NCBI GenBank assembly: GCA_003104935.1 | Contig: PQAE01000003.1 | Coordinates: 9,350-73,349, forward strand | Length of the DNA stretch: 64,000 bases | Source of the DNA: Parcubacteria group bacterium | GTDB taxonomy: Bacteria; Patescibacteriota; Patescibacteriia; UBA1558; GWA2-36-10 | Direction: 5' to 3' | In this document: piece by piece, positions 1 to 64,000 of the stretch | How the letters are laid out: each line of letters opens with the position of its first letter | Position numbering within the stretch: the first letter of the stretch is position 1 | The notes under the pieces: generated by a model | Seen by the model: only the letters and a program-made list of their open reading frames with translations | Databases searched by the model: none | What the model was told of the DNA's origin: nothing | Made by a program: the position numbers and the translations under genes

Positions 1-176
1 CTGGCAGACGAAAAGCTGAATAGTATATGTCGGAAAGCTGGCTGGCTCCAAAATAATAAGCAATCAATCTTTCCCTAATTAAACCAAATATTTTTGATAA
101 AACTGAAAAAAAACCGATGATAAACGCGCCGCCCATGACGCTGTTATTTATCTTATGTAACAATTTTTTCCACATG
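1..176 (-). CDS. murJ: Lipid II flippase MurJ/MviN, N-terminal part; gene runs off the window start
   Basis: Minus-strand translation from ATG at 176 reads MWKKLLHKINNSVMGGAFIIGFFSVLSKIFGLIRERLIAYYFGAS..., the conserved MurJ N-terminus. It is open to position 1. Confidence 0.6.
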
Positions 177-180
177 GCAA

Positions 181-2673
181 CTACTTGGTCGCGGCTATAA
201 AACCGTAGTAAGCGTCTTGGTCAAGATTCTGAGTATAAGTGACCAGAGCATTCGTAACACTTAATGACGAGGAATCCGTTGCATTATCCCAGATAACCTT
301 CACACCTTCCGGCAACAACACCGTGGAATTAAAGCTGGTATTTTGTAATCCAGGTTGCTTCCAGGCGACCAGACTATAATCGTCCAAATGCCAGCCTTTA
401 TCTAACAGGATGTTCCACCAATTATTAACCAAATTATCCCGCAATTTTAATTTAAACGGCAGTTTATATTTTACGGAAACGGTCTTGGACTGTCCCGGGG
501 CCAAAGTCATCCAGTTGGCAAAAACAGTCTTATCTAAGCTAGTATAGACCTCGGTGCCGGTAGTCCGATCCAATAATGTATTTTGCTCTTCCTGAGCAAT
601 GAGCGGATCAATCCTGACCCCGGGACTGGAGGCATGAAAGTAACCTTCAGGCAAGCTATCAAAACCTATAGCCTCGATAAATTCGCTTCCTAGAGGCACA
701 TAGAGGCGTAAATAGCTGACATTTCCGCCATCCAGACCAGCAAAGGGGTTGTTACCGGCATCGCGATTAGTCCTGGTTATTCGCACCGTATTTATAATAT
801 CACCGTTAGGCCTGACCTCGGCCTGGTGGTCTATAGTTTGGAAAATATTATTATCGGTTTTACCGCCAGCAATGTTGGTATTAACCACCCCAAGGAAATC
901 CCGATCATTACTGACCATCTCCCCGGCCCAGGCCAGATTTTTCAGCCTAGATTCCTCGTTAGCATCATTACTATAAAGCAGAATGTTTTTTTCAAAAAGC
1001 ATCTTAAAAAAATTAGTCAACAACGCCGGCTGTCTATCACGATCGCCGTAAAGTCGCTCCAATATTAAAGGGGCCAGGTCGGCAATTATCGCCTTGGGTT
1101 GATTAGCCTGCTTATCATAATTTACCTCAACTTCCTGTTGAATCACCTGATAAAGATTATCGGCCGTGACCGTCAGCTGATATTTATCCAGATAGATCGG
1201 ACCGATAATGGTCAGGAGTTGCTTTAAAACATCGGCGTTTATAGCAATCACTCCGTCTAGTGAAGATTCGCCAATCTGGACATAGAAATCATTAATTTTT
1301 TTGGCGGATGTAGGAAAGTCCGGCCACCAATTGGCATCCCAAATATTAAAATGTGGATTGATCACCGACAGTGCCTTTGGTGCTTTTATATATTGCTTTT
1401 GTCCGGCGGACAAATCGTAAGTGCCGCCCTGAGGTATTTCCATTTTTACCATCTCACCACGGAAGACATCCACTAAAGCGATACTACCGATAAACCCGCC
1501 GGTAGCTCGGAGCTCATTATTGTTTTGAAATAAAAGCAAATACCTTTTTTCACGATCCTGTCCGAGAAAGCTACTTAGCACCGAAAAAATGCGATCCAGT
1601 GTTTTTAAATTTGTAATTATTTCCGGGAGTTGCTGTTGTAAAGCACGCAATTGCGGTTTTAACTCGTCGGGCACTGCTGAAAGAGAATTTCCGGACAGAT
1701 CCTTATTTGCCTCTTCCAAGTACGGTAGTGTTTTAATTATATTATCATCAATCACCGCTAAATATTCTGTGGGACTAGCTCCTTCTTGAACTTGCTTGCT
1801 CAGGGTGGCAGCGGCCTGAGAAATGTTGGTTGACACTGACAAGAGACTGCGGCCGAATGACATTGGTTTGCCGATACCGGGTAACCAGGCAGAAGCATCC
1901 AGCAAGGTCCGATGATAGTTGTTTATTATGCTTTGAGCTTGTTCAAAACTCTGTAGAGACTGCACAAAATCACTCTGAGCGGCGTCATATGAGTTTTCCG
2001 AGGCCGAAATAACGCCGGACTGTAGTTTTAGTAGGCCGTCTCTGCCATATTCAAAAATTCTACTCTTGTCATTACTAACCTGCTCATAAAAAAATATGCC
2101 CCGAATAGGGAGTAACACTAATGTTGTTATCAGTGCAAAGGCAATGGTCCTTTTCGCTATTTGATAAAAATTTAGACGCGCCCAGTTCAGGTGACAGCTG
2201 GGAAATAAGATTTTCGGTGCGCGCCATAAGGGACGAGTGGTGCTCTTGCTAAGTTTTTCTTTTTTTGGCTTTAACTCAACGACGTGCTCCTGTTCAGTCG
2301 GTCGATTGTGTATTTGTTCCGGTTTAGTCTGTGTCTTAAGGTTTTTCTTTACTGACCGAAGATCCAGGACATAGTCAGATAGCTGAGACGGGTGTTCAGA
2401 AATCTGCTTAGAAATCAATTTAGCCGACCTCTCCAGTTCAGGCGGATTTTCCTTATCCTCATTCTTGGTCTTATTTAAAACAGTCAATAATGTTAAGTGC
2501 GACAAATCTTCCTGAATCAGCCGATCTAAAACATCCAAGGCCTTGGCCTTGGCATTTTCTTGTTTAATTATTTGCCGGGGGCTTTCATCGTCCAATAAAA
2601 ATTGGTCGATATCCTCCAGGATTTCCCTTTTCAGGTTTTCTAAACCTCTCTGATTGTTTACATTGTCAGACAT
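181..2673 (-). CDS. Large membrane-anchored extracytoplasmic protein, DUF4012-like, associated with the cell-envelope polysaccharide locus
   Basis: 830-aa ORF with a charged N-terminal region, one TM helix (AFALITTLVLLPI) and a large C-terminal domain. It sits between murJ and the glycosyltransferases. The domain assignment is from memory of the architecture and was not searched. Confidence 0.5.
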   Translation of the reverse strand: MSDNVNNQRGLENLKREILEDIDQFLLDDESPRQIIKQENAKAKALDVLDRLIQEDLSHLTLLTVLNKTKNEDKENPPELERSAKLISKQISEHPSQLSDYVLDLRSVKKNLKTQTKPEQIHNRPTEQEHVVELKPKKEKLSKSTTRPLWRAPKILFPSCHLNWARLNFYQIAKRTIAFALITTLVLLPIRGIFFYEQVSNDKSRIFEYGRDGLLKLQSGVISASENSYDAAQSDFVQSLQSFEQAQSIINNYHRTLLDASAWLPGIGKPMSFGRSLLSVSTNISQAAATLSKQVQEGASPTEYLAVIDDNIIKTLPYLEEANKDLSGNSLSAVPDELKPQLRALQQQLPEIITNLKTLDRIFSVLSSFLGQDREKRYLLLFQNNNELRATGGFIGSIALVDVFRGEMVKMEIPQGGTYDLSAGQKQYIKAPKALSVINPHFNIWDANWWPDFPTSAKKINDFYVQIGESSLDGVIAINADVLKQLLTIIGPIYLDKYQLTVTADNLYQVIQQEVEVNYDKQANQPKAIIADLAPLILERLYGDRDRQPALLTNFFKMLFEKNILLYSNDANEESRLKNLAWAGEMVSNDRDFLGVVNTNIAGGKTDNNIFQTIDHQAEVRPNGDIINTVRITRTNRDAGNNPFAGLDGGNVSYLRLYVPLGSEFIEAIGFDSLPEGYFHASSPGVRIDPLIAQEEQNTLLDRTTGTEVYTSLDKTVFANWMTLAPGQSKTVSVKYKLPFKLKLRDNLVNNWWNILLDKGWHLDDYSLVAWKQPGLQNTSFNSTVLLPEGVKVIWDNATDSSSLSVTNALVTYTQNLDQDAYYGFIAATK

Positions 2674-2714
2674 CGGCTATATTATAACAAATTTCAGCAA
2701 AAAAACAAAGAAAA

Positions 2715-3830
2715 TTAACCGGTCCGATAAATTTCTAAAATACTGCCTGCCATTTTGACCCAGGAATATTTCTCTATTTGTTTAAAGCCGGCTTGTTTTA
2801 GATCAAAGGCAATATTTTCCTGGCAAATTATCATCTCCATTTTTTCTAGAAGTGATTCTTCTCGCAGAGGATCAAAATACAAGGCGGCTGGCCCCAAAAT
2901 CTCTGACAGACAGCTGGACTGACTGGATAGGATCGGCGTGCCTAAGGACATCGCCTCCAGCGGCGGCAGTCCAAAGCCTTCATACAGGGACGGAAATACA
3001 TAAGCCCGAGCCTGTTGGTAGTAAGCGCCTAATAAATTATCCGGCACATAACCCACAAAAATAATATTATTTTTGTCCAACGGATGCGATTGCCTAGTCA
3101 GAATTTTCAGGCGCTCATAAAAATAATTCTTTTGACCGATGAGGATGAGGTAAAAATCCGGATGTTTGATTTTAAATTTTATAAAAACATCAATGAGAAA
3201 CTCCAGATTTTTGTGCGGATAAGCGTTGCCGACGTAAAGAAAAAAATTTTCCGGGAGAGAAATTTTCTCAACAAACGGTGAACCTAGTTTTGTAATACCT
3301 TCGTAAACCACCTTGATTTTGTCGGACTGAGCTGAGCTCATTTTAAAATGTTTTATCAGATCCTGCCGCCCAAATTCTGATACGGCTATAATCCGCCATG
3401 CCCTATGTACGGCGGACTTAATGATCCGGTTATAAAACCAATACTTAAAATTAAATACAAAGTTATTGCGGTGCGTGCTCGCCCGACGGCTGGGAAATTT
3501 GGTCATTATCAAATCGTGAATGGTCACTAGGAACTTACCGCGGTAAAAAATGGGCACATTAAAGTGCGGAAAATGAACTAAATCTGCCTGAAGACTATAT
3601 AAAATAAAGGGCATGACTATTTGTTCCTTGACCGTATACCAGCGACAATTGGCAATTTTAATCTGAAAATTGGCAGGTAACTGTGGTAGGTCGTCGGGAG
3701 CTTCTTTAAATATTAAAATATACTGGTTGGTTAAATCAATTTTAACCAACTCTTCCAATAATTTTTGGTTGTAGCGGCCCAAGCCACCCACGCGTGGTCC
3801 GTAAATCCGTAAATCAATGACTATTTTCAT
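2715..3830 (-). CDS. Glycosyltransferase family 1 (GT4-type)
   Basis: C-terminal EGFGLPPLEAMSLGTPIL motif (E-x7-E GT1 signature). Confidence 0.85.
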   Translation of the reverse strand: MKIVIDLRIYGPRVGGLGRYNQKLLEELVKIDLTNQYILIFKEAPDDLPQLPANFQIKIANCRWYTVKEQIVMPFILYSLQADLVHFPHFNVPIFYRGKFLVTIHDLIMTKFPSRRASTHRNNFVFNFKYWFYNRIIKSAVHRAWRIIAVSEFGRQDLIKHFKMSSAQSDKIKVVYEGITKLGSPFVEKISLPENFFLYVGNAYPHKNLEFLIDVFIKFKIKHPDFYLILIGQKNYFYERLKILTRQSHPLDKNNIIFVGYVPDNLLGAYYQQARAYVFPSLYEGFGLPPLEAMSLGTPILSSQSSCLSEILGPAALYFDPLREESLLEKMEMIICQENIAFDLKQAGFKQIEKYSWVKMAGSILEIYRTG

Positions 3831-4950
3831 GGAGATCCATTTCCTTAAAGACTTCTAATATTTGACGGGTAAATCCGTCCCAACTGGATATACTGGCCGC
3901 GCCTGAACCTTTCTCTAATTCTACACTGAGTCGGCGGTCGTCGGCCAGCATCATCATAGCTTGGTAGATGTCGTTAATATTATAAGGGTCAATATAAATT
4001 ACCATATTTTTTAGGTTCTCCGGCATAGCTGTCTTATAACTGGTAATAACCGGCTTGTGAAAATATAAGGCTTCCAGTGGCGGAAAACCGTATCCTTCGT
4101 AAAATGAAGGCCAAACCAGTGCCCGGCAGTGCCGATAAAGGGCGCTTTTTTCAGGCTCGGATACATGCCTAAGATAATGGATCTGGGATCGCTTCTTTAT
4201 CTGTCGCAATAATGGACCATAGAGCCAACCTGGTTGGCCGGCGATCAGCAAATGATAATCGGGAAATTTACTACTGAATATTTCAAAAGCTTGAATGACC
4301 GCGGAAAGATTTTTTCTTGGTTCTAGTGTGCCGATAAACAGAAAAAATTTTTGCGGCCAATTCCTCTGCCTGGCAATAACCTCCGCCTGTTCCGCCGTCA
4401 GTGGCACGACGCTAAGCCCTGGTTTCAAAACCTTGACCTTATCACCTTCGGTAGAAAAAAATTTCACCAAATCCCTTTTAGTATTTTCCGATACCGCCAA
4501 AATTTCTGTTGCTCGGGTAACAAGCTTTCTGGGACGGACAGCCAGATGCCAGAACTTCATCTGGAGATTAAAAAAATGCGGTGCGGATATAAATGACAAA
4601 TCATGGAAAGTCAACAAAAGCGGAATATCGCTTTTGGTTTGGAAAAAATCTATATTTGGCAGCCAAAAGAGATCCAACTTGGCCGGAATCTTATCGATGA
4701 TGTCTACTGGCCAAGGACTTAACATACTCAGATTGATCAATTTATTCCATAGTTGGAGGTGAATATGGTGAACATTTGCTTGACTAAAACTCAGCCAATC
4801 AAATTTTTCCGATTTCCAACCCGAGCTAAAAAGATAATACTGATTTTTATGGTCCAGTGCCAGGATATTTTGCAAAGCGCCCCAAATATAATTACCGACA
4901 CCGCTCAGCTTGGCCGAAGACAGGGCACGGATGTCAACGCCGATATTCAT
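3814..4950 (-). CDS. Glycosyltransferase family 1
   Basis: EGYGFPPLEALYFHKPVI motif; overlaps its neighbours, operon-style. Confidence 0.85.
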   Translation of the reverse strand: MNIGVDIRALSSAKLSGVGNYIWGALQNILALDHKNQYYLFSSGWKSEKFDWLSFSQANVHHIHLQLWNKLINLSMLSPWPVDIIDKIPAKLDLFWLPNIDFFQTKSDIPLLLTFHDLSFISAPHFFNLQMKFWHLAVRPRKLVTRATEILAVSENTKRDLVKFFSTEGDKVKVLKPGLSVVPLTAEQAEVIARQRNWPQKFFLFIGTLEPRKNLSAVIQAFEIFSSKFPDYHLLIAGQPGWLYGPLLRQIKKRSQIHYLRHVSEPEKSALYRHCRALVWPSFYEGYGFPPLEALYFHKPVITSYKTAMPENLKNMVIYIDPYNINDIYQAMMMLADDRRLSVELEKGSGAASISSWDGFTRQILEVFKEMDLHENSH

Positions 4951-6029
4951 AGAGAATTGACATAATGATAAATTTTTTCCCGAAAAATATTTTCATCAAA
5001 ACGACGACTATACGCCCTAATCTGCTCTGGATCATAATCTTCCGGTCGGAACCGTAAAATTCGGTGCGCCAAAGATTCCCAGGTCTGTTCATCAAAAAAT
5101 GTCCCGGTCACCCCCTCCACCACAGTTTCTAATGCACCCCCCTTTCTAAAGGCGATAACCGGGCGACCAGATGCCATGGCCTCTATGGCGGTGATTCCAA
5201 AATCCTCTATTTGGGGATAGATAAAGGCCTGACAGTGCGATAAATACCAGTTTCTTTGTGTATCAGGTAACTCCCCTAGAAATTCAATATTTGCCTGGGC
5301 CTTTTTTTTAAGTCGCCTGGCTTCTGATCCGCCGCCGATAATTTTTAAGGGCAATTTGAGATTATTAAAGGCCTCGATAGCGATATCCACTTTTTTATAG
5401 GGACGGAGACGGCTGACTATTAAAAAAAAATTCTCCGGCTTTTCCGCAATTCTAAAATCATCGATTCTGACTGGAGGATGGATGACTATTGCCGGCCGGT
5501 CATAATGTTTTTGTATTTTGTCGGCAATAAAACGGGAGTTAGCGATAAACTGATTGACCTGTTGGGCTTTTTTATAATCCCAGATCTGCAGTTTATCTAA
5601 TAGTTTTGGCAAAATCACTTTCAGCCATTTGCCTTCGGGTAGGTTGCCAATATATTCTTCTTTATCGTCCCATAAATAACGAGTTGGGGAATGGCAGTAA
5701 CTGAAATGTTTAGTTTGCCTACCGATAGCCACGCCTTTAACAAAGGCTGATGATGAACTAATCACGACGTCATAGGAGCTGAGATCAATTTTTTCCCAGG
5801 CCCCGGGCATCAATAATAAAAAATATTTAAAGATTTTATTAATACCCAGTATCTTCTGCAAATAAGATGTGCGAATCTTTTCCTGAGGGATATACCCCCG
5901 GCTGATCTTGGAATTATTAATCAAGGTATAAATTTCGGCTTCGGGAAAAACATCAGCCAATACCGCCAATACTTTTTCGGCGCCGCCGACCTGAAATAAA
6001 TGATCATGGGCCAGAGCAATTTTCATCAC
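4947..6029 (-). CDS. Glycosyltransferase family 1
   Basis: EDFGITAIEAMASGRPVIA motif; N-terminal VGGAEKV motif. Confidence 0.85.
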   Translation of the reverse strand: MMKIALAHDHLFQVGGAEKVLAVLADVFPEAEIYTLINNSKISRGYIPQEKIRTSYLQKILGINKIFKYFLLLMPGAWEKIDLSSYDVVISSSSAFVKGVAIGRQTKHFSYCHSPTRYLWDDKEEYIGNLPEGKWLKVILPKLLDKLQIWDYKKAQQVNQFIANSRFIADKIQKHYDRPAIVIHPPVRIDDFRIAEKPENFFLIVSRLRPYKKVDIAIEAFNNLKLPLKIIGGGSEARRLKKKAQANIEFLGELPDTQRNWYLSHCQAFIYPQIEDFGITAIEAMASGRPVIAFRKGGALETVVEGVTGTFFDEQTWESLAHRILRFRPEDYDPEQIRAYSRRFDENIFREKIYHYVNSL

Positions 6030-7421
6030 TTAGTATCCTTCCCGGTTTTGCCAAGGCACGCGTAAAGTCTTGAGCAATATAATAACATCCAGTAGTATGG
6101 ACCAATTTTCAATATAAAAAATATCCAATTTAGCTTCTTCGGTAAATAAAAGGTTAGAGCGCCCGGATACTTGGGCCATACCACTTATCCCCGGCTTAAT
6201 GGTCAACAAACGCCGATAGCCCCGTTCATAGCGTAAAACTTCCTCAGGCTCATGCGGGCGCGGACCAACTAGACTCATTTCTCCTTTGAGCACGTTGCAA
6301 AGCTGAGGTAATTCATCAAAACTAGTGCGACGCAACCAGCGGCCAAAAGACGTAACGCGCGGATCATTTTTCATTTTAAACAACGGCCCGTCATTTCGCT
6401 CGTTAAATTGTAAAATTTCCGATTTCAATTTGTCGGCATTTTTTATCATGGAACGAAATTTATACATTTGAAAAAAATTCCCCTTAACACCAACACGCCT
6501 AACGCTAAAGAAAACCGGACCTTCCGACGTGCTCTTGATAATAATAGCTAGTATTAAAAACAGAGGCGAAAGAATTATTAAAAGTACTAAGGATATTAAA
6601 ATATCAAACAACCGCTTCCAGACTTTACGCCAACCGTCCAATGGCGTACTCATAATCTCCACGATGGGCAGTCCGGCGGCCTCGCTCAAAACTATATTTC
6701 TCAGACTTTGCGCTTGAAACAAACTGGCTACGTATTTCAAAGTCAAATGATTTTCCTGACAAAACGTCAGTAAATCCAGCGCCTCGTCTTTAGTAGCAGA
6801 AGAGTCGGCCTGAATAATATGGTCTACCTGGCTAATCAACCGGGCATTCTGACCGACCCACTCTCGCAGTTGATCCAGATTATCAAACTCGGCCATCACC
6901 CTGTAACCCAACTGTAAATTATTTTTATAACCATTAATGATTGGTTGGCGGCTGCTAGGATCGCCCAATATTATGGCCGCCGCCAATCCCCGACCCCGAC
7001 GCAGAAAATAATTTTTTATGCCTCGGATAATCAGCCGAATCAGAAATAAATAGATGATACACAGAGCCCACGCTAAAACAATGATAAAACGGGATGAAAA
7101 TAATTCCCTTTTCAGGAAAATAGCCAGAATTAAAAAAACAACCACCGTGGACACCCCGCTGATGATCATTAGAAACTGTCCGGAAAGCTTTCTGGCCTTC
7201 ATGGTGTAAAAACCGGACCAGGCAAAAATAAAAACCGCAAATAAAGCCACCTTTAAAACCAAAGATAAATATGTGACAAAGGGCATCCCATACAGGACCG
7301 GTCGGATCTGGGTAATACCGTCGGAAAACCGAAAATAATAAGCCGACAAAGCGGCCAGGATAATCAGGCAGAAATCCAGGGGAACCAAAATGATATTTGT
7401 TATAAAATTAGGCCTTTTCAT
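6030..7421 (-). CDS. Polyprenyl glycosylphosphotransferase (bacterial sugar transferase, WbaP/EpsL-like initiating enzyme)
   Basis: N-terminal TM helices. C-terminal domain has KRLFDILISLVLLIILSPLFL...PVFFSVRRVGVKGNFFQMYKFRSM...DELPQLCNVLKGEMSLVGPRP, the PF02397 signature. Confidence 0.85.
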   Translation of the reverse strand: MKRPNFITNIILVPLDFCLIILAALSAYYFRFSDGITQIRPVLYGMPFVTYLSLVLKVALFAVFIFAWSGFYTMKARKLSGQFLMIISGVSTVVVFLILAIFLKRELFSSRFIIVLAWALCIIYLFLIRLIIRGIKNYFLRRGRGLAAAIILGDPSSRQPIINGYKNNLQLGYRVMAEFDNLDQLREWVGQNARLISQVDHIIQADSSATKDEALDLLTFCQENHLTLKYVASLFQAQSLRNIVLSEAAGLPIVEIMSTPLDGWRKVWKRLFDILISLVLLIILSPLFLILAIIIKSTSEGPVFFSVRRVGVKGNFFQMYKFRSMIKNADKLKSEILQFNERNDGPLFKMKNDPRVTSFGRWLRRTSFDELPQLCNVLKGEMSLVGPRPHEPEEVLRYERGYRRLLTIKPGISGMAQVSGRSNLLFTEEAKLDIFYIENWSILLDVIILLKTLRVPWQNREGY

Positions 7422-7496
7422 GAAAAAATATCCTTATTTGAGTGACTTTATCATAACATCTGGGACACTAAAAATCAATTTTGGGCAATTAAAAAA

Positions 7497-8023
7497 GGCC
7501 TAAATTGAACAATAAGCCGAGTTCTGTATCCTCTGCCTACGGCAGAGGGCGATGATCATCTATCTAGGCCTAGAGTCGCCCCTAGGCTCAAACGACCTAC
7601 CCGCCCTGCACCTTATGGTACAGGGCCAATTTGGTCTTTCACCGGATAGAGTTTACCTCTTTCAGTCTGTCACCAGACTGACGGGTCCGCTAATTATCGG
7701 ACCTTTTCACCCTTATTTTAGTCCATTGCTGGACTAAAAAGGAATATTCTCTGTTGCACTTGTCCTGACCCAGCCATCACTGGCGAGCCGGTTGGCGTTA
7801 CCAATTATCCTTGCTTGTCCGCCTTTGGCGGATTTATGGTGCTCGGACTTTCCTCCCTGAACCACTCACTCCGTTCGGGTATCAGGGCGGCGCCCTCATA
7901 CCGGGTATTTAACGGCCAGCACTTCGACCAGCCGTGTACCCCAGAAAATTCAAGTTTACGGCCAGCCGTGTACCCGAGCGAAGCGAGTGGTTCACGGCGA
8001 TCATCTTGGTCAATTCAGACCTT
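7497..8023 (-). ncRNA. rnpB: RNase P RNA, bacterial type A, with an extended P3
   Basis: Minus strand contains GGGAGGAAAGUCCGAGCACC (P4 5' strand), ACAGAACUCGGCUUAUU (P4 3' strand) and UAAGGGUGAAAAGGUCCG (P10-12). A P2 pairing (GAACCACUCGCUUCG / CGAACGGAGUGAGUGGUUC) and a P1 pairing (GGUCUGAAUUGACC / GUUCAAUUUAGGCC) can be drawn. No ORF; GC-rich against AT-rich flanks. Ends are +/-10 nt. Confidence 0.85.
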
Positions 8024-8303
8024 CGCTAATAATATACTATATTTAAGTTATTTTGTCAAGGATTATTCTTTTCTACCCGATAATATTAAATTCAAAATTA
8101 TGGTAAATATAAAAAGTATATTTATTGTTATTATTATTTTAACATCCATGCCACTGCCTTTAAATATATAATCTATAATTACCAAACCCACCAGTGACAG
8201 CGGCCAAAGCTTTCTATAAAGGGAACCTTTGCTCATCTGATTTTTTTATCATTTAAATTTTTATTTTGTTCCATAAAATCATTAATTAAATTTTATTTTT
8301 AAA

Positions 8304-9416
8304 TCAAATAGTGTGATGCGATTCTAAAATAAAATCCAGCGTTTCCTTAGCACATTTTTCCCAAGAAAAATTGCGGCACTTTTCCAATCCGGATTCAATT
8401 AATTTTTTTCGCAAAACGGAATCATCCAAAGCATTTTTCAGCTTTAAGGCAATATCATTGATATCATCTGGATTAAAAAATGATACAGCTCCTTCCCCTA
8501 CTTCGCGCAAAGCCGGTATGTCCGAGCAAACTACCGGCACGCCCGAACCCATGGCTTCTAGTATTGGAATGCCAAAGCCCTCAAATTTGGACGGAAAGAC
8601 AAAGAGTGTGGCGGCCGCTAAAATCAGCGGGTGATCCGCCGGATCAACATAGCCTAAAAATTTTATTTTATCTACAATTTCTCGGTCCGCGGCTATGTGC
8701 TGAATTTCTTCGTAACCGTAATTTCCCGGACGGCCGCCTAGTACCAAAGCATAATCGGTTTTTAATAATTTAAAGGCTCGGATCAAATTTTGAATATTTT
8801 TCTTGGTTTCTATACGGCCGATATAGAGAATATATTTTTCCGGTAAATTATATCTCTTAACAACTTCTATTTTGACGGCCGGATCTAGAGGCCGAAATCT
8901 ATGTTGGTCCCAGCCCAGCGGTATTACTTTAATTTTAGCGGCCGCGCCAGGAAAATACCGGATAATATCATCCTTAGTATATCCCGAAATAGTAATAATT
9001 TTATCTGCGCGGGCAATCGCCAAATTATGGGATATTTTCTGATATATCCGCTCTAAAGGCTGGTAAAGCTCGGGATTTTTTAGAAAGCCCAGGTCATGAA
9101 TAGTGGCTGTCACCTCTCCCCGACAAAAAACCGGAAAAGCGTTAGTGGCAAAAAATTTATTGACCGGATGAATTAGTAATTCCCAACCCAGCCGCAGATG
9201 AGTCCAAAACTTTTTGAAGGGCCAGGATAATTTGTGAAAATAAAAATTCTCCGGAGCCTGAAGTAGGACCGGATCTAAAGCTTGATTATAATAAATATGA
9301 ATCTGGTTGACAGCGTCCAGTTTTTTAAATTCCTGAAGCAAATGCCAGGCATACCACTCGGTGCCGGTTTTTTGCGCCTTATTAGCGCGACTGGCTTCTA
9401 AACCTATAGTGATCAT
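8304..9416 (-). CDS. Glycosyltransferase family 1
   Basis: EGFGIPILEAMGSGVPVVCSD motif. Confidence 0.85.
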   Translation of the reverse strand: MITIGLEASRANKAQKTGTEWYAWHLLQEFKKLDAVNQIHIYYNQALDPVLLQAPENFYFHKLSWPFKKFWTHLRLGWELLIHPVNKFFATNAFPVFCRGEVTATIHDLGFLKNPELYQPLERIYQKISHNLAIARADKIITISGYTKDDIIRYFPGAAAKIKVIPLGWDQHRFRPLDPAVKIEVVKRYNLPEKYILYIGRIETKKNIQNLIRAFKLLKTDYALVLGGRPGNYGYEEIQHIAADREIVDKIKFLGYVDPADHPLILAAATLFVFPSKFEGFGIPILEAMGSGVPVVCSDIPALREVGEGAVSFFNPDDINDIALKLKNALDDSVLRKKLIESGLEKCRNFSWEKCAKETLDFILESHHTI

Positions 9417-9421
9417 AGAGG

Positions 9422-10435
9422 CTATCTAGCCGATAAGATGCTACGCTTATATGATTCCAGATTTTCCAGGGCGATGCCCGTGCCGCGCGCCACACAAAGA
9501 ATAGAGTCCTCGGCCACATAGGCGGGGACACCGGTGGCTTGGGATAGTAGCTTATCCATATTCCTAAGCAGTGCTGTACCCCCGGACAAGACCATCCCCT
9601 TATCCATAATATCGGCGGATAATTCCGGAGGGGTTTGATAGAGTACTGATTTGACGGCCACTATCAGATTTTGTAGTTCATTTTGTAGGGCCTCAGTCAC
9701 GTCGTCGGAGCTGACTAGTAGTGTTCTTGGCAAACCGGTAATCATATCCCGACCCTTAATATTCATCGTTAACTTTTCAGTCTTTGGTAAATATTGGGCC
9801 GAGCCAATTTTAATTTTTACTTCCTCGGATGTGCGCTCGCCGATGGCCAAGTTATACTTACGCTTTATAAATTCGGCTATGGCCGTATCATATTTATTGC
9901 CGCCAATGCGGACCGATGTATTAGCGACGATTCCACCCAAGGAAATAACCGCTATTTCGCTAGTGCCGCCGCCCATATCCACGATCATGTGACCGGAGGG
10001 TGAACCGATTGGTATATCGGCACCGATAGCGGCGGCGATCGGCTCCTTGATGATAAAAGCGGCTTTAGCACCGGCGTTCAGTGTAGCGTCAATCACAGCA
10101 CGCCTTTCCGTAGAAGTGATACCGGCCGGGACCGCGATCATTACTTCCGGACGGAAAATCTTCATCCCGCCCACAGCTTTGTTGATGAAATATTTGAGCA
10201 TGCTTTCTGTGGTGCGGTAATCCGCTATGACACCATTTTTTAAGGGTCGGGAGGCCACGATAGAATCCGGCGTCCGGCCGATCATCTCTTTGGCCTCGTC
10301 CCCTACGGCCATAACTTTTTTGTCTAAAACCGAAATGGCTACTACCGATGGTTCGTTAATAACAATACCGCGCTTGGGAATATAGACCAAGGTTGAGGTG
10401 GTGCCTAGATCAATGCCGATTTTCTTGATAAACAT
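9422..10435 (-). CDS. mreB: Rod shape-determining protein MreB (paralog 1)
   Basis: IGIDLGTTSTLVY, DMGGGTSEIAVISLGG actin-fold motifs. Confidence 0.9.
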   Translation of the reverse strand: MFIKKIGIDLGTTSTLVYIPKRGIVINEPSVVAISVLDKKVMAVGDEAKEMIGRTPDSIVASRPLKNGVIADYRTTESMLKYFINKAVGGMKIFRPEVMIAVPAGITSTERRAVIDATLNAGAKAAFIIKEPIAAAIGADIPIGSPSGHMIVDMGGGTSEIAVISLGGIVANTSVRIGGNKYDTAIAEFIKRKYNLAIGERTSEEVKIKIGSAQYLPKTEKLTMNIKGRDMITGLPRTLLVSSDDVTEALQNELQNLIVAVKSVLYQTPPELSADIMDKGMVLSGGTALLRNMDKLLSQATGVPAYVAEDSILCVARGTGIALENLESYKRSILSAR

Positions 10436-10443
10436 AAGTGGTC

Positions 10444-10902
10444 TTAACTTATGCCTACTATCTTATACTTAACTTTGCTGGCTGGCAAATTAACCTCTAC
10501 CTCGTCACCTACTTTATGGTCTAAAAGCGCCTGCCCTAGAGGCGACTCCAAAGAAATTTTTCTATTAATCGGATCGGCTTCGGTACTACCAACGATGAAA
10601 AAATCCAAGGTTTGCCCGTCTTTTTCTACCATCACTCGGCAACCCACGCTGACTACATCTTTATTTTGACTGGTTTTTACCACCCGTGCTGTTTTTAGCA
10701 ACTGCTCCAATTCAATAATTCGGCCTTCGATAAAACTCTGTTCTTCCTTGGCCTCGTGATATTCGGCATTTTCCGATAAATCGCCAAACTCTCTGGCTAT
10801 CTTGATACGATTAGCCATAGCTGGTCTCTTGATATTTTTTAATTCGTCTAACTCCTTCTGAAGTCTTTCTAAGCCGTCGGGAGTCAATACTTTTCCTTCC
10901 AT
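10444..10902 (-). CDS. greA: Transcription elongation factor GreA
   Basis: MEGKVLTPDGLERLQKELDELKN...; C-terminal FKBP-like domain. Start trimmed to the internal Met so that it does not overlap mrdA. Confidence 0.85.
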   Translation of the reverse strand: MEGKVLTPDGLERLQKELDELKNIKRPAMANRIKIAREFGDLSENAEYHEAKEEQSFIEGRIIELEQLLKTARVVKTSQNKDVVSVGCRVMVEKDGQTLDFFIVGSTEADPINRKISLESPLGQALLDHKVGDEVEVNLPASKVKYKIVGIS

Positions 10903-10912
10903 ATATAATTTA

Positions 10913-12820
10913 TTATTTGCTAAAATACCATTCCATAAATTCACGGGTAATGCGCACAGCCAGTCCCGTATCACCGCCCTCTTCCACTAAAACAATCATG
11001 GAAATCTGAGGTTCGTCATAGGGGGCAAAACTTGCAAACCAAGAATGAGGGGTCTTGTCGCTACGAAACTGAGCGGTACCCGTCTTGCCGGCAACTGGTA
11101 CGAGCACCGATTGCAAGCTCTGCGCCGTACCCTCGGTTACTGTCAAACGCAGACTTTCCCGCACTATATTTAAATTATCAGAGGATATCAAATTAGTCAA
11201 AGAGACTTTTGGTTGGAGGTCATGTTTATTTTCTCCGTGCCCAACTTCCTTGAGCAAATGTGGTTGAAAAGTTATACCCCGGTTAGCAAAATAGGACACT
11301 AAGTCTAGAGCTTGTAAAGGCGTAACCGCCAAGAAACCTTGGCCGATGGAAAGATTATAAGTATCCCCTAGATACCAACGTTCGCCCATACTTTTTTCCT
11401 TCCACTCTTTACTCGGCAAAAAACCGCTCGCTTCTGAAGGCAGATCGATTCCGCTCTCCCGGCTAAAACCAAATTTTTTGGCGTATTCAATAATTTTATC
11501 CACTCCTAGCCCGTTGCTCAACCATTCATTATTGCCGCCGCCGATGGAGTAAAAAAAAGTGTTTACTGAATCGGCCAGCGCCCAGTAGATATCGGCCCAA
11601 CCGTGACCCTGAGGACGCCAGTCGGGAAAGAAATGCCCACCGACCTCTATACCGCCGACGCTATGAACTTTGAAATCTTTATTAATAATTTTTTCTTGCA
11701 GTGCGGCGGCGGCCATAACTAATTTAAAAACCGAGCCCAAGGGATAGGTTCCCGAGATCGCCCGATTGAGCATAGGCATATTGGGATCACTGACGATACC
11801 CTGATATTTTTCAGGCTCCAAAGTATTGGTGAAAACGTTGTTATCATAGCTAGGCAGATTAGCCAGTGCTAATATCTCGCCGGTTTTCGGATTAGCGACA
11901 ATGGCCGACATCTTTGATTTTCCAGAAACCTTGGAATCGGCCAACATAATATCGTAGAGCTTTTGCTGAGCCTTACTATCTATGGTCAGAGTGATATCCT
12001 GTCCGTTTTTCGGCTCCTCCAAAGAAATAACATCTTTTTTGTGAAAGAGAGCGTCTACTTCATATTGTCTCTGACCATCCTGTCCGCGCAAATAGTTTTC
12101 ATAAATATATTCTATGCCGGTCTTGCCGATACGATCAATGATATTATACTCCGGCTTTGCCGCCACATCCTCGGGAGTGACGGCGCCCAGATAGCCGATG
12201 ACGTGCGCTAAACCATACTGAGGAAAATATAAACGGCGGGGCTCAAAACTGACCCGCAGGGCTGGTTCTTCCTCCGCTAAAACCATTAATTTTATCGCCG
12301 GCTCATAAGCTATATTTTCATAAATTAAAACCTCTGACGTCGAGCCTATGTTTTTATTGAGCTTAGGGTAAAGGTCATCTTTTTTAATACCTAAGATAGT
12401 GGCAATCTTATCCAGTATCGCCTCACGACTGGGATTATCGCTAGGCATAACATCCGACCGCAGATAGAGAAAAAAATAGGAAACATTTTTTACCAACTGA
12501 TCTCCGAAACGGTCATATATTAATCCCCGATTAGCCGGAATAATTTCTTTAGAAATGCGATTGCCTTCAGCCAAGGTCCGGTAATGCCCACCACTGATCA
12601 CCTGCAGATAAAAAGAGCGTCCGATGAGCAGACCGCAAATTAGCATAAAAAATATAAAAAAATGGCGTAATTTCAAGGCATTAAAAAATTTTCCCAGATG
12701 AGCGGCCCGTCCTAAATAATCAAAATTTAAATAATCGCCACTTTGACGGTGACGAATAAATCCCGAGACATCTGCGTCTCTGATAGTTCCTTCCTGAATT
12801 TTAAAAGGATTGTTTTTCAT
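10913..12820 (-). CDS. mrdA: Penicillin-binding protein 2 (peptidoglycan D,D-transpeptidase MrdA)
   Basis: N-terminal TM and dimerisation domain; transpeptidase SVFK (SxxK) motif. Confidence 0.9.
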   Translation of the reverse strand: MKNNPFKIQEGTIRDADVSGFIRHRQSGDYLNFDYLGRAAHLGKFFNALKLRHFFIFFMLICGLLIGRSFYLQVISGGHYRTLAEGNRISKEIIPANRGLIYDRFGDQLVKNVSYFFLYLRSDVMPSDNPSREAILDKIATILGIKKDDLYPKLNKNIGSTSEVLIYENIAYEPAIKLMVLAEEEPALRVSFEPRRLYFPQYGLAHVIGYLGAVTPEDVAAKPEYNIIDRIGKTGIEYIYENYLRGQDGQRQYEVDALFHKKDVISLEEPKNGQDITLTIDSKAQQKLYDIMLADSKVSGKSKMSAIVANPKTGEILALANLPSYDNNVFTNTLEPEKYQGIVSDPNMPMLNRAISGTYPLGSVFKLVMAAAALQEKIINKDFKVHSVGGIEVGGHFFPDWRPQGHGWADIYWALADSVNTFFYSIGGGNNEWLSNGLGVDKIIEYAKKFGFSRESGIDLPSEASGFLPSKEWKEKSMGERWYLGDTYNLSIGQGFLAVTPLQALDLVSYFANRGITFQPHLLKEVGHGENKHDLQPKVSLTNLISSDNLNIVRESLRLTVTEGTAQSLQSVLVPVAGKTGTAQFRSDKTPHSWFASFAPYDEPQISMIVLVEEGGDTGLAVRITREFMEWYFSK

Positions 12821-13301
12821 GCTTTTTTGCCCACAAATTATAATGTAGCAAATGGAAAAATGACACCGCCAAAATATTGATTAACGTGCCCCACAACCAA
12901 TGCGTCACATCTAGCTGGGACAAGTCATAGAAAGACCAGGAAAAAATAAAATTCAACAGGTAGAACAGAAACCAGAAAATAACAAAGGCTAAGGTCGTTA
13001 AGACAATAACACTAAACATGTTCCGGGAGCTGAACACAGTAAATTGCAATATGCTTAATATGAATATTATGGTAATAAATACAAAAGATTGCAGGCCGAA
13101 GATGGGACTCAAGACATCGATGAATAATCCGCTCAGTAGCGCAAAGACATAGCGTACCCAATGATTGGTAGTATTAAAATATACCAGTAAACTGGCGACC
13201 AGTATCGGCTGGATATAGTGCCAATGGCTACCAAACATGTTTAGTAGCAGAAAAAAATAAGCCGCCAGCAAATAGATTATTAATAAAACTAGGTACCTCA
13301 T
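12801..13301 (-). CDS. mreD: Rod shape-determining protein MreD (polytopic membrane protein)
   Basis: 166-aa all-TM protein between mreC and mrdA; overlaps both. Confidence 0.7.
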   Translation of the reverse strand: MRYLVLLIIYLLAAYFFLLLNMFGSHWHYIQPILVASLLVYFNTTNHWVRYVFALLSGLFIDVLSPIFGLQSFVFITIIFILSILQFTVFSSRNMFSVIVLTTLAFVIFWFLFYLLNFIFSWSFYDLSQLDVTHWLWGTLINILAVSFFHLLHYNLWAKKHEKQSF

Positions 13302-14038
13302 AATGACGATACCACCGCCACGGTGGATAAAGTATTATAGTCAAGCAAGGGAGCTACCGCCGCTTTTTTGAATAGCTCTTCCTGGGAAAAATCTATGTTT
13401 TCAATCTGACCGACCAGCAGGCCCGCAGGAATAGCCGTGCCTGTTTCCGCTGTAAGCACCAAATCTCCTTTCTTAATTTCCCGATCCTGAGGAACATAAG
13501 TGAGATTCATACTCAGACCCAGGGATCCGCTGAGCAGTCCAGCGATACTGTCGGCCTCGCCTATTTTTACCGCCAATTTGGAGAATTTATCGGTCAACAG
13601 CCGCACCTGGGCGTAGTCCGGCCCCACCTCAACCACACGGCCGATCATAATACCCTGATTCACCACTACAGGCTGACCAACCTCAATACCGTGGTCCGTG
13701 CCAGCGCTGATCAGCATCATACTGGGATTGGCCGAATCACGGCTGATAATATTGGCTAGCACCAAATTGTAATTATGCTCTTGACGAAAATTGAGCAGGT
13801 TTTTTAGCTGTTTATTTTCCTCAGCTAGCGACCGCAGGCTCACGTTTTCAACTAATAATTTTTGATACTCATCAGAAATATTGCTGGGCGGTTGTAGCAA
13901 ACTATTGATCGCGCCCTCCGGCACTAGAGCCTTTCTAAAGGCTATTCCCACATCAAAAATATGACCATTTTTTAGCAGGACAAAGAAAATAATGGTCACG
14001 GTAAATAATATAAACAATCTAAAATTGTAGCGAATCAT
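13298..14038 (-). CDS. mreC: Rod shape-determining protein MreC
   Basis: N-terminal TM, coiled coil, then the beta-rich MreC domain (ISRDSANPSMMLISAGTDHGIEVGQPVV). Confidence 0.85.
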   Translation of the reverse strand: MIRYNFRLFILFTVTIIFFVLLKNGHIFDVGIAFRKALVPEGAINSLLQPPSNISDEYQKLLVENVSLRSLAEENKQLKNLLNFRQEHNYNLVLANIISRDSANPSMMLISAGTDHGIEVGQPVVVNQGIMIGRVVEVGPDYAQVRLLTDKFSKLAVKIGEADSIAGLLSGSLGLSMNLTYVPQDREIKKGDLVLTAETGTAIPAGLLVGQIENIDFSQEELFKKAAVAPLLDYNTLSTVAVVSSL

Positions 14039-14044
14039 AGCACT

Positions 14045-15097
14045 TTAACTATATTTCATAGAGCTAGTTGAGGGTAATAAGACTTCGCGCAGATTATCGA
14101 GATCGTCAAGAATCTTTCCGGTGCCCCGCACTACGGCCGTCAATGGATCATCGGTGATGTGCACCGGCATTTTTGTCTCCTGGGAAATATATTTGTCCAA
14201 GCCACGCAGCAACGCTCCGCCGCCCGACAAAACTATGCCTTTTTCATAAAGATCCGAGACCAGCTCAGGCGGAGTATTTTCAACAGTACTTTTTATATTA
14301 TCAACAATGATTTTAATGGGCTTAAGAATGGCTTCTCGGATATTAGCGTCATTGACCACAATCTCGCGAGGTAATCCGCTCAGCAGATCGCGGCCGCGCA
14401 TCAGCGTCTCCAACGGTTTATCCTGCGGGATGATAGCGGCGATCTGGATTTTAATTTTTTCCGCAGAACGCTGACCAAGTAAAAGATTAAATTTATCGCG
14501 AGCATACTGAATAATAGCTTCGTCCAGCTTATCGCCGGCTATCTTTAGAGATCTCCAGGAAACTACACCTCCCAGGGCGATCACGGCGATTTCACTAGTG
14601 CCGCCGCCGATATCAACGATCATTGAGCCGGAGGCTTCCTGGATAGGCATACCAGCGCCGATGGCGGCCGCCATCGGTTCCTCGATCAGCAGGACCTCGG
14701 ATGCTCCCGCACCCAGCACGGCGTCTTCTACGGCCTTGCGCTCCACCTCGGTGATATCCAGAGGAATAGCGATAACGACGCGAGGCCGAGGCATGAAGGT
14801 AAATGATTCTCGATGCACCTTTTCAATAAAATACTTGATCATTTTTTCCGCTACTTCAAAATCGGAGATGACGCCGTCTACCAGGGGCCTAGTCACAGTC
14901 AAATGACCGGGTGTTTTGCCCAACATGATCTTAGCATCTTCGCCAACGGCCAATATTTTCTCATTGCGGTTGTTTATGGCCACCACCGAGGGCTCATTGA
15001 TCACGATCCCCTGGTCCTTAACATAAACCAGAGTATTGGCCGTACCTAGGTCAATACCCATATCCTTGGAAAATTTTCTAAAAAAATTTCTAAACAT
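14045..15097 (-). CDS. mreB: Rod shape-determining protein MreB (paralog 2)
   Basis: MGIDLGTANTLVYV, DIGGGTSEIAVIALGG motifs; TAATG overlap with the proS stop. Confidence 0.9.
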   Translation of the reverse strand: MFRNFFRKFSKDMGIDLGTANTLVYVKDQGIVINEPSVVAINNRNEKILAVGEDAKIMLGKTPGHLTVTRPLVDGVISDFEVAEKMIKYFIEKVHRESFTFMPRPRVVIAIPLDITEVERKAVEDAVLGAGASEVLLIEEPMAAAIGAGMPIQEASGSMIVDIGGGTSEIAVIALGGVVSWRSLKIAGDKLDEAIIQYARDKFNLLLGQRSAEKIKIQIAAIIPQDKPLETLMRGRDLLSGLPREIVVNDANIREAILKPIKIIVDNIKSTVENTPPELVSDLYEKGIVLSGGGALLRGLDKYISQETKMPVHITDDPLTAVVRGTGKILDDLDNLREVLLPSTSSMKYS

Positions 15098-16332
15098 TAT
15101 GCGTAAAATCTCTCCAATTCTTTAACTACTTGATCGTAATTAAGGAGCTTTTTTTTGTGATCGCGGCGGGAAACCAGCTCTAGTTCTTCTTTTCTGTCGC
15201 TGATGATGAGTTGATAACAGATACCGATCAAATCGGCATCTTTAAGCTTTTTTCCGAAGGAAATGTCACGGTCGTCATAAAGCACTTCCCAACCCGCTTT
15301 GGTCAATTTATCATAGACTTGCTCCCCTGTCTTAACATTTTTGGAGAGATTTAGCAAATGTACGTGATAGGGTGTGGTAGTTTTAGTCCAAATGATACCG
15401 TCAGCGTCATGACTGGTCTCTACGATAGTACCCATGGCCCGCCCAAGACCGATGCCGTAGCAACCCATGACCACATCTTTTTGCTGTCCATCTTTAGCGA
15501 TAAATCTGAGGCCGATTTTCTTAGAATACTCGGTGCCAAGGTTAAAAATATTTCCGGCTTCCACTGTTTTGGCCTCGCGCAGAACTTTTCCGCAGCTGGG
15601 ACATTTAGCGCCGGCTTTGACTTTGGCAATTTCTTTATTTTGCGCCCAGCCGCAGGCCGCACACAGGATAGTGTTGTCTTCTCCGGCTTCGGTCTGAACC
15701 ATAAATTCATGGGAGATTTTCCTACTGATCGCGCCGCCCGATGCTTCGACGGAAAATGCTTCTAACCCCAGACGCTCAAATATTTTTAAATATGCCCGGC
15801 GAGCCCGCTGATAGTATTCCTCTAAATCTTTTTCGTCCTGATGAAAACTATACAGATCTTTCATACCAAATTCCCGGCCGCGAAGTAAGCCGGATTTGGC
15901 CCGCTTTTCATCACGAAACTTAGTTTGGATCTGATACAAATAAAGCGGCAAGTCTTTGTAGGAGTTGAGATGCTTTTTTACAATATCGACTACCACCTCC
16001 TCGTGTGTCGTACCCAGTCCGATAGCGCTACCATGGTGATCGGTAAATTGGTACATAATCGGTTCCATTTCTTGCCAACGTCCGGTAATTTGCCATAATT
16101 CTTTAGCTTGTAAAACCGGCATCAGCATCTCCTGACCACCAATAGCATTGATTTCCTCCCGGATAATATTTTCAATCTTGCGATAGGTGCGTAGACCCAA
16201 GGGCAAATAATTATAAACTCCGGCCATTTGTTTTTCTATAAAACCGGCCTTGGTCAAGAGCTCGGCGTTGATGCTTTTCTCATCCTGACTGATATCTTTT
16301 CTGGTTTTTCCAAATAGTTGTGATTGTCTCAT
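15097..16332 (-). CDS. proS: Prolyl-tRNA synthetase (short form without editing domain)
   Basis: Class II aaRS motifs and a ProRS-specific N-terminus (QLFGKTRKD...AELLTKAGFI...YLPLGLR); C-terminal Cys cluster (CPSCG). Confidence 0.85.
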   Translation of the reverse strand: MRQSQLFGKTRKDISQDEKSINAELLTKAGFIEKQMAGVYNYLPLGLRTYRKIENIIREEINAIGGQEMLMPVLQAKELWQITGRWQEMEPIMYQFTDHHGSAIGLGTTHEEVVVDIVKKHLNSYKDLPLYLYQIQTKFRDEKRAKSGLLRGREFGMKDLYSFHQDEKDLEEYYQRARRAYLKIFERLGLEAFSVEASGGAISRKISHEFMVQTEAGEDNTILCAACGWAQNKEIAKVKAGAKCPSCGKVLREAKTVEAGNIFNLGTEYSKKIGLRFIAKDGQQKDVVMGCYGIGLGRAMGTIVETSHDADGIIWTKTTTPYHVHLLNLSKNVKTGEQVYDKLTKAGWEVLYDDRDISFGKKLKDADLIGICYQLIISDRKEELELVSRRDHKKKLLNYDQVVKELERFYA

Positions 16333-16337
16333 AAATG

Positions 16338-16622
16338 TTAATTCTCTAATAATTGAATGATCCTATCCCGCTCCTCCGCTAATTGTTCTCCACCATATTC
16401 ACCACTGTGAGCTGTCTGTCCCTGGTAGCAGGCGCCTTTTTGGTCCAGATGAAGGGAAATTTCAATCACGGAGGGCTGCTCGTTTAAATATGCGTGATAG
16501 TGGGGGTAGTCTTGACGACTCAGACGCCGGATATAACTACCGTTATCAAAGTGCGGGCTATAGCCGAGCCCTCGCATCAGATTTAAGGTATTGACCGGCT
16601 GTACCGGGATTTTGAATCTCAT
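16338..16622 (-). CDS. Hypothetical small protein
   Basis: 94-aa ORF filling the gap between rseP and proS on the same strand. Confidence 0.4.
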   Translation of the reverse strand: MRFKIPVQPVNTLNLMRGLGYSPHFDNGSYIRRLSRQDYPHYHAYLNEQPSVIEISLHLDQKGACYQGQTAHSGEYGGEQLAEERDRIIQLLEN

Positions 16623-16623
16623 A

Positions 16624-17727
16624 TTAAAATAGACTCTTAAGGGAAGATAAAATCTGACTGCCGTAGCGACCGATATCCCGGAAAGTTATAAAAATTAATA
16701 AAAATATCAGCAAAATAAATCCGCTATTATGGATCCATCCCTCCACAGCCGCATTATTTTTTTTGCCGCGTAATTTCTCAATTATTATGAACAGTAGGCG
16801 GCCTCCGTCCAAGGCCGGAAAGGGCAAAATATTTAAAATGCCCAGATTGATAGACAAAATCGCCATAAATTGCAAAACATGGATAAAACCCAGGCGAACA
16901 ATCTGTCCGGTGATCACCGCCACTCCCACCGGTCCGGACAAGCCGGCGTCTAATTGGCCGCGGGTAATCAGATTTTTAACCAGATTATAGAGCGCCTCCA
17001 GGATCATGCCCGACATCTGATAAGTAGCAGCAAACCCCTGTCCGATGCTTTCCAGAATATTGTAATGTACCACCCCGGTATCAGCCACGCCGATGCCGAT
17101 CCGAGGCAAACTGCCCGGCTCCAAAACCTTGCCAACTACGGAGTATTCCTTAATCACTCGATTTCTTACGACCTTCACTATTACTCCGGTAGAAACACTT
17201 TGCTCTACTAATTTATTTACCTGGTCAGCCTGCACAATCTTTTGCCCGCTGATTTCCAAGACCCTGTCGCCGACTGCGATGCCAACCAGATTGGCCGGAC
17301 TGCCGCTGACTACATCGGCGATGATTACTTCATGGTTTTTCACCTGATTCAGGTCTGTGTCGCGGCTGAGAATCTGCGGTATACCGGCATAAAAAACCAC
17401 TGTTAAAAGTACTATTGCCAGAAGTAAATTCATAATCACACCGGCGGATATAATAATAGATTTCCTCCAGGTCGGCTGCGAGGCAAAACTGCGCGGATCT
17501 TCATCTTCTCCATTTTCGCCGCGGATCTTCACAAAACCCCCGATCGGAATCAGGTTTAAGGAGTAAATAATGCCGTTTCGTTTATACGACCAGAGACGCG
17601 GCGGAAAACCGACACCAAATTCCTCAACGTCCACCCCTAATTTGCGGGCACTGATAAAATGGCCGTACTCATGCACCAATACTAATACACCTAAAATAAT
17701 TACAAAAGCGATTATAGTCGTAATCAT
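16624..17727 (-). CDS. rseP: RIP zinc metalloprotease RseP (site-2 protease) with PDZ domain
   Basis: HEYGHF (HExxH) in the first TM; PDZ segment; C-terminal LDGG motif. Confidence 0.85.
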   Translation of the reverse strand: MITTIIAFVIILGVLVLVHEYGHFISARKLGVDVEEFGVGFPPRLWSYKRNGIIYSLNLIPIGGFVKIRGENGEDEDPRSFASQPTWRKSIIISAGVIMNLLLAIVLLTVVFYAGIPQILSRDTDLNQVKNHEVIIADVVSGSPANLVGIAVGDRVLEISGQKIVQADQVNKLVEQSVSTGVIVKVVRNRVIKEYSVVGKVLEPGSLPRIGIGVADTGVVHYNILESIGQGFAATYQMSGMILEALYNLVKNLITRGQLDAGLSGPVGVAVITGQIVRLGFIHVLQFMAILSINLGILNILPFPALDGGRLLFIIIEKLRGKKNNAAVEGWIHNSGFILLIFLLIFITFRDIGRYGSQILSSLKSLF

Positions 17728-17733
17728 AGATTT

Positions 17734-18288
17734 TTATATCTTCATTATCTCCTGTTCTTTTTGGTCGCCGATTAGCTTGATCTTATCATTGTATTCGTGA
17801 ACTATATTATCCAGATCCTTCAAAGCTTGAAACTTTTCATCTTCGGAAATCTGTTTGGCCTTTTCCAGGGCGACAATCTCATCTTTTATTTTTTCCCGTT
17901 GCTGACGGACACTGACTCGCGAGTCCTCCAGTTTTTTATGCAATATTTTTACCAGTTCCTTGCGACTCTCCTCGGTCAGGGAAGGAAAATTCAACCGGAT
18001 AATGTCGCCGTCCACGATGGGATTAATATTAAGATCAGCGGTACTAATGGCTCGCTCGATATCCTTGAGAATATTTCGGTCCCAGGGTTTTATGACGATG
18101 GTCTGCGGCTCGGGTGTGCTGATAGCCGCGAGTTGCAGTAATTCTGAACTAACACCATAGGCCATAACTTTGACTTTTTCCACCAAACTAGGCGCTACCC
18201 GTCCGGTACGCAAATTACTGATATCACTTTTTAAAAACTCAATTGTTTTTTCAAACAGACTTTTGCCTTTATCTATAGCTGAATTCAT
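17734..18288 (-). CDS. frr: Ribosome recycling factor
   Basis: 184 aa with the conserved RRF pattern (LRTGRVAPSLVEKVKV...IKPWD). Confidence 0.9.
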   Translation of the reverse strand: MNSAIDKGKSLFEKTIEFLKSDISNLRTGRVAPSLVEKVKVMAYGVSSELLQLAAISTPEPQTIVIKPWDRNILKDIERAISTADLNINPIVDGDIIRLNFPSLTEESRKELVKILHKKLEDSRVSVRQQREKIKDEIVALEKAKQISEDEKFQALKDLDNIVHEYNDKIKLIGDQKEQEIMKI

Positions 18289-18294
18289 AAATTA

Positions 18295-19512
18295 CTATTT
18301 ATTTATCTTATAAGCTCCGAGGTACAAATATTTTTGATCGGGAGAAAAAGCCATGATCCGAGCGGTATGGTCGGTCGGCAGAGAACGGATAGTCCAGTTG
18401 GCTCCGTTATCAACAGAACGATACCAGGCGTTGGAGGTGCCATAGAGAACTTCATTAGTATCTTTAGGATTGACAATCACAGAATAAATATTGTCTTTGC
18501 CCGGCGGCGTGAGTAGCGATAATTGTTTCCACATCATACCGTCGGTCAGCCTGAATATGCCATTAGGATTGGCATAAACCAGACCGTCTTTGACACTAAG
18601 GTCGGCTGACACGGAAACCACTGAATAAGCTCCCGCAACCGATTTTAAGAGAATGTATTTATCTTTTTCCAGCTTATCCATCTCGGCTTGAGGTAATTTG
18701 GTAACTCCCAGTTCTTTTTTCTTTTTTTCTACGGCCGCATTAAATACTTTTTCTTCATCAATTTTAGACTGATCCACCGGCAAATCCAACAAATTTACCC
18801 AATTTTGGCCGCCGTCTAGGGTCTTGAAAATTCCTCTATTTTGCGTGGCTACGTAGATAATCCGACTGTCCAGATGATTTTGGATAATGATGTTGTTGAT
18901 ATAATAATCAAATCTTTTTAAGACATCCCAGGAGTGACCGGCATCCTTAGATTTGAGAAAAGAGCCGCCCGAAGTGCCCGCGTAAATAACGTTGGTATTA
19001 TTATAATCTATTGACAATGAGGTTATATATTGCCCGCTTCTGGTCTCAAAATAAACTTGCTCCCACTTGCGCGAACAATCCACGCTTTTATAAATACTGT
19101 TGTGCACCGCCACATAGATCACACAATTACTTTCCGGATTAACGACAATACTATTGACCGTGCCTTTATCGGTCAAGGTATTGAACCAGCCGTCGCCGTA
19201 GTTAAAAGTATAAAACAGGCCGTTGGTCTGGGTGCCGACATAGATGGCTTTCTGATCCTTGGGGTCAAAAGCCATAGTAGTGATATTGGCGGCGTTAAAA
19301 TTCAATGTTTTGTCGCCGATGGTATAGAGGGTGGTTACCCGTTGCCAGGTTTCTCCCCGGTCGCTACTGCGAAACATGCCGCCTAAAATGGCCGTCTTGG
19401 TATTGCCGCCGACCACCGAGTTAGGCAATCCCAGACACCCGGTCAATAAAAATAAGGCTAGTAATAAAAACAGCATCATTTTTCCCGTTCGAACTAGGTT
19501 TTGTTTTAGCAT
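18295..19512 (-). CDS. BNR/Asp-box repeat lipoprotein (Ycf48/sialidase-like beta-propeller)
   Basis: Signal peptide plus lipobox (LLTGCLG); repeated SxDxGxTW motifs (SSDRGETW, SKDAGHSW, TLDGGQNW, SVDNGANW). Confidence 0.75.
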   Translation of the reverse strand: MLKQNLVRTGKMMLFLLLALFLLTGCLGLPNSVVGGNTKTAILGGMFRSSDRGETWQRVTTLYTIGDKTLNFNAANITTMAFDPKDQKAIYVGTQTNGLFYTFNYGDGWFNTLTDKGTVNSIVVNPESNCVIYVAVHNSIYKSVDCSRKWEQVYFETRSGQYITSLSIDYNNTNVIYAGTSGGSFLKSKDAGHSWDVLKRFDYYINNIIIQNHLDSRIIYVATQNRGIFKTLDGGQNWVNLLDLPVDQSKIDEEKVFNAAVEKKKKELGVTKLPQAEMDKLEKDKYILLKSVAGAYSVVSVSADLSVKDGLVYANPNGIFRLTDGMMWKQLSLLTPPGKDNIYSVIVNPKDTNEVLYGTSNAWYRSVDNGANWTIRSLPTDHTARIMAFSPDQKYLYLGAYKINK

Positions 19513-19516
19513 ATAT

Positions 19517-20521
19517 TTATTTTAAGCTTAAAAATAAATTTTCCCACAACAGTTGTGGCGAGACATTGTGCCGCAGTTTATTTTTTATATCCTCTAGAGA
19601 CAACAGACCACGCACCAGTCTATCCTTATCAAATTGCTCGGCCAACAATTCCAACTCGCTTTGGTACATTTGGTTAACCACCGGCCGTTCCAGTTTGATC
19701 CAGAGAATGTCGCGCAAAAATACTTCCAGTAGATCAAGGTAACGCTTAGTCAGGGCACCTAGTTCAAAAACTTTGTATTCCGGATGTTCTTTTTTTAAAA
19801 TACCGAACCATTTATCAATGGTCTGCATATAATAGAAAGTTCCGTGCGCTAATAATTTAATTATGAAATTACAGCTTTTTTTAAAGTTGACCAGCTTGTC
19901 CGCAATCATGGTCAGAGCTAAACCCGGTTTACCGAACGATAGATTAATGATCGTATCTTGCTCCTCGTGTAAAAAATTATAGCTAGCCACCCAGTCGCGC
20001 ATGTCATGGTTATTTAAAGGCTTAAATTTCAATAATTGCGAACGAGACATAACAGTAGCTGGCAGACCTGCCAGAGAATCGCCGATCATGATAATACTGG
20101 TGTCGCGGCCCGGCTCTTCTAGAGTTTTGAGTAAAGCATTAGCACCATAAAGATTGATCTGATCAATACCATAGATCAAAGCCACACGATGCGCTCCGTG
20201 CACCGGAGACAAAGCCAAGCTGTGCAAAAGCTCGCGGACATTATCAATGGATAATTCCTGTTTATTTTTACCAAGCTCATAAACATCGGGATAAATACCC
20301 TTGGTGATGGCCTGGCACGCCCGGCATTTTTGACAGGGCCGGATCTTTTCATCCTGACAATATATAGATTGGACAAAATAGCGCGCAACAAATTTTTTGC
20401 CTAAGCCCGCCGGACCGTAAAACAAATACGTATTGGCCAGCTTGTTTTCGCTTACGGCATTTTGCAAAAATTTCAATTGTTCTCTATGGCCAAAAACAGG
20501 CCAATTAAATTGGTATGACAT
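19517..20521 (-). CDS. holB: DNA polymerase III delta' subunit
   Basis: AAA+ N-terminus LFYGPAGLGKKFVA and Zn module CQDEKIRPCQKCRAC. Confidence 0.75.
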   Translation of the reverse strand: MSYQFNWPVFGHREQLKFLQNAVSENKLANTYLFYGPAGLGKKFVARYFVQSIYCQDEKIRPCQKCRACQAITKGIYPDVYELGKNKQELSIDNVRELLHSLALSPVHGAHRVALIYGIDQINLYGANALLKTLEEPGRDTSIIMIGDSLAGLPATVMSRSQLLKFKPLNNHDMRDWVASYNFLHEEQDTIINLSFGKPGLALTMIADKLVNFKKSCNFIIKLLAHGTFYYMQTIDKWFGILKKEHPEYKVFELGALTKRYLDLLEVFLRDILWIKLERPVVNQMYQSELELLAEQFDKDRLVRGLLSLEDIKNKLRHNVSPQLLWENLFLSLK

Positions 20522-20626
20522 TGACTTAAAAATACCATTTTTTTAGGGCAAAAACAAGACCTGCCTCGGACTAAAATAAGGTTTCAGGAGACAAAAAAAC
20601 AAATTATTTCCCTGAGTTAGCAAATA

Positions 20627-20655
20627 TTGACAAAATATGGTATTTATGATATAAT
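20627..20655 (+). promoter_or_regulatory. Consensus sigma70-type promoter: TTGACA, 17-nt spacer, TATAAT
   Basis: ttgaca at 20627-20632, exactly 17 nt, tataat at 20650-20655. Confidence 0.6.
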
Positions 20656-20700
20656 ATAAATATTCAATAACGTCCTTTTTTCACCTACTGGAGGCTGATC

Positions 20701-20826
20701 ATGCACTGGTACTCTGATTCTACAGTATGGATGATTTTGGCCGGTTTCTTCTGCCTGGTGCACACCACATTGAAGTGCATCCGGCTGTGGGGCGGCCGGC
20801 ATAGAAGACAAATCAACCAGGCTTAG
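20701..20826 (+). CDS. Small hydrophobic 41-aa peptide (MHWYSDSTVWMILAGFFCLVHTTLKCIRLWGGRHRRQINQA)
   Basis: GGAGG Shine-Dalgarno 7 nt before the ATG; consensus promoter upstream; intrinsic terminator downstream; one TM-like segment then a basic tail. Below the 60-aa cut-off of the ORF track. Confidence 0.5.
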   Translation: MHWYSDSTVWMILAGFFCLVHTTLKCIRLWGGRHRRQINQA

Positions 20827-20877
20827 CAAAAGCTACAGCCACCAGACTACTTGAGATCACGCCTCAAGTAACAGAGT

Positions 20878-20902
20878 CCAACGCAGGTTGGATTCTTTTT
20901 TT
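20878..20902 (+). terminator. Rho-independent terminator (CCAACGCAGGUUGG followed by AUUCUUUUUUU)
   Basis: Hairpin followed by a U-tract on the plus strand only. Confidence 0.6.
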
Positions 20903-21326
20903 ATCCAATAATTTTATCCAGCGCTTGATTGACCAGTTTATCGGCAAATTTATTCTGTTCACGCCGCACATGTTGAAAGGTCACTTTTTTGAAAGACTGG
21001 CTCAGATTCCAAACTTGCACAAATAATTTGGCCAGCTCCTTATCTTTGACTTTGTAATTTCTATTTAATTGTTCTACAACTAGCTCCGAATCTAAGAAAC
21101 AATGCAACTCCGTGATTTTATTTTCCAAAGCTAATTTTAAACCGGCAATAACAGCCTTGTACTCGGCCTGATTATTGGTGGTTTCGCCGATATATTCGGA
21201 AACAGTACCGATGGTTTTCGTACCGTTGTACAAGACTGCTCCGATAGCGGCCGGTCCGGGGTTACCCCGCGCTCCGCCATCACTAAATAATCTGTACCTC
21301 GCCCCGCCAGAAATTTTACTATTCAT
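20901..21326 (-). CDS. rnhA: Ribonuclease HI
   Basis: SDGGARGNPGPAAIGAVL...EYKAVIAGL, an RNase H fold with catalytic D and E. Confidence 0.85.
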   Translation of the reverse strand: MNSKISGGARYRLFSDGGARGNPGPAAIGAVLYNGTKTIGTVSEYIGETTNNQAEYKAVIAGLKLALENKITELHCFLDSELVVEQLNRNYKVKDKELAKLFVQVWNLSQSFKKVTFQHVRREQNKFADKLVNQALDKIIG

Positions 21327-21518
21327 AGATCTATTATATAATAATCTCTTTACATTGAAAATTAATCAAGCATAAAATTAATCGCTGCATAAGTTTCTAG
21401 CAGAGCTCATAATTTCTTTACCCCGTTAGAAATCTGAGCTGTTATAAATTAAACCATATAAGCCAAGGCTAATTTTTTACAGTGTTTGAATATAATAATT
21501 ATAAAAAAATAATTTAAT

Positions 21519-23225
21519 TTATGGATTTCTAACGGGATGAATATCTTTTATTTTAATTTGTATTTCCCGATTGCCATTCCACTCATTGATACTAAGATTA
21601 TAAGCAATATCAATAATATCGTCTAATTTCAGGTCAGTGCCGGCCAGATTAAAAGCAATGGCGCCGAATGTTTTACTGTCTTTATTTAAATCAAGTTTCC
21701 AATGTTTTCCATCACTGCCGACTTTTCTGGCTCCGGCCACTTTTAGACCCCGAGACACAAAAACCGGCTCCTCATTAGCCATGCCAAAGGGCTTAAACTG
21801 TTCCAGGGCATCCACCAGCTCCCAGGAGATAGAACTAAAGTCGATCTCCAAATCCGCGTCCATAGTAGGCCGCAAATCATCTTGATTTAAGTATGCCCGC
21901 GCCGCCTCTTTCAATTTATTTATAATGATCGGCATATTTTCTTTAGTCACCGAAAAACCGCAGGCCTGGGGATGCCCGCCAAATTTTATCAGCAAATCCT
22001 TGCTTTCCTGCAAAACTTTAGTAACATTAAATCCCTTTAAACTGCGACCCGAAGCTACTATATTGCCGTTATTATCCGTTAAGATTAAGCACGGCCGATT
22101 GTATATTTTCATCAAACGGGATGCCACCAAGCCCGTCAGACCGGCCGGCCAACTGGGCTTATAAAAAGCCAATAAACTATCAGTAAAATCAATAGCCAAT
22201 GCCTGTGCCTCTTTGATAACAGTTTCGGTCAAATTTTGTCGGTCAATATTAGACTGATTCAGATCCCTGGCCAGTTGAGCCGCCTTAACCTCATCCTCTT
22301 CACGCAATAAATAATAGGCTAAGTTGGCGTGATCCATGCGGCCGGCGGCATTAATTCGCGGAGCAATACTGAAAGAGATGGCCCGCGGATCCATCTTGTC
22401 GGGATCCAGACCGGCTTGATCTATCATTTGCTGCAGGCCTTTATTTCTGGTTTTCTTTAGTACGATCAAACCATATTTCAGCAGAGTCCTGTTTTCTCCC
22501 AATAAAGGGACTATATCCGCAACAGTGGAAATAGAAACCAAATCAAGCAACCATTTTTCCTGGCCTTCCTTTTCCGACATGGTCATCACGCATTCCGGGC
22601 TAAGCAGTAAGGCCTGGGCTAATTTAAATGCCACTCCGCCGCCGGCCAAAAATTTAAAAGGATAGGTTTCACCAGGAACCTGAGGGTGAATAATGGCATA
22701 GGCCTCGGGTAGGCGTTCCGGCAGGCTGTGGTGATCAGTGATGATAACGTCAATTCCCTTTGCTCTGGCCAAAGCGATTTCCTCAATATTACTGATGCCA
22801 CAATCGCAAGTAACAATAACCTTTGCTCCCGTGCCGGCTATTTCCTCCACGGCTTTACTATTTAATCCATATCCTTCCCTTTCCCGGTGTGGCAAATAAG
22901 CATTGACCTTAGCGCCAAGCTTAGTGAGAACTATATTCAGGATCGTGGCCGCGCAGACGCCGTCGGCATCATAATCACCATAAACCGTGACAAGTTCCCG
23001 GTTTTTTATGGCTTGATAAAGTCTGGCCACGGCTTGAGACATGCCCTTGAATAAATATGGATCGTGGATGTCTTGACTATAATCAGAATTAAAAAACTCA
23101 TCAATCTTTTCCTGAGTTTTTAAGCCACGATTATATAAAAGCTGGACAACTATCGGGTCAAGTTCTGGAAATTCTTCTATTGTTTCCTTTGGAGCCGAGT
23201 CCGAGATATTCCAAATATATTGCAT
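21519..23225 (-). CDS. recJ: Single-stranded-DNA-specific exonuclease RecJ
   Basis: DHH motifs (VTVYGDYDADGV, DCGISN, IITDHH) and a DHHA1 region. Confidence 0.85.
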   Translation of the reverse strand: MQYIWNISDSAPKETIEEFPELDPIVVQLLYNRGLKTQEKIDEFFNSDYSQDIHDPYLFKGMSQAVARLYQAIKNRELVTVYGDYDADGVCAATILNIVLTKLGAKVNAYLPHREREGYGLNSKAVEEIAGTGAKVIVTCDCGISNIEEIALARAKGIDVIITDHHSLPERLPEAYAIIHPQVPGETYPFKFLAGGGVAFKLAQALLLSPECVMTMSEKEGQEKWLLDLVSISTVADIVPLLGENRTLLKYGLIVLKKTRNKGLQQMIDQAGLDPDKMDPRAISFSIAPRINAAGRMDHANLAYYLLREEDEVKAAQLARDLNQSNIDRQNLTETVIKEAQALAIDFTDSLLAFYKPSWPAGLTGLVASRLMKIYNRPCLILTDNNGNIVASGRSLKGFNVTKVLQESKDLLIKFGGHPQACGFSVTKENMPIIINKLKEAARAYLNQDDLRPTMDADLEIDFSSISWELVDALEQFKPFGMANEEPVFVSRGLKVAGARKVGSDGKHWKLDLNKDSKTFGAIAFNLAGTDLKLDDIIDIAYNLSINEWNGNREIQIKIKDIHPVRNP

Positions 23226-23288
23226 AAAAAATAAATCACGTTGTTAACGTGCTTTATTTTAGCAATAAAACCTAGATTTGACCAACTC

Positions 23289-23780
23289 TTATTTTACTTT
23301 GGTTACTTTTATTTTAATTGGCCCCTTCTTTTTGGCCATGACTTCTTCTTTTTTTTCTATTTTTTCGCTAACCCCTTTAGAGGTGAGAACGCCTCTAAAG
23401 GGGCTAATATTAGCCATTTTTTTAGGTTTTTCCGACTCCCCTACTCTAATCGGTTCAATTTCCTTAGTAGTAATTTCTTCTTTATCCCCAACATCTGCTG
23501 ACAATTCTGCTTTGGCAAGGTGATTATTTTGCCGGATCTCCGCCAGCAGATAGATCAAACCGACTAACAAAAGTAGCAGGCCGACCACTAAAAACCAAAA
23601 ATAAATATTATTCAGATTAAAGAAAGTCATGGCGTTGTAGTCGCCGACCATCTGGACATAATCATTTTTGACCACATCCAGCTGATTGTTCAAGTCCGAT
23701 AGTTGCTGATCGGTGGCCTGCAGGCTATTAACTACATTGTCGCCGGCTTGGGCTAATAAATTTTGAACTAGGATAAACAT
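23289..23780 (-). CDS. Hypothetical single-pass membrane protein with coiled-coil N-terminus and Lys-rich tail
   Basis: 163-aa ORF with a TM (FWFLVVGLLLLLVGLIYLL); overlaps the ackA start by 13 nt. Confidence 0.45.
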   Translation of the reverse strand: MFILVQNLLAQAGDNVVNSLQATDQQLSDLNNQLDVVKNDYVQMVGDYNAMTFFNLNNIYFWFLVVGLLLLLVGLIYLLAEIRQNNHLAKAELSADVGDKEEITTKEIEPIRVGESEKPKKMANISPFRGVLTSKGVSEKIEKKEEVMAKKKGPIKIKVTKVK

Positions 23781-24925
23781 TTTAGTGTTTTGTTGGCGAT
23801 ATTTAAATCTTCATCGCCGGGCGATATTAAAATTTTGCAACGCCGAGGCAGATTTAATTTTTGCAATACTAACTTCCGGATGATCGGGCTATGATGACCG
23901 ACCATACCGGTAAAAACTATAGCATCCAAGTGTTCGGCCTGGGCGGCATAAGCGCCGAGATAATGCCGGATGCGCCCAATATATTTTTGCAGGGCCAGCC
24001 TGGCCGAGGCTTTTTGCATGTGGCTGAATTTCAAGCTGGAGCGGAAACCTTCAACCTTATAGCCGTTGGCCAGCAGAATTTCGCGCAGATCGGAGGTGCC
24101 GGCCAGACCCAATAGTCCAGATTCTTCGTTTAATATTTTTTTTAATTTAGCCAAAGGTATCTTCAGCTCAGCCGCTAAAAATAAAACGAGGTCCGGCGGC
24201 AAGTCGCCGCTACGAGTAGACATGACCAAGCCCTCATTGGGCGAAAAACCCATACTGGTATCTTTGACCTGTCCTCGCGCAAACCAGCTCAAACTATTGC
24301 CCGAACCTAGGTGGCAGGAAATAACCTCTAATTTATTTAACGGCTTTTTTAATTTACTGGCCGCATATTCCACCGACTGTTCGTGACTGAGGCCGTGAAA
24401 ACCGTATTTACGGATTTTATGTTGGCTATAATACTCGCGGGGAATGGCGTACAGGTAAATTTCCGGGGTTAGATCTTTATACCAGGCGGTATCAAAACTA
24501 GCGGCCATCTTTAACCTGGGCCAGGTCGCTTTGGCCAGCTTGATCAATTCTATAGCCGGCGGATTATGCAAGGGAGCTAAATTATTGTACTTGGCAATTT
24601 TCAATAATAAATCGGCGTCAATCTTTGCGGTCTGGCGCAATTCCTCACCGCCATGGACCACGCGAAAGCCGACATAAACAATATTATATTTGACTAATAC
24701 GTCATGCAAATATTTCCAGGCTCCTTTGATACTAAAAGCATGGCTAAAATGAAATTTTTTTTCTTTCTGGTTAAAAGTATACGAAAAGTCACAGCCGTTA
24801 TGAGTGTGGCTTATCATTCCACTACCCACCAGCTCCCCGATCTTCCTTCCCTGATAGGAAAATAAGGAAAATTTTAGGCTACTACTGCCGGCATTTAAGA
24901 CCAATAAATATTTAGACGCATTCAT
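23768..24925 (-). CDS. ackA: Acetate kinase
   Basis: LVLNAGSSSLKFSLF N-terminal motif; GFHGLSH; ISCHLGSGNS...DTSMGFSP...MSTRSGD. Confidence 0.85.
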   Translation of the reverse strand: MNASKYLLVLNAGSSSLKFSLFSYQGRKIGELVGSGMISHTHNGCDFSYTFNQKEKKFHFSHAFSIKGAWKYLHDVLVKYNIVYVGFRVVHGGEELRQTAKIDADLLLKIAKYNNLAPLHNPPAIELIKLAKATWPRLKMAASFDTAWYKDLTPEIYLYAIPREYYSQHKIRKYGFHGLSHEQSVEYAASKLKKPLNKLEVISCHLGSGNSLSWFARGQVKDTSMGFSPNEGLVMSTRSGDLPPDLVLFLAAELKIPLAKLKKILNEESGLLGLAGTSDLREILLANGYKVEGFRSSLKFSHMQKASARLALQKYIGRIRHYLGAYAAQAEHLDAIVFTGMVGHHSPIIRKLVLQKLNLPRRCKILISPGDEDLNIANKTLKCLS

Positions 24926-25491
24926 ATATCCAAATCAATTTTTGTTTCCGTTAATAATCCGGCGGCATTACCTTCATCGGTATCCAAATGAATACGGGTT
25001 TGGAAGGGTCCGCTACGCACGATGATATTTTCAAAAATTAACGGCCGCGCACCACTTCTGACAATCGCCCGGACTTTTTGTCCCGATTTCAATCCCCAGG
25101 CCCTGGCCTGTTCGGGCGAAATATGTAAATGCCTTAAAGGGATAATCACCCCTGAGTTTAATTTTACCCTCCCTTTTGGCCCCCGTAAGGTCAAGTCGCC
25201 GCCGGAACCGCGCTGGTCTCCGGACAGCCGAAATACCCGCTGTACACCCAGAATACGAGCATCGCTTATTGCCAGTTCCACCTGAGTTTTAGTTCGCACC
25301 GGACCCACCACCCGGATGTTTAGACGATGTTTCGGACCCACGGCCAGCAAAGTTTCCCGGGCGGCAAACTGACCAGGCTGGGATAAGGCCTTTAATTTCT
25401 TTAATTTGTAAGCCCGGCCAAAAAGCGTAAACAAATCCTTCTGGCTAAGATGAACGTGGCGGGCAGACACTTCAACAATTACTTTCCTCAT
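24922..25491 (-). CDS. PduL-type phosphate acyltransferase (phosphotransacetylase/propanoyltransferase)
   Basis: Two PduL half-domains, each with an RH(V/L)H(L/I)S motif (SARHVHLSQ, LRHLHISPE). Overlaps ackA, which completes an acetyl-phosphate pathway. Confidence 0.75.
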   Translation of the reverse strand: MRKVIVEVSARHVHLSQKDLFTLFGRAYKLKKLKALSQPGQFAARETLLAVGPKHRLNIRVVGPVRTKTQVELAISDARILGVQRVFRLSGDQRGSGGDLTLRGPKGRVKLNSGVIIPLRHLHISPEQARAWGLKSGQKVRAIVRSGARPLIFENIIVRSGPFQTRIHLDTDEGNAAGLLTETKIDLDI

Positions 25492-25648
25492 ATAAAATTA
25501 ATTAGGGCTGGTGATAGCGATAACTTCGTCATAAGAGTCGCTTATACTATTTTGGGTCTGACGAATGATAAATATAGCAAACACCGTACATACTACCAAA
25601 ACGCCTATACTGATGACGCTACGCAAATTTAAGTGTCTGGCAATCATA

Positions 25649-26635
25649 TTATAAATGGTGTTGCTTGAGATATTGCTTGGTAACTATACCGGCCTGAGCG
25701 CCGATCTTTGAGACCACCAAACCACTGTTTAAAATACCCAGATTCAATGCCTTCTTAATATTATTATGATAGCGAATCAAGCCTCCGATAAAACCCGAAC
25801 CAAAGGCATCGCCGGCCCCCAAAGTGCTGATCGGTTTGTGATTGGTAGCTGCGCGAAAATATATTTCACTGCCGTCATAAACATAGGCGCCTCGCGGACC
25901 GTCGGTGATCACCGTCAGATATTGACCATAGTGCAATTTTTTAAAGAGAAACCGGATATTATTCTTAATCTTAATTTTTCCCAAACTGGATACTAATCCC
26001 AGGGCTTCGTCCCGATTAACAATTAAGACTAAATTTTTATTTAAGCATTTGGAAATCCTTCTCAAACCCCAGCTTAGTTGGCGGGCGTCGGGATTCCAGG
26101 CCAACTTAATTTTTCTGGCTTTGGCTCGCTGAAAAAAATCCGCCAGCTGAGGCGATGATATTTTAGCCAAAGAATTCAGATAAATCCAATTTGTTTTGAT
26201 TTGACGGATAATTTTTTCGCCTAACTCCAGGTGATCATTGGCACCGCGATAGGAGAACAAAACGTGTTCATGGCTAGCCCCCACGTTAACTACGAGGGAC
26301 AAAGCCGTCCGGTATTGTCGGCGCGTCTGCACTGCAGAAACATTTACGCCCCGCCGACGCAGATTAGCCATTAGATCGTGGCCTACCGCATCGTGGCCGA
26401 CCGAGCTGATCAATTTTGTTTTGAGTCCCAACGCCGCCAGAGTAACCGCCGTATTGGCACCCCCGCCGCCATAGGAAAAATAAACTTTATCACTGTGAAT
26501 CTTGGTGCCGTATTCAAAAGCAATTAGTTTTTTGCGTAGTAAATCTTTTTTATTGTCCAAAATCAGGGCCTGATCAGTATAATACATGATGTCCTGAGTA
26601 GAGCCGCCGATAATTGTGATAGATTTTTTTAACAT
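25649..26635 (-). CDS. PfkB-family carbohydrate/nucleoside kinase (ribokinase-like)
   Basis: GGGGANTAVTLAALG and DTLGAGDAFGSGFIGG motifs. Confidence 0.85.
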   Translation of the reverse strand: MLKKSITIIGGSTQDIMYYTDQALILDNKKDLLRKKLIAFEYGTKIHSDKVYFSYGGGGANTAVTLAALGLKTKLISSVGHDAVGHDLMANLRRRGVNVSAVQTRRQYRTALSLVVNVGASHEHVLFSYRGANDHLELGEKIIRQIKTNWIYLNSLAKISSPQLADFFQRAKARKIKLAWNPDARQLSWGLRRISKCLNKNLVLIVNRDEALGLVSSLGKIKIKNNIRFLFKKLHYGQYLTVITDGPRGAYVYDGSEIYFRAATNHKPISTLGAGDAFGSGFIGGLIRYHNNIKKALNLGILNSGLVVSKIGAQAGIVTKQYLKQHHL

Positions 26636-26636
26636 A

Positions 26637-26870
26637 TCAATTATTGCTAAAGCGATGATAATCTCTGATTTTCTCGACGATCATGCGCACAATAAAAAAG
26701 AAAACCAGACCCATGCCGGTCATAAAAACTATCTGCCAGGTAAAACCGACTTTTAAATCCTGTAGTTGTTGCACTAAAGAGATGGCCACTAAAATACCCA
26801 ATACCATGACCGCCAGAAATAAAAGCATCACCAGAGTAAAAATGGTTTCCGCTATTCTATGAAAAGACAT
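26637..26870 (-). CDS. Hypothetical small membrane protein
   Basis: 77 aa with two TM helices, tightly spaced after the PfkB gene. Confidence 0.35.
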   Translation of the reverse strand: MSFHRIAETIFTLVMLLFLAVMVLGILVAISLVQQLQDLKVGFTWQIVFMTGMGLVFFFIVRMIVEKIRDYHRFSNN

Positions 26871-26917
26871 AAATATCAGCTAATTTTTTAACCCCTATAT
26901 TATACCAAAAAAATACC

Positions 26918-27421
26918 CTACTGCCTAATAGCCCGACGCCGTATATCCAGATAATATCCGGCCGCTCCCAGGGCCACACCGACGTTGAGCGATTCTTTGT
27001 GCCCGTACATGGGGAGATAAATTATGGCATCGGCCTGCTTTAATAAAGCTCGGGAAATACCGCGTACCTCGTTACCGATGATTAAAGCCAGAGGAAACGA
27101 GGGTTTAAAACTGGAATACAGTTTTGCTCCCCGACCTTCCTCCAAGGCCACGATTTTAATTTTTTGTTTTTTTAAATCTCTAATCAAGCGGCCGATATTC
27201 TTAACCCGCTCCCAGGACACGATCTGTTCACTGCCTAGCGCCACTTTAGCGATCTGGTATCGAGGCGGACATCCGCTATAGCCACTTAAAAAAAGCCGGC
27301 TCACACCCAGGGCGTCAGCCGTCCGAAAGACAGTGCCCACATTGTAAAGACTACGGATATTGTGGGCAATAATATAAAAATCAGCTTTGATTGTCATGGT
27401 CAACTTCTTCTTTTTTTTCAC
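26918..27421 (-). CDS. SpoU/TrmH-family RNA 2'-O-methyltransferase
   Basis: SPOUT motifs (NIRSLYNVGTVFRTADALG ... IIGNEVRGIS ... LNVGVALGAAGY). Confidence 0.8.
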   Translation of the reverse strand: MKKKKKLTMTIKADFYIIAHNIRSLYNVGTVFRTADALGVSRLFLSGYSGCPPRYQIAKVALGSEQIVSWERVKNIGRLIRDLKKQKIKIVALEEGRGAKLYSSFKPSFPLALIIGNEVRGISRALLKQADAIIYLPMYGHKESLNVGVALGAAGYYLDIRRRAIRQ

Positions 27422-28991
27422 GCATAAAACCTAACCAGTGTTCAATAGCCGAGAAGAGCAATTTCAACGGCACTTCCACCACATAATCCATGATAAAGGC
27501 AAAAATATTTATTTTTTTGAAGCGTCGAGACATCCATAGACCCAAACCGATAACGGGCAAAGAGAAAAAATTCATCACCGTAGAAAGCAGACCTTCTTTT
27601 TTTTGGATCACTAAGTACTCGTGGGCGCTGTGGCGGATGCGCAGAGCAAAAAAGCTGACCGCCGACAAGAATATTATAAAAATGCCGCCGCTAATGATAT
27701 TGAAATTTAATAAACGCAGAAAATATATAATCACGCCAAAGACCAAAATATACAGTAGCGAATACATAAAATAATAAAAAATCTGAAAACCGCTAGTTTG
27801 GCGATATTTGCTCTTGAGTTGGCACAGGATCGACTGAGAATACTGGCCGTAGACTAAATTGTTCAGATTTTCCAGTATTTTCTTGGTATTGGCTTCGCTG
27901 GGCGGCACCACGCTCAAGGTTACCAAAAACATCAGTATCGGAGGAAAGGAAACATTAATAATCAGATTCAGATAATTTAGATGCTGAATCAGGTATAATT
28001 CATAAGGCAACTCCAATACAAAAGCAATCAGCACCTTGGTCAGAAAAATATACAAGATTGCCCGCACCGAAGCACTACTTATTTTTTTTCTGATACTGCT
28101 GTAGCGCTGGTGGATCAAGCTCTTGGCCTCTGACTCCAATAAGTCAGGATTAGTCAATAATTCATCAATACCCTCACCTTTGGCTAAAATTAATTCATAT
28201 AAAATTTTAAAAGTAACCACCGGCTCCTTTATGGAGTCCAGGATCTTGCGCTGATAAGGATGACGCAGGCGGCGCTGGACACTGTGATAAATGGCCGGTA
28301 GTTTGACAGCTACTGTCCTGATTGTCTGCTCATCGGCATAAAGCCAACTGTCAAAATAAAGGTTTAATAAATGATAGGAAATTATGGTGTCGTCTGACTT
28401 TACCAAAGACTTGTGAATAGCAATATAGACCTGGATGTTTTTTTCCTGGATAGTCAGATCGTCGCCGCCCTTGAGCTTTATCCTCTGCTTAGTAACCTGA
28501 TACATCGCTTCAATAACTGCGTCTTCGATGCTTTCAGGCTTAAGCGCCATATCAATCTCACAGGCTTCCACGCCGATCAGCCAATCAAAATAATCCTGAA
28601 TGTGGTCGCCGTGGTAAAGATCATTCATCAGGTCGTAAAGCTGATTATACTTGGCAATAATCTGTTCTACCTGCCAGATTGTGCTTTCCGGCAATTCTTT
28701 ATTGGGAATATAATTGGAGCGGATCATGTCCTCAATCAGGCCTTTGGCGATCTGAGGACGCAAGGCCTCGAGGATAAAACGACGCTTGAGGTTGCGCTCA
28801 ATAGCAAAACGCCGCAAGAGATGGATGTCTTTGAAATCCACACTATTGCGCATTTTTTCGTAAAAAGAAGTTAGGTGGCTATTGATCTCGTCCACCTCTA
28901 TTTTGTTTTCTTCGCGCGTCAGGCGTAGCCGATTCTGATAAATAGCCTTTATTTTGTTGTATAAAACGACTATTTCCTCAGAAATTTTCAT
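27381..28991 (-). CDS. Hypothetical protein: soluble helical N-terminal domain plus C-terminal multi-TM region
   Basis: 536-aa ORF with several TM helices in the last 250 aa; no recognised motif. Confidence 0.5.
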   Translation of the reverse strand: MKISEEIVVLYNKIKAIYQNRLRLTREENKIEVDEINSHLTSFYEKMRNSVDFKDIHLLRRFAIERNLKRRFILEALRPQIAKGLIEDMIRSNYIPNKELPESTIWQVEQIIAKYNQLYDLMNDLYHGDHIQDYFDWLIGVEACEIDMALKPESIEDAVIEAMYQVTKQRIKLKGGDDLTIQEKNIQVYIAIHKSLVKSDDTIISYHLLNLYFDSWLYADEQTIRTVAVKLPAIYHSVQRRLRHPYQRKILDSIKEPVVTFKILYELILAKGEGIDELLTNPDLLESEAKSLIHQRYSSIRKKISSASVRAILYIFLTKVLIAFVLELPYELYLIQHLNYLNLIINVSFPPILMFLVTLSVVPPSEANTKKILENLNNLVYGQYSQSILCQLKSKYRQTSGFQIFYYFMYSLLYILVFGVIIYFLRLLNFNIISGGIFIIFLSAVSFFALRIRHSAHEYLVIQKKEGLLSTVMNFFSLPVIGLGLWMSRRFKKINIFAFIMDYVVEVPLKLLFSAIEHWLGFMREKKEEVDHDNQS

Positions 28992-29054
28992 AGATAAAAT
29001 TCATAATACACTATATTAAAATAGCATAAAATAGAGTTTATTTCAATATAAAAA

Positions 29055-30893
29055 TTAATTGATAAACCCGCCGGCTTGTCTTTCCCAATGACTGCGATAC
29101 AGTCCGCCCCTGATCTTTAATAATTCCTGATGTGTACCCTGCTCGACAATCTTCCCGTCATCGATCATCACAATTCTATCCATCTTCATTATGGTGGATA
29201 ATCTATGGGCTATTACAATTACAGTTTTATCCCGCATCAAATTGCTCAAAGCATCCTGGATCAGATGTTCAGATTCGGAATCTAGTGAAGAGGTCGCTTC
29301 ATCTAAAATCAAAATTGGGGCATTTTTCAAAATGGCTCGGGCAATAGCCACACGCTGGCGCTCGCCGCCGGAAAGTTTCACGCCTCTTTCACCAACGTAG
29401 GTTTTGTAACCGTCATTAAAGGTGCTGATAAACTCGTGGGCGTGTGCCAGCCTAGCGGCCTTGATAACCTCTATTTCCGTTGCATTTGGCCGGCCATAGC
29501 GGATATTTTCCGCTAGAGTGCGGTGAAATAAAATCGGATCCTGATTGACCATGGCGATATTTTGCCACAGACTTTCCTGGGTTACGGTTTCTATTTTTTG
29601 CCCGTCAATCAAAATATGACCGCGCTCTACATCAAACACTCGGAGCAATAGATTAACAATAGTTGATTTGCCGGAACCGGAAGATCCGACCAGAGCAATC
29701 TTTTCTCCCGGATTGATCTCCAGATTAAAGCGCGATATTATCCGGCGGGTTTGATTGTAATTAAATGTGATATCTTGAAAAACAATCCTCCCTTCGGACA
29801 CCGTTAAATTTTTTGCTTGTAGTGAATCCGATAATTCGTGTGGTGTCTCAAAAATCTCAGTCATTTCTTCGGCATTAGCCATATACTCATAAAAACGCCG
29901 GATAATGCGGGCGAAATTCCACAGACGCATGATCACGCCCAGGATATAGGCCTGAATCAGGAAAAAGTCGCCGATGGTAATTACGTTTGTCTGCCAAAGG
30001 TGGATGGCTAGGAAGAAAATACCGATTTCCAAGCCAATGCTAAAAAGGGCCTGGACCGCCTCAAATGTATTATCCATATTCCAGGTTTTGAGCCGTAAAG
30101 TATGGTAATCATTGTTGACCCGGCCAAAATATTTCATTTCGCGCTGATAACCGGTGAACAATTTGACATTTAGTTGATTGGTAAAAGTATCAGCCAAGAT
30201 GCCGACCATCTTAGAACTAAGCGCGGCCTTTTTGATATCATAACGCAGTTTATAAATGCTATAGCTATAGCTGACGATCATATAGACCACCGACCAGACT
30301 AAGAGTCCCAGACCCAGCCAGATATTGCGCTGAAACAAAACTATAATAGATAAACTTAAAAATACGAACAGGGTCAGGATATCCCACATGAAAATATCGC
30401 TTATTCCCATAAAAGTATCGGCAAAACGGTTAACTTTTTTAACCAGCGATCCGACAAAATTACTATTAAAAAAATTTATAGAATGTTTATGTAAATAGGA
30501 AAAACAGGAATTGTAAATATCTTCCTCCGCGTGCGCCTGCCAATAGGAAGCGCAAAAAGTAGCTGTGCGCCAAAGCACCCAGCCGATAAAATACAACAGT
30601 AAAATCTTGATCAAAATATGCTGTAAAACCGGAACCTTGCCAGACAAATCGCCGGCGTCAGTCAAAACGTTGAAAAAATCTTTATAAAAAAGCGGGCCGA
30701 TTATGTTTGCGACCTGAGCAACAATAGTAGCGACCATGGCGACCACAACGGTCAGTTTATACTTTCCTAGGTGCCTCAGATAAACTCTAAATGTTTGTTT
30801 TCTGTAACTTTGCATAATAGTGGCGATTAGTGTACCAAAAAAATGATATTTTGTAAATGATAGATAAAAAAACAGCTCTGCACCAGATAGCAC
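29055..30893 (-). CDS. ABC exporter, fused permease and ATPase (MsbA/type-I exporter-like)
   Basis: Six-TM N-terminus; Walker A (GSSGSGKST), signature LSGGERQRVAIAR, Walker B (ILILDEATSSLD). Confidence 0.9.
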   Translation of the reverse strand: MLSGAELFFYLSFTKYHFFGTLIATIMQSYRKQTFRVYLRHLGKYKLTVVVAMVATIVAQVANIIGPLFYKDFFNVLTDAGDLSGKVPVLQHILIKILLLYFIGWVLWRTATFCASYWQAHAEEDIYNSCFSYLHKHSINFFNSNFVGSLVKKVNRFADTFMGISDIFMWDILTLFVFLSLSIIVLFQRNIWLGLGLLVWSVVYMIVSYSYSIYKLRYDIKKAALSSKMVGILADTFTNQLNVKLFTGYQREMKYFGRVNNDYHTLRLKTWNMDNTFEAVQALFSIGLEIGIFFLAIHLWQTNVITIGDFFLIQAYILGVIMRLWNFARIIRRFYEYMANAEEMTEIFETPHELSDSLQAKNLTVSEGRIVFQDITFNYNQTRRIISRFNLEINPGEKIALVGSSGSGKSTIVNLLLRVFDVERGHILIDGQKIETVTQESLWQNIAMVNQDPILFHRTLAENIRYGRPNATEIEVIKAARLAHAHEFISTFNDGYKTYVGERGVKLSGGERQRVAIARAILKNAPILILDEATSSLDSESEHLIQDALSNLMRDKTVIVIAHRLSTIMKMDRIVMIDDGKIVEQGTHQELLKIRGGLYRSHWERQAGGFIN

Positions 30894-30929
30894 AGAGTTG
30901 TTTGGTTGAATTATTTTAAAGCCGAATAT

Positions 30930-31550
30930 CTACTTTTTCTTTTTGGCCTTAGCTTTCTTAACTGCCAAAGTCTTTTTTACCGTTTTCTGACCTATTTTTT
31001 TTGGCAAAACAATTTCCTTTTTGTTCTCTACTATACTGGCGGCCGGATTTAAGAATTTTAAAATCCTGTCCAGCTTGCTATTTAACATGTCAAATTGTAC
31101 TTGATAATTTTCGGAGGATTTGGCTCCACTGCTTGTCTGACGATTGTCACCCTTGGTAAAACAATTACTGCAGTAAACAGGTTTGTCGCCAGTAGGACGA
31201 AATGGTACCTGACAAGCAGTGCCACACTTGGCGCAGATGGCGTCAAACATCTTTTTATCGCCGCCAAAACTCGGGCGACGTTCAAAACGGTCATTGGGAC
31301 GACTACCTTCATTTTTGGAAAAACAATCGCTACAATAAACCGGCTTGTCGCCGCTGGGTCTAAATGGCACCTGACAGGCTTTGCCGCATTTGTCGCAGAT
31401 AGCGTCAAACATGGCCGAGCGCTCCCGATCCGGACGTCGGAAATCTCTATTGCCGCCGCGTCCGCCAAAACCGCGCGTGCCAGAATCACGGCCGCCAAAT
31501 CTCTTGTTGCCACGGTCGCCACCGGATCTATCTCTGCCAAACTTCTTCAT
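30930..31550 (-). CDS. Duplicated CxxC...CxxC zinc-ribbon protein with RGG-rich N-terminus and Lys-rich C-terminus (probable nucleic-acid binding)
   Basis: Two near-identical repeats (MFDAIC(D/A)KCG(K/T)ACQVPFRP(S/T)GDKPVYCS(D/N)CF(S/T)K); N-terminal GGRDSGTRGFGGRGGNRDFRRPDR; C-terminal KKAKAKKKK. Confidence 0.7.
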   Translation of the reverse strand: MKKFGRDRSGGDRGNKRFGGRDSGTRGFGGRGGNRDFRRPDRERSAMFDAICDKCGKACQVPFRPSGDKPVYCSDCFSKNEGSRPNDRFERRPSFGGDKKMFDAICAKCGTACQVPFRPTGDKPVYCSNCFTKGDNRQTSSGAKSSENYQVQFDMLNSKLDRILKFLNPAASIVENKKEIVLPKKIGQKTVKKTLAVKKAKAKKKK

Positions 31551-31598
31551 ATTGTAGTAATTTAAAAAATTATTTAATAATTACCCTTCTAGCATTTC

Positions 31599-31634
31599 TT
31601 CGAGCGAATCCCGACGTGCGGGATGAGTCGAGAA
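31599..31634. promoter_or_regulatory. Copy 1 of a roughly 35-nt structured motif (TTCGAGCGAATCCC, small hairpin, GGGATGAGTCGAGAA)
   Basis: Near-identical arms to the copy at 40851-40885 in inverted orientation, with the central hairpin changed in a compensatory way. Lies in the upstream region of the Zn-ribbon gene. Confidence 0.4.
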
Positions 31635-31769
31635 TAAACAATTCTCGACCACGCCGCTAATCGCGGCTAGGCTCAAACAAAAAATCGCTAGTTAACTTGT
31701 TTCATCTTAGCAGAGAAAGCATTATAAGTAAATGAATACAATATTTTATTCTTAAATTAGCTATATTTA

Positions 31770-31798
31770 TTGACAAATTTCGCTAAAAATACTATTAT
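31770..31798 (+). promoter_or_regulatory. Sigma70-type promoter (TTGACA, 17-nt spacer, TATTAT) for tRNA-Gln
   Basis: About 70 nt upstream of the mature tRNA 5' end. Confidence 0.5.
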
Positions 31799-31874
31799 AT
31801 CTGTGTTTTATCGAATATCAGGGGATCGCCCACCTTCGCCAAGGCTACGGTGGGCAAGTATCATTGTAAAATGA

Positions 31875-31948
31875 TCGGGGATCGTCTAGTGGTAGGACAG
31901 CGGCCTTTGGAGCCGTCAACCGGGGTTCGAATCCCTGTCCCCGAGCCA
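31875..31948 (+). tRNA. tRNA-Gln (anticodon UUG), CCA encoded
   Basis: Acceptor stem UCGGGGA/UCCCCGA with discriminator G and CCA; GGTTCGAATCC T-loop; anticodon loop CUUUGGA. Confidence 0.8.
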
Positions 31949-32017
31949 ATAACTATAATATAGCTTTAACAAAATTTTTTTGTTATACTGAAGACATTAT
32001 TAAACTTAAATAAAATT

Positions 32018-32719
32018 ATGAAACTTTCTAAAAGTCAAAATGGTTATGCTAACATAAGCGCTATTCTGGTAGCAGTTTTATTTGTGGCGATTATATTTAT
32101 TACTGCTGTTTATATAGATAATATATTATCCGCCACTAAAGACATCCATATAGTTAATCACAAAGGAGCTTTAATTGCGAAGAACAACCTAACTACATAT
32201 ACAGATGAGATTCTAGGTTATTCTTTTGAATATCCTGGTGATAAGTATGAGGTTTCATTGCCGGCGGGAGTTAGCACCTCGGGAGAATATGTGAATATTG
32301 CCTTATACGAAAAAAATGAAAAGAAACGTTATGCTATGAGATTTCTTGCTCACAAACCTTACGAAAAAAATTTAGAACTTGGAGCCTATCCTGGAGACGT
32401 AAATACTTTTTATAATTTTGGCGATATCGAGAGCTATATCTATGAAAATGGTGAATATAAAATAATATATGGCCCGCGTAAACTTAGTGTTAAAGTATCG
32501 GACGTAATAGAAAGTGATTTTGGTCAGATTATTGTTATTGACGGAATAAGTTTTAACGAACATGGAGCTGGCATTACAATACGCGAAGGCATAGGTCATG
32601 CCGCCTTAATCAGATCAAATAATGATAAATATTGGGATATTAATGTAGATGTCAATGAAGAAGCAATGAGCTATCAGGAATTTATTACTATTTTAAAAAC
32701 CATAAACCGGAAAATTTAA
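32018..32719 (+). CDS. Hypothetical membrane-anchored secreted protein
   Basis: 233-aa ORF with an N-terminal TM anchor, the only plus-strand gene in this stretch. Confidence 0.5.
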   Translation: MKLSKSQNGYANISAILVAVLFVAIIFITAVYIDNILSATKDIHIVNHKGALIAKNNLTTYTDEILGYSFEYPGDKYEVSLPAGVSTSGEYVNIALYEKNEKKRYAMRFLAHKPYEKNLELGAYPGDVNTFYNFGDIESYIYENGEYKIIYGPRKLSVKVSDVIESDFGQIIVIDGISFNEHGAGITIREGIGHAALIRSNNDKYWDINVDVNEEAMSYQEFITILKTINRKI

Positions 32720-32800
32720 CTTTACCCTGTATAAATATACCTGGAATTATAAAAAAATCAGGCCTTTCAGCCCGATTTTTTTAGTTTTATTTGCTTAAAT

Positions 32801-33613
32801 TTATTTCACTTCGTAGTTGAGGTTCATCTCCATAATCAGCTTATACTCCCCCGTCGGTATGGTCGGTGCAGTGACGTCGGCTGACATAGTTGCTCCGCCT
32901 TTACCGCCATAGTAGGAATTGTATGCCTCTGCGCCCTGAATCATATTTTCCCACCAGCCAACTATTTTGCCGAGTTTGACGCCAGCGGCCTGAGACAATT
33001 CAGCGGATTTTGATTTGGCATCAGCGATAGCTTTGAGACGGGCCTGCTCTTTGAGATTATTCATATCACTGCTCTCAAAACTAATGCTATTGATCTGGTT
33101 GGAGCCAGCTTTTCCGGCGGCGGCGATCACTTTAGAGACATTGGCATTTTCTTCGCCCAGGTTTTTTATGGTCACCACCAGAGACTGGTCGGCATTATAT
33201 CCGGTCAGAATATTTTTTCCCGACGGCTGTACGCTAGAATCAGGCGTCAGCGGCGCTGTGATCCAATCATACTGCGGATAAAGATTATAATTTAGAGTCT
33301 GGACATCTTTTTTATCAATACCGGCATCAATAATGGCTTTAACTACCTTGGCCATATTGTCATTAAGCTGTTTTAATGCCGCCTCAGCCGTAACGGCCCG
33401 GTCTACTTTGGCGCCGATATTGATCTTGGCGATATCCGGCGTGTAAGTCAGCTCTCCCCGACCCACGACCGAGACCTGCCACTGCGGATTAGCCACAAAG
33501 CGGTCGCGCAGAATAGCCAACCCGACAATCGCCGTAATCAGTATCATGCCGATTATTTTTACCACCAGATGAGCTCGGTGGCGAGGATAATTTTGACTCA
33601 TTGTTTCTTCCAT
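32801..33613 (-). CDS. SIMPL-domain protein (DUF541, 26 kDa periplasmic immunogenic protein family)
   Basis: N-terminal TM then the characteristic pattern (VVGRGELTYTPDIAKINIGAKV...LNYNLYPQY). Confidence 0.7.
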   Translation of the reverse strand: MEETMSQNYPRHRAHLVVKIIGMILITAIVGLAILRDRFVANPQWQVSVVGRGELTYTPDIAKINIGAKVDRAVTAEAALKQLNDNMAKVVKAIIDAGIDKKDVQTLNYNLYPQYDWITAPLTPDSSVQPSGKNILTGYNADQSLVVTIKNLGEENANVSKVIAAAGKAGSNQINSISFESSDMNNLKEQARLKAIADAKSKSAELSQAAGVKLGKIVGWWENMIQGAEAYNSYYGGKGGATMSADVTAPTIPTGEYKLIMEMNLNYEVK

Positions 33614-33673
33614 ATGTTTTATTTTAATACTAATATTTTTAGTATAACACTTTTTAAAAATAATTTAAATTGT

Positions 33674-35380
33674 TTATTCTTTTACTTTTTTCCTTAAACT
33701 GGCTTTAACCAGTTCCACAAACAAAGGATGCGGCTTGAGCGGCCGGGACTTATATTCCGGATGCCCCTGGGTGGCGATAAAAAAAGGATGCATAGATTTA
33801 GGTAGCTCTATCATCTCCACAAAAAAATCATCAGGCGAAGTGCCGGAGATAACCAAACCCTTTTCCTCGAGGATTTGGCGGTAGGAATTGTTGAATTCAT
33901 AACGGTGACGGTGTCGCTCGGAAATTTTTATATTTCCGGGAGCTTTTATTTTTTCTTTAGATTTGTGGGCTTCGGAAACCAGCTCGCCCTGACCGTATTT
34001 GAGATAAATAGAACCGGCCAAAGTATTTTCTCGGAGATAGCAATCATAAGCTCCCAAGCGCATAGATACGCCGTCGCCCTTTATCACCTGATATTTGCTA
34101 TCCATGGGGATGCTGTGGATGACAGGATCGCTAGTATCCGGATTAATTTCCTCAGAATTTGCCTCCTTTAAACCCACAATATTTCTGGCAAATTCCACGC
34201 AAGCTAGTTGCATACCATAGCATAGCCCCAGAAAAGGAATTTTTTTCTCCCGGGCATATTGAATAGTCATGACCTTACCTTCTGCTCCCCGCGCTCCCCA
34301 GCCGATGGGAACGATAATACCGTCGGGCTTTTTGATCAGTCTTACCCCTTCTTTTTCGATATCTTCGGTATTAACCATCCGTATATTGAGATTGACTTTG
34401 AGTTGCCAGCAAGCATGTTTGACCGCCTCAATCAGCGAGGCATAAGAGTCCAGCAGTTCATAATCACCGGTACTGATATATTTGCCGGCAATCACTATTT
34501 CCACATTTTTTTTCTTTTCTGATTTGATGGCATGGACTAATTTTTGCCAATTACCGATCAAAGGCTTGCGCAAATTTATGCCGAAATATTTTAATATCTT
34601 TTTATCAAATTCCTGTTTGGAAAATAAAACCGGCAATTCATAGACACTTTCCAAATCCGGAGCCATGATGACATTATCCCCCGGCACGCTGGTCTTCAGA
34701 CCGAGCAGATAGCGACGCCGCTTGTCCAGATTAGCTTCACTGCGCAGGACTAAAAATTCAGGCATGATACCCATGCCCATGACCGTGCGCATGGACATCT
34801 GCGTGGGCATGGTCTTGGGTTCGCCGATATGGCGGGGTATGGGCACGTAGCTAACATGGACATTGAGCACCTGGCCCGGCATCTGTGTCTTCATGATGCG
34901 GCAGGCCTCATAGTAGAGCATATTTTGATATTCTCCGGCCGTACCTCCCAATTCAATAATAATAATTTCATTACCTTCGCCGGCTTTTTTTATTCTTTCA
35001 ATAATTTCATCGGACACGTGGGGTATAGCTTCCACATCTTCACCATGATAACCAAATGATCTTTCCCGATTGATCACCGTCTGATAAACCTGCCCCATGG
35101 TGGTAAAATTCTTATGGCCCATTTCCTGGTTTAAGAAACGTTCGTATGTCCCTAGATCCATGTCCGCCTCCAAACCGTCTTCACATAAAAACGGGTCACC
35201 GTGTTCGATGGGATTGATGGTGCCCGAGTCTATGTTGATATAATTTTCGCATTTAATGACACCGACTTTGTAGCCGCGGCTCTGAATCAGGTTTCCCAGA
35301 GAAGCGGCCACCACGCCCTTGCCCAGGCCGGACAGGACGCCACCGGAAACAAAGATATATCTAGTTTTGTGGTCGGTCAT
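33674..35380 (-). CDS. pyrG: CTP synthase
   Basis: YIFVSGGVLSGLGKG N-terminus; glutamine amidotransferase GLCYGMQ with Cys. Confidence 0.9.
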   Translation of the reverse strand: MTDHKTRYIFVSGGVLSGLGKGVVAASLGNLIQSRGYKVGVIKCENYINIDSGTINPIEHGDPFLCEDGLEADMDLGTYERFLNQEMGHKNFTTMGQVYQTVINRERSFGYHGEDVEAIPHVSDEIIERIKKAGEGNEIIIIELGGTAGEYQNMLYYEACRIMKTQMPGQVLNVHVSYVPIPRHIGEPKTMPTQMSMRTVMGMGIMPEFLVLRSEANLDKRRRYLLGLKTSVPGDNVIMAPDLESVYELPVLFSKQEFDKKILKYFGINLRKPLIGNWQKLVHAIKSEKKKNVEIVIAGKYISTGDYELLDSYASLIEAVKHACWQLKVNLNIRMVNTEDIEKEGVRLIKKPDGIIVPIGWGARGAEGKVMTIQYAREKKIPFLGLCYGMQLACVEFARNIVGLKEANSEEINPDTSDPVIHSIPMDSKYQVIKGDGVSMRLGAYDCYLRENTLAGSIYLKYGQGELVSEAHKSKEKIKAPGNIKISERHRHRYEFNNSYRQILEEKGLVISGTSPDDFFVEMIELPKSMHPFFIATQGHPEYKSRPLKPHPLFVELVKASLRKKVKE

Positions 35381-35390
35381 AAATGTATGC

Positions 35391-35825
35391 TTATTCAGTT
35401 TTTATATCAATATTTAGATTTAAGGGCGGCTGATCAGGCAAACTGATAATTATTTTAAATTCGCCCGGACTTTTAAAATGCAACGGTTTGCCCAGCCACT
35501 TAGGTTTGATGCTGATATTATACTTTTCTTCCAACATCCTGACAACATCCGCCGTACTCACCGCCTGGAACAGATGTCCCTGCTCTGAGGCCTTGCGAAT
35601 AAAATTTATTTTCTGATTTTCTAAAATTTTATAAAACCGCTGATAGGATTGCTCCCGAGCCTGAGGTGTCAGCCGAGTTTCTTGCAGGCGGGAGATGTTA
35701 AGTGCCGTAGCCAATTGGGCTTTCTTCTCAGGCAGGAGATAGTTCATGGCATAACCGTCGTTCACCTCCTTGATCTCGCCTTTTTTACCCAAAGATAATA
35801 TATTGGTTAACAATATTACTTTCAT
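35391..35825 (-). CDS. rplI: 50S ribosomal protein L9
   Basis: MKVILLTNILSLGKKGEIKEVNDGYAMNYLLP N-terminus. Confidence 0.85.
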   Translation of the reverse strand: MKVILLTNILSLGKKGEIKEVNDGYAMNYLLPEKKAQLATALNISRLQETRLTPQAREQSYQRFYKILENQKINFIRKASEQGHLFQAVSTADVVRMLEEKYNISIKPKWLGKPLHFKSPGEFKIIISLPDQPPLNLNIDIKTE

Positions 35826-35829
35826 ATTT

Positions 35830-37113
35830 CTATTCCCCCAGAATCATTTTTTTGGCCATATCAAACTGAGGGTCCAAATCATTATTATAGTCATCCTCGG
35901 TTAGTTTGACCTCAAAGTTGGGCTTGATACCCTGGCCGTCAATAGTCCTGCCCTGTGGAGTCAGCCAGCGGGCCACCGTCAGCTTAATAGAAGAATTATC
36001 GGTCAGAGGAATAAGTTGTTGGACCGAGCCTTTGCCAAAAGAAGTTACGCCCACGACCTGAGCCAGCCCATAATCCTGCAGGGCGCCGGCCATGATTTCC
36101 GAGGCTGAGGCGCTACCTTCATTGATTAAGACCACGGTTTTAAATTTGGCTAAGCTAAGACGTTTGATGGCCTTGTGTTCTATGTCATTACGCTTATCAC
36201 CGTAGGTCTCGCGCACCACCACCTGCCCCGGTTCCAGCCAGCTACTGGTAATCTCCACAGCGCTATCCAGAAAGCCGCCCGGGTCGTTGCGCAAATCTAC
36301 AATAATACCCTTAGGATTATCTTTTAAAACTTTTTGAGCAACGGCAGTAAAACGGCTACTGGTGTCACTATTAAAACTGGTAATTTCGACCACGGCTAGA
36401 CCATCAACTAATTTATACTTAACGCTGGGAATGTCAATCTTACTGCGCACAATACCGACATCTTTTGTTTCCTTTCCGTCCGGAGGCAAAATCGTCAAAA
36501 CAACAGTTTTGCCCAGATCGCCGCGTATTTTGGAAATAGCTTCATTGACGGACATATCGGTAGCATCAACCTGATCAATAGCTAATATCCGATCCCCGGC
36601 TTTGAGCCCGGCTTTTTCCGCCGGACTACCGTCCAGAGGTGCGATGATAACCAACGAGCCGTTTTTACGACCCAGCTCGGCGCCGATACCATAAAAAGTA
36701 CCGTCCAACTCCTGGGTAAATTCATCAGTCAAGCTAGGAGTCAAAAAAACCGAATGTGGGTCTCCCAACGCGCTGACCATGCCGCTGATAACACCATAAA
36801 AAAGATCCTTATCATTGACCTTATTTTTATCTAAATAATCGTTATGAATAGCCTGCCAGGCCTGAGCAAAGACATTAACATCAATTTCCTTGTTGCCCGC
36901 AAAGATGTCGTTAATCTCCGACGGAATATCACCGATGATCTGTCCGGAGTTTTTTGTGTCTCCCTTAAAATAAACTCCCGACATCAATCCAAAAACAAAA
37001 GTCAGAATTAAGATAAACGAAAACACATAGACCTGCGCGGCCCGATACCAGGGCGAATGTTTCCCGGATTTATTATCAGACACTACAAAATTGTTATTAT
37101 GAAATTGATTCAT
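35830..37113 (-). CDS. ctpA: Carboxyl-terminal processing protease (S41 family) with PDZ domain
   Basis: PDZ segment (GSPAEKAGLKAGDRILAID); catalytic region (SASASEIMAGALQD...GKGSVQ). Confidence 0.85.
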   Translation of the reverse strand: MNQFHNNNFVVSDNKSGKHSPWYRAAQVYVFSFILILTFVFGLMSGVYFKGDTKNSGQIIGDIPSEINDIFAGNKEIDVNVFAQAWQAIHNDYLDKNKVNDKDLFYGVISGMVSALGDPHSVFLTPSLTDEFTQELDGTFYGIGAELGRKNGSLVIIAPLDGSPAEKAGLKAGDRILAIDQVDATDMSVNEAISKIRGDLGKTVVLTILPPDGKETKDVGIVRSKIDIPSVKYKLVDGLAVVEITSFNSDTSSRFTAVAQKVLKDNPKGIIVDLRNDPGGFLDSAVEITSSWLEPGQVVVRETYGDKRNDIEHKAIKRLSLAKFKTVVLINEGSASASEIMAGALQDYGLAQVVGVTSFGKGSVQQLIPLTDNSSIKLTVARWLTPQGRTIDGQGIKPNFEVKLTEDDYNNDLDPQFDMAKKMILGE

Positions 37114-37134
37114 AACAAAAAAATAATATCAAAC

Positions 37135-38433
37135 CTAATCACCTTCTACTCGCCTGATCTTGGCGCCCAATTTAGACAGACGTTCATCCAACATTTCATA
37201 ACCGCGATCTACCTGATAAATATTGGAAATATTACTGGTACCGTCGGCGGCTAAAGCGGCGATAATCAAGGTGGCGCCGGCCCGCAGATCAAAACTAGTC
37301 ATTTCTTTACCAAACAGTGGTGCCGGTCCGATCACTACGATACGGTGCGGATCAGAAACCACTATGTTGGCGCCCATTTTTTTGAGCTCGGCCACATACT
37401 TTAGGCGACCGTCGTACATCCAGTCATGAATTAATGAAGTACCCTTAGCTTGCGTCATCATAACGGTAAAAGGTGAAATCAAATCAGCCGCGAAACCAGG
37501 CCAGGGCATATCATGAAGTTTTTCAATAGCCTGCAGATCTATCTTGCCATCCACCCGAATATTAGCCAGCTGATAATTCTTATTAGGACTATCCGGCAAA
37601 TATTCAATATCTAATTTCAGACCGACCTGGCGGTATTTTTCCAGCTCTAAGCGCATGAATTGCGGCGCGGTATTTTCGATGGTTAGTTGCGAGCGGGTAG
37701 CGCCGGCCAGACAAATAAAGGTGCCGGTTTCTATCGGATCGGGCATAATATAATATTCGCTACCGTGCAATTTGTTAACACCTTTTATTTTTAAATTATG
37801 ACTACCGATACCGTCTATCTCCGCACCCATGCTCTGTAAAAACCAACATAAGTCCTGCACTGATGGTTCGGCGGCGGCGATATCAACATTGATCCGACCA
37901 TGATTTAGCGCCGCGGCCAAAATGACGTTTTCCGTACCGGTTACAGAAAATTCGTCCAAGACAATTTCCGGATCAGCTGGTGCTATTTTTTCCAGGTCAT
38001 AAAATTTACCGTCAAACTCGGATTTGATACCCAATTTTTTAAAGGCATGAAAATGGGTATCCATAGAGCGGGAGCCGATCTGACAACCGCCCGGCTCGCG
38101 AGTCTTGAGTTTACCAAAGCGACCCAGTAACGCCCCCATCAATAGTATAGAAGACCGCATAGTGCTAACCAGTTTCATATCCATCTGTTTGGGGTCAATA
38201 CTGGCATTATCAATTTTTAAGCTATGGTGATCGGTCCAGGTCACCCGGGAACCCATCGAAACCAATATCTGGATCATCCGCTTAACATCTTCGATGACCG
38301 GTACATTATGCAAAATTATCGTCTCCTCGGTCAGCACGCTGGCGGCAATAATGGGCGTAGCGGCGTTTTTATATCCGGCTACATTGATACTGCCTTTGAG
38401 CGACGATCCGCCTTGAATTATAAAGCTAGACAT
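37135..38433 (-). CDS. murA: UDP-N-acetylglucosamine 1-carboxyvinyltransferase
   Basis: 432 aa with EPT-fold repeats; catalytic loop KTREPGGCQIGSRSMD containing the active-site Cys. Confidence 0.85.
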   Translation of the reverse strand: MSSFIIQGGSSLKGSINVAGYKNAATPIIAASVLTEETIILHNVPVIEDVKRMIQILVSMGSRVTWTDHHSLKIDNASIDPKQMDMKLVSTMRSSILLMGALLGRFGKLKTREPGGCQIGSRSMDTHFHAFKKLGIKSEFDGKFYDLEKIAPADPEIVLDEFSVTGTENVILAAALNHGRINVDIAAAEPSVQDLCWFLQSMGAEIDGIGSHNLKIKGVNKLHGSEYYIMPDPIETGTFICLAGATRSQLTIENTAPQFMRLELEKYRQVGLKLDIEYLPDSPNKNYQLANIRVDGKIDLQAIEKLHDMPWPGFAADLISPFTVMMTQAKGTSLIHDWMYDGRLKYVAELKKMGANIVVSDPHRIVVIGPAPLFGKEMTSFDLRAGATLIIAALAADGTSNISNIYQVDRGYEMLDERLSKLGAKIRRVEGD

Positions 38434-38739
38434 AGTATTATTGCTAATAGTTTATTGCCTGTGGCTTATGGCTAATGGCCCGTTAAAATTTAACTATTGA
38501 CTATAGTTACTATAGGCTATTAGCTATTTGCTACTTATTAATTTATTTAATTTTTTGAAATCTGTCCGCTTGTGGGCAAAAAATATGCCCGACTCTGATA
38601 TAAATAATACCCTAAAATGGACTTTATAACAAGATGATTCCTAGTAGAAATTAACTGATTTATGTTATGACAGACAATAAACCAATTAAGCAAAATATAC
38701 CCTTAAAAAATATTAATAAATCCTTAAACTTCTAACAGG

Positions 38740-40032
38740 ATGAACAAACAGCTACGACGACTGCTTTACCTATCATTTATCCTTATTTTTTCAGTTTTGG
38801 CGCCAATCTTCATCGCCTATTCCTTGGGTTACCGCTATCGCTTTGATACAAATATGGTAGAAAAAAACGGCGCATTTTATATCAAATCCTACCCCGGCGG
38901 CGCCGATATTTACCTGGACGGCCAACCTAGCCGTCACCGCACGCCGGATCAGATTACGGAAATCCGTCCGGGATCTTATCTGGTCACCATCATTAAAGAG
39001 GCCTTTGTGCCCTGGCAAAAAAAATTAAAGGTTTTGCCCGGCGAAACCACTTTTATTCAGGATGTGGTTTTGTTTTTTTCCGATATTAAAAAAAATAGCC
39101 TGGGATCGGGCAGTACTAATTACCTGGTCAACCGGACCAAAAACCAATATGCCTACGTTGATAATAAAAGCTACCAGCTATTTATCACCGATATCGAGCA
39201 GGATAAAAATTATCAGATCTATGATTTTATAAACAATTATCAGTTATTGGACTGGTCGCCTGATAACCAGAAAATACTACTCGGCCTAGCGGGCAAATAT
39301 TATATTTTTGACATCAATCAAAAGAATCTCCAAACTCTATCCCTGCCCATAGCGGACAAAGTCAGTTGGGACAGTAAAAACTCCCGGATTTTGTGGCTCA
39401 GCACAAAGCAAGGCCTGTACACCTATGATCTGGAGGCGGCCCCAGCCGAATCTCTATCGGAGATTAAGCTGAATAAAAAAATTTATGATTTTGCAGTGCA
39501 GGACGAGTATCTTATTATAGAATATAGCCTGGGAGATAAATATTTTTTGGAACAATTGGATAAAAATGATTTACAACCTCTGCAAACCTCCGAAAATATA
39601 ACTCCCGGAAAAATACATTTGCTTTTGGCCGATAGACAAAGGTTTATATTGACCGTCGGGTCTATTCTCTATATCAAAACGCTGGAAAAAGAGGCGCTGA
39701 CCATACCAGTAACCTTAGCCGACATCCATGATGACCGCCTACTCATCTCCAACGGCAATGAAATTATTTTGTACAATTTTAAAGAAGACTGGCAGGATCT
39801 GATCGACCGCTCCACCCAGATTGTTTCTGATTTACTCTGGCATCCCAACGGTAGCTACTTTATCACCGAGATTAACTCTCGCACAAACCTAACCGAAGTA
39901 GACAGCCGTGATAAGCGCAATACCATCAATATTATAGATAACCCTCTGAAAAAATCCTACATTTTTAATAAAAAAGGAGATAAACTTTTTGTGCTCACCC
40001 CGGAGGAAAATTTTTATCTGACGATACAATAA
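38740..40032 (+). CDS. Membrane-anchored PEGA-domain plus beta-propeller-like protein
   Basis: N-terminal TM; PEGA-like segment (FYIKSYPGGADIYLDGQP...RPGSYLVTIIKEAFVPWQKKLKVLPGETTFI); repetitive beta-rich remainder. Confidence 0.55.
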   Translation: MNKQLRRLLYLSFILIFSVLAPIFIAYSLGYRYRFDTNMVEKNGAFYIKSYPGGADIYLDGQPSRHRTPDQITEIRPGSYLVTIIKEAFVPWQKKLKVLPGETTFIQDVVLFFSDIKKNSLGSGSTNYLVNRTKNQYAYVDNKSYQLFITDIEQDKNYQIYDFINNYQLLDWSPDNQKILLGLAGKYYIFDINQKNLQTLSLPIADKVSWDSKNSRILWLSTKQGLYTYDLEAAPAESLSEIKLNKKIYDFAVQDEYLIIEYSLGDKYFLEQLDKNDLQPLQTSENITPGKIHLLLADRQRFILTVGSILYIKTLEKEALTIPVTLADIHDDRLLISNGNEIILYNFKEDWQDLIDRSTQIVSDLLWHPNGSYFITEINSRTNLTEVDSRDKRNTINIIDNPLKKSYIFNKKGDKLFVLTPEENFYLTIQ

Positions 40033-40042
40033 AACAGGTAGT

Positions 40043-40088
40043 GCCGCGGCGCGCCATTCAAGAAAAGTATGGTTAGGCGCGCCGCGGC
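40043..40088 (+). terminator. Perfect 13-bp all-GC inverted repeat (GCCGCGGCGCGCC, 20-nt loop, GGCGCGCCGCGGC) followed by a T-rich tract
   Basis: Lies 11 nt after the stop of the 38740-40032 gene and marks the left edge of the high-GC insert. Confidence 0.45.
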
Positions 40089-40190
40089 TTTAATATTGAC
40101 AAAACTAAATAAATCTGCTAATTTATAGTGTTTGCAATGACCTGGTTGCGACCAGATCAAAATCGTTCCTCACAGAAAGGATATTACTTC

Positions 40191-40691
40191 ATGGGCGCGC
40201 TGTTGAGCAAAAAAGCTGCCAGCATGGCCATTTCCATCATCTCGCCGAGCGTGATCCAGCTGCTCCGCCAATCGATAATTCTTGGCGGAATCTTCAAGCG
40301 AGGACAGCTGCACGTGGTCGTCTTGGATCCCACGTCGAGATGGGAACAAGGGGCAGAGATCATCGACGCTGTCCTGGCCGAGTACACCTTCAACGAGGAC
40401 AACCGGCCACTGGAAGGACCCTATCGCGACATCGCGTTGGGCAAAGCCATGGTGTCCTGGCGCACTGGCCAACCGTCCGGCTGGGTCGCCCAGTTCGCGC
40501 CTCATCTTCTGCTTCCCGGCGACTCCAAGCACCGTGGCTCCTGGGTCACGGACGGTATCGTGACCACCGCCAGCGGCGTGCAAGGCTACTTCGACGAGAT
40601 GGTCGCCAAGTGGCTCGGCGCGGCCTGCAGTGCCCTGAGTCGGCATCAGATGGAAGCCATCATCCTGGACAAGGAACGCGACACAGTCTGA
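40191..40691 (+). CDS. High-GC (about 60%) cargo gene; possibly GlcG/HbpS-like (DUF336) haem-binding family protein
   Basis: AAAGGA RBS 9 nt upstream. Codon third positions are GC-rich, unlike the neighbours. The motif pattern (VVVLDPTS...DIALGKAMVS...PGDSKHRGSWVTDGIVTTASGVQG...) loosely fits DUF336 but this was not searched. All six frames are open here, a signature of high-GC DNA. Confidence 0.55.
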   Translation: MGALLSKKAASMAISIISPSVIQLLRQSIILGGIFKRGQLHVVVLDPTSRWEQGAEIIDAVLAEYTFNEDNRPLEGPYRDIALGKAMVSWRTGQPSGWVAQFAPHLLLPGDSKHRGSWVTDGIVTTASGVQGYFDEMVAKWLGAACSALSRHQMEAIILDKERDTV

Positions 40692-40808
40692 TTGCCACGC
40701 GACCAGACAAAACGGCACCCTAAAGATCTTACAACATGTAAATCAACGGGGTGTCGTTTTCGTTTTCCTAGCTAAATTGAGCATATTTTACTTATCCACA
40801 GCTAACTT

Positions 40809-40838
40809 CTTGACGTTCGGTTTTTGTTCGGTATATAA
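40809..40838 (+). promoter_or_regulatory. lexA promoter (TTGACG, 17-nt spacer, ATATAAT)
   Basis: Immediately followed, at 40851-40885, by copy 2 of the roughly 35-nt motif in the operator position. Confidence 0.45.
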
Positions 40839-40850
40839 TAAAGATATTAG

Positions 40851-40885
40851 TTCTCGACTCTCCCACTCCGTGGGATTCGCTCGAA
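40851..40885. promoter_or_regulatory. Copy 2 of the roughly 35-nt structured motif; candidate LexA operator (SOS box)
   Basis: TTCTCGACTCTCCCACTCCGTGGGATTCGCTCGAA lies between the lexA -10 and its start codon. It is the reverse complement of copy 1 with compensatory changes in the central hairpin. Confidence 0.4.
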
Positions 40886-40905
40886 CAAAAATTAACTAAA
40901 ATTCT

Positions 40906-41502
40906 ATGCCTCACTTAACCAAAAAACAAAAGCAGATACTGGATTTTATTACCCAGTTTATCCAGACAAATGATTATGCTCCTAGCTATCGGGAGATCGC
41001 CGAACACTTTGGCCTATCCTCTACCGCTACTATCCACGAGCATGTCATGGCACTGGAAGATAAGGGACTTATCTCCAGCGGCCACGCCGCCCGTTCTCTG
41101 GAGGTAATCAGCCCGCGCTTTGGCAAGAGCATTGAATTGCCCTTGGTAGGTCTGATCACCGCCGGTGCGCCTATAGAGGCCATTGAAGAACACGAGACAA
41201 TTGCTGTGCCGGAAAACTTGGTTAATGACGATAACAGTTTTGTGCTCAAAGTACGCGGCGAATCTATGATCGAGGAAGGAATACTATCCGGCGACTATGT
41301 CATAGTGGAGCGAAACTATTATCCTAAAAACGGTGATGTGGTTGTAGCTCTCTTAGATAATACCTATGCCACTCTCAAAAAATATTATCGGGAAAATAAC
41401 CGCATCAGACTGCAACCGGCCAATAAAACTATGAAGCCGATCTATGCTAAAAATCCGGCTATACAGGGAGTAGTCAAGGCGATCCTAAGAACTTTTGCCT
41501 AG
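40906..41502 (+). CDS. lexA: LexA repressor (S24 peptidase)
   Basis: N-terminal winged helix; C-terminal VRGESMIEEGILSGDYVIVE with Ser and downstream Lys. Confidence 0.85.
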   Translation: MPHLTKKQKQILDFITQFIQTNDYAPSYREIAEHFGLSSTATIHEHVMALEDKGLISSGHAARSLEVISPRFGKSIELPLVGLITAGAPIEAIEEHETIAVPENLVNDDNSFVLKVRGESMIEEGILSGDYVIVERNYYPKNGDVVVALLDNTYATLKKYYRENNRIRLQPANKTMKPIYAKNPAIQGVVKAILRTFA

Positions 41503-41673
41503 AAATATGTCCACCAAGAGAAAATTTAAAATATGGCTACGTCGATTGCTGGCCTTCCGCGAAGACGATTATCTGCGGAAAAAATATGCCCAATTAAGCA
41601 ATCGTCGCTGGACCCTTATATCTAAAAAACAAGCCTTCAAGATGTTTTAGTAGTACTTAATTGGTCAAGTATA

Positions 41674-41702
41674 TTGACAATTTAACATTATTAAGGTATT
41701 AT
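41674..41702 (+). promoter_or_regulatory. Promoter (TTGACA, 17-nt spacer, TATTAT) for rpmA
   Basis: Consensus hexamers with a 17-nt spacer. Confidence 0.5.
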
Positions 41703-41756
41703 AGACCCTGTTAAAACTTTTTAGGTTTTACGCTATAAATAGCATAAAATAATGAT

Positions 41757-42038
41757 ATGGCACATAAAAAAGCCGGTGGTTCTACTAGTTTAGGCCGTGA
41801 TTCACAAAGTAAGCGCTTAGGCGTCAAGCTTTTTGCCGGCCAAAAAGCTCGGGCCGGTTCCATTCTGGTCCGTCAAAGAGGCACTAAGATTCATCCCGGA
41901 AAAAATGTAAAAAAGGGTAGTGACGATACTCTTTTTGCCAAAATTGCGGGCACTGTCGGCTTTCGTGAATTAAAAAAGAGAAAGTTTGACCATTCGCTAA
42001 AACTAACCCGCTACGTGGACGTTATCCCGCAAAAATAA
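41757..42038 (+). CDS. rpmA: 50S ribosomal protein L27
   Basis: [24 protein letters not shown]... Confidence 0.9.
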
Positions 42039-42047
42039 TCACATTAA

Positions 42048-42078
42048 AAACCGCCGCATCTGACGCGGCGGTTTTTTG
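42048..42078. terminator. Bidirectional intrinsic terminator (AAAACCGCCGC, loop atctgac, GCGGCGGUUUUUUG) shared by convergent rpmA and ftsX
   Basis: Perfect 9-bp GC stem with an A-run on one side and a U-run on the other. Confidence 0.7.
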
Positions 42079-42084
42079 TTATAT

Positions 42085-43002
42085 TTAAACCTTTAGATAT
42101 TTCCGAATAGCAATAGAGGTGCTAAACATATTTAGAATGGCCAGGGCCAGCCACTCTCCGCCGAAAATCAGCCAGAAATTATCTTGAAAATATCCCTGGA
42201 TGTCTATAACCTGATTACTCTGAAAATAATTATTGAGCAGTGGCTGGATAAAACTGGCCAGTGGATAGATGACGGCCAGCATGATCAATACCGCCGCCAA
42301 GGCATAAAACACTCCTTCCAGTAAAAAAGGTGCTTTGACAAACCAATCAGTAGCGCCCACCAGCTTCATAATCATAATCTCATCCTTGCGACTATAGATA
42401 CTAATCCGGATGGTATTGAAAATAACTATCGCCGAGATAAATATAAAAATAGCGATAATATACCAGCTGTATTTATTGACATTGCGGGAAAGGTCATTGA
42501 TCTTATCAATAAAAGTCTGATAATCATTAAACGATTTCTCCTCAACCAAGCTCTGATATTTTTCCTGATCTATAAACTTGGTAATCACCGGGTACTGTTC
42601 TATATTGTAGGCCTGAATCGCTACCGAATAGGAAAAAGGATTTTCGTCCGCCCCGAAAACCTCCAGGGCTTTTTTGGCTTTGGTGTTTAAGCTGGAATTA
42701 CTGAACATTTCCCGATTTTGCTCTGGGGTGATAATACTGGTTTTTTTGACTTCTGCCAGATTTTCCAGGTCGGCCACAAACTGATCTACCCGCTCCACCC
42801 GCACTCCCGGCTGGAGCGAAATCAAGATATCGATCTTCTGTTCCACCCCTTTTATCGTCGCCGTCTTGACATAATCCATAGTCAACATCAGCGTAACCGA
42901 CAAAACTGCCATCAGCATCATAGTGATGGTCACCAGCGACAGCCAAAAATTACGGAAAAAACCCTGCAAGGCAAATTTGATGATCCTAATAATACTGGTC
43001 AT
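42085..43002 (-). CDS. ftsX: Cell-division ABC transporter permease FtsX
   Basis: Four-TM topology with a large periplasmic loop; directly downstream of ftsE. Confidence 0.8.
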   Translation of the reverse strand: MTSIIRIIKFALQGFFRNFWLSLVTITMMLMAVLSVTLMLTMDYVKTATIKGVEQKIDILISLQPGVRVERVDQFVADLENLAEVKKTSIITPEQNREMFSNSSLNTKAKKALEVFGADENPFSYSVAIQAYNIEQYPVITKFIDQEKYQSLVEEKSFNDYQTFIDKINDLSRNVNKYSWYIIAIFIFISAIVIFNTIRISIYSRKDEIMIMKLVGATDWFVKAPFLLEGVFYALAAVLIMLAVIYPLASFIQPLLNNYFQSNQVIDIQGYFQDNFWLIFGGEWLALAILNMFSTSIAIRKYLKV

Positions 43003-43015
43003 AATTTTTATAATT

Positions 43016-43696
43016 TTATAACATATAGCGGCCTTTGGCCTGATCGCTGATAATGTAACCGCTATCTAGGGTGATTACTCGGCCGTGTAGATTATTAACC
43101 ACGTCTTTATTATGAGTCACCAGCAGGACAGTAGTGCCTAAACTATTTATTTTTTTTAATAAATCTATAATCTCCCGAGTATTGATAGAATCCAGATTAC
43201 CGGTAGGCTCATCCGCTACCAAGAGTTTGGGTTTGTGTACTAAACTGCGGGCGATAGCTACGCGCTGTTGTTCTCCGCCAGAAAGCTGATGCGGATAACG
43301 GTCGGCCTTATCTTTGAGTCCCACCAAAGTCAGCATCTGGGAAACCGTCTTTTTCACCTCTCCCGATCTAAAGCCGCAGGCTTCCATAGCAAATGCAACG
43401 TTTTCATAAACCGTTTTCTTCGGCAATAACTTAAAATCCTGAAAAATCACACCAGTCTGTCGGCGTAAGGTCGGTATCTCATGGTTGCGGATACTACTAA
43501 TGTCCCAACCGCCGATAATCATCTTACCTTTATCAAATTTTTCCTCGGCGATAATCAGCCGTATCAGAGTAGATTTTCCCGAGCCGCTTTGTCCGACTAT
43601 AGAGACAAACTCACCCGGTTTAACGTGCAGATTGATATCACGCAAAGCCCGGACATCCTTGCCATAGGTTTTTGTCAAATCAAAAATTTTTATCAT
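43016..43696 (-). CDS. ftsE: Cell-division ABC transporter ATPase FtsE
   Basis: [41 protein letters not shown]. Start placed at the internal Met (MIKIFDL) to avoid overlap with the upstream gene. Confidence 0.85.
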
Positions 43697-43700
43697 ATTT

Positions 43701-44615
43701 TTAACTTTGATAAATCCGGGTAACCTGAGCCCCCTCAAGATAATCCTGCAAAAACTCTTCCACCGCCTTGGCTTTAATAAAAATCCCTTTAACTTCGTAA
43801 GTGGCCGGTTTATCTTTCTCCGTAACCAGAGATTCTAAATACCAAATAATGTAGGCTCCCGGAGCGATTACTATCTCGCTAAATTTTCCGGGAGTTAATT
43901 TTTTGATCGGCTCATAGAAATTCACCAGGTCGCTTTCGGCCAGCCAAACACTCTTTTCGGCAGAAGCCTGGTCCTCACTATACTGTTTGGCCACGTCGGC
44001 AAATTTTTGTCCGCCCTCCAGAGCACTGTAGGCCTCCTGGGCTTTTTTGGCGCCTGCCGAATCCTGAAAAGTCCCCAACAGATAATCATAGACCTTGGCT
44101 TCTAATATAAAAGGTTTGATCACTAATTTTTTATAATCATCATAAGACAGATCATAATCGTCTTGGGCTTCTTTTTTGAGGGACTCCTCGTCAACGACGT
44201 CGGCTAAATAGGCCGTCATATCTTCCGGGGTTATTTTGATATTATTGTCCCGACTGAGTTTGCCCAGCCAGGCATCTTTGAGCAGTTTGTCCCAGACCAT
44301 CTGGGAGATTTGTTCATCTGTGGGCATAGTATAGGTGGTATCGCCGGAGCTCTGCGCCTTGGCGTAACCGGCAGAAATAAATTTCACCGCTAAATTCTTA
44401 TTCTCCAGATAATCGCTCATATATATATAGAGACGGTCCTGCCCCTTGACTATCGTGCCGGCTTTGAGACGATAGACGCGGGCTATACTATTGGCCCAGG
44501 CGCCGCTGATCTTATGAGCATATACCAACTGTACCAGGGCTACCTGGCTGAAGACCACTACGACTATAATCACAAATATTACTACGTATTTCTTTTGAAA
44601 GTATTTTGTATTCAT
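43701..44615 (-). CDS. Membrane-anchored parvulin-like (PpiC/PrsA/SurA-type) peptidyl-prolyl isomerase/chaperone
   Basis: N-terminal TM; parvulin segment (QKFADVAKQYSEDQASAEKSVWLAESDL...PGKFSEIVIAPGAYIIWYL). Confidence 0.65.
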   Translation of the reverse strand: MNTKYFQKKYVVIFVIIVVVVFSQVALVQLVYAHKISGAWANSIARVYRLKAGTIVKGQDRLYIYMSDYLENKNLAVKFISAGYAKAQSSGDTTYTMPTDEQISQMVWDKLLKDAWLGKLSRDNNIKITPEDMTAYLADVVDEESLKKEAQDDYDLSYDDYKKLVIKPFILEAKVYDYLLGTFQDSAGAKKAQEAYSALEGGQKFADVAKQYSEDQASAEKSVWLAESDLVNFYEPIKKLTPGKFSEIVIAPGAYIIWYLESLVTEKDKPATYEVKGIFIKAKAVEEFLQDYLEGAQVTRIYQS

Positions 44616-44617
44616 AG

Positions 44618-45001
44618 TTATTTAAAAAAATAATCATACCATTTGAGCAGATTGTTCTGCTCCGGCTCTGAAACCACATATTTATTTTGTTCGTCAGTGT
44701 ATAAATTAATCTGTTTTTCACCAGGCAAACTCAGGTTTAATTTTAGTCGTGCTTCCTTCTCGATATAGCTGTCCGTTTGCAGATAGCTGAGCAATTTTTC
44801 CACTTCGTCTTTTTGCCCTTCCAGTTTCTGCCGCTGGGCCTGTAAATCGGCGATTTCCTTGTTTATATCAGCCCGTACTTTAATCTCCCGGACCATCTTA
44901 AACAGGGAAAAAAATAAAACTAAAATTAAAAGAAGCGTAAATATATTTGACTCCCAGATGACTCGCCACTTGCCCTTGTTCTCTATTTTTTGATATTTCA
45001 T
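44618..45001 (-). CDS. ftsB: Septum formation initiator (FtsB/DivIC family)
   Basis: N-terminal TM then a coiled coil (INKEIADLQAQRQKLEGQKDEVEKLL...YIEKEARLKLNL). Confidence 0.75.
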   Translation of the reverse strand: MKYQKIENKGKWRVIWESNIFTLLLILVLFFSLFKMVREIKVRADINKEIADLQAQRQKLEGQKDEVEKLLSYLQTDSYIEKEARLKLNLSLPGEKQINLYTDEQNKYVVSEPEQNNLLKWYDYFFK

Positions 45002-45111
45002 GAAAAATCAGGCTGACCACTGACAGAATTATACCATAATTTTAAATATTTTCCAAAAAAATTGCCTAAGCGCCCGGAAAGTATTATAATATAGGATATC
45101 ATCGTGTGCCA

Positions 45112-46035
45112 ATGAAGATAAATAAAATAAAAACCAAAAGACTAACCTGGATTCATATCAATCATCCGGATAAGGAATCCATGGAATATCTCCGTGAAAA
45201 TTACGATTTTCACCCGCTTGATCTGGAAGACTGTTTGACCAAGATACAGCGCCCGCAAATTAGCGAATATGCACACTATCTTTTTTTTATTCTGACATTT
45301 CCCGTTTATAACCGCCAAACTAAGGAAATCGAATCCAGCGAAGTGGATTTCTTTATCGGCTCTAAATATTTGGTTACCGTCAGCGATGGCGGGGTCGATG
45401 TAGTCGATCGTTTTTTTAATGAAATTAAAACGGACGAATACACCCGGGAAAAATTTACGCTTTCTCCTTTTGCGACCGACCTACTCTACGAGATTTTACA
45501 TCGCCTGCAAAACTATACCTTTCCCATGCTGGACCATGTCAGCCACGATATCGAATCTATAGAAAAAAGGATATTTAGCGGCGAACACCGGGAGCTGGTC
45601 AGGGAAATATTATATATCAAAAGAAACATTGTGGACTTTCGCCGTATCATGCAGGCCCATAAAAATATCGTCAAGAAACTAATGTCTACGCATAATAATT
45701 TTTTTATGCATGACAAGATGAATATTTATTTTAGTAATATTTTGGACCGTACCAAAGACATTTGGGATATCCTGGAAACTCAAAAGGAAAATATCAATGC
45801 CTTTCAGGAGACCCATGAATCGCTGATTAGTTTCCGGCTCAATGATATTATGAAAACCCTGACCATTATTTCCGTAATCATCATCCCGGCTAATCTAATC
45901 GCCAGCCTTTTCGGCATGAACACTATCATCACTCCTATTGTCCAGGATGAAAGGGGATTTTACGAAATTTTAAGTATCATATTAATCACTATTTTGGGAT
46001 TTCTCTTTTATTTCCGCAGTAAAAAATGGCTGTAA
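45112..46035 (+). CDS. corA: CorA-family Mg2+/Co2+ transporter
   Basis: Two C-terminal TM helices with the FGMN signature (LFGMNTII). ATG at 45112 preferred over the GTG at 45106; TATAAT at 45083. Confidence 0.8.
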   Translation: MKINKIKTKRLTWIHINHPDKESMEYLRENYDFHPLDLEDCLTKIQRPQISEYAHYLFFILTFPVYNRQTKEIESSEVDFFIGSKYLVTVSDGGVDVVDRFFNEIKTDEYTREKFTLSPFATDLLYEILHRLQNYTFPMLDHVSHDIESIEKRIFSGEHRELVREILYIKRNIVDFRRIMQAHKNIVKKLMSTHNNFFMHDKMNIYFSNILDRTKDIWDILETQKENINAFQETHESLISFRLNDIMKTLTIISVIIIPANLIASLFGMNTIITPIVQDERGFYEILSIILITILGFLFYFRSKKWL

Positions 46036-46103
46036 TTGCCAAAACGGTTAAACTATTATAGAGTATATTATCCCGCTATCAAGCCGGGATTATTTTTTAA
46101 ACA

Positions 46104-47078
46104 ATGAATAATAACTTTTGGCAAAATCTATCCAAACCCCTGATTACCACCACGCCCATGGCCGGTATCACTGATTCGGCTTGGCGTCAAATCTGCAAGT
46201 CCTGGGGTGCTGATGTCGTCCATACGGAATTTGTCTCGGCTGATGCCCTTTTTTATGGCAGTAAAAAAACACTAAAGATGATTGAATATAAAACCATGGA
46301 ACAGCCGGTGGTAGTTCAGCTCTTTGGCAGGCGTCCGGAGATGTATGCCACTGCCGCCAAGATCGTCGAGGCTACGGGCGTAGCGGGTATTGATATTAAC
46401 TTTGGCTGCCCGGCAAGGAAAGTAGCACATCACGGCGGCGGCATCTGCCTGCTCCGTGATATGCCTACGGTTCGAAAAATTGTGGAGTTAACCATCGGTG
46501 CCGTAAAAATTCCAGTATCCGTCAAAAGCCGCATTGGCCTCAATAAGATCCAAGGAAAACCGGAACAAGGTCAAATCACTATTTTTGACCTGATAAGCGC
46601 TCTGGCAAATCTACCGGTAGCGGCTATGATTGTCCACGGTCGCACTTATGAGACTCCTTTTACCGGACCGGTCGATCTGGATTTACTCAGGCGAGCCAGA
46701 GAGGAATTCAAGTCGGGAGTGTTTTTGATAAACGGATCATTTCAGACAGTAGATTCGGTAGTTAACGATCTAAACTATACCAAGGCCGATGGCATAGCTT
46801 TGTCCCGATCATTATACGGGCGGCCCTGGCTATTTAAACAAATTAAAGACTATATCCGTGCCGGCAAATATACGGAAATTACTTGGCCGGAAGTAAAAGA
46901 AACCGCTATCCGCCACGCTCATTTACTGTTTGAAGACAAAGGACCAAAGGGCTTTGTGGAAATGCGTAAACACCTATTATTTTATGTAAAAGGCCACGAA
47001 AGGGCTTCAGAATTACGTCAAGAATTGGTAAATGTGACAAATCCACAAGAAGTAAAAAAAATATTTAATAAACTATAA
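46104..47078 (+). CDS. dus: tRNA-dihydrouridine synthase
   Basis: MAGITDSAWRQICKSWGADVVHTEFVSADAL; FGCPARKV...GGICLL (catalytic Cys). Confidence 0.85.
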   Translation: MNNNFWQNLSKPLITTTPMAGITDSAWRQICKSWGADVVHTEFVSADALFYGSKKTLKMIEYKTMEQPVVVQLFGRRPEMYATAAKIVEATGVAGIDINFGCPARKVAHHGGGICLLRDMPTVRKIVELTIGAVKIPVSVKSRIGLNKIQGKPEQGQITIFDLISALANLPVAAMIVHGRTYETPFTGPVDLDLLRRAREEFKSGVFLINGSFQTVDSVVNDLNYTKADGIALSRSLYGRPWLFKQIKDYIRAGKYTEITWPEVKETAIRHAHLLFEDKGPKGFVEMRKHLLFYVKGHERASELRQELVNVTNPQEVKKIFNKL

Positions 47079-47135
47079 TCACTGAGTAAACGCAGGAAAG
47101 CCTAAAAACTTGGACTTTTTGATATATTTCAACTA

Positions 47136-47164
47136 TTGACAAAATATCAAATATATGCTATTAT
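47136..47164 (+). promoter_or_regulatory. Promoter (TTGACA, 17-nt spacer, TATTAT) for the high-GC gene at 47252
   Basis: Host-like AT-rich promoter sequence directly upstream of a foreign-composition ORF. Confidence 0.5.
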
Positions 47165-47251
47165 TATATATTCATCGTTCATAGAAACAACTAAATTCCT
47201 GCGAATTCCGTAACTTGGTAACCAAATTGTCCAGCCCTAAGGAGGCTTGCA

Positions 47252-48028
47252 ATGTCCAGCAAGAGTGCGTATAAGCCGGCCGAAATCCGGTCGATCAATT
47301 CCTGGGCCAACCGCAGTATGCGGATGAGCCAAAAGAGAATGACACTCATCGGCATTTTCGGCCTGATCGCACTGCTACTCGGCATGTTCTGCCGGGTGGC
47401 AATCAGTGAAGGAGCTACTCTCCCCGATTCTCTGGAACTGAGGGCTCTGCAGTTGCAGGCCGCTGGAAGAGTTGTCGCGGCAGACAGTCTGCGAAAGGTC
47501 TTTACCGCACAAATCGTTTTGGCGGAGCGCCAAAAAGCAATCCAGGATTCCCTCACTGCCCTTCAGAAAGCCGCTCAGCTGGAGCTGTACCGCCGGCATC
47601 TGGACGCCAAGGTCAAGCTCTGGTCGTCCTGGGATGCCAAAGTCACTCCTCTGCCGATCGATTCGGTGTGGGTCTGGGCCGGCTGCGACTTCGACAAGCT
47701 CAATTGGTTGGCCGCTCGGTATCATATTCAGTACGACATCAAGTCGTCACTGAACGACAATGCGACGCGCATGGCCAATGAGATGAAAGCACGCAAGCAA
47801 TTGCGCACTGAAGTTAGCCGCCAGCTGAGAACCCAGTTGACCGGACTCACCTCGCAGGTGAACAAACTCGAACAGCGCGTGGACGCCTGCGAACAGAACA
47901 TCGCGGCCATTCGAAAAGCCGTGGTGAAAAACGGCTTTGACATCGGAGCCGCCCTCTCCGTCCTGGAGCAGACGGCCGGTGTGGCCTGTGTCAACGCCGC
48001 GCGCGGAAAAGCGCGACAAGATAAGTAG
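47252..48028 (+). CDS. High-GC (about 57%) cargo gene: N-terminally anchored coiled-coil membrane protein of unknown function
   Basis: AAGGAGG RBS 7 nt upstream; one TM (LIGIFGLIALLLGMFCRVAI) then a heptad-rich region; strong terminator downstream; all six frames open, a GC artefact. Confidence 0.6.
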   Translation: MSSKSAYKPAEIRSINSWANRSMRMSQKRMTLIGIFGLIALLLGMFCRVAISEGATLPDSLELRALQLQAAGRVVAADSLRKVFTAQIVLAERQKAIQDSLTALQKAAQLELYRRHLDAKVKLWSSWDAKVTPLPIDSVWVWAGCDFDKLNWLAARYHIQYDIKSSLNDNATRMANEMKARKQLRTEVSRQLRTQLTGLTSQVNKLEQRVDACEQNIAAIRKAVVKNGFDIGAALSVLEQTAGVACVNAARGKARQDK

Positions 48029-48043
48029 TAAGAGGTAACAAAA

Positions 48044-48095
48044 GCCGCCCCGACAAATCGCGTTAGCGATGAAGTCGGGGCGGCTTCTTCAATTT
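48044..48095. terminator. Intrinsic terminator (GCCGCCCCGAC, 19-nt loop, GUCGGGGCGGC, then UUCUUCAAUUU) between convergent genes
   Basis: 11-bp GC stem followed by a T-rich run. Confidence 0.6.
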
Positions 48096-48116
48096 AAATC
48101 AATTTTTTCTTGCTAA

Positions 48117-50351
48117 TTAATTTTTTTCCAGCCGCTTATTTATTTGCTCCAGTATTTCCTTATAACCGGCTTCCAATATTCTGACTCTTTCTCCCTCACT
48201 ATTCTCCAAAAAGGGCAACATACCGCGCGCACCCTCTATATCCTCTTTTAGTTTACTGAGGTAGGCCAGATCGGCGGATTGGATTTTATCCATATTAAAA
48301 TGAAAGGAAGGATCACCGCGGTTTATACTTTCAACTGCCAGTGCTACTGGTTCCACTTTTACCTGTTCGGTATCCGGAGCCACATCCTTGACGGTTTCCA
48401 GATCTATAACGGCCGGTTGCTCTGTTGCTGGTTTGATTTGGTCACTGGTATCAATGATCTTCGGCTCATCATCAATCACTGTTTTATTGGGAATTTCCCA
48501 GGGAGATTTTTGACCGGTGGCGGCAACATCGCTTTCCGGGGTATTATATTTTACCTCTGAACCTTCCAGGGTTTTATGCTCCGGCGCCCAGGGGGACTCG
48601 GTGGACTTGGGTACAAATGTTTCTTCTGGCTGAACCTTGTCCGGCAAAGGTATTTGAGACTCGGATGGGTGTGGGTCAACAGCTTGTTGAAAATATCCCG
48701 CCTTAAAGGCCTGTTGCATTTGTTTAGAGTCCTGAATCGCGAAATCTTGGCGTTCATCACCGTTGGTATCCACAAAATAGCGATCGCTACGCATCGGCCA
48801 GGAACCGGTATGGTATTTTTGGATCAAAGCATATTGACCTTCAGGGCCGAGTTGGACCGGACGCCAAATATTAGCTTCACCGCCTTTTATGTCATTAAAG
48901 CTCTTGACAACATTGTCATCCAAGGATTTTGCTAGGTCATCAATGGAACCTTGCTCATGGTAATTTACGCTTTCAGCATGATGTTTAAGCTGATGATAAA
49001 AAACACTGGTTTTATCCGGACTGAAATTGTGCTCCCGGCCATAATCATTGACGAAATGATGCAGGTTACGGTCGCTTCTGGTTTCCAGAACACTATGAAA
49101 TAAATCGTTTACTTTGCCTTCGGCTTTAGCCGCCTCAAACAACTGAGCATTATAGGATGCGCCGCGTTCGCTCAAAAATTCGTCCAACCCCGCCTCGGGA
49201 TGACCGGCTACTGCCCCTGTTTCCACAGGATGGGAAATGATGCTGTGCTCACTCATAAATTTATCCAGATCTGCCGGAGACATTTCCAGAGAACGACCGT
49301 CTGGCATAACTACGTTTGGCTGGCTATCACGGTCCCAATCATAAACCTTATAAACTCCGTCTTTGCCATGAATTTCCATATACTGATTGCCGGTTTGCTG
49401 GTCTAGATGAACTCCATGCTCCACTTCCGGATTAAATTTAGCATCCGCAAAAATCTTTTCCATGTTATTATCAGGCAGATGACCGGCTTTGATGCCGGAG
49501 GAGGCCTCAAAACTCAGGTGCGGATGTCCGTCCTTGAAATCAACTACCACCTTATCCCCGCTATGTACCAAGTCGGCCAGATTGCCGCCCTGTTCCTTAT
49601 TGAGTTGAGCGACTAAATTAGCAGTCTGATTTTCGGCAAATTTATCCAGAGCCACGTGATCATTGATATCACCGTGATAGCCGAACTTCTCTGGATTATG
49701 CTCTATCATATCATGGGTAGAACGCCAAATAGAATCACTGCCCTGGACTTTACTGGAATCAATAACGTCTTCTAAATGAGTAACCGAAGCTTGACTGGCC
49801 TGAGCATGTTCCATAGTTGGAATCCAGTTAGCTTCCGGACTCGTCGGCTGACCAGCAACCTTGTCCGGATCAGCCGTAAAAGGAAATCTTTCTGTTGCCG
49901 AAGTTTTATCAGGATGAAATTCTTGTTCCGGACTAAGTTCACCGTGCTGACCGTCGGCGTCGTGATGCCTACTCATGTTCATAAATAAACCTCCGGCGGC
50001 TCCCAGCACCGCTCCTCCTATAGCCATACCCAATTTTAATTTTTTAGAATCCGAAATTATTTTTTTGGTGTCTTTTTCCATCTGTAGCCCCAAAGATTTG
50101 GTGTGTTCACTGATACCTTTAAGCAGATCAGCGGCATTTCTTTTGTTCCGATTGTTTTCAAAGTTCTGAAAATTATAGAGAAAATTTTCCGCCCGGCTCT
50201 TGAGCATAGGGTCGGCCTCGAAAGTCCCGAGTTTTAATTGGCTCTGCACCAGCAGGACGTTTTTCTTGACTTCGGCTAAACTCTTGGCGGGTATTTCTAA
50301 ATCTGTGATAGCGGCTTCGGCCTTATCAATAATCTCCTCTATCTTCTTCAT
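48117..50351 (-). CDS. Giant coiled-coil/glycine-zipper membrane protein B (about 744 aa; unknown function)
   Basis: Start chosen at the Met that gives an ATGA overlap with the upstream stop (plus-strand tcat at 50348-50351); the ORF-track alternative start is 50402. N-terminal coiled coil, GxxxGxxxG transmembrane glycine zipper (LGMAIGGAVLGAAGGLF), then a roughly 600-aa His/Asp/Glu-rich soluble region. Confidence 0.6.
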   Translation of the reverse strand: MKKIEEIIDKAEAAITDLEIPAKSLAEVKKNVLLVQSQLKLGTFEADPMLKSRAENFLYNFQNFENNRNKRNAADLLKGISEHTKSLGLQMEKDTKKIISDSKKLKLGMAIGGAVLGAAGGLFMNMSRHHDADGQHGELSPEQEFHPDKTSATERFPFTADPDKVAGQPTSPEANWIPTMEHAQASQASVTHLEDVIDSSKVQGSDSIWRSTHDMIEHNPEKFGYHGDINDHVALDKFAENQTANLVAQLNKEQGGNLADLVHSGDKVVVDFKDGHPHLSFEASSGIKAGHLPDNNMEKIFADAKFNPEVEHGVHLDQQTGNQYMEIHGKDGVYKVYDWDRDSQPNVVMPDGRSLEMSPADLDKFMSEHSIISHPVETGAVAGHPEAGLDEFLSERGASYNAQLFEAAKAEGKVNDLFHSVLETRSDRNLHHFVNDYGREHNFSPDKTSVFYHQLKHHAESVNYHEQGSIDDLAKSLDDNVVKSFNDIKGGEANIWRPVQLGPEGQYALIQKYHTGSWPMRSDRYFVDTNGDERQDFAIQDSKQMQQAFKAGYFQQAVDPHPSESQIPLPDKVQPEETFVPKSTESPWAPEHKTLEGSEVKYNTPESDVAATGQKSPWEIPNKTVIDDEPKIIDTSDQIKPATEQPAVIDLETVKDVAPDTEQVKVEPVALAVESINRGDPSFHFNMDKIQSADLAYLSKLKEDIEGARGMLPFLENSEGERVRILEAGYKEILEQINKRLEKN

Positions 50352-52429
50352 GGCCTTAACCTCCTTGACCCGCTCAACACCCTCAGCGGCCATGTAACCC
50401 ATACCAGCGCCGACAAGGCGCCGGTAGCCACCCTCACTAATCCTACCTGTTGCACCGCAAAAGCCATGGTCGCACCAAAACCGATACTCAAAGCAGTGTG
50501 CTTATGCCTAGTTATTATATTATCATCTTGTTCCGACTCAGCGCCCTTAAATCCTCCTTGGGCCAGATTATACCTGGCAATTAATTTAAAGTAGCCAGGT
50601 TTTTCCTTTTTTATTCGGTCCAAACTATCCTTGGCCGCAATCTCGTTTCGTTCATGCTGAGCTAAGATCTCCGCCACCATCACAGCGGCGCTACGCACCT
50701 GATCCGGAGAGGCCTTGGCATATTCTGGGTCGGCGCTAATCATGTTATAGGCCCGATAATAAAATTCTTGAGCCACCTCACCCAATAACTCGGTCTGCTT
50801 TAAAACATCAGCGCCTTTTGATTGTTCAGACTGATATTGTCCTAAAAGCTCCCGGGCTTGCTCATTGGTCTGGTCGCGCAAAACATTGCTCAGAGTAGCG
50901 CTGATTTTACCGCGTACCTTATCTTTATTTTTGAAAAGCTCCTGCAACACCCTATCTCTTTCCTTGGCCACTTCCTTGATCTTATCTCCGGCCTTGGCGG
51001 TCTGTCGCTTTTCTAATAAATATTTGTATAATCTACTTACTGACGCCCCACCTAGAGCACCACCAGCCGCGGCCACGCCACCGATAACCAAAGAAGGAGC
51101 GATCACCGGTAAAAGAGCAGCGGTGCCGAGCAATGTCGCGGCGGTACCGCCGGCAATAGCGCCCATCTTCAGAGCATTTTTACCAAAACCTTTAGCCAAA
51201 CCCTTCCAGGAATCCTGTCCGCTAAGCGCCAAGTTTACCTCTGCTTCAATACTAGACTCTAGGGCCTGCTGGATGGTCTCAGCCGCTTCCCTAACCTGCT
51301 CCTCGGTCATCAGATCTTCCATATTCTTGGCGGCCAGGATCTCCTTTATTTTGCCGGCATAGAAATTATTTATCTCTTCCTTAACTGTCTCCAGTTTAGC
51401 CTGGAGCTCCGCCAGATTGGTTTCTGACGATATGCCGACTGTGTCTTCGTCCACGGTTTCCGGTCCGGCCGGCATCTTTTTCTTTTTTTTCTTTTCTTTT
51501 TTCGGCGCTTTATCATCCGCTTCCGCCAGACTCAGTTCCTGGCGAGCGTGATTATAATTTGATAAAAGGTGTTCTAAAAAAACTGCCTCGGCTTCGGAAA
51601 AATTCTTCATTATTTCTACGGAACTGACGTCCACAAAACCTAGTTCTCTTTTTATTTTCTCCAAATCCGGAGCAACAGATTTCGGCTCTTTAATGGGTAA
51701 AACCGGTTTCTTTTTTTCTTTTTCTCGTTTTTTTTCTGCCCGGCTACCAGCTTTATCGCCTTCGTCTTCGGGATTTATGTTTTCGGCGGTTCTCGGAGGA
51801 TTGGTTGGCGGTGGCGGAACTGTTGGGCCGGCGGTTGACCGACGAGATGGTGTTTCGGTATCAACGTCAAGCGGTTCTTCCTTTTTCCGATCTTTATCCG
51901 CTACCGACTCCGTTGTTGATTCTTTGGCCGGAGACACTACTCCACTCTCCTCAAAATCAACATAGACAACCTCCGACGTTTTTAATGTCGGCGCCAATTC
52001 ACCGGATTTTTCCGCAGTCCCCCGGCCAGCAACGCGCTGAAAGGAATTTTTTACGCTGGCTAAAGCTCCGCGCGCTTTTTCCGCATATCTTTTGGCGGCC
52101 GACCGCACAGGCTCGCAACCACTAGAACTAGCCGCCTCCCGGGCAGTAGCATCAATTTTTCTGCTTAGCTCCTCTACTACTTCAACATGACTCATCCGGC
52201 CACCAACATCGCGACTTCCCGGCTCACTTGTTTCTCCTAATAATTGCTCCACTTTTGCCGCGCCAGCAGTGCCGGTAGCCGCTTCCGCCCGATAGGCGGC
52301 ATCATTAAAATCACCGGTCTTGACCTGTAGACTATCTGCCAGGCCTTCCAGTAAGGCTACTTCTGCTTCCACCGAGATTTCTGGTCTGACCTCCGGGATT
52401 TCCGGCGTGCTGGTTTTTTTCTCGTCCAT
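50348..52429 (-). CDS. Giant coiled-coil/glycine-zipper membrane protein A (693 aa; unknown function)
   Basis: Acidic coiled-coil N-terminus; Pro- and Lys-rich low-complexity tracts (KKEKKKKKK); glycine-zipper TM hairpin (GAIAGGTAATLLGTAALL...IGGVAAAGGALGGA); a second hydrophobic segment near the C-terminus. Confidence 0.6.
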   Translation of the reverse strand: MDEKKTSTPEIPEVRPEISVEAEVALLEGLADSLQVKTGDFNDAAYRAEAATGTAGAAKVEQLLGETSEPGSRDVGGRMSHVEVVEELSRKIDATAREAASSSGCEPVRSAAKRYAEKARGALASVKNSFQRVAGRGTAEKSGELAPTLKTSEVVYVDFEESGVVSPAKESTTESVADKDRKKEEPLDVDTETPSRRSTAGPTVPPPPTNPPRTAENINPEDEGDKAGSRAEKKREKEKKKPVLPIKEPKSVAPDLEKIKRELGFVDVSSVEIMKNFSEAEAVFLEHLLSNYNHARQELSLAEADDKAPKKEKKKKKKMPAGPETVDEDTVGISSETNLAELQAKLETVKEEINNFYAGKIKEILAAKNMEDLMTEEQVREAAETIQQALESSIEAEVNLALSGQDSWKGLAKGFGKNALKMGAIAGGTAATLLGTAALLPVIAPSLVIGGVAAAGGALGGASVSRLYKYLLEKRQTAKAGDKIKEVAKERDRVLQELFKNKDKVRGKISATLSNVLRDQTNEQARELLGQYQSEQSKGADVLKQTELLGEVAQEFYYRAYNMISADPEYAKASPDQVRSAAVMVAEILAQHERNEIAAKDSLDRIKKEKPGYFKLIARYNLAQGGFKGAESEQDDNIITRHKHTALSIGFGATMAFAVQQVGLVRVATGALSALVWVTWPLRVLSGSRRLRP

Positions 52430-52433
52430 ATGC

Positions 52434-52613
52434 TTAAAACTGCGACTTAATTTTTTCTAATATTTTATCCATGGCCTCATTTTCCTGACTGCGATGGGCC
52501 TCTAACTTTTGCCTGGTATAATTATCCAACTTAAATATAATCTTATCTAACTCACTCATCAGATTTTTATGAAGCGCCTGGATGTCGGCTAATATTTTCT
52601 CTTTATCGGACAT
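52434..52613 (-). CDS. Small 59-aa coiled-coil protein (MSDKEKILADIQALHKNLMSELDKIIFKLDNYTRQKLEAHRSQENEAMDKILEKIKSQF)
   Basis: Fills the 52430-52615 gap exactly: starts 3 nt after the upstream stop and ends 5 nt before the next start. Not in the ORF track because it is under 60 aa. Confidence 0.4.
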   Translation of the reverse strand: MSDKEKILADIQALHKNLMSELDKIIFKLDNYTRQKLEAHRSQENEAMDKILEKIKSQF

Positions 52614-52615
52614 AA

Positions 52616-52954
52616 CTATTCTGCCTTTTTTAAATCCATCAATTTAGCGGCGCTACTTAAAAACTCTTCGCTAAATTGGGCTAAGGTTTTTTTAACCTTA
52701 GCTTCAAAATCCGGAATTTCTTTATTAAAAAACTCCAAAAGCATTTTCTGATCCGGAGTTTCATTTTCCCTCATGATTTGCTCAAATTTTTTCAGGCCGT
52801 CCTCGTCCAATTCGCCTAGGGCCATGATGCCCAGACGCTGTTCTACTTCCGCCCTCAATTTCTGCAGATAATCCTTTTTAAATTCCTCCGGCAGAGCATC
52901 AATGCCGGCCTTGGTTAATAGTTCTGCCACATAGGTGGCAATAACATCCTCCAT
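52616..52954 (-). CDS. Small acidic helical protein (112 aa; unknown)
   Basis: ORF in an operon position between the SPFH gene and the giant genes. Confidence 0.5.
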   Translation of the reverse strand: MEDVIATYVAELLTKAGIDALPEEFKKDYLQKLRAEVEQRLGIMALGELDEDGLKKFEQIMRENETPDQKMLLEFFNKEIPDFEAKVKKTLAQFSEEFLSSAAKLMDLKKAE

Positions 52955-53058
52955 ATTTTTTTTTACTACTTAAATCACCCATATTATCTAATATTTCCGT
53001 AAAAAAAGCAACCCCGTCCCCTACACCGTGATGGTATAGGGAAACGGGGTTGCGGCTG

Positions 53059-54711
53059 TCAGGTTCTGCTTCCGATGTACTTGCTGATCCCATCCAGGAA
53101 TCCGGCCGGGAAGGCGACGGTTCCGCCGCTCTCAGCCAAACGCAGGGCGGTCAGTAGACGCATGGCTTCGGCCTTGTCGCCGAGATCCAGACTCTGGTAG
53201 ATGGCTTCTACCTGCCGAACGATGAAATCACCTTCGCCCTTTCCTTGCTCAGCCCGAGCCCGAGCGTACTTGACGGCCGTCTGGATTTTGGTCTCCGCAA
53301 CACGAAGCGCCTTCTGGGCCGCCTCGATGTCGGGTGACTGATTGACGTCCATGATCTGGAAGCGGACCAGGCGCACGCCGGTATGGCGACGGAGATCCTC
53401 AGCCAGATACTGAGGGAAGGTCTCGTAGGTACGCCCTTCCCTGCTCAGATCGACCATGTCGATTTCGGTCAGCAAACTCTGCTGGCGCTCCTCAACTAAC
53501 TGATGGAAGTTGGTGAGACGCGGGTCTTCTGCCGGACCTCCTTCCGGAGCGACGTAAGGTTTGGACGTGATCTCTGTCAGCAACTCCTTGCGGACTTGCT
53601 GTTCGATCTGCGTCTCCCGCTTACGGTTGATGTCGGCCACATTCCCCAAGTAGGGATTTTTGACCTTGGCTTCGTTGTTGGTGAGCTGACGGGTGTATTC
53701 CGTCAGTGCTCCTTCGACATAGCGGGCGATCAGTCCTTGGAACTTGGCATCGTCTGAACGGTCTTCGTCGGCCAGGCGCAAGAAAGGTCTGGGATCGTGA
53801 CGCATGACGGTCAGCTTGTAGGCGATCTGAATCGGCGGTCCAGGTTCGGTGCCGACAGTCGCCTTACCGTTTTCATCTACATCCAGCAGTTCCGGACGGG
53901 TTGGGATGAACTCGGTCTTCAGTGCCGTGCCCTTGGGACCGTTGATTTCCAGCTCCTCGCAGAAGAGCTCGGCGATGTCAAAACCGGGAAACCAACTGGG
54001 AATCAGGATCAGGTTCAAACCCTCATCCATCCAGCGCCTATTGAGCATCAGCCGATTCCACAGCCAGCTGGGCTTGAGGCCCATCTCTCTGCGGATCATC
54101 TGCTCAAAGTAGCGCTCTTCCTCGTTGAGTGCCTCGGACTCCTTCTCATTGGAGTCGGTGTACCGGATCTTGGACAGATCGGGCAAACCATAGCGAGGCT
54201 TCTTGAAGAAGATGACTACCCAACGCTCACGAAGATTAGGGTTGTAGAAACAACTCATCAAGTAACCGACACCGGCTCCCATGATTCCGGGAAGCCATGA
54301 CCAGGCTGAAGTGTGCCAGATCCACCACAACAAAGAGCCGTGGAAAACCAGACATCCAATCAGTCCCGGCCAATGCAAACCGGCCTTGTTCAGATCTTTG
54401 CCGGTGAGAGCGTCAGTCCTAGCGTTCCAGGACTTCGGTACCAGAACGGAAAAGAGCCGCCATAGTCCGAGGCCAGAAACGACCAGTGTCAACAACCACT
54501 GCCACCAAGAAAGATGCCTAAGCACCCCACTGATGTAGATCAGACCGATGATCAACGGGACCAGAATGGTCTGTCCCCAATTGATCTTTTTCGCCTTGAC
54601 CAGATTGCCAGTGGTGATGAAGCCGATGAGCAGAAGTAGCGCGAGTACCGGCCAGTGGTAGTAGTGATTCCAGTACCACATGACCTTATCCCAAAAGAGT
54701 TCGAACGACAT
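53059..54711 (-). CDS. SPFH/band-7 (flotillin/stomatin-like) protein with Trp-rich multi-TM N-terminus; high GC (about 57%)
   Basis: SPFH core (IPSWFPGFDIAELF...IQIAYKLTVMRHDPRPFLRLADE...FQGLIARYVEGALTEY) followed by a coiled coil; AGGAGG SD. Overlapping ORFs in all frames are GC artefacts. Confidence 0.65.
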   Translation of the reverse strand: MSFELFWDKVMWYWNHYYHWPVLALLLLIGFITTGNLVKAKKINWGQTILVPLIIGLIYISGVLRHLSWWQWLLTLVVSGLGLWRLFSVLVPKSWNARTDALTGKDLNKAGLHWPGLIGCLVFHGSLLWWIWHTSAWSWLPGIMGAGVGYLMSCFYNPNLRERWVVIFFKKPRYGLPDLSKIRYTDSNEKESEALNEEERYFEQMIRREMGLKPSWLWNRLMLNRRWMDEGLNLILIPSWFPGFDIAELFCEELEINGPKGTALKTEFIPTRPELLDVDENGKATVGTEPGPPIQIAYKLTVMRHDPRPFLRLADEDRSDDAKFQGLIARYVEGALTEYTRQLTNNEAKVKNPYLGNVADINRKRETQIEQQVRKELLTEITSKPYVAPEGGPAEDPRLTNFHQLVEERQQSLLTEIDMVDLSREGRTYETFPQYLAEDLRRHTGVRLVRFQIMDVNQSPDIEAAQKALRVAETKIQTAVKYARARAEQGKGEGDFIVRQVEAIYQSLDLGDKAEAMRLLTALRLAESGGTVAFPAGFLDGISKYIGSRT

Positions 54712-54802
54712 TTTCCTTACCTCCTACATTGAAAAAAAAATTCTGACAGCTTTTCAAAGGACTTGTCCCGTGGATATATTTTACCCACTGTAATAACAGT
54801 AT

Positions 54803-54831
54803 ATTATATCACATATTTAAAATATTGTCAA
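54803..54831 (-). promoter_or_regulatory. Perfect consensus promoter (TTGACA, 17-nt spacer, TATAAT) for the SPFH operon
   Basis: Minus strand: ttgaca (plus tgtcaa at 54826-54831), 17 nt, tataat (plus attata at 54803-54808). Confidence 0.55.
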
Positions 54832-54906
54832 TAACAAATTTATCTAGCAAAATAGGCTTAAAAACACTCTTTTTAAGCCCATTTCTTGGTAGAATTTTTT
54901 CAATAA

Positions 54907-55560
54907 TTAGGCCTTTCCCCTGCTTTCGGACCGATGCGCAAAATATGAATAGACAATAGTGCTCAGGATCAGAGCCATTGCTAAAATAAAAGTATAGACA
55001 GTCCAGCTGTCGGGGTAATATGGCGTTAGTATAAATAGCAATCCGGCGATTATAAACATCTTGGCGCCAAATTTATGGGTCTTGGCCCAGACATAGGGAC
55101 TAGATATGGTCCAGGGCGTACGGATGCCAACAAACCAATTGGGTTTTATCTGGGGCAGATACAAGCCCATAAATATAAACATCAGACCGATCAAAGTCGT
55201 CACTGTCCAGCCGATGGAAATATTATAGCCGACATTTACCAGGTTTGATATTATATAAATTACGGATAATAAAGATAAAATGCACAATTGAATGACCAGG
55301 TAAGGAAATTTAAATTCTTTATAGCCCTTTGCCAGAGGATCGATATGCGGCAGAAACTTGAACAACAGCCACATAAAAATTAACAATGACGGAAAAAAGA
55401 TAACCTGAAAATTTTTACTGCTCCAGCCGTTTGCCTCACCGTTTATTCCCCAGTGGGTGACGACCTTGGCCGGCAAAAGCGGGTAAAAATAAAACGAGCT
55501 ACCGACTGCTGCTAACAAAATTAGCAGGATGATGAGATTGACAATTTTTTCTTTGTTCAT
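54907..55560 (-). CDS. SdpI/YhfL-family membrane protein (DUF1648-SdpI; immunity-protein-like)
   Basis: N-terminal DUF1648-like segment (THWGINGEANGW) then polytopic SdpI-like TM helices; start placed at MNKEKIV. Confidence 0.55.
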   Translation of the reverse strand: MNKEKIVNLIILLILLAAVGSSFYFYPLLPAKVVTHWGINGEANGWSSKNFQVIFFPSLLIFMWLLFKFLPHIDPLAKGYKEFKFPYLVIQLCILSLLSVIYIISNLVNVGYNISIGWTVTTLIGLMFIFMGLYLPQIKPNWFVGIRTPWTISSPYVWAKTHKFGAKMFIIAGLLFILTPYYPDSWTVYTFILAMALILSTIVYSYFAHRSESRGKA

Positions 55561-55663
55561 ATATTTTTTCTTACGGCTCCTAGCTGATAGCCTATAGTAC
55601 ATAATTTATAATCACTAAAAATCCTGACCATAAACAATAGGCCATCAGCTATGGGCCGACTAA

Positions 55664-56521
55664 TTATTTTTGACAATGAGCGCAATAATGCGTGCCTCGG
55701 CCATTGATTTTTTTCTTCAGAATCAGTCGTCCACAGCGTACACATTTTAGGTTATGGCGGCCGTAAACTTTGAGTTGACGGCGATAGCCCCCGGGTCTGC
55801 CCTCGGCGGTCCGATAATCGCTAAAAGTGGTGCCGCCCCGGGCGATGGCCCGAGCTAAAATTATCTTACTGCTATTAAATAAATTCTTTAACTCCGCCGG
55901 CGATATTTTATGAGCCGGACGCCAGGGCAAAATCTTGGCCGACCAACAGATTTCGTCGGCGTAAATATTGCCGATGCCGGCCAAGTGCTGCTGGTTTAGT
56001 AATAAAGCCTTGAGTTTAGTTTTCTTTGCGCTGAATACTTTCTGAAAATTCACCCAGGTAAATTCAGGGCTGAGCGGCTCCAAGCCGAACTTTGCCCTAA
56101 TTTTATTTTTCTCCTGCTCCCCCACTATCCGAGCATAGCCAAACTGTCGCAGGTCGTTGAAATACAGATGCGATCCGTCTCTAAATTTGATAATGATATG
56201 CGAATATTTATTCGGTAGCTTTTCTATTTTTGGAAAATTATGTCCGCCGGCAATAAGCGTTTTTTTATCCTGATAAATCAGCTGGCCGGTCATCTTCAGG
56301 TGCACTAGAAGATATCTGTCCTTTTGTGAAAGTTTAAAAATAAGCAATTTGCCGACGCGATCAATACCAGCAATGTGTACTCCCCGCAAAGACCTTATAA
56401 AGTCAGAAATACGGCCAAAAATCATGCGCTTTTTCCTTACTTCTACGGCCACAATGCTTTTATGCAGTATTTTGCGGGCTAGTCCCTGCCTAATGGTTTC
56501 TACTTCTGGTAACTCCGGCAT
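55664..56521 (-). CDS. mutM: Formamidopyrimidine-DNA glycosylase
   Basis: MPELPEVE N-terminus (catalytic Pro2/Glu3); H2TH; C-terminal zinc finger (CVRCG...CAHCQ). Confidence 0.85.
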   Translation of the reverse strand: MPELPEVETIRQGLARKILHKSIVAVEVRKKRMIFGRISDFIRSLRGVHIAGIDRVGKLLIFKLSQKDRYLLVHLKMTGQLIYQDKKTLIAGGHNFPKIEKLPNKYSHIIIKFRDGSHLYFNDLRQFGYARIVGEQEKNKIRAKFGLEPLSPEFTWVNFQKVFSAKKTKLKALLLNQQHLAGIGNIYADEICWSAKILPWRPAHKISPAELKNLFNSSKIILARAIARGGTTFSDYRTAEGRPGGYRRQLKVYGRHNLKCVRCGRLILKKKINGRGTHYCAHCQK

Positions 56522-56547
56522 ATCCCCTAGTATAAAATATTTCGGCA

Positions 56548-56591
56548 GTAAAAACAAACCCCCCACTTTCTCGGAAAGAAAATGGGGGGGG
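56548..56591 (-). terminator. Intrinsic terminator (CCCCCCCA / UGGGGGGG hairpin plus U-tract) after giant protein 1
   Basis: 8-bp G/C stem followed by UUUGUUUUU on the minus strand. Confidence 0.5.
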
Positions 56592-56612
56592 ATTCATTTA
56601 TTTTTGCTTTAC

Positions 56613-64000: not shown

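Follow-up and report, generated by a model that had tools for sequence, protein, structure and literature searches.

A candidate gene for a small membrane peptide with a highly structured mRNA in the rnhA–holB junction of a Patescibacteria genome

The stretch of DNA analysed here (64,000 nucleotides, hereafter the window) carries at 20627–20902 a compact cassette on the strand opposite to the gene row recJ-rnhA-holB. From its sequence we give about even chances to its being an accessory gene for a small membrane peptide, with translation gated by folding of the mRNA and with a possibly toxin-like product. The protein of the flanking holB is 100% identical to one of an NCBI MAG labelled Parcubacteria group bacterium. 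The nearest named relatives of the host are Candidatus Komeilibacteria, which places it in the Patescibacteria (Candidate Phyla Radiation, CPR); the cassette would have been inserted into the rnhA–holB junction of such a genome. The consensus promoter is expected to produce an mRNA of ~240 nt ending at a strong intrinsic terminator. This mRNA would close into a rod, in which a 14-bp helix joins the leader with its Shine-Dalgarno (SD) sequence to the 3'UTR just upstream of the terminator. Since the helix lies over the SD, the full-length transcript should be translated poorly before it is opened or processed. Translation would yield a peptide of 41 residues that has one helix and a basic tail at its C-terminus and probably inserts into the membrane. 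The sequence elements, the predicted fold, the patchy distribution and the positional orthologues for small hydrophobic peptides are results of the analysis; transcription, translation, membrane insertion, gating and any toxicity of the cassette are predictions.

The promoter (20627–20655, +) is of the sigma-70 type and has the full score of 12/12: TTGACA (20627–20632) and TATAAT (20650–20655) are separated by a 17-nt spacer, which contains an extended −10 TG at 20647–20648. Two perfect 12/12 promoters were observed on both strands of the 64 kb against 0.03 expected from dinucleotide shuffles, so that the promoter pointed out in the preliminary description is present and lies far beyond chance. 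The site is also the top promoter match in the 12 kb scanned. The transcription start is predicted near 20662, and the arrangement of signals supports the reading of the cassette as a self-contained transcription unit.

Other promoters of the window are of the same kind. The second perfect 12/12 promoter, also with the TG extension, is found at 54803–54831 (−), and the stretch downstream of it, to ~54700, is also of note; the promoter is followed by a leader of ~70 nt ending in a T9 run and then by AGGAGG and an ATG near 54711. The element may be a leader or attenuator, or else a short sRNA, that precedes a gene for a membrane protein. Promoters nearly identical to that of the cassette occur at 47136 of the window and in one of the related loci (L002). 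The unit at 47136–48028 (+) has the promoter TTGACAAAATAT...TATTAT and a similar ATTCA..GTTCAT leader, and it drives a GC-rich ORFan of 258 aa (a transmembrane segment and a coiled coil), for which Pfam and PHROG give weak coiled-coil noise only; it looks like another accessory cassette with the same type of promoter. Promoters of 11/12 are found upstream of the RNase P RNA (bacterial class A, 179 bits; 7502–7898, −) and of the tRNA-Gln(UUG) (31875–31948, +), which alone in the window were hit by Rfam or ARAGORN.

The intrinsic terminator (20873–20902, +) was found by the terminator scan. Its 10-bp stem AGAGTCCAAC/GTTGGATTCT at 20873–20896 contains the CCAACGCAGGTTGG core, carries a GCAG loop and passes into a run of seven T (20896–20902), the first of which closes the stem; the hairpin and U7 tract of the preliminary description are confirmed by this. 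The T-run shares bases with the stop codon of rnhA, a convergent gene (RNase H, 141 aa; 20901–21326, −; Pfam RNase_H and RVT_3). On the other side the cassette is divergent from holB (DNA polymerase III delta', 334 aa; 19517–20521, −; Pfam DNA_pol3_delta2). A conserved motif, AAAAATGGTATTTT (extended −10, TGGTATTTT), is seen at 20522–20560 (−) of the window and in all insert-bearing loci. It ends 7–9 nt before the holB start codon, and holB may therefore be leaderless or near-leaderless, with its own promoter, wherever the operon is split.

An antisense ORF of 61 aa had been proposed as a possible mark of an antisense RNA. The ORF exists (20644–20829, −), but nothing speaks in its favour: its start codon is TTG, it overlaps the sense promoter, and no promoter serves it. 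No promoter-like site was found on the minus strand within 20500–21000, that is, no antisense promoter for the cassette, and the proposal of an antisense RNA gene finds no backing there. The search for a cognate antitoxin RNA gene gave neither a minus-strand promoter nor a match to an Rfam antitoxin family. The terminator scan of the region listed no good minus-strand terminator for rnhA: the hairpin of the cassette terminator, when read on this strand, is followed by GUUACUUG. This is a poor U-tract, and transcription from rnhA may therefore continue into the cassette in antisense direction. Such read-through from the convergent rnhA would be the only candidate source of an antisense RNA.

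The leader (20662–20700, +) contains the SD GGAGG at 20690–20694, and the ATG is at 20701; both are as described before, except that the spacer (CTGATC) has 6 nt, not 7. The 41-codon frame from the ORF listing runs from this ATG to TAG (20701–20826, +; stop at 20824–20826) and encodes MHWYSDSTVWMILAGFFCLVHTTLKCIRLWGGRHRRQINQA, exactly the peptide quoted previously. It is uncalled by any gene caller in the source assembly, and in the identical contig of the Logan assembly of SRR5381729 no gene is called between rnhA and holB. A single helix of moderate hydrophobicity and a basic C-terminal tail make up the peptide, whose net charge is +4. The tail thus agrees with the preliminary description, whereas the segment called transmembrane-like there is only moderately hydrophobic (Kyte-Doolittle 15-residue maximum of 1.76) and borderline for a transmembrane helix. 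Modelled by AlphaFold2 without an alignment, residues 5–38 form a single helix (mean pLDDT 78.5), which is compatible with a helical membrane peptide but not strong evidence for one.

Evidence that the ORF of the window is itself coding is weak. Codon log-odds trained on 35 long ORFs of the window give −0.7 bits for the ORF and +3.1 for the in-register antisense frame (41-codon samples of native genes have 15.9 ± 6, shifted frames −31 ± 15), so the codon statistic does not decide between the strands. The codon usage is atypical for the genome (GC3 of 0.68 vs 0.48). The local GC of about 52% noted earlier is real and above the coding mean of 45% and the intergenic 30–38%, but the excess is modest only, since several nearby coding stretches reach 49–50%. 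From base composition, the chance of an open frame of 41 codons after an SD-linked start in the window is 0.13.

Searches for relatives of the peptide gave nothing. No homologue was found in a word-indexed search of 5.8 billion protein clusters, and a full HMMER scan of 1.84 billion representatives returned a single match (P0087), a spurious repeat translation. In exact look-ups neither the 41-aa product nor the 61-aa antisense product was on record. Pfam, NCBIfam, PADLOC and PHROGs gave 0 families each, and there was no profile match to the known type I toxin families (Hok/Gef, Ldr, Fst, TisB, Ibs, TxpA and others) as far as they are modelled in Pfam, NCBIfam and PADLOC. The check for small-protein homologues suggested in the preliminary description therefore came out empty in the protein collections searched; small ORFs are systematically uncalled in such collections, so this absence is weak evidence. 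At the DNA level, blastn against phages matched the promoter only, viral contigs contained no exact match to an ORF segment or to the terminator of one related locus (L015), and there are no paralogues of the cassette within the 64-kb window.

The predicted transcript (~20662–20903) folds with −84.5 kcal/mol and z = −4.2; from 20685 onward z is −5.1, and without the terminator −4.9. Random 188-nt windows taken from these 64 kb (n = 78) have z of −0.65 ± 1.19 with none as low, and the fold of the opposite strand is weaker (z = −2.9). The predicted fold is a rod-like three-way junction closed by pairing of the 5' and 3' parts. Its core, according to both MFE and centroid structures, is a GC-rich extended hairpin inside the ORF (20740–20800, +), which is already formed in nascent transcripts of 140 nt. 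The closing helix of 14 bp pairs 20686–20700 (UACU-G-GAGGC-UGAUC), in the leader, with 20855–20870 (GAUCA-C-GCCUC-A-AGUA), in the 3'UTR, at pairing probabilities of 0.84–0.99. It covers the SD and the spacer up to the base before AUG, and its 3' strand, the anti-SD GAUCACGCCUCAAGUA (20855–20870, +), lies two bases before the terminator stem. The 5'-3' duplex has −19.8 kcal/mol, with p = 0.01 vs dinucleotide-shuffled 3' segments. As an alternative the anti-SD strand can be read to form the local hairpin CUUGAG-AUCACGC-CUCAAG, and this would free the SD.

Occlusion of the SD as such tells nothing. In nascent transcripts the SD is partly paired (0.6–0.7), and with shuffled downstream sequence it is still paired ~78% of the time. 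As its rate of pairing is much the same in shuffled controls, SD sequestration was rejected as evidence on its own.

Such a fold raises the main and serious rival of the peptide gene, namely a non-coding structured sRNA: the ~240-nt transcript would act as RNA, and the SD, the ATG and the 41-codon frame would be incidental or parts of helices. We regard this as unlikely on balance, though well worth keeping in view. A very strong and lineage-atypical fold (z near −5, beyond all 78 random windows) speaks for it, and the strongest promoter together with a strong terminator would suit an abundant RNA. It also sits well with codon usage and GC3 that give no coding support, with the ~13% chance of the open frame when taken alone and with a peptide that has no homologues. 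An RNA of a known family is not seen here. At gathering thresholds Rfam found only the RNase P RNA and the tRNA-Gln in the whole window and nothing overlapping 20660–20903; at E ≤ 10 the only overlap in the search of 20400–21000 is with a viral pseudoknot family, over 26 nt and by chance (16.8 bits vs a gathering threshold of 32). A match of the transcript to 6S or SRP RNA had been named in the preliminary description as the finding that would speak against a peptide gene, and no known structured RNA was matched.

The main argument for encoded peptides comes from related genomes. Using holB as the anchor, 18 related loci were fetched. The lineages closest to the window by holB identity are L011/L012 (83%), L013 (76%) and L015/L016 (65%), and in all of them a small ORF is found in the same place and orientation, behind a promoter of the TTGACA-17-TATAWT type and a leader and with an SD ahead of its start codon. 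The −35 element and the promoter position are kept in L011, L013 and L015, and the SD stands there at the equivalent position. The terminator could be compared for the complete loci (L011/L012 and L015/L016), the L013 contig ending inside the ORF; it is orthologous between the window, L011 and L015, with a compensatory change of G-C to A-U at one stem position. The pattern AGAGYCCNNCNCANGNTGGAYTCT occurs in the window at this site only and is also present in L010, L011, L012, L015 and L016. The conservation in related genomes that the preliminary description had asked about is therefore found for the promoter, for the SD with the start codon and for a small hydrophobic ORF, as well as for the terminator in the two complete loci.

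The hydrophobic ORFs encode 53 aa in L011, at least 37 aa in L013 (to the end of the contig) and 60 aa in L015. The alignment of the L011 peptide with that of L015 spans their full length at 21% identity (pairwise E = 0.007), and both have a basic N-terminus followed by two strongly hydrophobic (transmembrane) segments; no homologues were found for either of these two-transmembrane peptides, and Rfam gave nothing above gathering on the orthologous loci. The peptide of the window could not be aligned to that of any orthologue. The chance of an open frame after the SD-linked start is 0.018 for L011 and 0.05 for L015, and jointly with the 0.13 of the window ~1e-4. This joint figure is the main argument that the slot would encode peptides and not RNA only. 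All positional orthologues keep the SD, the start and a hydrophobic open frame in spite of unrelated interiors, which is unexpected if the transcript acts as RNA only. The interior of L011 is AT-rich with a clearly protein-like two-transmembrane peptide, which also speaks against an RNA-only element, and no conserved interior structure can be aligned between the window, L011 and L015.

The folding itself recurs in part. L015 has an analogous 5'-3' helix of different sequence, which likewise ends at the base before AUG (−21.6 kcal/mol, p = 0.05), and its whole transcript folds with z = −4.2. In L011 the whole-transcript z is −3.0; the SD has its partner in an internal CCUCCU, and the 5'-3' duplex does not reach significance. 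The 3' ends of L011 and L015 are identical in 40/41 nt, whereas their holB proteins are only 66% identical, and this suggests cassette exchange or a strong constraint on the scaffold.

The differences between the window and its orthologues allow another explanation, a decaying or neutral remnant: the scaffold of promoter and terminator would be left from a former cassette for a small membrane protein, the interior having been replaced or scrambled and the whole being functionless. The window ORF is shorter (41 vs 53–60 aa), has one weak vs two strong hydrophobic segments, cannot be aligned to the orthologues and has atypical codon usage, and the slot is easily gained and lost. In L011 (~785–830), L013 (~245–300) and L015 (1415–1455) a strong hairpin with a U-run (z = −4 to −6) lies on the operon strand (+ in these loci, the strand of holB) between the cassette and holB promoters. 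It fits a role in stopping transcription antisense through the cassette before holB. In the window the same minus-strand hairpin upstream of holB is degenerate (z = −0.19), as decay would have it. Nevertheless the promoter is perfect (12/12 with TG), the SD canonical and the terminator intact, and under neutrality these would decay first; a fold with z near −5 and a specific 14-bp 5'-3' helix are not products of random drift either. We consider a remnant improbable.

The rnhA–holB junction is by these comparisons an insertion hotspot, and the unit of the window a lineage-specific insert. The two genes are adjacent, with a spacer of 30–50 nt, in the P0008 contig and in L018/L019, and a short empty spacer separates them in L001, L004, L005 and L014. 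Elsewhere the slot holds other cargo: an ORF of 71 aa in L003 and L009, a small Cys-rich ORF on the operon strand in L006 and L007, an alpha/beta hydrolase in L017 and three successive small cassettes in L015 and L016. In L002 (3510–3872, −) and L008 the slot upstream of holB is occupied by a family of ORFans of 108–120 aa with a promoter nearly identical to that of the window. These two proteins are homologous (E = 3e-17), with C-terminal halves 46% identical, and have no match in Pfam, NCBIfam, PADLOC or PHROG. The idea that the window ORF is a truncated form of this protein was rejected: BLASTP and tblastn gave no significant similarity, so the promoter alone is alike. The cargo proteins of the hotspot in general had no convincing match in Pfam, NCBIfam, PADLOC or PHROGs and are all ORFans.

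With an empty slot or different cargo in L001–L009, L014 and L017–L019, the element is accessory, and a housekeeping RNA (6S, SRP) is excluded at this locus. A divergent housekeeping RNA of rod-like shape (6S, SRP or tmRNA), for which the 5'-3' closure and the strong promoter might be quoted, is for this reason extremely improbable, the more so as no Rfam family was matched at E ≤ 10, ARAGORN found no tmRNA in the window, and the three-way junction has no 6S-type central bubble. A bacteriocin-like reading was dropped because no transporter or immunity gene is nearby, and a leader peptide or attenuator because there is no downstream gene on the same strand.

The architecture of the cassette would be expected to work like that of a type I toxin mRNA. 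Descriptors of these mRNAs are SD/anti-SD pairing, a terminator stem-loop and long-distance 5'-3' interactions (T1TAdb, PMC8594479), and gating by SD sequestration and 5'-3' interaction is known for hok/Sok of E. coli plasmids and for aapA1/IsoA1 of Helicobacter pylori (PMC8594479; PMC6733600; PMC9841398). Like type I toxin genes, the cassette is a stand-alone unit of the ~200–400 nt class with its own promoter and terminator, it has an ORF of less than 60 codons, whose predicted peptide is a cationic single helix of moderate hydrophobicity, and it is accessory, with patchy distribution and fast sequence turnover. The resemblance extends to the mRNA, for which a very stable fold is predicted, closed by the pairing of the SD and leader to an anti-SD not far from the 3' end; a structured mRNA with a 5'-3' interaction is thus found in silico, the SD pairing alone not being above shuffled controls. 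Unlike in type I systems, no antitoxin RNA gene or antisense promoter was found for the cassette, its peptide belongs to no toxin family (Pfam, NCBIfam, PADLOC) and it has no paralogues in the window. Membership in the type I toxin-antitoxin systems is therefore not established: the antitoxin was looked for and not found, and there is no family match. The preliminary description had assigned the unit to the architecture of type I toxins or small membrane regulators. The architecture stands; with no antisense promoter, homologue or codon support, the function of toxin or regulator is a resemblance and not a membership.

Small membrane proteins of chromosomes are the second class to compare. Proteins of less than 50–60 aa of this kind are missed by gene callers (for Gram-positive bacteria see the review PMC10730256). 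The cassette product resembles them in its size class, single predicted helix, basic tail, own SD and in being uncalled. Small membrane proteins with known roles are usually conserved in a genus and often stand beside or inside the operon they regulate; unlike these, the cassette is a hotspot ORFan with an mRNA whose predicted structure greatly exceeds the genome background. Abundant rod-shaped RNAs (6S RNA and small SRP RNA) likewise have a strong promoter and terminator, and the fold predicted for the cassette is, like theirs, a closed rod of ~200 nt. In contrast to them the cassette has no Rfam match, is not conserved across relatives and folds into a three-way junction, and it has a canonical SD, AUG and ORF, which are conserved in position in the orthologous cassettes.

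The peptide-gene reading can be extended to the junction as a whole, although we put this forward as a doubtful conjecture. The junction would hold hypervariable cassettes for toxin-like small membrane peptides, with a scaffold that is conserved or exchanged and an interior that turns over; silencing would be achieved by 5'-3' closure and by read-through from recJ-rnhA, with no dedicated antitoxin gene. If this is true, the cassette would be the first type I-like toxin module in Patescibacteria, with a 3' extension of the operon as the antitoxin. Among the papers searched, none names a type I toxin together with Patescibacteria or CPR.

To our knowledge, almost nothing is known about small proteins and RNA regulation in the CPR. 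If the peptide is real and membrane-active, small peptide genes of the type I-toxin-like, RNA-gated sort would extend to this radiation, and the cassette would add a new sequence orphan to a known kind of small-gene module, in a phylum with none described. If the transcript is non-coding, it would be a new and very stable sRNA of narrow distribution. In genomes as reduced as those of the CPR, an accessory gene with strong expression would hardly be idle. Being a single-genome ORFan analysed in silico, the cassette has at present the value of a lead and not of a discovery. The rnhA–holB junction is a reproducible hotspot at which CPR genomes gather ORFan cassettes with consensus promoters, and it could be mined systematically.

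Repeats are seen in several of the loci. In L008 the sequence between the terminator of the 108-aa ORF and rnhA contains a GC-rich, hairpin-rich element of ~230 nt with no ORF and no Rfam match, which may be an ncRNA or a repeat element. In L011 the region from the cassette terminator to rnhA (~250–420) contains MITE-like inverted repeats TCGTCATTCCCACGCAAGTGGGAATCC ... ATTCCCGCTTTCGCGGGAATGACAG together with GGGGG/CCCCC hairpins. L001, L003 and L008 have CCCCC/GGGGG hairpins much like these, and it is possible that they are mobile repeats which make the junction a hotspot.

Follow-up and report, generated by a model that had tools for sequence, protein, structure and literature searches.

A probably acquired GC-rich gene for a predicted DUF336-fold protein in a variable slot upstream of lexA in a member of the Parcubacteria

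EfgA, a DUF336 protein, is the formaldehyde sensor of Methylorubrum extorquens, and its residues K57, S114 and D121 form a formaldehyde-binding pocket that is largely conserved across DUF336 (PMC8153426). Other proteins of this group, covered by PF03928, bind haem or corrinoids: HbpS, located outside the cytoplasmic membrane, the C-terminal domain of PduO, which is fused to an adenosyltransferase, and GlcG, the last two being encoded in pdu and glc operons, respectively. At the level of genome organization, the closest described systems are the genomic islets found at permissive intergenic hot spots, where conserved core genes flank a site that exists as empty and occupied alleles and whose cargo is unrelated and compositionally atypical. 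Acquired DNA is more often AT-richer than its host.

Here, we analysed a window of 64 kb (the whole stretch of DNA under study, 44% GC) from a metagenome-assembled genome of the Parcubacteria (CPR). An ORF named 'hypothetical protein C3F02_01070' by NCBI lies directly upstream of lexA in this window, at the location and with the ∼60% GC that an initial annotation had reported for it. The GC content of the ORF is 0.611, with 0.61, 0.45 and 0.78 at the first, second and third codon positions, vs a GC3 of 0.48-0.50 in the flanking PEGA and lexA genes, and its GC3 stands 12.9 sd above that of eight neighbouring ORFs. GC climbs at the start codon and drops within ∼30 nt past the stop, and the 5' leader (40089-40190) has 32% GC. 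The features of the locus are as follows:

38740..40032, + strand, PEGA-domain gene (Pfam PF08308), conserved left backbone of the slot
40043..40088, + strand, GC-only 13-bp perfect stem with a 20-nt loop, then TTTAATATT, read as the intrinsic terminator of the PEGA gene
40096..40124, + strand, weak, putative promoter-like site TTGACA-17-TAATTT, read from sequence
40142..40155, no strand, imperfect palindrome CTGGT-TGCG-ACCAG (6/7 symmetric pairs, 5-bp arms around TGCG)
40175..40181, + strand, Shine-Dalgarno-like GAAAGGA, 9 nt 5' of the ATG of the ORF, read from sequence
40191..40691, + strand, ORF of a predicted DUF336/HbpS-like protein, a divergent superfamily member (166 aa, GC 61%, GC3 78%)
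40705..40765, + strand, long hairpin with an A-tract and a T-tract, ACAAAACGGCACCC...GGGTGTCGTTTTCGTTTT, likely terminator of the ORF from its fold
40792..40839, + strand, conserved right backbone composed of TTATCCACA (DnaA-box consensus), N9 and the lexA promoter TTGACG-18-TATAAT, from sister contigs and promoter scan
40906..41502, + strand, lexA (Pfam PF01726 and PF00717)

The ATG start of the ORF matches the N-termini of its homologs, and the hairpin downstream of it (-28.6 kcal/mol, z = -4.2) is likely its terminator. Two proposed regulatory elements did not stand up. A promoter had been placed ahead of the ribosome-binding site, and the TTGACA-17-TAATTT site is not called by a consensus promoter scan. 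The 14-bp palindrome, suggested earlier to be an operator, pairs at only six of its seven positions; the window holds 130 14-mers of the same symmetry (∼0.2 per 100 nt) and the region folds no better than its shuffles (z = +0.73). It is thus at chance level, with no sign of an operator role. We also discarded a minus-strand ORF of 182 aa (40170-40718), antisense to the 166-aa ORF, as a shadow ORF of the GC-rich gene; antisense ORFs like it recur in 10 homolog loci.

Scans of the 166-aa protein with Pfam, NCBIfam, PHROGs and PADLOC gave no match, and for Pfam and NCBIfam none even at E <= 1. A word-indexed search of 5.8 billion clusters matched the protein only to itself, an exact-sequence look-up among contigs gave no match, and a scan of viral contigs yielded no relatives. 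An exhaustive HMMER search retrieved 456 cluster representatives at E <= 1e-3, 138 of them at E <= 1e-10. The closest relatives share 41-46% identity with the query, and none exceeds ∼46% among the roughly 15 billion proteins searched. Nearly all family members are single-domain proteins of 150-185 aa, and all the named ones are called 'hypothetical protein' and lack a Pfam domain. A genome scan biased towards the family motifs had given the impression that the family is restricted to CPR; this was rejected, since the profile search found members in Burkholderiales, Poseidonibacter and Desulfuromusa besides Patescibacteria. In a rough neighbour-joining tree, the window protein falls in a part dominated by CPR sequences, apart from the Burkholderiales clade.

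An alignment of 80 family members reveals three motifs, KR..LH.VVLDP, IA..KA..SWRTG and GD..Y.GS....G.IVA.SGVQ..FDEM.A. D135 is invariant across the 80 sequences, and R37, V43, A82, K85, P104, D111, G116, S128 and G129 are conserved in at least 90% of them. Since the window protein keeps every near-invariant residue of the family, the acquired gene looks intact and functional. The same searches brought up P0082, a protein of 3750 aa that matches query residues 64-104 in 24 separate stretches; it appears to be a giant protein that repeats a segment similar to the IA..KA..SWRTG region.

The initial annotation had noted a loose resemblance of this protein to the DUF336 (HbpS/GlcG) pattern. The window protein did not match the PF03928 profile even at E <= 1, and so did not reach its gathering score, whereas weak matches to this profile occur in 9 of the 80 family members (best E = 0.0039). 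When searched against the sequences of the PDB, the family profile retrieved no DUF336 chain at E <= 10 and only chance-level matches, as did phmmer with the 166-aa protein. The resemblance is found in the predicted structure. An AlphaFold2 model built on the 80-sequence alignment reached a pLDDT of 95.3 and a pTM of 0.90, vs a pLDDT of only 42 for a single-sequence model. In a Foldseek search of the PDB with this model, DUF336 proteins exclusively occupied the top 16 places (probability 0.99-1.00, E = 2e-4 to 2e-2), and the matches below them had probabilities <0.1. These proteins include NahX (9jth), EfgA (6bws), DESPIG_02683 (4nkp), ORFY (2a2l), HbpS (3fpv and 4bmw), Ybr137w (4clc) and PduO-C (5cx7), with target-normalized TM scores of 0.52-0.65, or 0.42 for Ybr137w. 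According to this model, the 166-aa protein is a relative of the DUF336/HbpS/GlcG superfamily at the level of fold; judged by its sequence, it is outside PF03928 as that family now stands.

For a comparison at the sequence level, we assembled a small DUF336 reference alignment from E. coli GlcG and the PDB chains that it retrieved (five reference sequences). With hhalign, the family and reference profiles are collinear over 117 columns, with weak statistics (E = 0.0028, probability 11%). In this weak alignment, the invariant or near-invariant K, S and D of the references (GlcG, EfgA, HbpS, ORFY and 4nkp) are matched by K85, S128 and D135, which correspond to K57, S114 and D121 of EfgA with an identical Ser-x6-Asp spacing. 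The GG-x-P motif that precedes the C-terminal beta-hairpin, with G97, G98 and P100 invariant in the five references, is replaced in the window protein by G116-S117 with no proline. The sequence-level case for DUF336 membership is weak. Because the Lys...Ser-x6-Asp pocket residues are kept, the protein would most likely form oligomers and bind or sense a small molecule, whose class may be aldehyde, tetrapyrrole or other. The gene would encode a cytoplasmic protein of ∼18 kDa with a DUF336 (HbpS/GlcG/EfgA/PduO-C) fold, drawn from a large unannotated family that lies outside Pfam.

EfgA is one of the closest described systems. Its fold is shared with the model of the 166-aa protein (Foldseek probability 1.0), with TM scores of 0.43-0.51 normalized on the query and 0.52-0.61 on the target, and both proteins are cytoplasmic, single-domain and similar in size. 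However, they are only ∼19% identical, the canonical GG-x-P of DUF336 stands against G-S without the proline, and the window protein carries ∼25-30 extra residues that form a longer N-terminal helix and an insert at ∼46-60. Moreover, its host is not a methylotroph, unlike that of EfgA. The alpha/beta fold is likewise shared with the haem- and corrinoid-binding HbpS, PduO C-terminal domain and GlcG (3fpv, 4bmw, 5cx7 and 2a2l). In contrast to HbpS, the 166-aa protein has no signal peptide; unlike PduO, it is unfused, and its gene lies in no glc or pdu operon. A family of several hundred clusters, labelled 'hypothetical protein' everywhere and lying outside Pfam, can thus be placed, according to the model, in a DUF336/HbpS-like fold with an EfgA-type pocket, and this assignment of fold and pocket provides a testable functional lead for a gene that recurs in CPR/Patescibacteria genomes.

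Sister genomes were compared for an empty site upstream of lexA, as the initial annotation had proposed. Orthologs of the PEGA gene number 100, at 40-74% identity, and the gene order S41 protease-MurA-PEGA-(slot)-lexA-L27-FtsX-FtsE is kept in sister Parcubacteria. The right edge of the variable region is marked in the window by the block at 40792-40839. Upstream of lexA, 5 distinct sister contigs carry TTATCCACA-N9-TTGAC[GA]TTCGGTTTTTGTTCGGTATATAAT in identical form. The PEGA proteins of these contigs share only ∼52-56% identity with that of the window. Used as a search pattern, the strict form of this block recovered 19 metagenome contigs. The slot is empty in five distinct relatives (L040/L041, L058, L059, L061 and L063), where 44-90 nt separate the PEGA stop from the lexA block and consist of a terminator hairpin with a T-run and an AT-rich spacer. 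In ten other distinct contigs it is occupied and measures 483-2705 nt, compared with 759 nt in the window. The cargo found elsewhere is unrelated: small ORFs annotated without a function, an HD-domain protein, a HAD hydrolase, a Vut_1 transporter, a phosphoribosyltransferase and coiled-coil proteins. Homology between the cargo of different slots is limited to small minus-strand ORFs of L032, L037 and L039, which are related to each other. Occupied slots exceed the GC content of their own contig by 6-11 points in 8 of the 11 distinct ones, the window included, and one cargo ORF of L030 has a GC3 of 0.78. The DUF336-like gene occurs in the slot of none of the ∼20 syntenic relatives sampled, so that the same gene at the same locus was not found outside the window, and we found no integrase or transposase in the window slot or in the cargo examined in the other slots.

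In its conserved flanking core genes, its empty and occupied alleles and its unrelated, compositionally atypical cargo, the PEGA-lexA slot resembles a genomic islet. However, it has no tRNA, integrase or repeat signature, its cargo is GC-richer than the host, unlike most acquired DNA, and, in contrast to typical islets, it is bordered by a terminator on one side and a DnaA-box/lexA promoter block on the other. This syntenic block varies at a second position: L032 (7784-8605), L037 (7217-8038) and L039 (6873-7694) have, between lexA and L27, a radical-SAM gene similar to spore photoproduct lyase, which is absent in the window and L040.

The 13-bp repeat of G and C only, taken earlier for the left boundary of the unit, is indeed perfect and encloses a 20-nt loop, its arms GCCGCGGCGCGCC / GGCGCGCCGCGGC lying at 40043-40055 and 40076-40088. 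Only two perfect 13-bp stems are present in the window (the other, at 48042, has 77% GC), vs a mean of 0.27 stems of at least 13 bp in block shuffles. As RNA, the hairpin has a free energy of -32.3 kcal/mol (z = -4.7). However, it does not mark the boundary of the unit, since it begins 10 nt past the PEGA stop, in a position where relatives have a terminator hairpin at empty and occupied sites alike. A hairpin directly follows the PEGA stop, with clear T-runs, in the five relatives with an empty slot, and is also present in the four occupied or truncated relatives examined (L029, L030, L050 and L062). These hairpins share the position and have unrelated sequences, as in the following examples:

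L040, AAAAGCAGTG-ttaa-CACTGCTTTTTT
L029, CCCCCTT-gata-AAGGGGG
L050, CAGGCTCGCCAAT-tg-ATTGGCGAGCCTTTTTG

Long GC-rich hairpins also follow the two other GC-rich genes of the window (48042-48086 and 53008-53053; -37.9 and -37.6 kcal/mol), and L27 is followed, at 42046, by a terminator stem of the more ordinary, AT-flanked kind. A consensus terminator scan does not call the hairpin at 40043-40088, because its tail UUUAAUAUU, in which the T-tract is interrupted (TTTAATATT), and its 20-nt loop are atypical for an intrinsic terminator. The hairpin has no second copy in the window and no partner arm at the right end of the unit, where the search returned only a partial match with 2 mismatches inside the ORF; no upstream hairpin associated with the family was found at the homolog loci of 28 other genomes. 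The best reading of the GC inverted repeat is therefore the intrinsic terminator of the PEGA gene and not the end of an element. As a rho-independent terminator, it would insulate the acquired gene from PEGA.

We then considered the genomic surroundings of the homologs in these 28 genomes (L001-L028). Neither lexA nor PEGA nor any other conserved neighbour is found at the 28 loci. A functional tie of the DUF336-like gene to the SOS response or lexA was thus rejected, the gene being absent also from the other lexA slots. Of 26 loci that could be evaluated, 12 carry a homolog whose GC3 exceeds that of neighbouring ORFs by z > 2, and a single locus deviates strongly in the negative direction. This one-sided deviation suggests that a GC-rich reservoir may feed repeated transfers into lower-GC CPR genomes. 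The only match of the genome scan not labelled CPR, L014 (OZ246397.1, 'uncultured Gammaproteobacteria'), is a chromosome of 615 kb with 35% GC, a very small size that suggests a mislabelled organism or a reduced symbiont.

Because the slot is empty or otherwise filled in the relatives and holds this gene in none of them, the gene appears to have been acquired in this lineage at a variable site. We give a probability of about 0.75 to ordinary gene gain, in which a single horizontally acquired gene entered a permissive variable slot next to the PEGA terminator. The slot would lie between this terminator and the conserved DnaA-box/lexA promoter block, and the gene would have brought its own Shine-Dalgarno sequence and terminator hairpin. 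Its GC3 of 78% would point to a GC-rich donor, probably another CPR member; the direction and date of the transfer are suggested by composition. Since neither a recombinase nor terminal repeats are present, the likeliest route would be uptake of DNA and its integration, by illegitimate or short-homology recombination, at a position where an insertion is harmless. One could argue, instead, for an ancestral gene that the relatives have lost from this locus, with gene-specific selection keeping its GC high. In 24 of 28 genomes the homolog does exceed its flanks in GC content, the difference reaching at least 5 points in 17 of the 28, and the deviation is one-sided. However, the homologs share no common neighbourhood, their composition equals that of the host in mid-GC genomes (L002, L009, L015 and L016), and GC1, GC2 and GC3 are all shifted in the window gene, as expected of a gene that evolved in a genome of ∼60% GC. 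Together with the absence of the gene from the slot in ∼20 of ∼20 syntenic relatives, these observations make an ancestral origin improbable. An assembly or binning artefact, in which a GC-rich fragment of another organism was joined into the contig, might be suspected for a metagenome-assembled genome whose composition shifts sharply at the ORF. It is hardly credible here, since the segment comprises a full ORF together with a Shine-Dalgarno sequence and a terminator of its own, the flanking genes are adjacent or near-adjacent in many relatives, gene order is conserved over several kb on either side (S41 protease gene through FtsE), and independent assemblies carry other GC-rich cargo in the same slot.

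The initial annotation had also placed the gene at a typical insertion site of mobile cargo. The variable slot and the foreign composition agree with this view, whereas no transposase, integrase or terminal inverted repeats were found. Target-site duplications, looked for at ∼40040 and 40725, are not clear either, and the only repeat flanking the ORF is the following:

40148..40162, + strand, left direct-repeat copy GCGACCAGA[T]CAAAA, marginal
40699..40712, + strand, right direct-repeat copy GCGACCAGACAAAA, overlapping the 5' arm of the terminator of the ORF

The two copies agree at 14 of 15 nt, with p ∼0.01 against shuffled flanks in a post-hoc test, which keeps a site-specific event conceivable. 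If the unit were a discrete mobile cassette (MITE, IS or integron cassette) inserted site-specifically or by transposition upstream of lexA, its ends would be the GC inverted repeat, the GCGACCAGA[T]CAAAA direct repeats or both. Such a cassette would fit the different cargo of the slot among genomes and its usual GC-richness relative to the host. However, the two arms of the inverted repeat are both on the left side, where they pair as one hairpin, with no match at the right end; this repeat is single-copy in the window and has no similar hairpin beside the homologs in the 28 other genomes. The surveyed slots hold no integrase or transposase, and the right copy of the direct repeat is merely part of the terminator stem. 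The direct-repeat sequence is absent from the empty sites of the relatives, which are too diverged from the window to decide the matter. We thus regard a mobile cassette as unlikely, and ordinary gain of a single gene remains our preferred reading. More speculatively, the point where the PEGA terminator meets the DnaA-box/lexA block might be an actively targeted capture site in Parcubacteria that repeatedly takes up single, promoter-proximal, GC-rich genes with no linked recombinase; the DUF336-like family, GC-richer than its host in most of the genomes sampled, might be one of several genes that circulate among CPR in this way and might be an EfgA-like sensor of stress by aldehydes or other small molecules, a proposal that we hold to be doubtful.

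Under ordinary gene gain, the mechanism appears to hold nothing unusual, and neither the family placement nor the slot changes current understanding: the 166-aa protein is new and divergent within a known fold, and the gene-gain site is an ordinary one. The PEGA-lexA slot nonetheless documents one concrete position at which genes have been gained and lost, filled in some genomes and empty in others, in Parcubacteria chromosomes that are streamlined and syntenic elsewhere. It may be of use to work on horizontal transfer in ultra-small bacteria.

Two further genes of the window are GC-rich, with a GC3 of 0.70 each vs ∼0.48 in the host: 47252-48028 (+), which encodes a coiled-coil protein of 258 aa, and 53059-54711 (-), which encodes a protein of 550 aa without a Pfam match. 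Both are probably further acquired genes.

The SOS network of Patescibacteria has reportedly been studied by Sanchez-Osuna et al., in 2017. The lexA promoter of the window (40810-40839) is near-consensus and contains GTTC-N7-GTTC (40815-40829), a direct repeat, GTTCGGTTTTTGTTC, that lies between the -35 and -10 elements and is the only one in the window. The alphaproteobacterial LexA box takes this form (as cited in PMC8565304), and the copy upstream of lexA is the likely SOS box of these Parcubacteria. The DnaA-box consensus TTATCCACA, situated 9 nt upstream of the lexA -35 element, is the sole perfect copy in the 64-kb window. At the other end of lexA, a small basic ORF of 51 aa (41495-41650, +; ...KFKIWLRRLLAFREDDYLRKKYAQ...) overlaps the stop codon. 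Counterparts lie directly 3' of lexA in L032, L037 and L039 (47 aa), and a shorter ORF of 33 aa occupies the same position in L031; the 51-aa ORF may thus encode a conserved small protein co-transcribed with lexA.

Follow-up and report, generated by a model that had tools for sequence, protein, structure and literature searches.

What explains a gene of 57.1% GC in a genome segment that averages 44.0% GC? The segment analyzed here, hereafter the window, is a 64-kb stretch of a Parcubacteria metagenome-assembled genome, and the gene is an open reading frame (ORF) that a first-pass annotation had placed at 47252-48028 with about 57% GC, both of which measurement confirmed. That annotation regarded the ORF as a cargo gene, raised the chance of engineered or chimeric sequence, and suggested a regulator or immunity partner for the giant-protein operon on which it converges. 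We lean modestly toward another explanation, in which a native, lineage-restricted gene would carry a maintained, expression-linked composition bias and would encode an exported envelope partner of the giant-protein module.

A GC-rich gene and its flanking signals

The gene (the target below) and its flanking signals are as follows.

47136..47164, plus strand: sigma-70-type promoter, with TTGACA at 47136-47141, a 17-nt AT-rich spacer, and TATTAT at 47159-47164
47165..47251, plus strand: predicted 5' untranslated leader of ~80 nt, with an EcoRI site at 47203 and AAGGAGG at 47239-47245
47252-48028, plus strand: target coding sequence (258 aa, ATG start, NCBI locus tag C3F02_01115), a predicted exported or anchored all-alpha protein
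48042..48086, no strand assigned: bidirectional intrinsic terminator, with a 13-bp perfect GC-rich stem (arms 48042-48054 and 48074-48086), a 19-nt loop, and an inner 5-bp stem

Composition of the target is atypical for its host genome. GC at the three codon positions is 0.58, 0.43, and 0.70 (GC1, GC2, and GC3), with the third position far above both the median (0.475) and the neighboring genes (0.39 to 0.54). Compared with 777-nt windows the ORF has a z score of 3.3, and the only comparable region lies at 53.0-54.7 kb. The GC step is limited to the ORF and its terminator, from 0.25 to 0.28 upstream to 0.50 to 0.55 inside, falling to 0.22 past the hairpin. There is no paralog of the target within the 64-kb window.

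The TTGACA, 17-nt spacer, TATTAT, and AAGGAGG reported by the first-pass annotation are all present. The promoter matches consensus at 11 of 12 positions, the best site of the region, and its spacer ends in TGC (47156-47158), an extended −10 element. A 37-nt promoter core is shared with one sister locus (L001), while the remaining intergenic sequence is not conserved. The same promoter architecture precedes family members in L001, L002, L003/4, L005, L006, L007/8, and L010; L009 has TTGACA-17-TAAAAT without the TG. AAGGAGG lies 6 nt 5' of the ATG, and a strong, correctly spaced Shine-Dalgarno sequence is found in all sister loci. The leader has no detectable structure (folding z = +0.7). It measures 69 to 92 nt in most sister loci and 184 nt in L002 when counted from the proximal promoter, and folding recovered no 5' structure conserved across loci, with a 5' stem-loop in L005 only.

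A GC hairpin terminator downstream had also been noted, with an 11-bp stem; the hairpin is there, and its perfect stem measures 13 bp. It is predicted to be very stable (−37.9 kcal/mol, z = −7.3), and its minus-strand copy is equally so (−37.0, z = −6.6) and is followed on that strand by UUUUGUU, which argues for a bidirectional terminator common to the target and the convergent giant gene. Hairpins rich in GC occupy this place in all sister loci, each of a different sequence.

The earlier description of the target as a separate transcription unit with strong signals thus stands on its own promoter, ribosome-binding site, and terminator. The gene would be transcribed alone: RNA synthesis would start from the extended −10 promoter, run along a leader of about 80 nt that lacks structure, and end at the hairpin shared with the giant gene. 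From these consensus-like signals we infer very high expression.

Homologs, protein architecture, and the giant-gene module

Homologs of the target were found in eight other independent assemblies, with loci drawn from Logan (SRR22388048, SRR33452769/64, SRR29748427, and ERR14788038), JGI (3300064051, 3300004210, and Ga0209542), ENA (ERZ27293400), and NCBI (GCA_043817345.1). The family is small: 1.84 billion cluster representatives include about nine members, and a profile re-search of a 5.8-billion-protein database added only P0012. Scanned with the family profile, GTDB species representatives gave no relative and metagenomes gave one frameshifted copy (L006); viral contigs and GenBank phages held no relatives. 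With DUF5663, a domain encoded in the neighboring operon, as bait, GTDB representatives yielded one further locus (L011), on a contig that ends before the expected gene position. Four matches from the exhaustive HMMER search (P0008, P0011, P0013, and P0015) were rejected as Ig-like, BspA, VCBS, or low-complexity repeat proteins with summed weak-repeat scores. P0009, a 5,409-aa match of the same repeat-summed kind, was set aside with these four inspected proteins.

In the window the target lies between the tRNA-dihydrouridine synthase gene Dus and a convergent giant ORF, and the same placement recurs in L001, L003/L004, L005, L007, and L010. L008 is the same sequence as the L007 locus on a shorter contig, and the L009 contig is too short for its flanks to be identified. 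In L002 the left flank differs, and the giant gene and its DUF5663 partner are retained. The link to the giant-protein operon proposed in the first-pass annotation is strengthened by this recurrence of the convergent pair. Identity within the target family is 25 to 54%, versus 67 to 86% for CorA and Dus, in 15 of 15 genome pairs, and by this sequence comparison the target protein is fast-evolving. The gene would have been inherited vertically within a Parcubacteria/Patescibacteria subclade.

Four elements of the protein recur in the analysis below.

47252..47338, plus strand: basic N-terminal tail, residues 1-29 (charge +7/−1), predicted cytoplasmic
47339..47392, plus strand: single hydrophobic segment, residues 30-47 (MTLIGIFGLIALLLGMFC), a signal anchor or the h-region of a long signal peptide
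47621..47722, plus strand: Trp-rich knot conserved in the family alignment, residues 124-157, joining two long helices
47936..47968, plus strand: C-terminal motif FDIGAALSVLE, residues 229-239, conserved in the family alignment

The single transmembrane segment reported earlier corresponds to the 18-aa uncharged run at residues 30 to 47, behind the +7/−1 tail; all full-length members show this layout of a positively charged N terminus and one hydrophobic segment, and none has a further TM-like window. By the positive-inside rule the tail would be cytoplasmic, and the segment is predicted to insert N-in/C-out. The sequence SEGA/TLPDSL, with a putative cleavage point between A and T, follows directly; in the window protein this site (SEGA/T) has Glu at position −3. 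Members further away in the family carry short signal peptides of the classical type with AXA-type sites (ANA, AKA, FAA, or IAA), and in them the hydrophobic segment is probably a cleaved signal peptide. In the subgroup of the window protein it probably stays in place as a type II anchor, as suggested by a conserved, predicted cytoplasmic tail whose motif, KPAEIRSxxSWxxRxxRMSxxK, is common to the target and P0004.

An AlphaFold2 model (pLDDT 79) is all-alpha, with a modeled ectodomain of about 200 residues that includes two helices of about 60 residues each. The Trp-rich knot contains WVWAGCDFDKLNW (residues 140-152) and the family-invariant residues D137, W142, K149, and R156. The first-pass annotation had found no recognizable family, and sequence and structure searches agree: matches in Pfam, NCBIfam, PHROG, and PADLOC were all below cutoff, and Foldseek with the target model gave no fold match (best E value, 8.5 in PDB and 0.32 in BFVD). 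Subthreshold matches to Baculo_PEP_C, PspA, IcmG/DotF, tail needle, and LeoB were of the coiled-coil type and were judged compositional. The target belongs to a small, uncharacterized family defined here, tied by gene order to the following genes.

48117..52429, minus strand: convergent giant membrane-protein gene, split here into ORFs of 761 and 693 aa that overlap by 55 nt
52434-52613, minus strand: gene for a 59-aa protein, upstream in the giant-gene operon
52616-52954, minus strand: DUF5663 gene, upstream in the giant-gene operon (42.7 bits versus a cutoff of 23.7)
53059..54831, minus strand: gene for a 550-aa polytopic membrane protein, with its own consensus promoter (54831-54803) and a GC3 of 0.70

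The giant gene is a single ORF of 1,397 to 2,124 aa in sister loci where it is complete. Its arrangement with DUF5663 and the small gene is conserved in L001, L003/4, and L005; in L002 and L011, DUF5663 and the giant gene are present and a separate small gene is not called. The 550-aa gene resembles the target in GC3 class and in fast evolution. Its SPFH/Band_7 matches are subthreshold (15.8 to 20.8 bits versus 23.6, in three orthologs), and with a model pLDDT of 55 the fold search was uninformative, leaving the SPFH assignment without structural confirmation. A literature search returned no papers on DUF5663 and nothing specific on giant/SPFH modules in candidate phyla radiation (CPR) bacteria.

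A consensus-promoter gene class with a shared codon bias

The strict pattern TTGACA-N14-TGnTAnnnT occurs four times in the 64 kb, versus 0.03 expected, and these four promoters precede exactly the three long GC3 outliers and one 41-aa GC3-rich ORF. All four genes are monocistronic, GC3-rich, lineage-specific ORFans, a class that comprises, besides the target and the 550-aa gene (53059-54711), two genes in other parts of the window, one of 41 aa (20701-20826) and one of 166 aa (40191-40691). The same pattern stands 5' of the orthologs of the target and of a gene of about 530 aa in sister loci.

Codon usage follows the promoters. In the target, NNC/(NNC+NNU) is 0.61 versus a background of 0.33 (p = 2e-5), the preference for NNC reaches significance in each of the seven genomes examined (p values between 1e-5 and 1e-15), as it does in all four consensus-promoter genes. 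The same ratio is at background in the giant gene, the DUF5663 gene, and the small neighbor. Translational selection is known to favor NNC over NNU if a single G34 tRNA decodes the two. The most AT-rich genomes are enriched for NNC only, not NNG; less AT-rich genomes add a preference for NNG over NNA and GC-rich amino acids, and G-ending codons are enriched besides C-ending codons in four or five genomes.

Elevated GC3 is a property of the family. The excess over neighboring genes is about 0.1 to 0.45 in seven of seven other measurable loci, including one in a 31% GC genome: 0.79 versus 0.40 to 0.54 in L001, 0.74 versus 0.32 to 0.52 in L003, 0.76 versus 0.31 to 0.40 in L005, 0.59 versus 0.25 to 0.41 in L010, 0.43 versus 0.20 to 0.23 in L007, 0.43 versus 0.31 to 0.33 in L009, and 0.39 versus 0.17 to 0.24 in L002. 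Homolog GC3 scales with the host, from 0.39 in the 31% GC genome to 0.79 in a 44.5% GC genome. The elevation is kept although synonymous sites have reached saturation between loci, even in Dus, which argues for active maintenance. Judged from these comparisons, the high GC of the target is a gene-specific synonymous-codon bias that is actively maintained and not a sign of foreign origin.

The force behind this bias is most probably selection tied to expression, acting on translation efficiency or accuracy, on mRNA stability, or on both. Like codon-biased highly expressed genes, the target combines a near-consensus promoter, a strong Shine-Dalgarno sequence, its own terminator, a preference for NNC, and a bias restricted to the coding sequence. 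It differs from them in that the four members of its class are lineage-specific ORFans and not translation or housekeeping genes, and in that NNG, GC1, and GC2 are raised in several genomes. Of classical highly expressed genes, the sister loci contain only that for ribosomal protein L27; in this one-gene comparison L27 shows no enrichment in L001, L003, or L005 (NNC, 0.15 to 0.35; GC3, 0.34 to 0.44, equal to background), so the bias does not appear to mark highly expressed genes in general here. Raised GC1 and GC2 together with NNG enrichment in some genomes mean that a nucleotide-level force fits as well as tRNA-based selection. Strong growth-rate-linked codon selection is not expected in CPR bacteria, and a literature search found nothing specific on their codon bias.

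Origin and role of the gene

Acquisition from a high-GC donor, followed by too little time for amelioration, would explain an atypical composition in a gene that has its own promoter and terminator and no known family, but it appears highly improbable. The homologs are syntenic across the eight other assemblies at about 25 to 55% identity, their GC3 tracks host genome GC, and with synonymous sites saturated any inherited signal of composition would have decayed. No high-GC donor homolog is found among the 1.84 billion representatives, no relatives occur in phages or viral contigs, the only repeat at the locus is the terminator stem, mobility genes are absent, and the neighbors are housekeeping genes. 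The first-pass annotation had set orthologs of ordinary GC in sister genomes as evidence against its proposal; orthologs exist and are syntenic, though at a GC that is not ordinary. The designation as cargo is abandoned here because syntenic orthologs keep elevated GC3 in genomes of 31 to 45% GC, and a native compositional outlier of this kind shows that the calling of islands by GC can go wrong in CPR genomes. That the locus is an engineered insert or a misassembled chimera, joined near 47190 and 48040, has a probability close to negligible, even though GC changes abruptly at either end, the leader contains an EcoRI site, and AscI/SacII sites lie at 40044-40087. Gene order, promoter core, and GC steps are the same in independent assemblies from different samples and pipelines, and the rare-cutter sites correspond to the 12-bp GC stem of a natural, ordinary terminator, findings that remove the basis for the engineered or chimeric proposal. 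The EcoRI site singled out earlier is real and unremarkable, as the enzyme's sites are underrepresented in the window (5 versus about 19 expected from base composition). It is likewise extremely improbable that the GC-rich segment acts as a structured RNA or antisense gene and that the ORF is incidental. GC-rich sequence in an AT-rich genome and antisense ORFs of 88 to 121 aa overlapping the target would be in keeping with this, yet such ORFs are expected by chance in GC-rich DNA, Rfam has no match at the locus at E ≤ 1, all loci keep the Shine-Dalgarno sequence, and conservation is of the protein type: motifs and invariant residues are kept, indels stay in frame, and conserved residues have synonymous sites that are saturated.

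GC-biased gene conversion at a hot spot of allelic exchange, in a surface protein under diversifying selection and with the promoter incidental, is also unlikely; repeated conversion would raise GC at every codon position and account for the fast divergence. The target and its 550-aa partner are the fastest-evolving and most GC-rich genes of the region, GC1 and GC2 rise alongside GC3, and in four or five genomes the enriched codons include those ending in G besides those ending in C. Recombination and gene GC are reported to be positively related across bacteria, independently of codon selection (Lassalle et al. 2015, PMC4450053). The target resembles the genes described there in that GC3 is heterogeneous within the genome and tied to fast-evolving, plausibly recombining genes. 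It differs in three respects. The GC step matches the edges of the ORF and terminator in eight genomes, with promoter and leader at 25 to 38% GC; the giant gene between the two GC3-rich genes evolves equally fast and is spared, at a background GC3 of 0.31 to 0.48; and the bias correlates with promoter class, a one-to-one match that includes the 41-aa and 166-aa genes and that conversion does not predict. Enrichment of NNC only in the most AT-rich genomes also argues against conversion. Since the association of promoter and GC3 holds across genomes of 31 to 45% GC and past synonymous saturation, this class lends itself to a clean natural comparison of the two contenders in the debate over what favors synonymous GC in bacteria, expression-linked selection and biased gene conversion. 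A question of function rather than composition is whether the target neutralizes or controls a toxic or adhesive giant effector as an immunity, antitoxin, or regulator partner, which we consider quite improbable. Its adjacency to the giant gene is kept even when the other flank changes, and fast evolution of both genes is compatible with an arms race or coevolution. Against the earlier proposal of a regulator or immunity partner, searches of the giant gene detected no domain of a toxin, enzyme, or secretion system, PADLOC and NCBIfam gave no immunity matches, and long coiled-coil ectodomains are commoner among structural proteins. The two genes moreover converge, each with its own promoter, whereas an immunity gene would normally be cotranscribed with the toxin gene, downstream of it.

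With the target read as a native gene under expression-linked bias, its most likely role, judging from gene order, would be that of an abundant structural or scaffolding partner of the giant-protein/DUF5663/SPFH-like envelope module, surface exposed and under diversifying or coevolutionary pressure. The suggestion comes from its tail-to-tail position with the operon of DUF5663, the small gene, and the giant gene, which is bracketed on the far side by the GC3-rich, fast-evolving SPFH-like gene. Conserved adjacency, between genes that are convergent and not cotranscribed, is the one observation that points to a functional link. A doubtful extension is that the lineage keeps a dedicated class of high-output monocistronic ORFans, marked by near-perfect extended −10 promoters, strong Shine-Dalgarno sequences, terminators of their own, and codons recoded to be GC3-rich, in which the coiled-coil and SPFH-like proteins serve the giant protein stoichiometrically as parts of an undescribed surface apparatus. 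If so, in an episymbiotic CPR cell such an apparatus could be a host-contact structure, with the Trp-rich tip as a contact or insertion element, and the GC3 recoding would be a sign of selection on mRNA or translation that one would not expect in slow-growing bacteria with reduced genomes.

Comparison with known coiled-coil systems gives likeness of architecture. In PDB the family profile reached no sequences other than those of influenza HA2, P22 tail needle gp26, and coronavirus HR1 (E values from 5e-5 to 0.05, 16 to 26 bits), scores in the range expected from heptad composition and judged to be heptad noise. Like these viral trimeric coiled-coil hairpins, the target has long helices and a connecting segment, and its PHROG tail-needle match is weak; unlike HA2, it has an N-terminal anchor and no fusion peptide, the opposite topology, and it has no phage relatives. 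The best Pfam matches, PspA/IM30 (PF04012; 16.8 bits versus a cutoff of 33.9) and Baculo_PEP_C (22 versus 38), align weakly to helical residues 159 to 241, and PspA is cytoplasmic whereas the target domain is predicted to lie outside the cell. The target differs from Braun-type lipoproteins in having GMFC in place of the lipobox L-[AS]-[GA]-C, with Cys47 not conserved in the family, and its LPP match has an E value of 0.51. SPFH/Band 7 (PF01145) has no match in the target even at E ≤ 10, and the model is all-alpha; no significant sequence or fold similarity to SPFH-accompanying or envelope coiled-coil proteins was found. By analogy only, the target is like HflK/HflC-type or Lpp-type proteins in pairing an N-terminal anchor with a long helical ectodomain, and like SPFH-associated coiled-coil proteins in having an SPFH-like membrane protein (a subthreshold match) in its neighborhood.

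A gene with its own near-consensus signals

Open reading frame C3F02_01115 is a genuine protein-coding gene and forms its own transcription unit, with signals close to consensus, and the GC-rich ORF, promoter, AAGGAGG, and hairpin reported in the first-pass annotation were all recovered.

47136 to 47141, + strand: −35 hexamer TTGACA; the 17-nt spacer ends in TGC (extended −10)
47159 to 47164, + strand: −10 hexamer TATTAT; 11/12 consensus match, the top site of the region
47239 to 47245, + strand: AAGGAGG, six bases 5′ of the ATG
47252 to 48028, + strand: C3F02_01115, 258 aa, ATG start
48042 to 48054 and 48074 to 48086, 3′ of the gene: perfect 13-bp inverted repeat

The ORF has a GC content of 57.1% (GC1, GC2, and GC3 of 0.58, 0.43, and 0.70) in a window of 44.0%, a z score of 3.3 against all 777-nt windows of the 64 kb. 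The hairpin, whose perfect stem is 13 bp and not the 11 bp first described, has a stability of −37.9 kcal/mol (z = −7.3) on the + strand and −37.0 kcal/mol (z = −6.6) on the − strand. Because the − strand hairpin is stable and directly followed by UUUUGUU, the terminator also serves the convergent giant gene, which ends at 48117.

Synteny with the giant/DUF5663 operon

In a Parcubacteria group MAG, the identical product is annotated as hypothetical protein C3F02_01115. One homolog (P0002, 42% identity) came from a word-indexed search of 5.8 billion proteins, and exhaustive HMMER against 1.84 billion cluster representatives returned a small family (P0003, P0004, P0005, P0006, P0007, P0012, and P0016), with P0010 a fragment of a member. 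Among large repetitive HMMER matches, P0008, P0011, P0013, and P0015 were inspected and discarded as repeat-summed noise, while P0009 was discarded without inspection for its similarity to them. Every Pfam, NCBIfam, PHROG, and PADLOC match fell below cutoff, and no paralogs were found in the window. This family is undescribed and has no Pfam model.

Contigs carrying family members were fetched, plus one metagenome match. In sister loci L001, L003/L004, L005, L007, and L010, the gene is placed exactly as in the window, following FtsE-FtsX, a PpiC-like gene, DivIC, CorA, and Dus and converging on a giant ORF, which spans 1,397 to 2,124 aa in complete copies. In L001, L003/L004, and L005, a 59- to 66-aa gene, a DUF5663 gene, and a gene of ∼530 aa precede the giant gene in its operon. 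The left flank differs in L002, a 31% GC Patescibacteria MAG, where it is an ATPase_2/DUF234 gene, yet the family member still converges on a 1,740-aa ORF, itself preceded by DUF5663. L011, from a further species representative, carries Fpg, a 503-aa gene (GC3 of 0.61 versus a background of 0.25 to 0.36), DUF5663, and the giant gene in order, on a contig that stops short of the expected position of the family member; the short contigs L008 and L009 show nothing beyond the convergent ORF. C3F02_01115 is thus native, syntenic, and constantly paired with the giant/DUF5663 operon, and the complete module, down to the shared terminator and C3F02_01115, lies inside the window.

54831 to 54803, − strand: consensus promoter of the 550-aa gene, 12/12 match
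53059 to 54711, − strand: C3F02_01140, 550-aa polytopic membrane protein, GC3 0.70
52616 to 52954, − strand: DUF5663 gene, 42.7 bits
52434 to 52613, − strand: 59-aa gene, directly before the giant gene in minus-strand order
48117 to 52429, − strand: giant gene, split into 693-aa and 761-aa ORFs overlapping by 55 nt (junction 50348 to 50402)

Such conserved bracketing of a giant envelope protein is unusual. Every sister locus holding the whole giant gene has it as one uninterrupted ORF, so the window carries a frameshift near 50400; misassembly, pseudogene formation, or programmed frameshifting could account for it. The 550-aa protein is 45% identical to its L001 ortholog (housekeeping neighbors, 85 to 93%) and belongs to a family as rare as that of C3F02_01115, with only 3 proteins in 5.8 billion. 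Band_7/SPFH was the top Pfam match for it and two orthologs (15.8 to 20.8 bits versus a threshold of 23.6), with two of the three sharing the matched region, and its structural model (pLDDT 55) is too poor to confirm an SPFH domain; on these matches it is probably a divergent SPFH protein. A literature search turned up no paper mentioning DUF5663, the neighbor of the C3F02_01115 family. An SdpI/YfhL-family membrane protein (54907 to 55602, −) adjoins the module, and a 937-aa dockerin/EF-hand/fn3 repeat surface protein at 56613 to 59426 (−) expands repeats present in a 433-aa L001 counterpart. A bacterial RNase P class A RNA lies at 7502 to 7898 (−; 179 bits).

Earlier proposals that the gene is cargo, or that the DNA is engineered or chimeric, are wrong. 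The same junctions recur in contigs from different samples and assemblers, which for practical purposes excludes a chimera at 47190 or 48040 and leaves an assembly artifact with a negligible probability. The leader does contain the noted EcoRI site (47203), but the window holds 5 such sites versus ∼19 expected from base composition, and the AscI/SacII sites were rejected as an engineering sign, being just the 12-bp GC stem (40044 to 40055 and 40076 to 40087) of an upstream gene's terminator. No flanking repeats were found around the gene, and no relatives in phage and viral collections. Orthologs in sister genomes, the outcome that the first-pass annotation named as refuting its reading, do exist, though not at the ordinary GC that it also specified (see the table).

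The metagenome copy Ga0209542_10223192 (L006, 603 to 1500) retains the conserved promoter, but a stop codon and frame shifts break its ORF. Either pseudogene decay or faulty sequencing may explain this. Two database entries, P0010 and P0005, look like the N- and C-terminal halves, respectively, of an interrupted member of this kind.

Codon bias in a consensus-promoter gene class

Raised GC in the orthologs was an unexpected result.

GC3 of the family member versus neighboring genes
Window: 0.70 versus 0.39 to 0.54
L001: 0.79 versus 0.40 to 0.54
L003: 0.74 versus 0.32 to 0.52
L005: 0.76 versus 0.31 to 0.40
L010: 0.59 versus 0.25 to 0.41
L007: 0.43 versus 0.20 to 0.23
L009: 0.43 versus 0.31 to 0.33
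L002: 0.39 versus 0.17 to 0.24

Synonymous sites are saturated between these genomes, even in the conserved neighbor Dus, and the fraction of identical codons at identical amino acid positions is about that predicted for independent codon choice. An inherited signal would have decayed, so the bias is maintained in each lineage, and acquisition by horizontal transfer, with a composition brought from a donor, is extremely improbable. The GC step is limited to the coding sequence and terminator stem: across eight loci, the promoter and leader average 0.25 to 0.28 GC and the ORF 0.50 to 0.55, with a drop to 0.22 immediately after the hairpin.

This maintained synonymous bias is common to a small promoter-defined gene class. 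Per-gene GC3 in the window has a median of 0.475, with nearly all genes at 0.39 to 0.54, and the three long high-GC3 outliers are 40128/40191 to 40691, C3F02_01115, and 53059 to 54711. Against an expectation of 0.03, the 64 kb contain four copies of the strict pattern TTGACA-N14-TGnTAnnnT, three of them directly upstream of these genes.

40096 to 40124: consensus promoter of the next gene
40191 to 40691, + strand: 166-aa ORFan, GC 61%, GC3 0.77
20627 to 20655, + strand: fourth strict promoter, perfect extended −10
20701 to 20826, + strand: 41-aa hydrophobic membrane-peptide ORF, TGGAGG Shine-Dalgarno, GC3 0.69

The 41-aa ORF, which has no Rfam or Pfam match, is an unannotated small membrane protein of this class. 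The 166-aa ORFan has no counterpart in the fetched sister loci and, unlike C3F02_01115, may be variable. The strict pattern also precedes the orthologs in sister loci and the ∼530-aa gene in L001 and L004. It is unusual for reduced, AT-rich CPR genomes to couple consensus promoters with GC3-rich ORFan genes so cleanly and with such conservation. The window and L001 share a near-identical 37-nt promoter core within an otherwise unconserved intergenic region. Leaders are 69 to 92 nt in most loci; except in L005, the loci examined had no stable or conserved leader structure, Rfam had no match at the C3F02_01115 locus, and action at the RNA level is very hard to credit.

The L002 member has tandem consensus promoters (3022 and 3153) and a 184-nt leader (region 3022 to 3372), with a perfect 16-bp inverted repeat upstream, GATTATACAGCATTGA...TCAATGCTGTATAATC; these could represent an operator or extra regulation. 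As a candidate for horizontal acquisition, the sole low-GC3 outlier of the window (32018 to 32719, +; 233 aa, GC 33%, GC3 0.25), immediately downstream of tRNA-Gln (31875 to 31948), is more conventional than the high-GC genes are.

Codon choice was resolved further by third base. NNC/(NNC+NNU) is 0.61 in C3F02_01115 versus 0.33 in 31 background genes (p = 2e-5) and is higher still in the remaining consensus-promoter genes (0.67, 0.80, and 0.77); the giant gene is at background, and the DUF5663 and 59-aa genes are slightly below (0.18). The family member shows this preference significantly in each of the six sister genomes analyzed (p values of 3e-5 to 9e-16). NNG over NNA is clear in L001, L003, and L005 (39 to 45% GC), marginal in the window and L010, and absent in L007 and L002. 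Only in L003 and L002 does the family member use TTA, and CTG and CTC predominate. A G34 tRNA forms a Watson-Crick pair with C and a wobble pair with U, and a universal NNC preference is a classical signature of selection on translation.

GC-biased gene conversion (PMC4450053) is a rival to translational selection. Three observations keep it alive: ribosomal protein L27, which alone among the genes of these loci is classically highly expressed, shows background values; GC1 and GC2 are raised too; and C3F02_01115 is among the fastest-evolving genes of the region. However, the giant gene evolves equally fast between two GC3-rich genes and is unaffected, the GC boundaries track the ORF, and conversion does not predict a tie to a promoter class. 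As the main cause, it is improbable but deserves some weight.

An exported coiled-coil protein and its possible role

In general type, the product is an exported coiled-coil protein encoded with biased codons. It evolves much faster than its neighbors, at 25 to 54% identity versus 67 to 86% for CorA and Dus, in 15 of 15 genome pairs. The family alignment contains the blocks LPDSL, AAGK..AADSL, R..LR.EVSRQL, FDI.AALSVLE, and W..V.PL.ID.VW.W....K..WLA.RY, with D137, W142, K149, and R156 invariant in nine of nine sequences. Each full-length member has a single N-terminal hydrophobic segment and no second. In distant members (P0006, P0007, P0012, and P0016), the signal peptide is short and classical, with an AXA-type site; the N-terminal tail is longer in closer members, and in the window protein it has 29 residues and is basic (+7/−1), giving a predicted N-in/C-out orientation. 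Between the window protein and P0004, this tail (KPAEIRSxxSWxxRxxRMSxxK) is better conserved than the remainder of the sequence, which suggests that the N terminus is retained in this subgroup as a type II anchor. An AlphaFold2 model built on the nine-sequence alignment (pLDDT 79.4, pTM 0.41) is all-alpha.

Residues 27 to 52: hydrophobic-segment helix
Residues 59 to 70: short helix
Residues 74 to 131: first long helix
Residues 136 to 143 and 147 to 156: two short helices bearing the invariant residues and five of six tryptophans
Residues 167 to 226: second long helix, then two terminal helices

Foldseek found no counterpart of this model, the best E values being 8.5 for PDB and 0.32 for BFVD. 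PDB profile matches were trimeric coiled coils only (HA2, P22 gp26, and an HR1 mimic; E from 5e-5 to 0.05) and were set aside as heptad composition.

Judging from its signals, the gene may be very highly expressed, with its codon bias selected through expression. The product would be surface exposed and work with the giant-protein/SPFH-like envelope module, possibly as a structural or scaffolding partner present in abundance, with the Trp-rich knot as its functional site. We put this whole package, from native gene and maintained bias to envelope-module partner, at slightly better than even, and consider the immunity or regulator partner of the first-pass annotation unlikely. This replacement reading holds a modest surprise, and data already available can test it directly.

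Follow-up and report, generated by a model that had tools for sequence, protein, structure and literature searches.

A gene for an SPFH protein, a gene for a protein of the DUF5663 family, a gene for a small helical protein and a single ancestral gene for a giant glycine-rich membrane protein form a conserved cassette within the window, that is the whole 64-kb stretch of Parcubacteria DNA analyzed here. Our best reading, to which we assign a probability of about 0.45, is that the cassette is inherited vertically and restricted to one Parcubacteria clade, and that its products may form an SPFH-scaffolded, non-enzymatic, envelope-spanning complex made from two expression units.

All five minus-strand open reading frames of the original prediction are present. 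These are g1 (53059–54711; 550 aa), g2 (52616–52954; 112 aa), g3 (52434–52613; 59 aa), g4 (50348–52429; 693 aa) and g5 (48117–50351; 744 aa, or 761 aa from the ATG at 50402). The close packing that had been described, with gaps of 3–5 nt or an ATGA overlap, is seen from g2 onwards, with 2 nt between g2 and g3, 4 nt between g3 and g4 and an ATGA overlap of g4 and g5, but g1 and g2 are separated by 104 nt. The perfect promoter expected upstream of g1 lies at 54831–54803 on the minus strand (TTGACA, 17-nt spacer, TATAAT, with a TG extended −10), and is the sole 12/12 match to the sigma-70 consensus in the region. Upstream of the g1 orthologues at eight related loci the match is 11–12/12. The 5′ leader of ∼90 nt (54712–54802, minus) contains the expected AGGAGG Shine-Dalgarno sequence at 54725–54720, 8 nt 5′ of the g1 ATG. 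The leader matched no Rfam family, and RNAalifold gave no consensus fold among eight g1 leaders.

Directly after the g1 stop codon, inside the 104-nt gap, is a strong GC-rich hairpin followed by seven U (53001–53053, minus; folding energy −42.7 kcal/mol, z −6.6), which we assign as an intrinsic terminator or attenuator. A hairpin with a T-run is found at the same position in all eight loci checked, with stems of unrelated sequence, and thus the genes cannot be regarded as one tightly packed five-gene operon. Promoter-like sites 5′ of g2 match at only 8–9 of 12 positions. This arrangement, with a strong promoter before g1 and a terminator behind it, points to production of g1 in excess, which would fit a ring of many subunits, yet conservation of the terminator could equally well be explained by an independent function of g1.

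The protein encoded by g1 has five N-terminal transmembrane helices (approximately residues 1–153, from hydrophobic segments), an SPFH alpha/beta domain with insertions (∼160–458), probably on the cytoplasmic side, and a long C-terminal coiled-coil helix (460–509). Its identity as an SPFH/band-7 protein stands by fold, while the Pfam Band_7 match is below threshold (E = 0.014; 15.9 bits, with the cut-off at 23.6). The AlphaFold2 model (pLDDT 81.7, pTM 0.68) finds its best Foldseek matches in stomatin (9z7u), HflK/C (9cz2, 7vhq and 7wi3), QmcA (8z5g) and flotillin (9l3g), with E values from 9e-7 to 1e-2 and a probability of 1.0, and its long C-terminal helix is a typical feature of SPFH proteins that form rings. 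On this modelled fold, g1 is a very divergent SPFH protein.

The soluble helical protein encoded by g2 is a member of DUF5663 (Pfam PF18908; E = 8.4e-11; 42.7 bits, above the curated cut-off of 23.7), a family for which we know of no described function. The orthologues at loci L001, L003, L004, L027 and L030 bear a precomputed PF18908 match, and the L013 protein is above the threshold in a direct scan. At every locus with room to show one, g2 adjoins a homologue of the giant. The literature that we searched makes no mention of DUF5663, and, as far as we have found, its invariable association with a giant glycine-zipper protein is undescribed. The 59-aa helical protein g3 is kept only in the clade that has the SPFH gene, being missing from L013 and L026; alignment of seven orthologues reveals a conserved C-terminal motif D-x-I-L-x-K-I.

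The two giant proteins that had been predicted, of 693 and about 744 aa, derive from one ancestral gene that is split here by a one-base frameshift. When g4 and g5 are joined into a reading of 1437 aa, residues 1–1436 align to residues 1–1556 of the 1557-aa protein of L001 in one HSP, and in the nine other genomes with the cassette a single open reading frame (1158–1999 aa where sized) occupies the place of g4 and g5. At about 50405–50415 (minus) homology to the relatives leaves the g4 frame and continues in that of g5; here one base is missing by comparison with intact orthologues, within the conserved motif RVAxGAxAGAGxGY, which runs on unbroken in those relatives with sequence across it. 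Thus g4 (50348–52429) supplies the N-terminal 693 codons, of which the last 19 are an out-of-frame tail, and g5 the C-terminal part (48117–50402), with an annotated start at the ATG at 50351 and a frame open from ∼50500.

The AlphaFold model of the giant is poor (pLDDT 55, pTM 0.26), and its domain architecture is taken from hydropathy and alignment. The g4 part begins with a charged coiled coil and a Lys/Pro/Glu-rich region, leading to a glycine-zipper transmembrane hairpin (residues 422–465), then a helical domain and, of a second glycine-rich hairpin, the first half. In the g5 part a helical domain bearing the LKSRAENF motif is followed by a transmembrane helix with GxxxGxxxG and by the acidic ectodomain, which is ∼620 aa long. 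Glycine-zipper segments had been claimed for both giants; they are indeed present, as one strict GxxxGxxxG at joined residue 806 and small-xxx-small runs at 419–465, but within the product of one gene. The transmembrane flanks have a net positive charge and the ectodomain net charges of −26 and −15, from which the topology is assigned by the positive-inside rule only. The membrane core (joined residues ∼350–830) is conserved out to L013 and L026, and residues 890–1242 of the ectodomain are fairly conserved at 35–43% identity; the lengths of the ectodomain and the N-terminal region are very variable. As predicted, there is no Walker A, HExxH or DHH motif, and the giant matched no family in Pfam, NCBIfam, PHROGs, PADLOC or the PDB.

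How widespread is the cassette? In 10 genomes the combination of g1, DUF5663 protein, small protein and single giant frame lies in an unchanged Fpg-(SdpI)…Dus-CorA neighbourhood, and the synteny holds for relatives of g1 as remote as E = 2.6e-9. The predicted linkage of SPFH to a large, glycine-rich, non-enzymatic membrane protein outside known families is therefore conserved; the original prediction was to fall if the giants belonged to an ordinary family or lacked such linkage, and we find neither. The DUF5663–giant pair is wider in the Patescibacteria than the SPFH-bearing cassette, occurring at no fewer than four more distant loci (at least L013, L019, L023 and L026) that have no gene of the g1 family, so that SPFH is an add-on, not a requirement. 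The cassette is single copy, and has a fixed place among the housekeeping genes for LeuRS, SecA, KsgA, Fpg and Dus, with DivIC and FtsE/X nearby. Neighbouring genes also encode large secreted dockerin/EF-hand-like proteins.

While the structure of the genes and their synteny, the promoter and terminator, the frameshift and the SPFH fold of g1 are established, we infer a topology, oligomerization, physical interactions and function for the cassette proteins. In the first expression unit the consensus-strength promoter would drive synthesis of the polytopic g1, with its SPFH and coiled-coil parts facing the cytoplasm, and the terminator would end most transcripts. Read-through or a weak internal promoter would then give lower amounts of g2, g3 and the giant as the second unit. 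Rings or cages that are attached to the membrane and enclose client proteins are a general feature of SPFH proteins (PMC12624060, PMC11260169, PMC12344292), and g1 could likewise oligomerize to a ring or cage on the membrane, corralling the glycine-zipper membrane segments of the giant into a microdomain. The giant would present a scaffold of ∼800 residues of coiled coil and helical bundle in the cytoplasm, two glycine-rich hairpins dipping into the membrane together with the one GxxxGxxxG transmembrane helix, and its acidic ectodomain of ∼620 aa outside the cell. The g2 and g3 proteins may bind the cytoplasmic helices of the giant as adaptors or chaperones. Such an assembly would be a non-enzymatic structural link from cytoplasm through membrane to surface. 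In the present organism the giant is divided by the one-base deletion, and its downstream half may still be made as a second polypeptide, since it retains a good start site, an AAGGAGG sequence spaced by 8 nt from an ATG overlapping the stop codon of the upstream half.

Given the frameshift, this organism may have no working module or no need of one, and the giant could be a recent pseudogene within a decaying cassette, the two 'giants' being annotation artefacts. This we consider unlikely, although the lesion is in a conserved glycine-rich hairpin, every relative examined has an intact single frame and there is no slippery heptamer at the site for programmed frameshifting. The same sequence stands in an independent Logan assembly, so the frameshift is not an assembler error; however, both assemblies probably come from the same sequencing run, and a systematic read error is possible. 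Moreover, apart from the frameshift neither half is damaged: no other stop codon interrupts the 4.3 kb, and both align to a relative along their full length. The AAGGAGG preceding the g5 ATG at 50351, one of only six such heptamers in 64 kb, is compatible with coupled translation. A recently acquired mobile or phage-derived module, for example one encoding a tape-measure-like protein, we regard as barely credible. The SPFH gene had been put at ∼57% GC against a background of ∼40% and read as part of a mobile module being domesticated. It is certainly GC-rich, at 55.7% (GC3 69.7%) against a window mean of 44%, and g1 and g6 are the only two GC outliers among window open reading frames of at least 250 aa. 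Yet the excess recurs in all five relatives measured, which reach down to weak similarity (E ∼1e-10) and have backgrounds of 38–45% GC, and it is thus maintained rather than the fading signature of a donor. The match of g4 to the C-terminus of the lambda tape-measure protein is sub-threshold (Pfam E = 0.064), g1, g4 and g5 have no PHROG match, no relatives were found on viral contigs, synteny is identical in the 10 genomes and, as far as ORF lists and family scans of the flanks go, we saw no integrase, tRNA or repeat that would mark a boundary.

It is also rather improbable that the giant is a cell-surface or host-attachment device, with the ectodomain serving an episymbiotic cell as adhesin or wall-binding module for contact with its host or its own wall, the cytoplasmic coiled coil acting only as anchor and the SPFH neighbour having an unrelated housekeeping role. 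The variable ends around a conserved membrane core would suit this, as would the secreted proteins encoded nearby, the occurrence of the DUF5663–giant pair without SPFH and the terminator parting g1 from the genes that follow. However, we detected no family of adhesins, repeats or carbohydrate-binding modules, a motif resembling LysM has no Pfam match even at E ≤ 10, the identity over residues 890–1242 is unlike that of fast-evolving adhesins and the SPFH linkage outlasts deep divergence within the clade. A pore-forming, defence or toxin system seems most improbable. In this the zippers would oligomerize into a channel like those of VacA or the glycine-zipper T7SS toxins, with the small helical proteins as chaperones or immunity factors. 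The zipper segments are the sole support for a VacA-like role beyond the layout, and glycine-rich transmembrane helices are common packing motifs that are not diagnostic. Two small helical proteins 5′ of a large helical one superficially resemble the Lap1/Lap2–LXG toxin loci (PMC12744356, 10.1101/2023.07.21.550046), but PADLOC gave no significant match (best E = 0.015), toxin or pore folds were not significantly matched, and neither a polymorphic C-terminus nor an immunity-gene pattern was seen. Further, the locus is single copy and fixed among housekeeping genes in every lineage, and it is absent from viral contigs.

The SPFH-scaffolded complex that we favour can be compared with known systems. 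Like the proteins of the HflK/C–FtsH, QmcA–YbbJ/NfeD, stomatin and flotillin cage–client complexes, g1 combines an SPFH domain with a long coiled-coil helix and an anchor in the membrane, and adjoins membrane proteins that could be clients. It differs from them in its five transmembrane helices, where theirs is a single helix or hairpin, and in the large insertions of its SPFH domain. The SPFH gene is without an NfeD, FtsH or other protease partner among the scanned cassette proteins and adjacent genes, and the putative client is a non-enzymatic protein of ∼1200–2000 aa. MapZ/LocZ, EzrA and RodZ are bitopic division or morphogenesis scaffolds with a cytoplasmic helical part, an anchor and an extracellular domain. 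The giant shares this overall logic, in a chromosomal, single-copy housekeeping setting close to division genes, but the likeness is one of general layout: we detected no resemblance in sequence or fold, and the giant is 3–5 times larger, with three glycine-rich segments inserted in the membrane. Its small-xxx-small and GxxxGxxxG motifs in hairpin-like hydrophobic segments are shared with Mic10 of MICOS, VacA and the T7SS toxins EsxX and TspA, at the level of motif and not of homology; there is no toxin–immunity layout and there are no secretion-system genes nearby.

Beyond g5 lies the convergent gene g6 (47252–48028, plus; 258 aa), encoding one transmembrane helix and a coiled coil. Between the two is a GC-rich hairpin (48044–48084, not assigned to a strand), read from the sequence and partly detected by scan, that is probably a bidirectional terminator. 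Orthologues of g6 are found at L001 and L010, with only a weak 35-aa match at L024 and none at L003, L005 or L006. It is thus an optional neighbour whose membership of the cassette is uncertain. Its composition is GC-rich like that of g1 (GC 57.1%, GC3 69.9%), and it has its own near-consensus promoter and AAGGAGG site.

The original prediction described five tightly packed minus-strand genes led by an SPFH gene, and all five reading frames are found in the ORF listing of this Parcubacteria metagenome-assembled genome, their products deposited as C3F02_01120 to C3F02_01140. We term them g1 (53059-54711, 550 aa), g2 (52616-52954, 112 aa), g3 (52434-52613, 59 aa), g4 (50348-52429, 693 aa) and g5 (48117-50351, 744 aa, or 761 aa from an ATG at 50402). 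A convergent neighbour, g6 (47252-48028, 258 aa), lies on the plus strand. The packing is close from g2 onwards, with gaps of 2 nt between g2 and g3 and 4 nt between g3 and g4, and an ATGA overlap joining g4 and g5. It was overstated for g1, which is separated from g2 by 104 nt containing a hairpin. The module itself is real, conserved and uncharacterised.

How widely is the cassette found? In 10 genomes a g1-family gene, a DUF5663 gene, a gene for 55-59 aa and a single giant ORF lie together between Fpg (sometimes with SdpI) and Dus-CorA, so that the neighbourhood of SPFH gene and giant glycine-zipper protein singled out by the original prediction is a conserved one. The giant varies in length, from 1158 aa (loci L006/L009), 1226 aa (L005/L012), 1230 aa (L003/L004), 1260 aa (L028/L029) and 1273 aa (L008) through 1437 aa in the window (joined reading, see below) and 1557 aa (L001) to 1694/1667 aa (L024/L030) and 1999 aa (L010); L011 is also among the 10 genomes, with no size for its giant. 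The remotest g1 relative in this set is P0023 (830 aa, E=2.6e-9). A metagenome scan with the DUF5663 alignment gave 12 loci, and a giant homologue adjoins DUF5663 wherever there is room for one. The more distant loci (L013, L019, L023 and L026) carry this pair without g1 or g3, in housekeeping surroundings that include TsaE, DnaB, SecA, LeuRS, KsgA and L20/IF3. The DUF5663-giant pair is thus the older and wider module, to which the SPFH gene and the 59-aa gene were added in one clade. Three contigs with Parcubacteria-type synteny, L009 (CAZILH010000012.1), L011 (CAYUER010000005.1) and L007 (JABHDU010000052.1), are deposited as 'uncultured Gammaproteobacteria bacterium' or 'Bdellovibrionales bacterium', and are probably mis-binned or mislabelled.

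The two giants of the original prediction prove to be a single frameshifted gene. In L001 the order is Fpg, g1 (45% identical), DUF5663, the 59-aa gene, one 1557-aa gene, a convergent 264-aa gene, Dus and CorA. When the g4 frame is read to ...VATGALS and the g5 frame taken from AGMGYMAAEG, BLASTP aligns the resulting 1437 aa with the L001 protein in one HSP (1-1436 against 1-1556, 40.5% identity). The junction falls inside the motif RVAxGAxAGAGxGY, which is continuous in those relatives whose sequence spans it, and the g5 frame is regained by restoring one missing base at ~50405-50415. The sequence at the frameshift (within 50380-50430) includes TCGGCGCTG. There is no slippery heptamer at ~50405-50415, where the homology switches frame, and we have therefore dropped programmed ribosomal frameshifting. 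The homologous protein P0008, which begins 'MGY...' at this very point, was rejected as an independent natural split: its frame runs on upstream to the contig end, so that it is a truncated gene call. The frameshift is present in the reads and is not assembler-made, because the Logan assembly of run SRR5381729 matches the window at 100% identity across 8082 nt and carries the frameshift too; no other variant of the sequence at >=90% identity was found in a 15-billion-protein collection. It could mark a recent pseudogene state of the giant in this genome. A functional split is plausible, since the ATG at 50351, annotated as the start of g5, shares bases with the g4 stop codon and has AAGGAGG 8 nt upstream, a heptamer that occurs only six times in the whole 64 kb; the distal half could plausibly be translated independently or by coupling. 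The GenBank annotation is corrected accordingly: C3F02_01120 and C3F02_01125 are one gene.

From hydropathy, charge and alignment the joined giant can be divided into a series of predicted regions. Residues 1-420 would be cytoplasmic and charged, combining coiled coil with Lys/Pro/Glu-rich sequence that varies between genomes, and are followed by a putative glycine-zipper hairpin (422-465), a cytoplasmic helical domain (470-645) and a second glycine-rich hairpin (646-685) that is the site of the frameshift. Beyond this lie a predicted helical domain with an LKSRAENF motif (690-797), a transmembrane helix with GxxxGxxxG (799-819) and an acidic ectodomain (820-1437). A motif scan of the giant found no Walker A, HExxH or DHH motif, in agreement with the original prediction. 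The relatives of g5 number nine, the majority with lengths of 1150-1270 aa. For the giant, tested on nine members, Pfam, NCBIfam, PHROGs and PADLOC gave no family, nor did Pfam at E<=0.1 reveal one common to all 9 homologues, and a PDB sequence-profile search with the giant alignment found no relative. In a 5.8-billion-protein set the same profile recovered g4 itself only, low-complexity words having probably swamped the candidate list. The full-length model of the orthologue P0007 is poor (pLDDT 55), and the ectodomain alone reaches 75-85. A LysM-like reading of the ectodomain segment GSDSIW...NLADLVHxGDKV was dropped, as four orthologous segments gave no Pfam LysM match even at E<=10.

When Pfam, NCBIfam, PHROGs and PADLOC were run on all six proteins, DUF5663 alone passed a threshold. 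This is g2 (PF18908, E=8.4e-11, 42.7 bits against a gathering score of 23.7), covering profile positions 1-84 of 84. A PDB sequence-profile search with the g2 alignment found nothing, and we found nothing relevant in the literature on DUF5663. The protein has weak but consistent matches to one part of SelO/YdiU, a helical region near the C-terminus (E=6.6e-4 in NCBIfam; E=0.032 for Pfam SelO, profile positions ~303-396), which may reflect a helical module in common or mere noise. The g3 product is a conserved small helical protein.

The fold of g1 is recognizable only from its structure model. Against Pfam Band_7 (PF01145) it scores 15.9 bits where 23.6 is the gathering score (E=0.014), the profile reaches E<=0.01 in only 5/19 members of the family (best 1.8e-5), and a PDB sequence-profile search with the g1 alignment matched no SPFH chain. 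Yet the AlphaFold2 model from the 19-sequence alignment (pLDDT 81.7, pTM 0.68) has SPFH proteins as all of its 11 best Foldseek matches in the PDB (probability 1.0, E 8.7e-7 to 1e-2), headed by human stomatin, HflK/C, QmcA and flotillin. The SPFH alpha/beta core is thus present in the predicted structure, and the SPFH assignment of the original prediction was right despite the sub-threshold Band_7 score. Five transmembrane helices are predicted within residues 1-153, an atypical number for the superfamily, and the model helices coincide with the hydrophobic segments. The SPFH domain, which carries insertions, is followed by a 50-residue helix (460-509) and a further helix (513-527), so that g1 has both the N-terminal membrane anchor and the C-terminal coiled-coil helix that forms the ring wall in the family. 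The positive-inside rule applied to the loops would place the N-terminus outside the cell and the SPFH domain in the cytoplasm. SPFH proteins generally build membrane-attached rings or cages enclosing client membrane proteins (PMC12624060, PMC11260169, PMC12344292), and by analogy with the behaviour of the family (PMC12624060) g1 would assemble into a homo- or hetero-oligomeric ring or cage. In contrast to SPFH-NfeD operons there is no adjacent NfeD-domain partner, no match being found in g1-g6 or the adjacent SdpI gene even at E<=1. Relatives of g1 are very few: a word-indexed search gave 3, and phmmer run exhaustively against 1.84 billion representative proteins gave 19 at E<=1e-3. A literature search on SPFH proteins in Patescibacteria found nothing relevant.

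The expression signals of g1 are strong ones. The perfect TTGACA-17 nt-TATAAT promoter noted in the original prediction lies at 54831-54803 on the minus strand, has a TG-extended -10 element and is the sole 12/12 site of the region in a consensus scan; AGGAGG stands 8 nt upstream of the g1 ATG. In eight related loci the promoter is kept at 11-12/12 positions, always with the TG extension. The g1-g2 gap holds a GC-rich hairpin followed by seven U (-42.7 kcal/mol, z -6.6 against shuffles), and in all eight loci a hairpin and T-run lie directly 3' of g1, with stem sequences that are mutually unrelated. Only weak promoter-like sites (8-9/12) occur between this terminator and g2. The cassette is not a simple five-gene operon; we infer that g1 is made in excess, with g2, g3 and the giant produced at a lower level through read-through or a weak promoter. 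The g1 leader (54712-54802, minus strand) is 90-115 nt long in all relatives (L001, L003, L005, L006, L010, L028 and L030), and many of these leaders open with a hairpin, after which comes a GWCYTTGRAA-like motif; as a candidate cis-regulatory RNA the leader has no Rfam match, and RNAalifold gives no consensus fold. The convergent g5 and g6 have between them a GC-rich inverted repeat, perfect over 11 bp (GCCGCCCCGAC...GTCGGGGCGGC, 48044-48084), which is probably a bidirectional terminator.

Within the SPFH superfamily g1 is a new and divergent protein, and in being paired with the DUF5663-giant module it represents a form of SPFH-client organisation not described before. The best-supported reading is an SPFH-scaffolded, non-enzymatic envelope-spanning complex, because the linkage is deeply conserved and the promoter-terminator layout fits an excess of scaffold. 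The g1 cage would scaffold the complex with the giant, and the role of adaptors in the cytoplasm would fall to g2 and g3. More speculatively, and with a probability of roughly one in five, DUF5663 and the giant may be the core of an undescribed Patescibacteria-specific trans-envelope apparatus that connects the cell surface with a coiled-coil scaffold in the cytoplasm, perhaps in place of missing divisome, elongasome or cytoskeletal parts or as the base of an episymbiotic contact site, for which one Parcubacteria clade would have recruited a dedicated and highly expressed five-transmembrane SPFH cage and the 59-aa adaptor. The link between SPFH and client is weakened because the wider DUF5663-giant loci lack SPFH and a terminator stands between g1 and g2. 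One rival reading is a surface or host-attachment device whose SPFH neighbour would be unrelated to it; another is a pore or defence system. Apart from the glycine-zipper motif, the giant was not found to resemble a pore-forming domain in sequence or fold (VacA-type or T7SS membrane toxins). As to defence, the cassette has no significant PADLOC match and does not qualify as a known anti-phage system, PADLOC-DB returning only noise (REase_II, E=0.019, for g5; LeoB, E=0.015, for g6).

A mobile origin, suggested in the original prediction by the gradient in GC content, rests on a misreading. The GC of g1 is 55.7% (GC3 69.7%) and that of g6 57.1% (GC3 69.9%), against 44% for the whole window, in which no other ORF of >=250 aa lies as far out. 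The excess nevertheless recurs in relatives, for g1 in L001, L003, L005, L006 and L010 (GC/GC3 10-14 points above local background) and for g6 in L010 and L030, which rules out recent transfer. Selection for GC-ending codons, perhaps through expression level or mRNA stability, seems more likely than horizontal transfer; high GC does not necessarily make a gene of a low-GC genome foreign. The g1 and g6 orthologues keep their excess in genomes of only 36-45% GC, and each of the two genes is preceded by a near-consensus promoter and an AGGAGG-type ribosome-binding site. g6 was rejected as a paralogue of g1, with which it shares no similarity, and a PDB sequence-profile search with it found nothing. 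Phage origin was rejected, as 2.9 million viral contigs held no cassette relatives. Nor is the giant a member of an ordinary family such as the tape-measure proteins, an outcome that the original prediction had named as telling against it: g4 and g5 have no PHROG match, the cassette as a whole has no significant one, Pfam Tape_meas_lam_C reaches only E=0.064 (13.8 bits against 23), and the flanks are housekeeping genes.

To our knowledge bacterial SPFH proteins are widespread, and their clients mostly unknown apart from the HflK/C-FtsH and SPFH-NfeD pairs. Here synteny ties a highly divergent SPFH protein to one particular giant membrane protein without known family, and the promoter and terminator suggest more scaffold than client. 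If this is true it offers a concrete new SPFH-client pair to test, and an initial way into the function of DUF5663 and of one among the many 'dark' giant membrane proteins of the Candidate Phyla Radiation. Although such dark giants are common in that radiation, this module is experimentally approachable because of its fixed SPFH linkage and clean expression design.

Some further features of the region may be recorded. A local GC peak (50.5%, 40001-41000) adjoins LexA and holds two overlapping opposite-strand ORFs of ~185 aa each, at 40128-40691 (plus; no Pfam match) and 40170-40718 (minus). An SdpI/YfhL-family membrane protein (DUF1648 + SdpI; 54907-55602, minus strand) is encoded between Fpg and g1. 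Its gene has the same position in L010, L024/L030 and L028 and is missing from L001, L003, L005 and L006; it is a variable insertion at the upstream edge of the cassette. The minus strand at 56613-61433 encodes two large proteins of 937 and 656 aa that are predicted to be secreted and carry dockerin/EF-hand-like calcium-binding motifs; the longer one also has Cys-rich repeats and a tract rich in Asp and His (DDSDDHDGDDDHDGDDNDNDDD). In relatives, too, large proteins are encoded on the Fpg side of the cassette, and these have weak dockerin-like Pfam matches.
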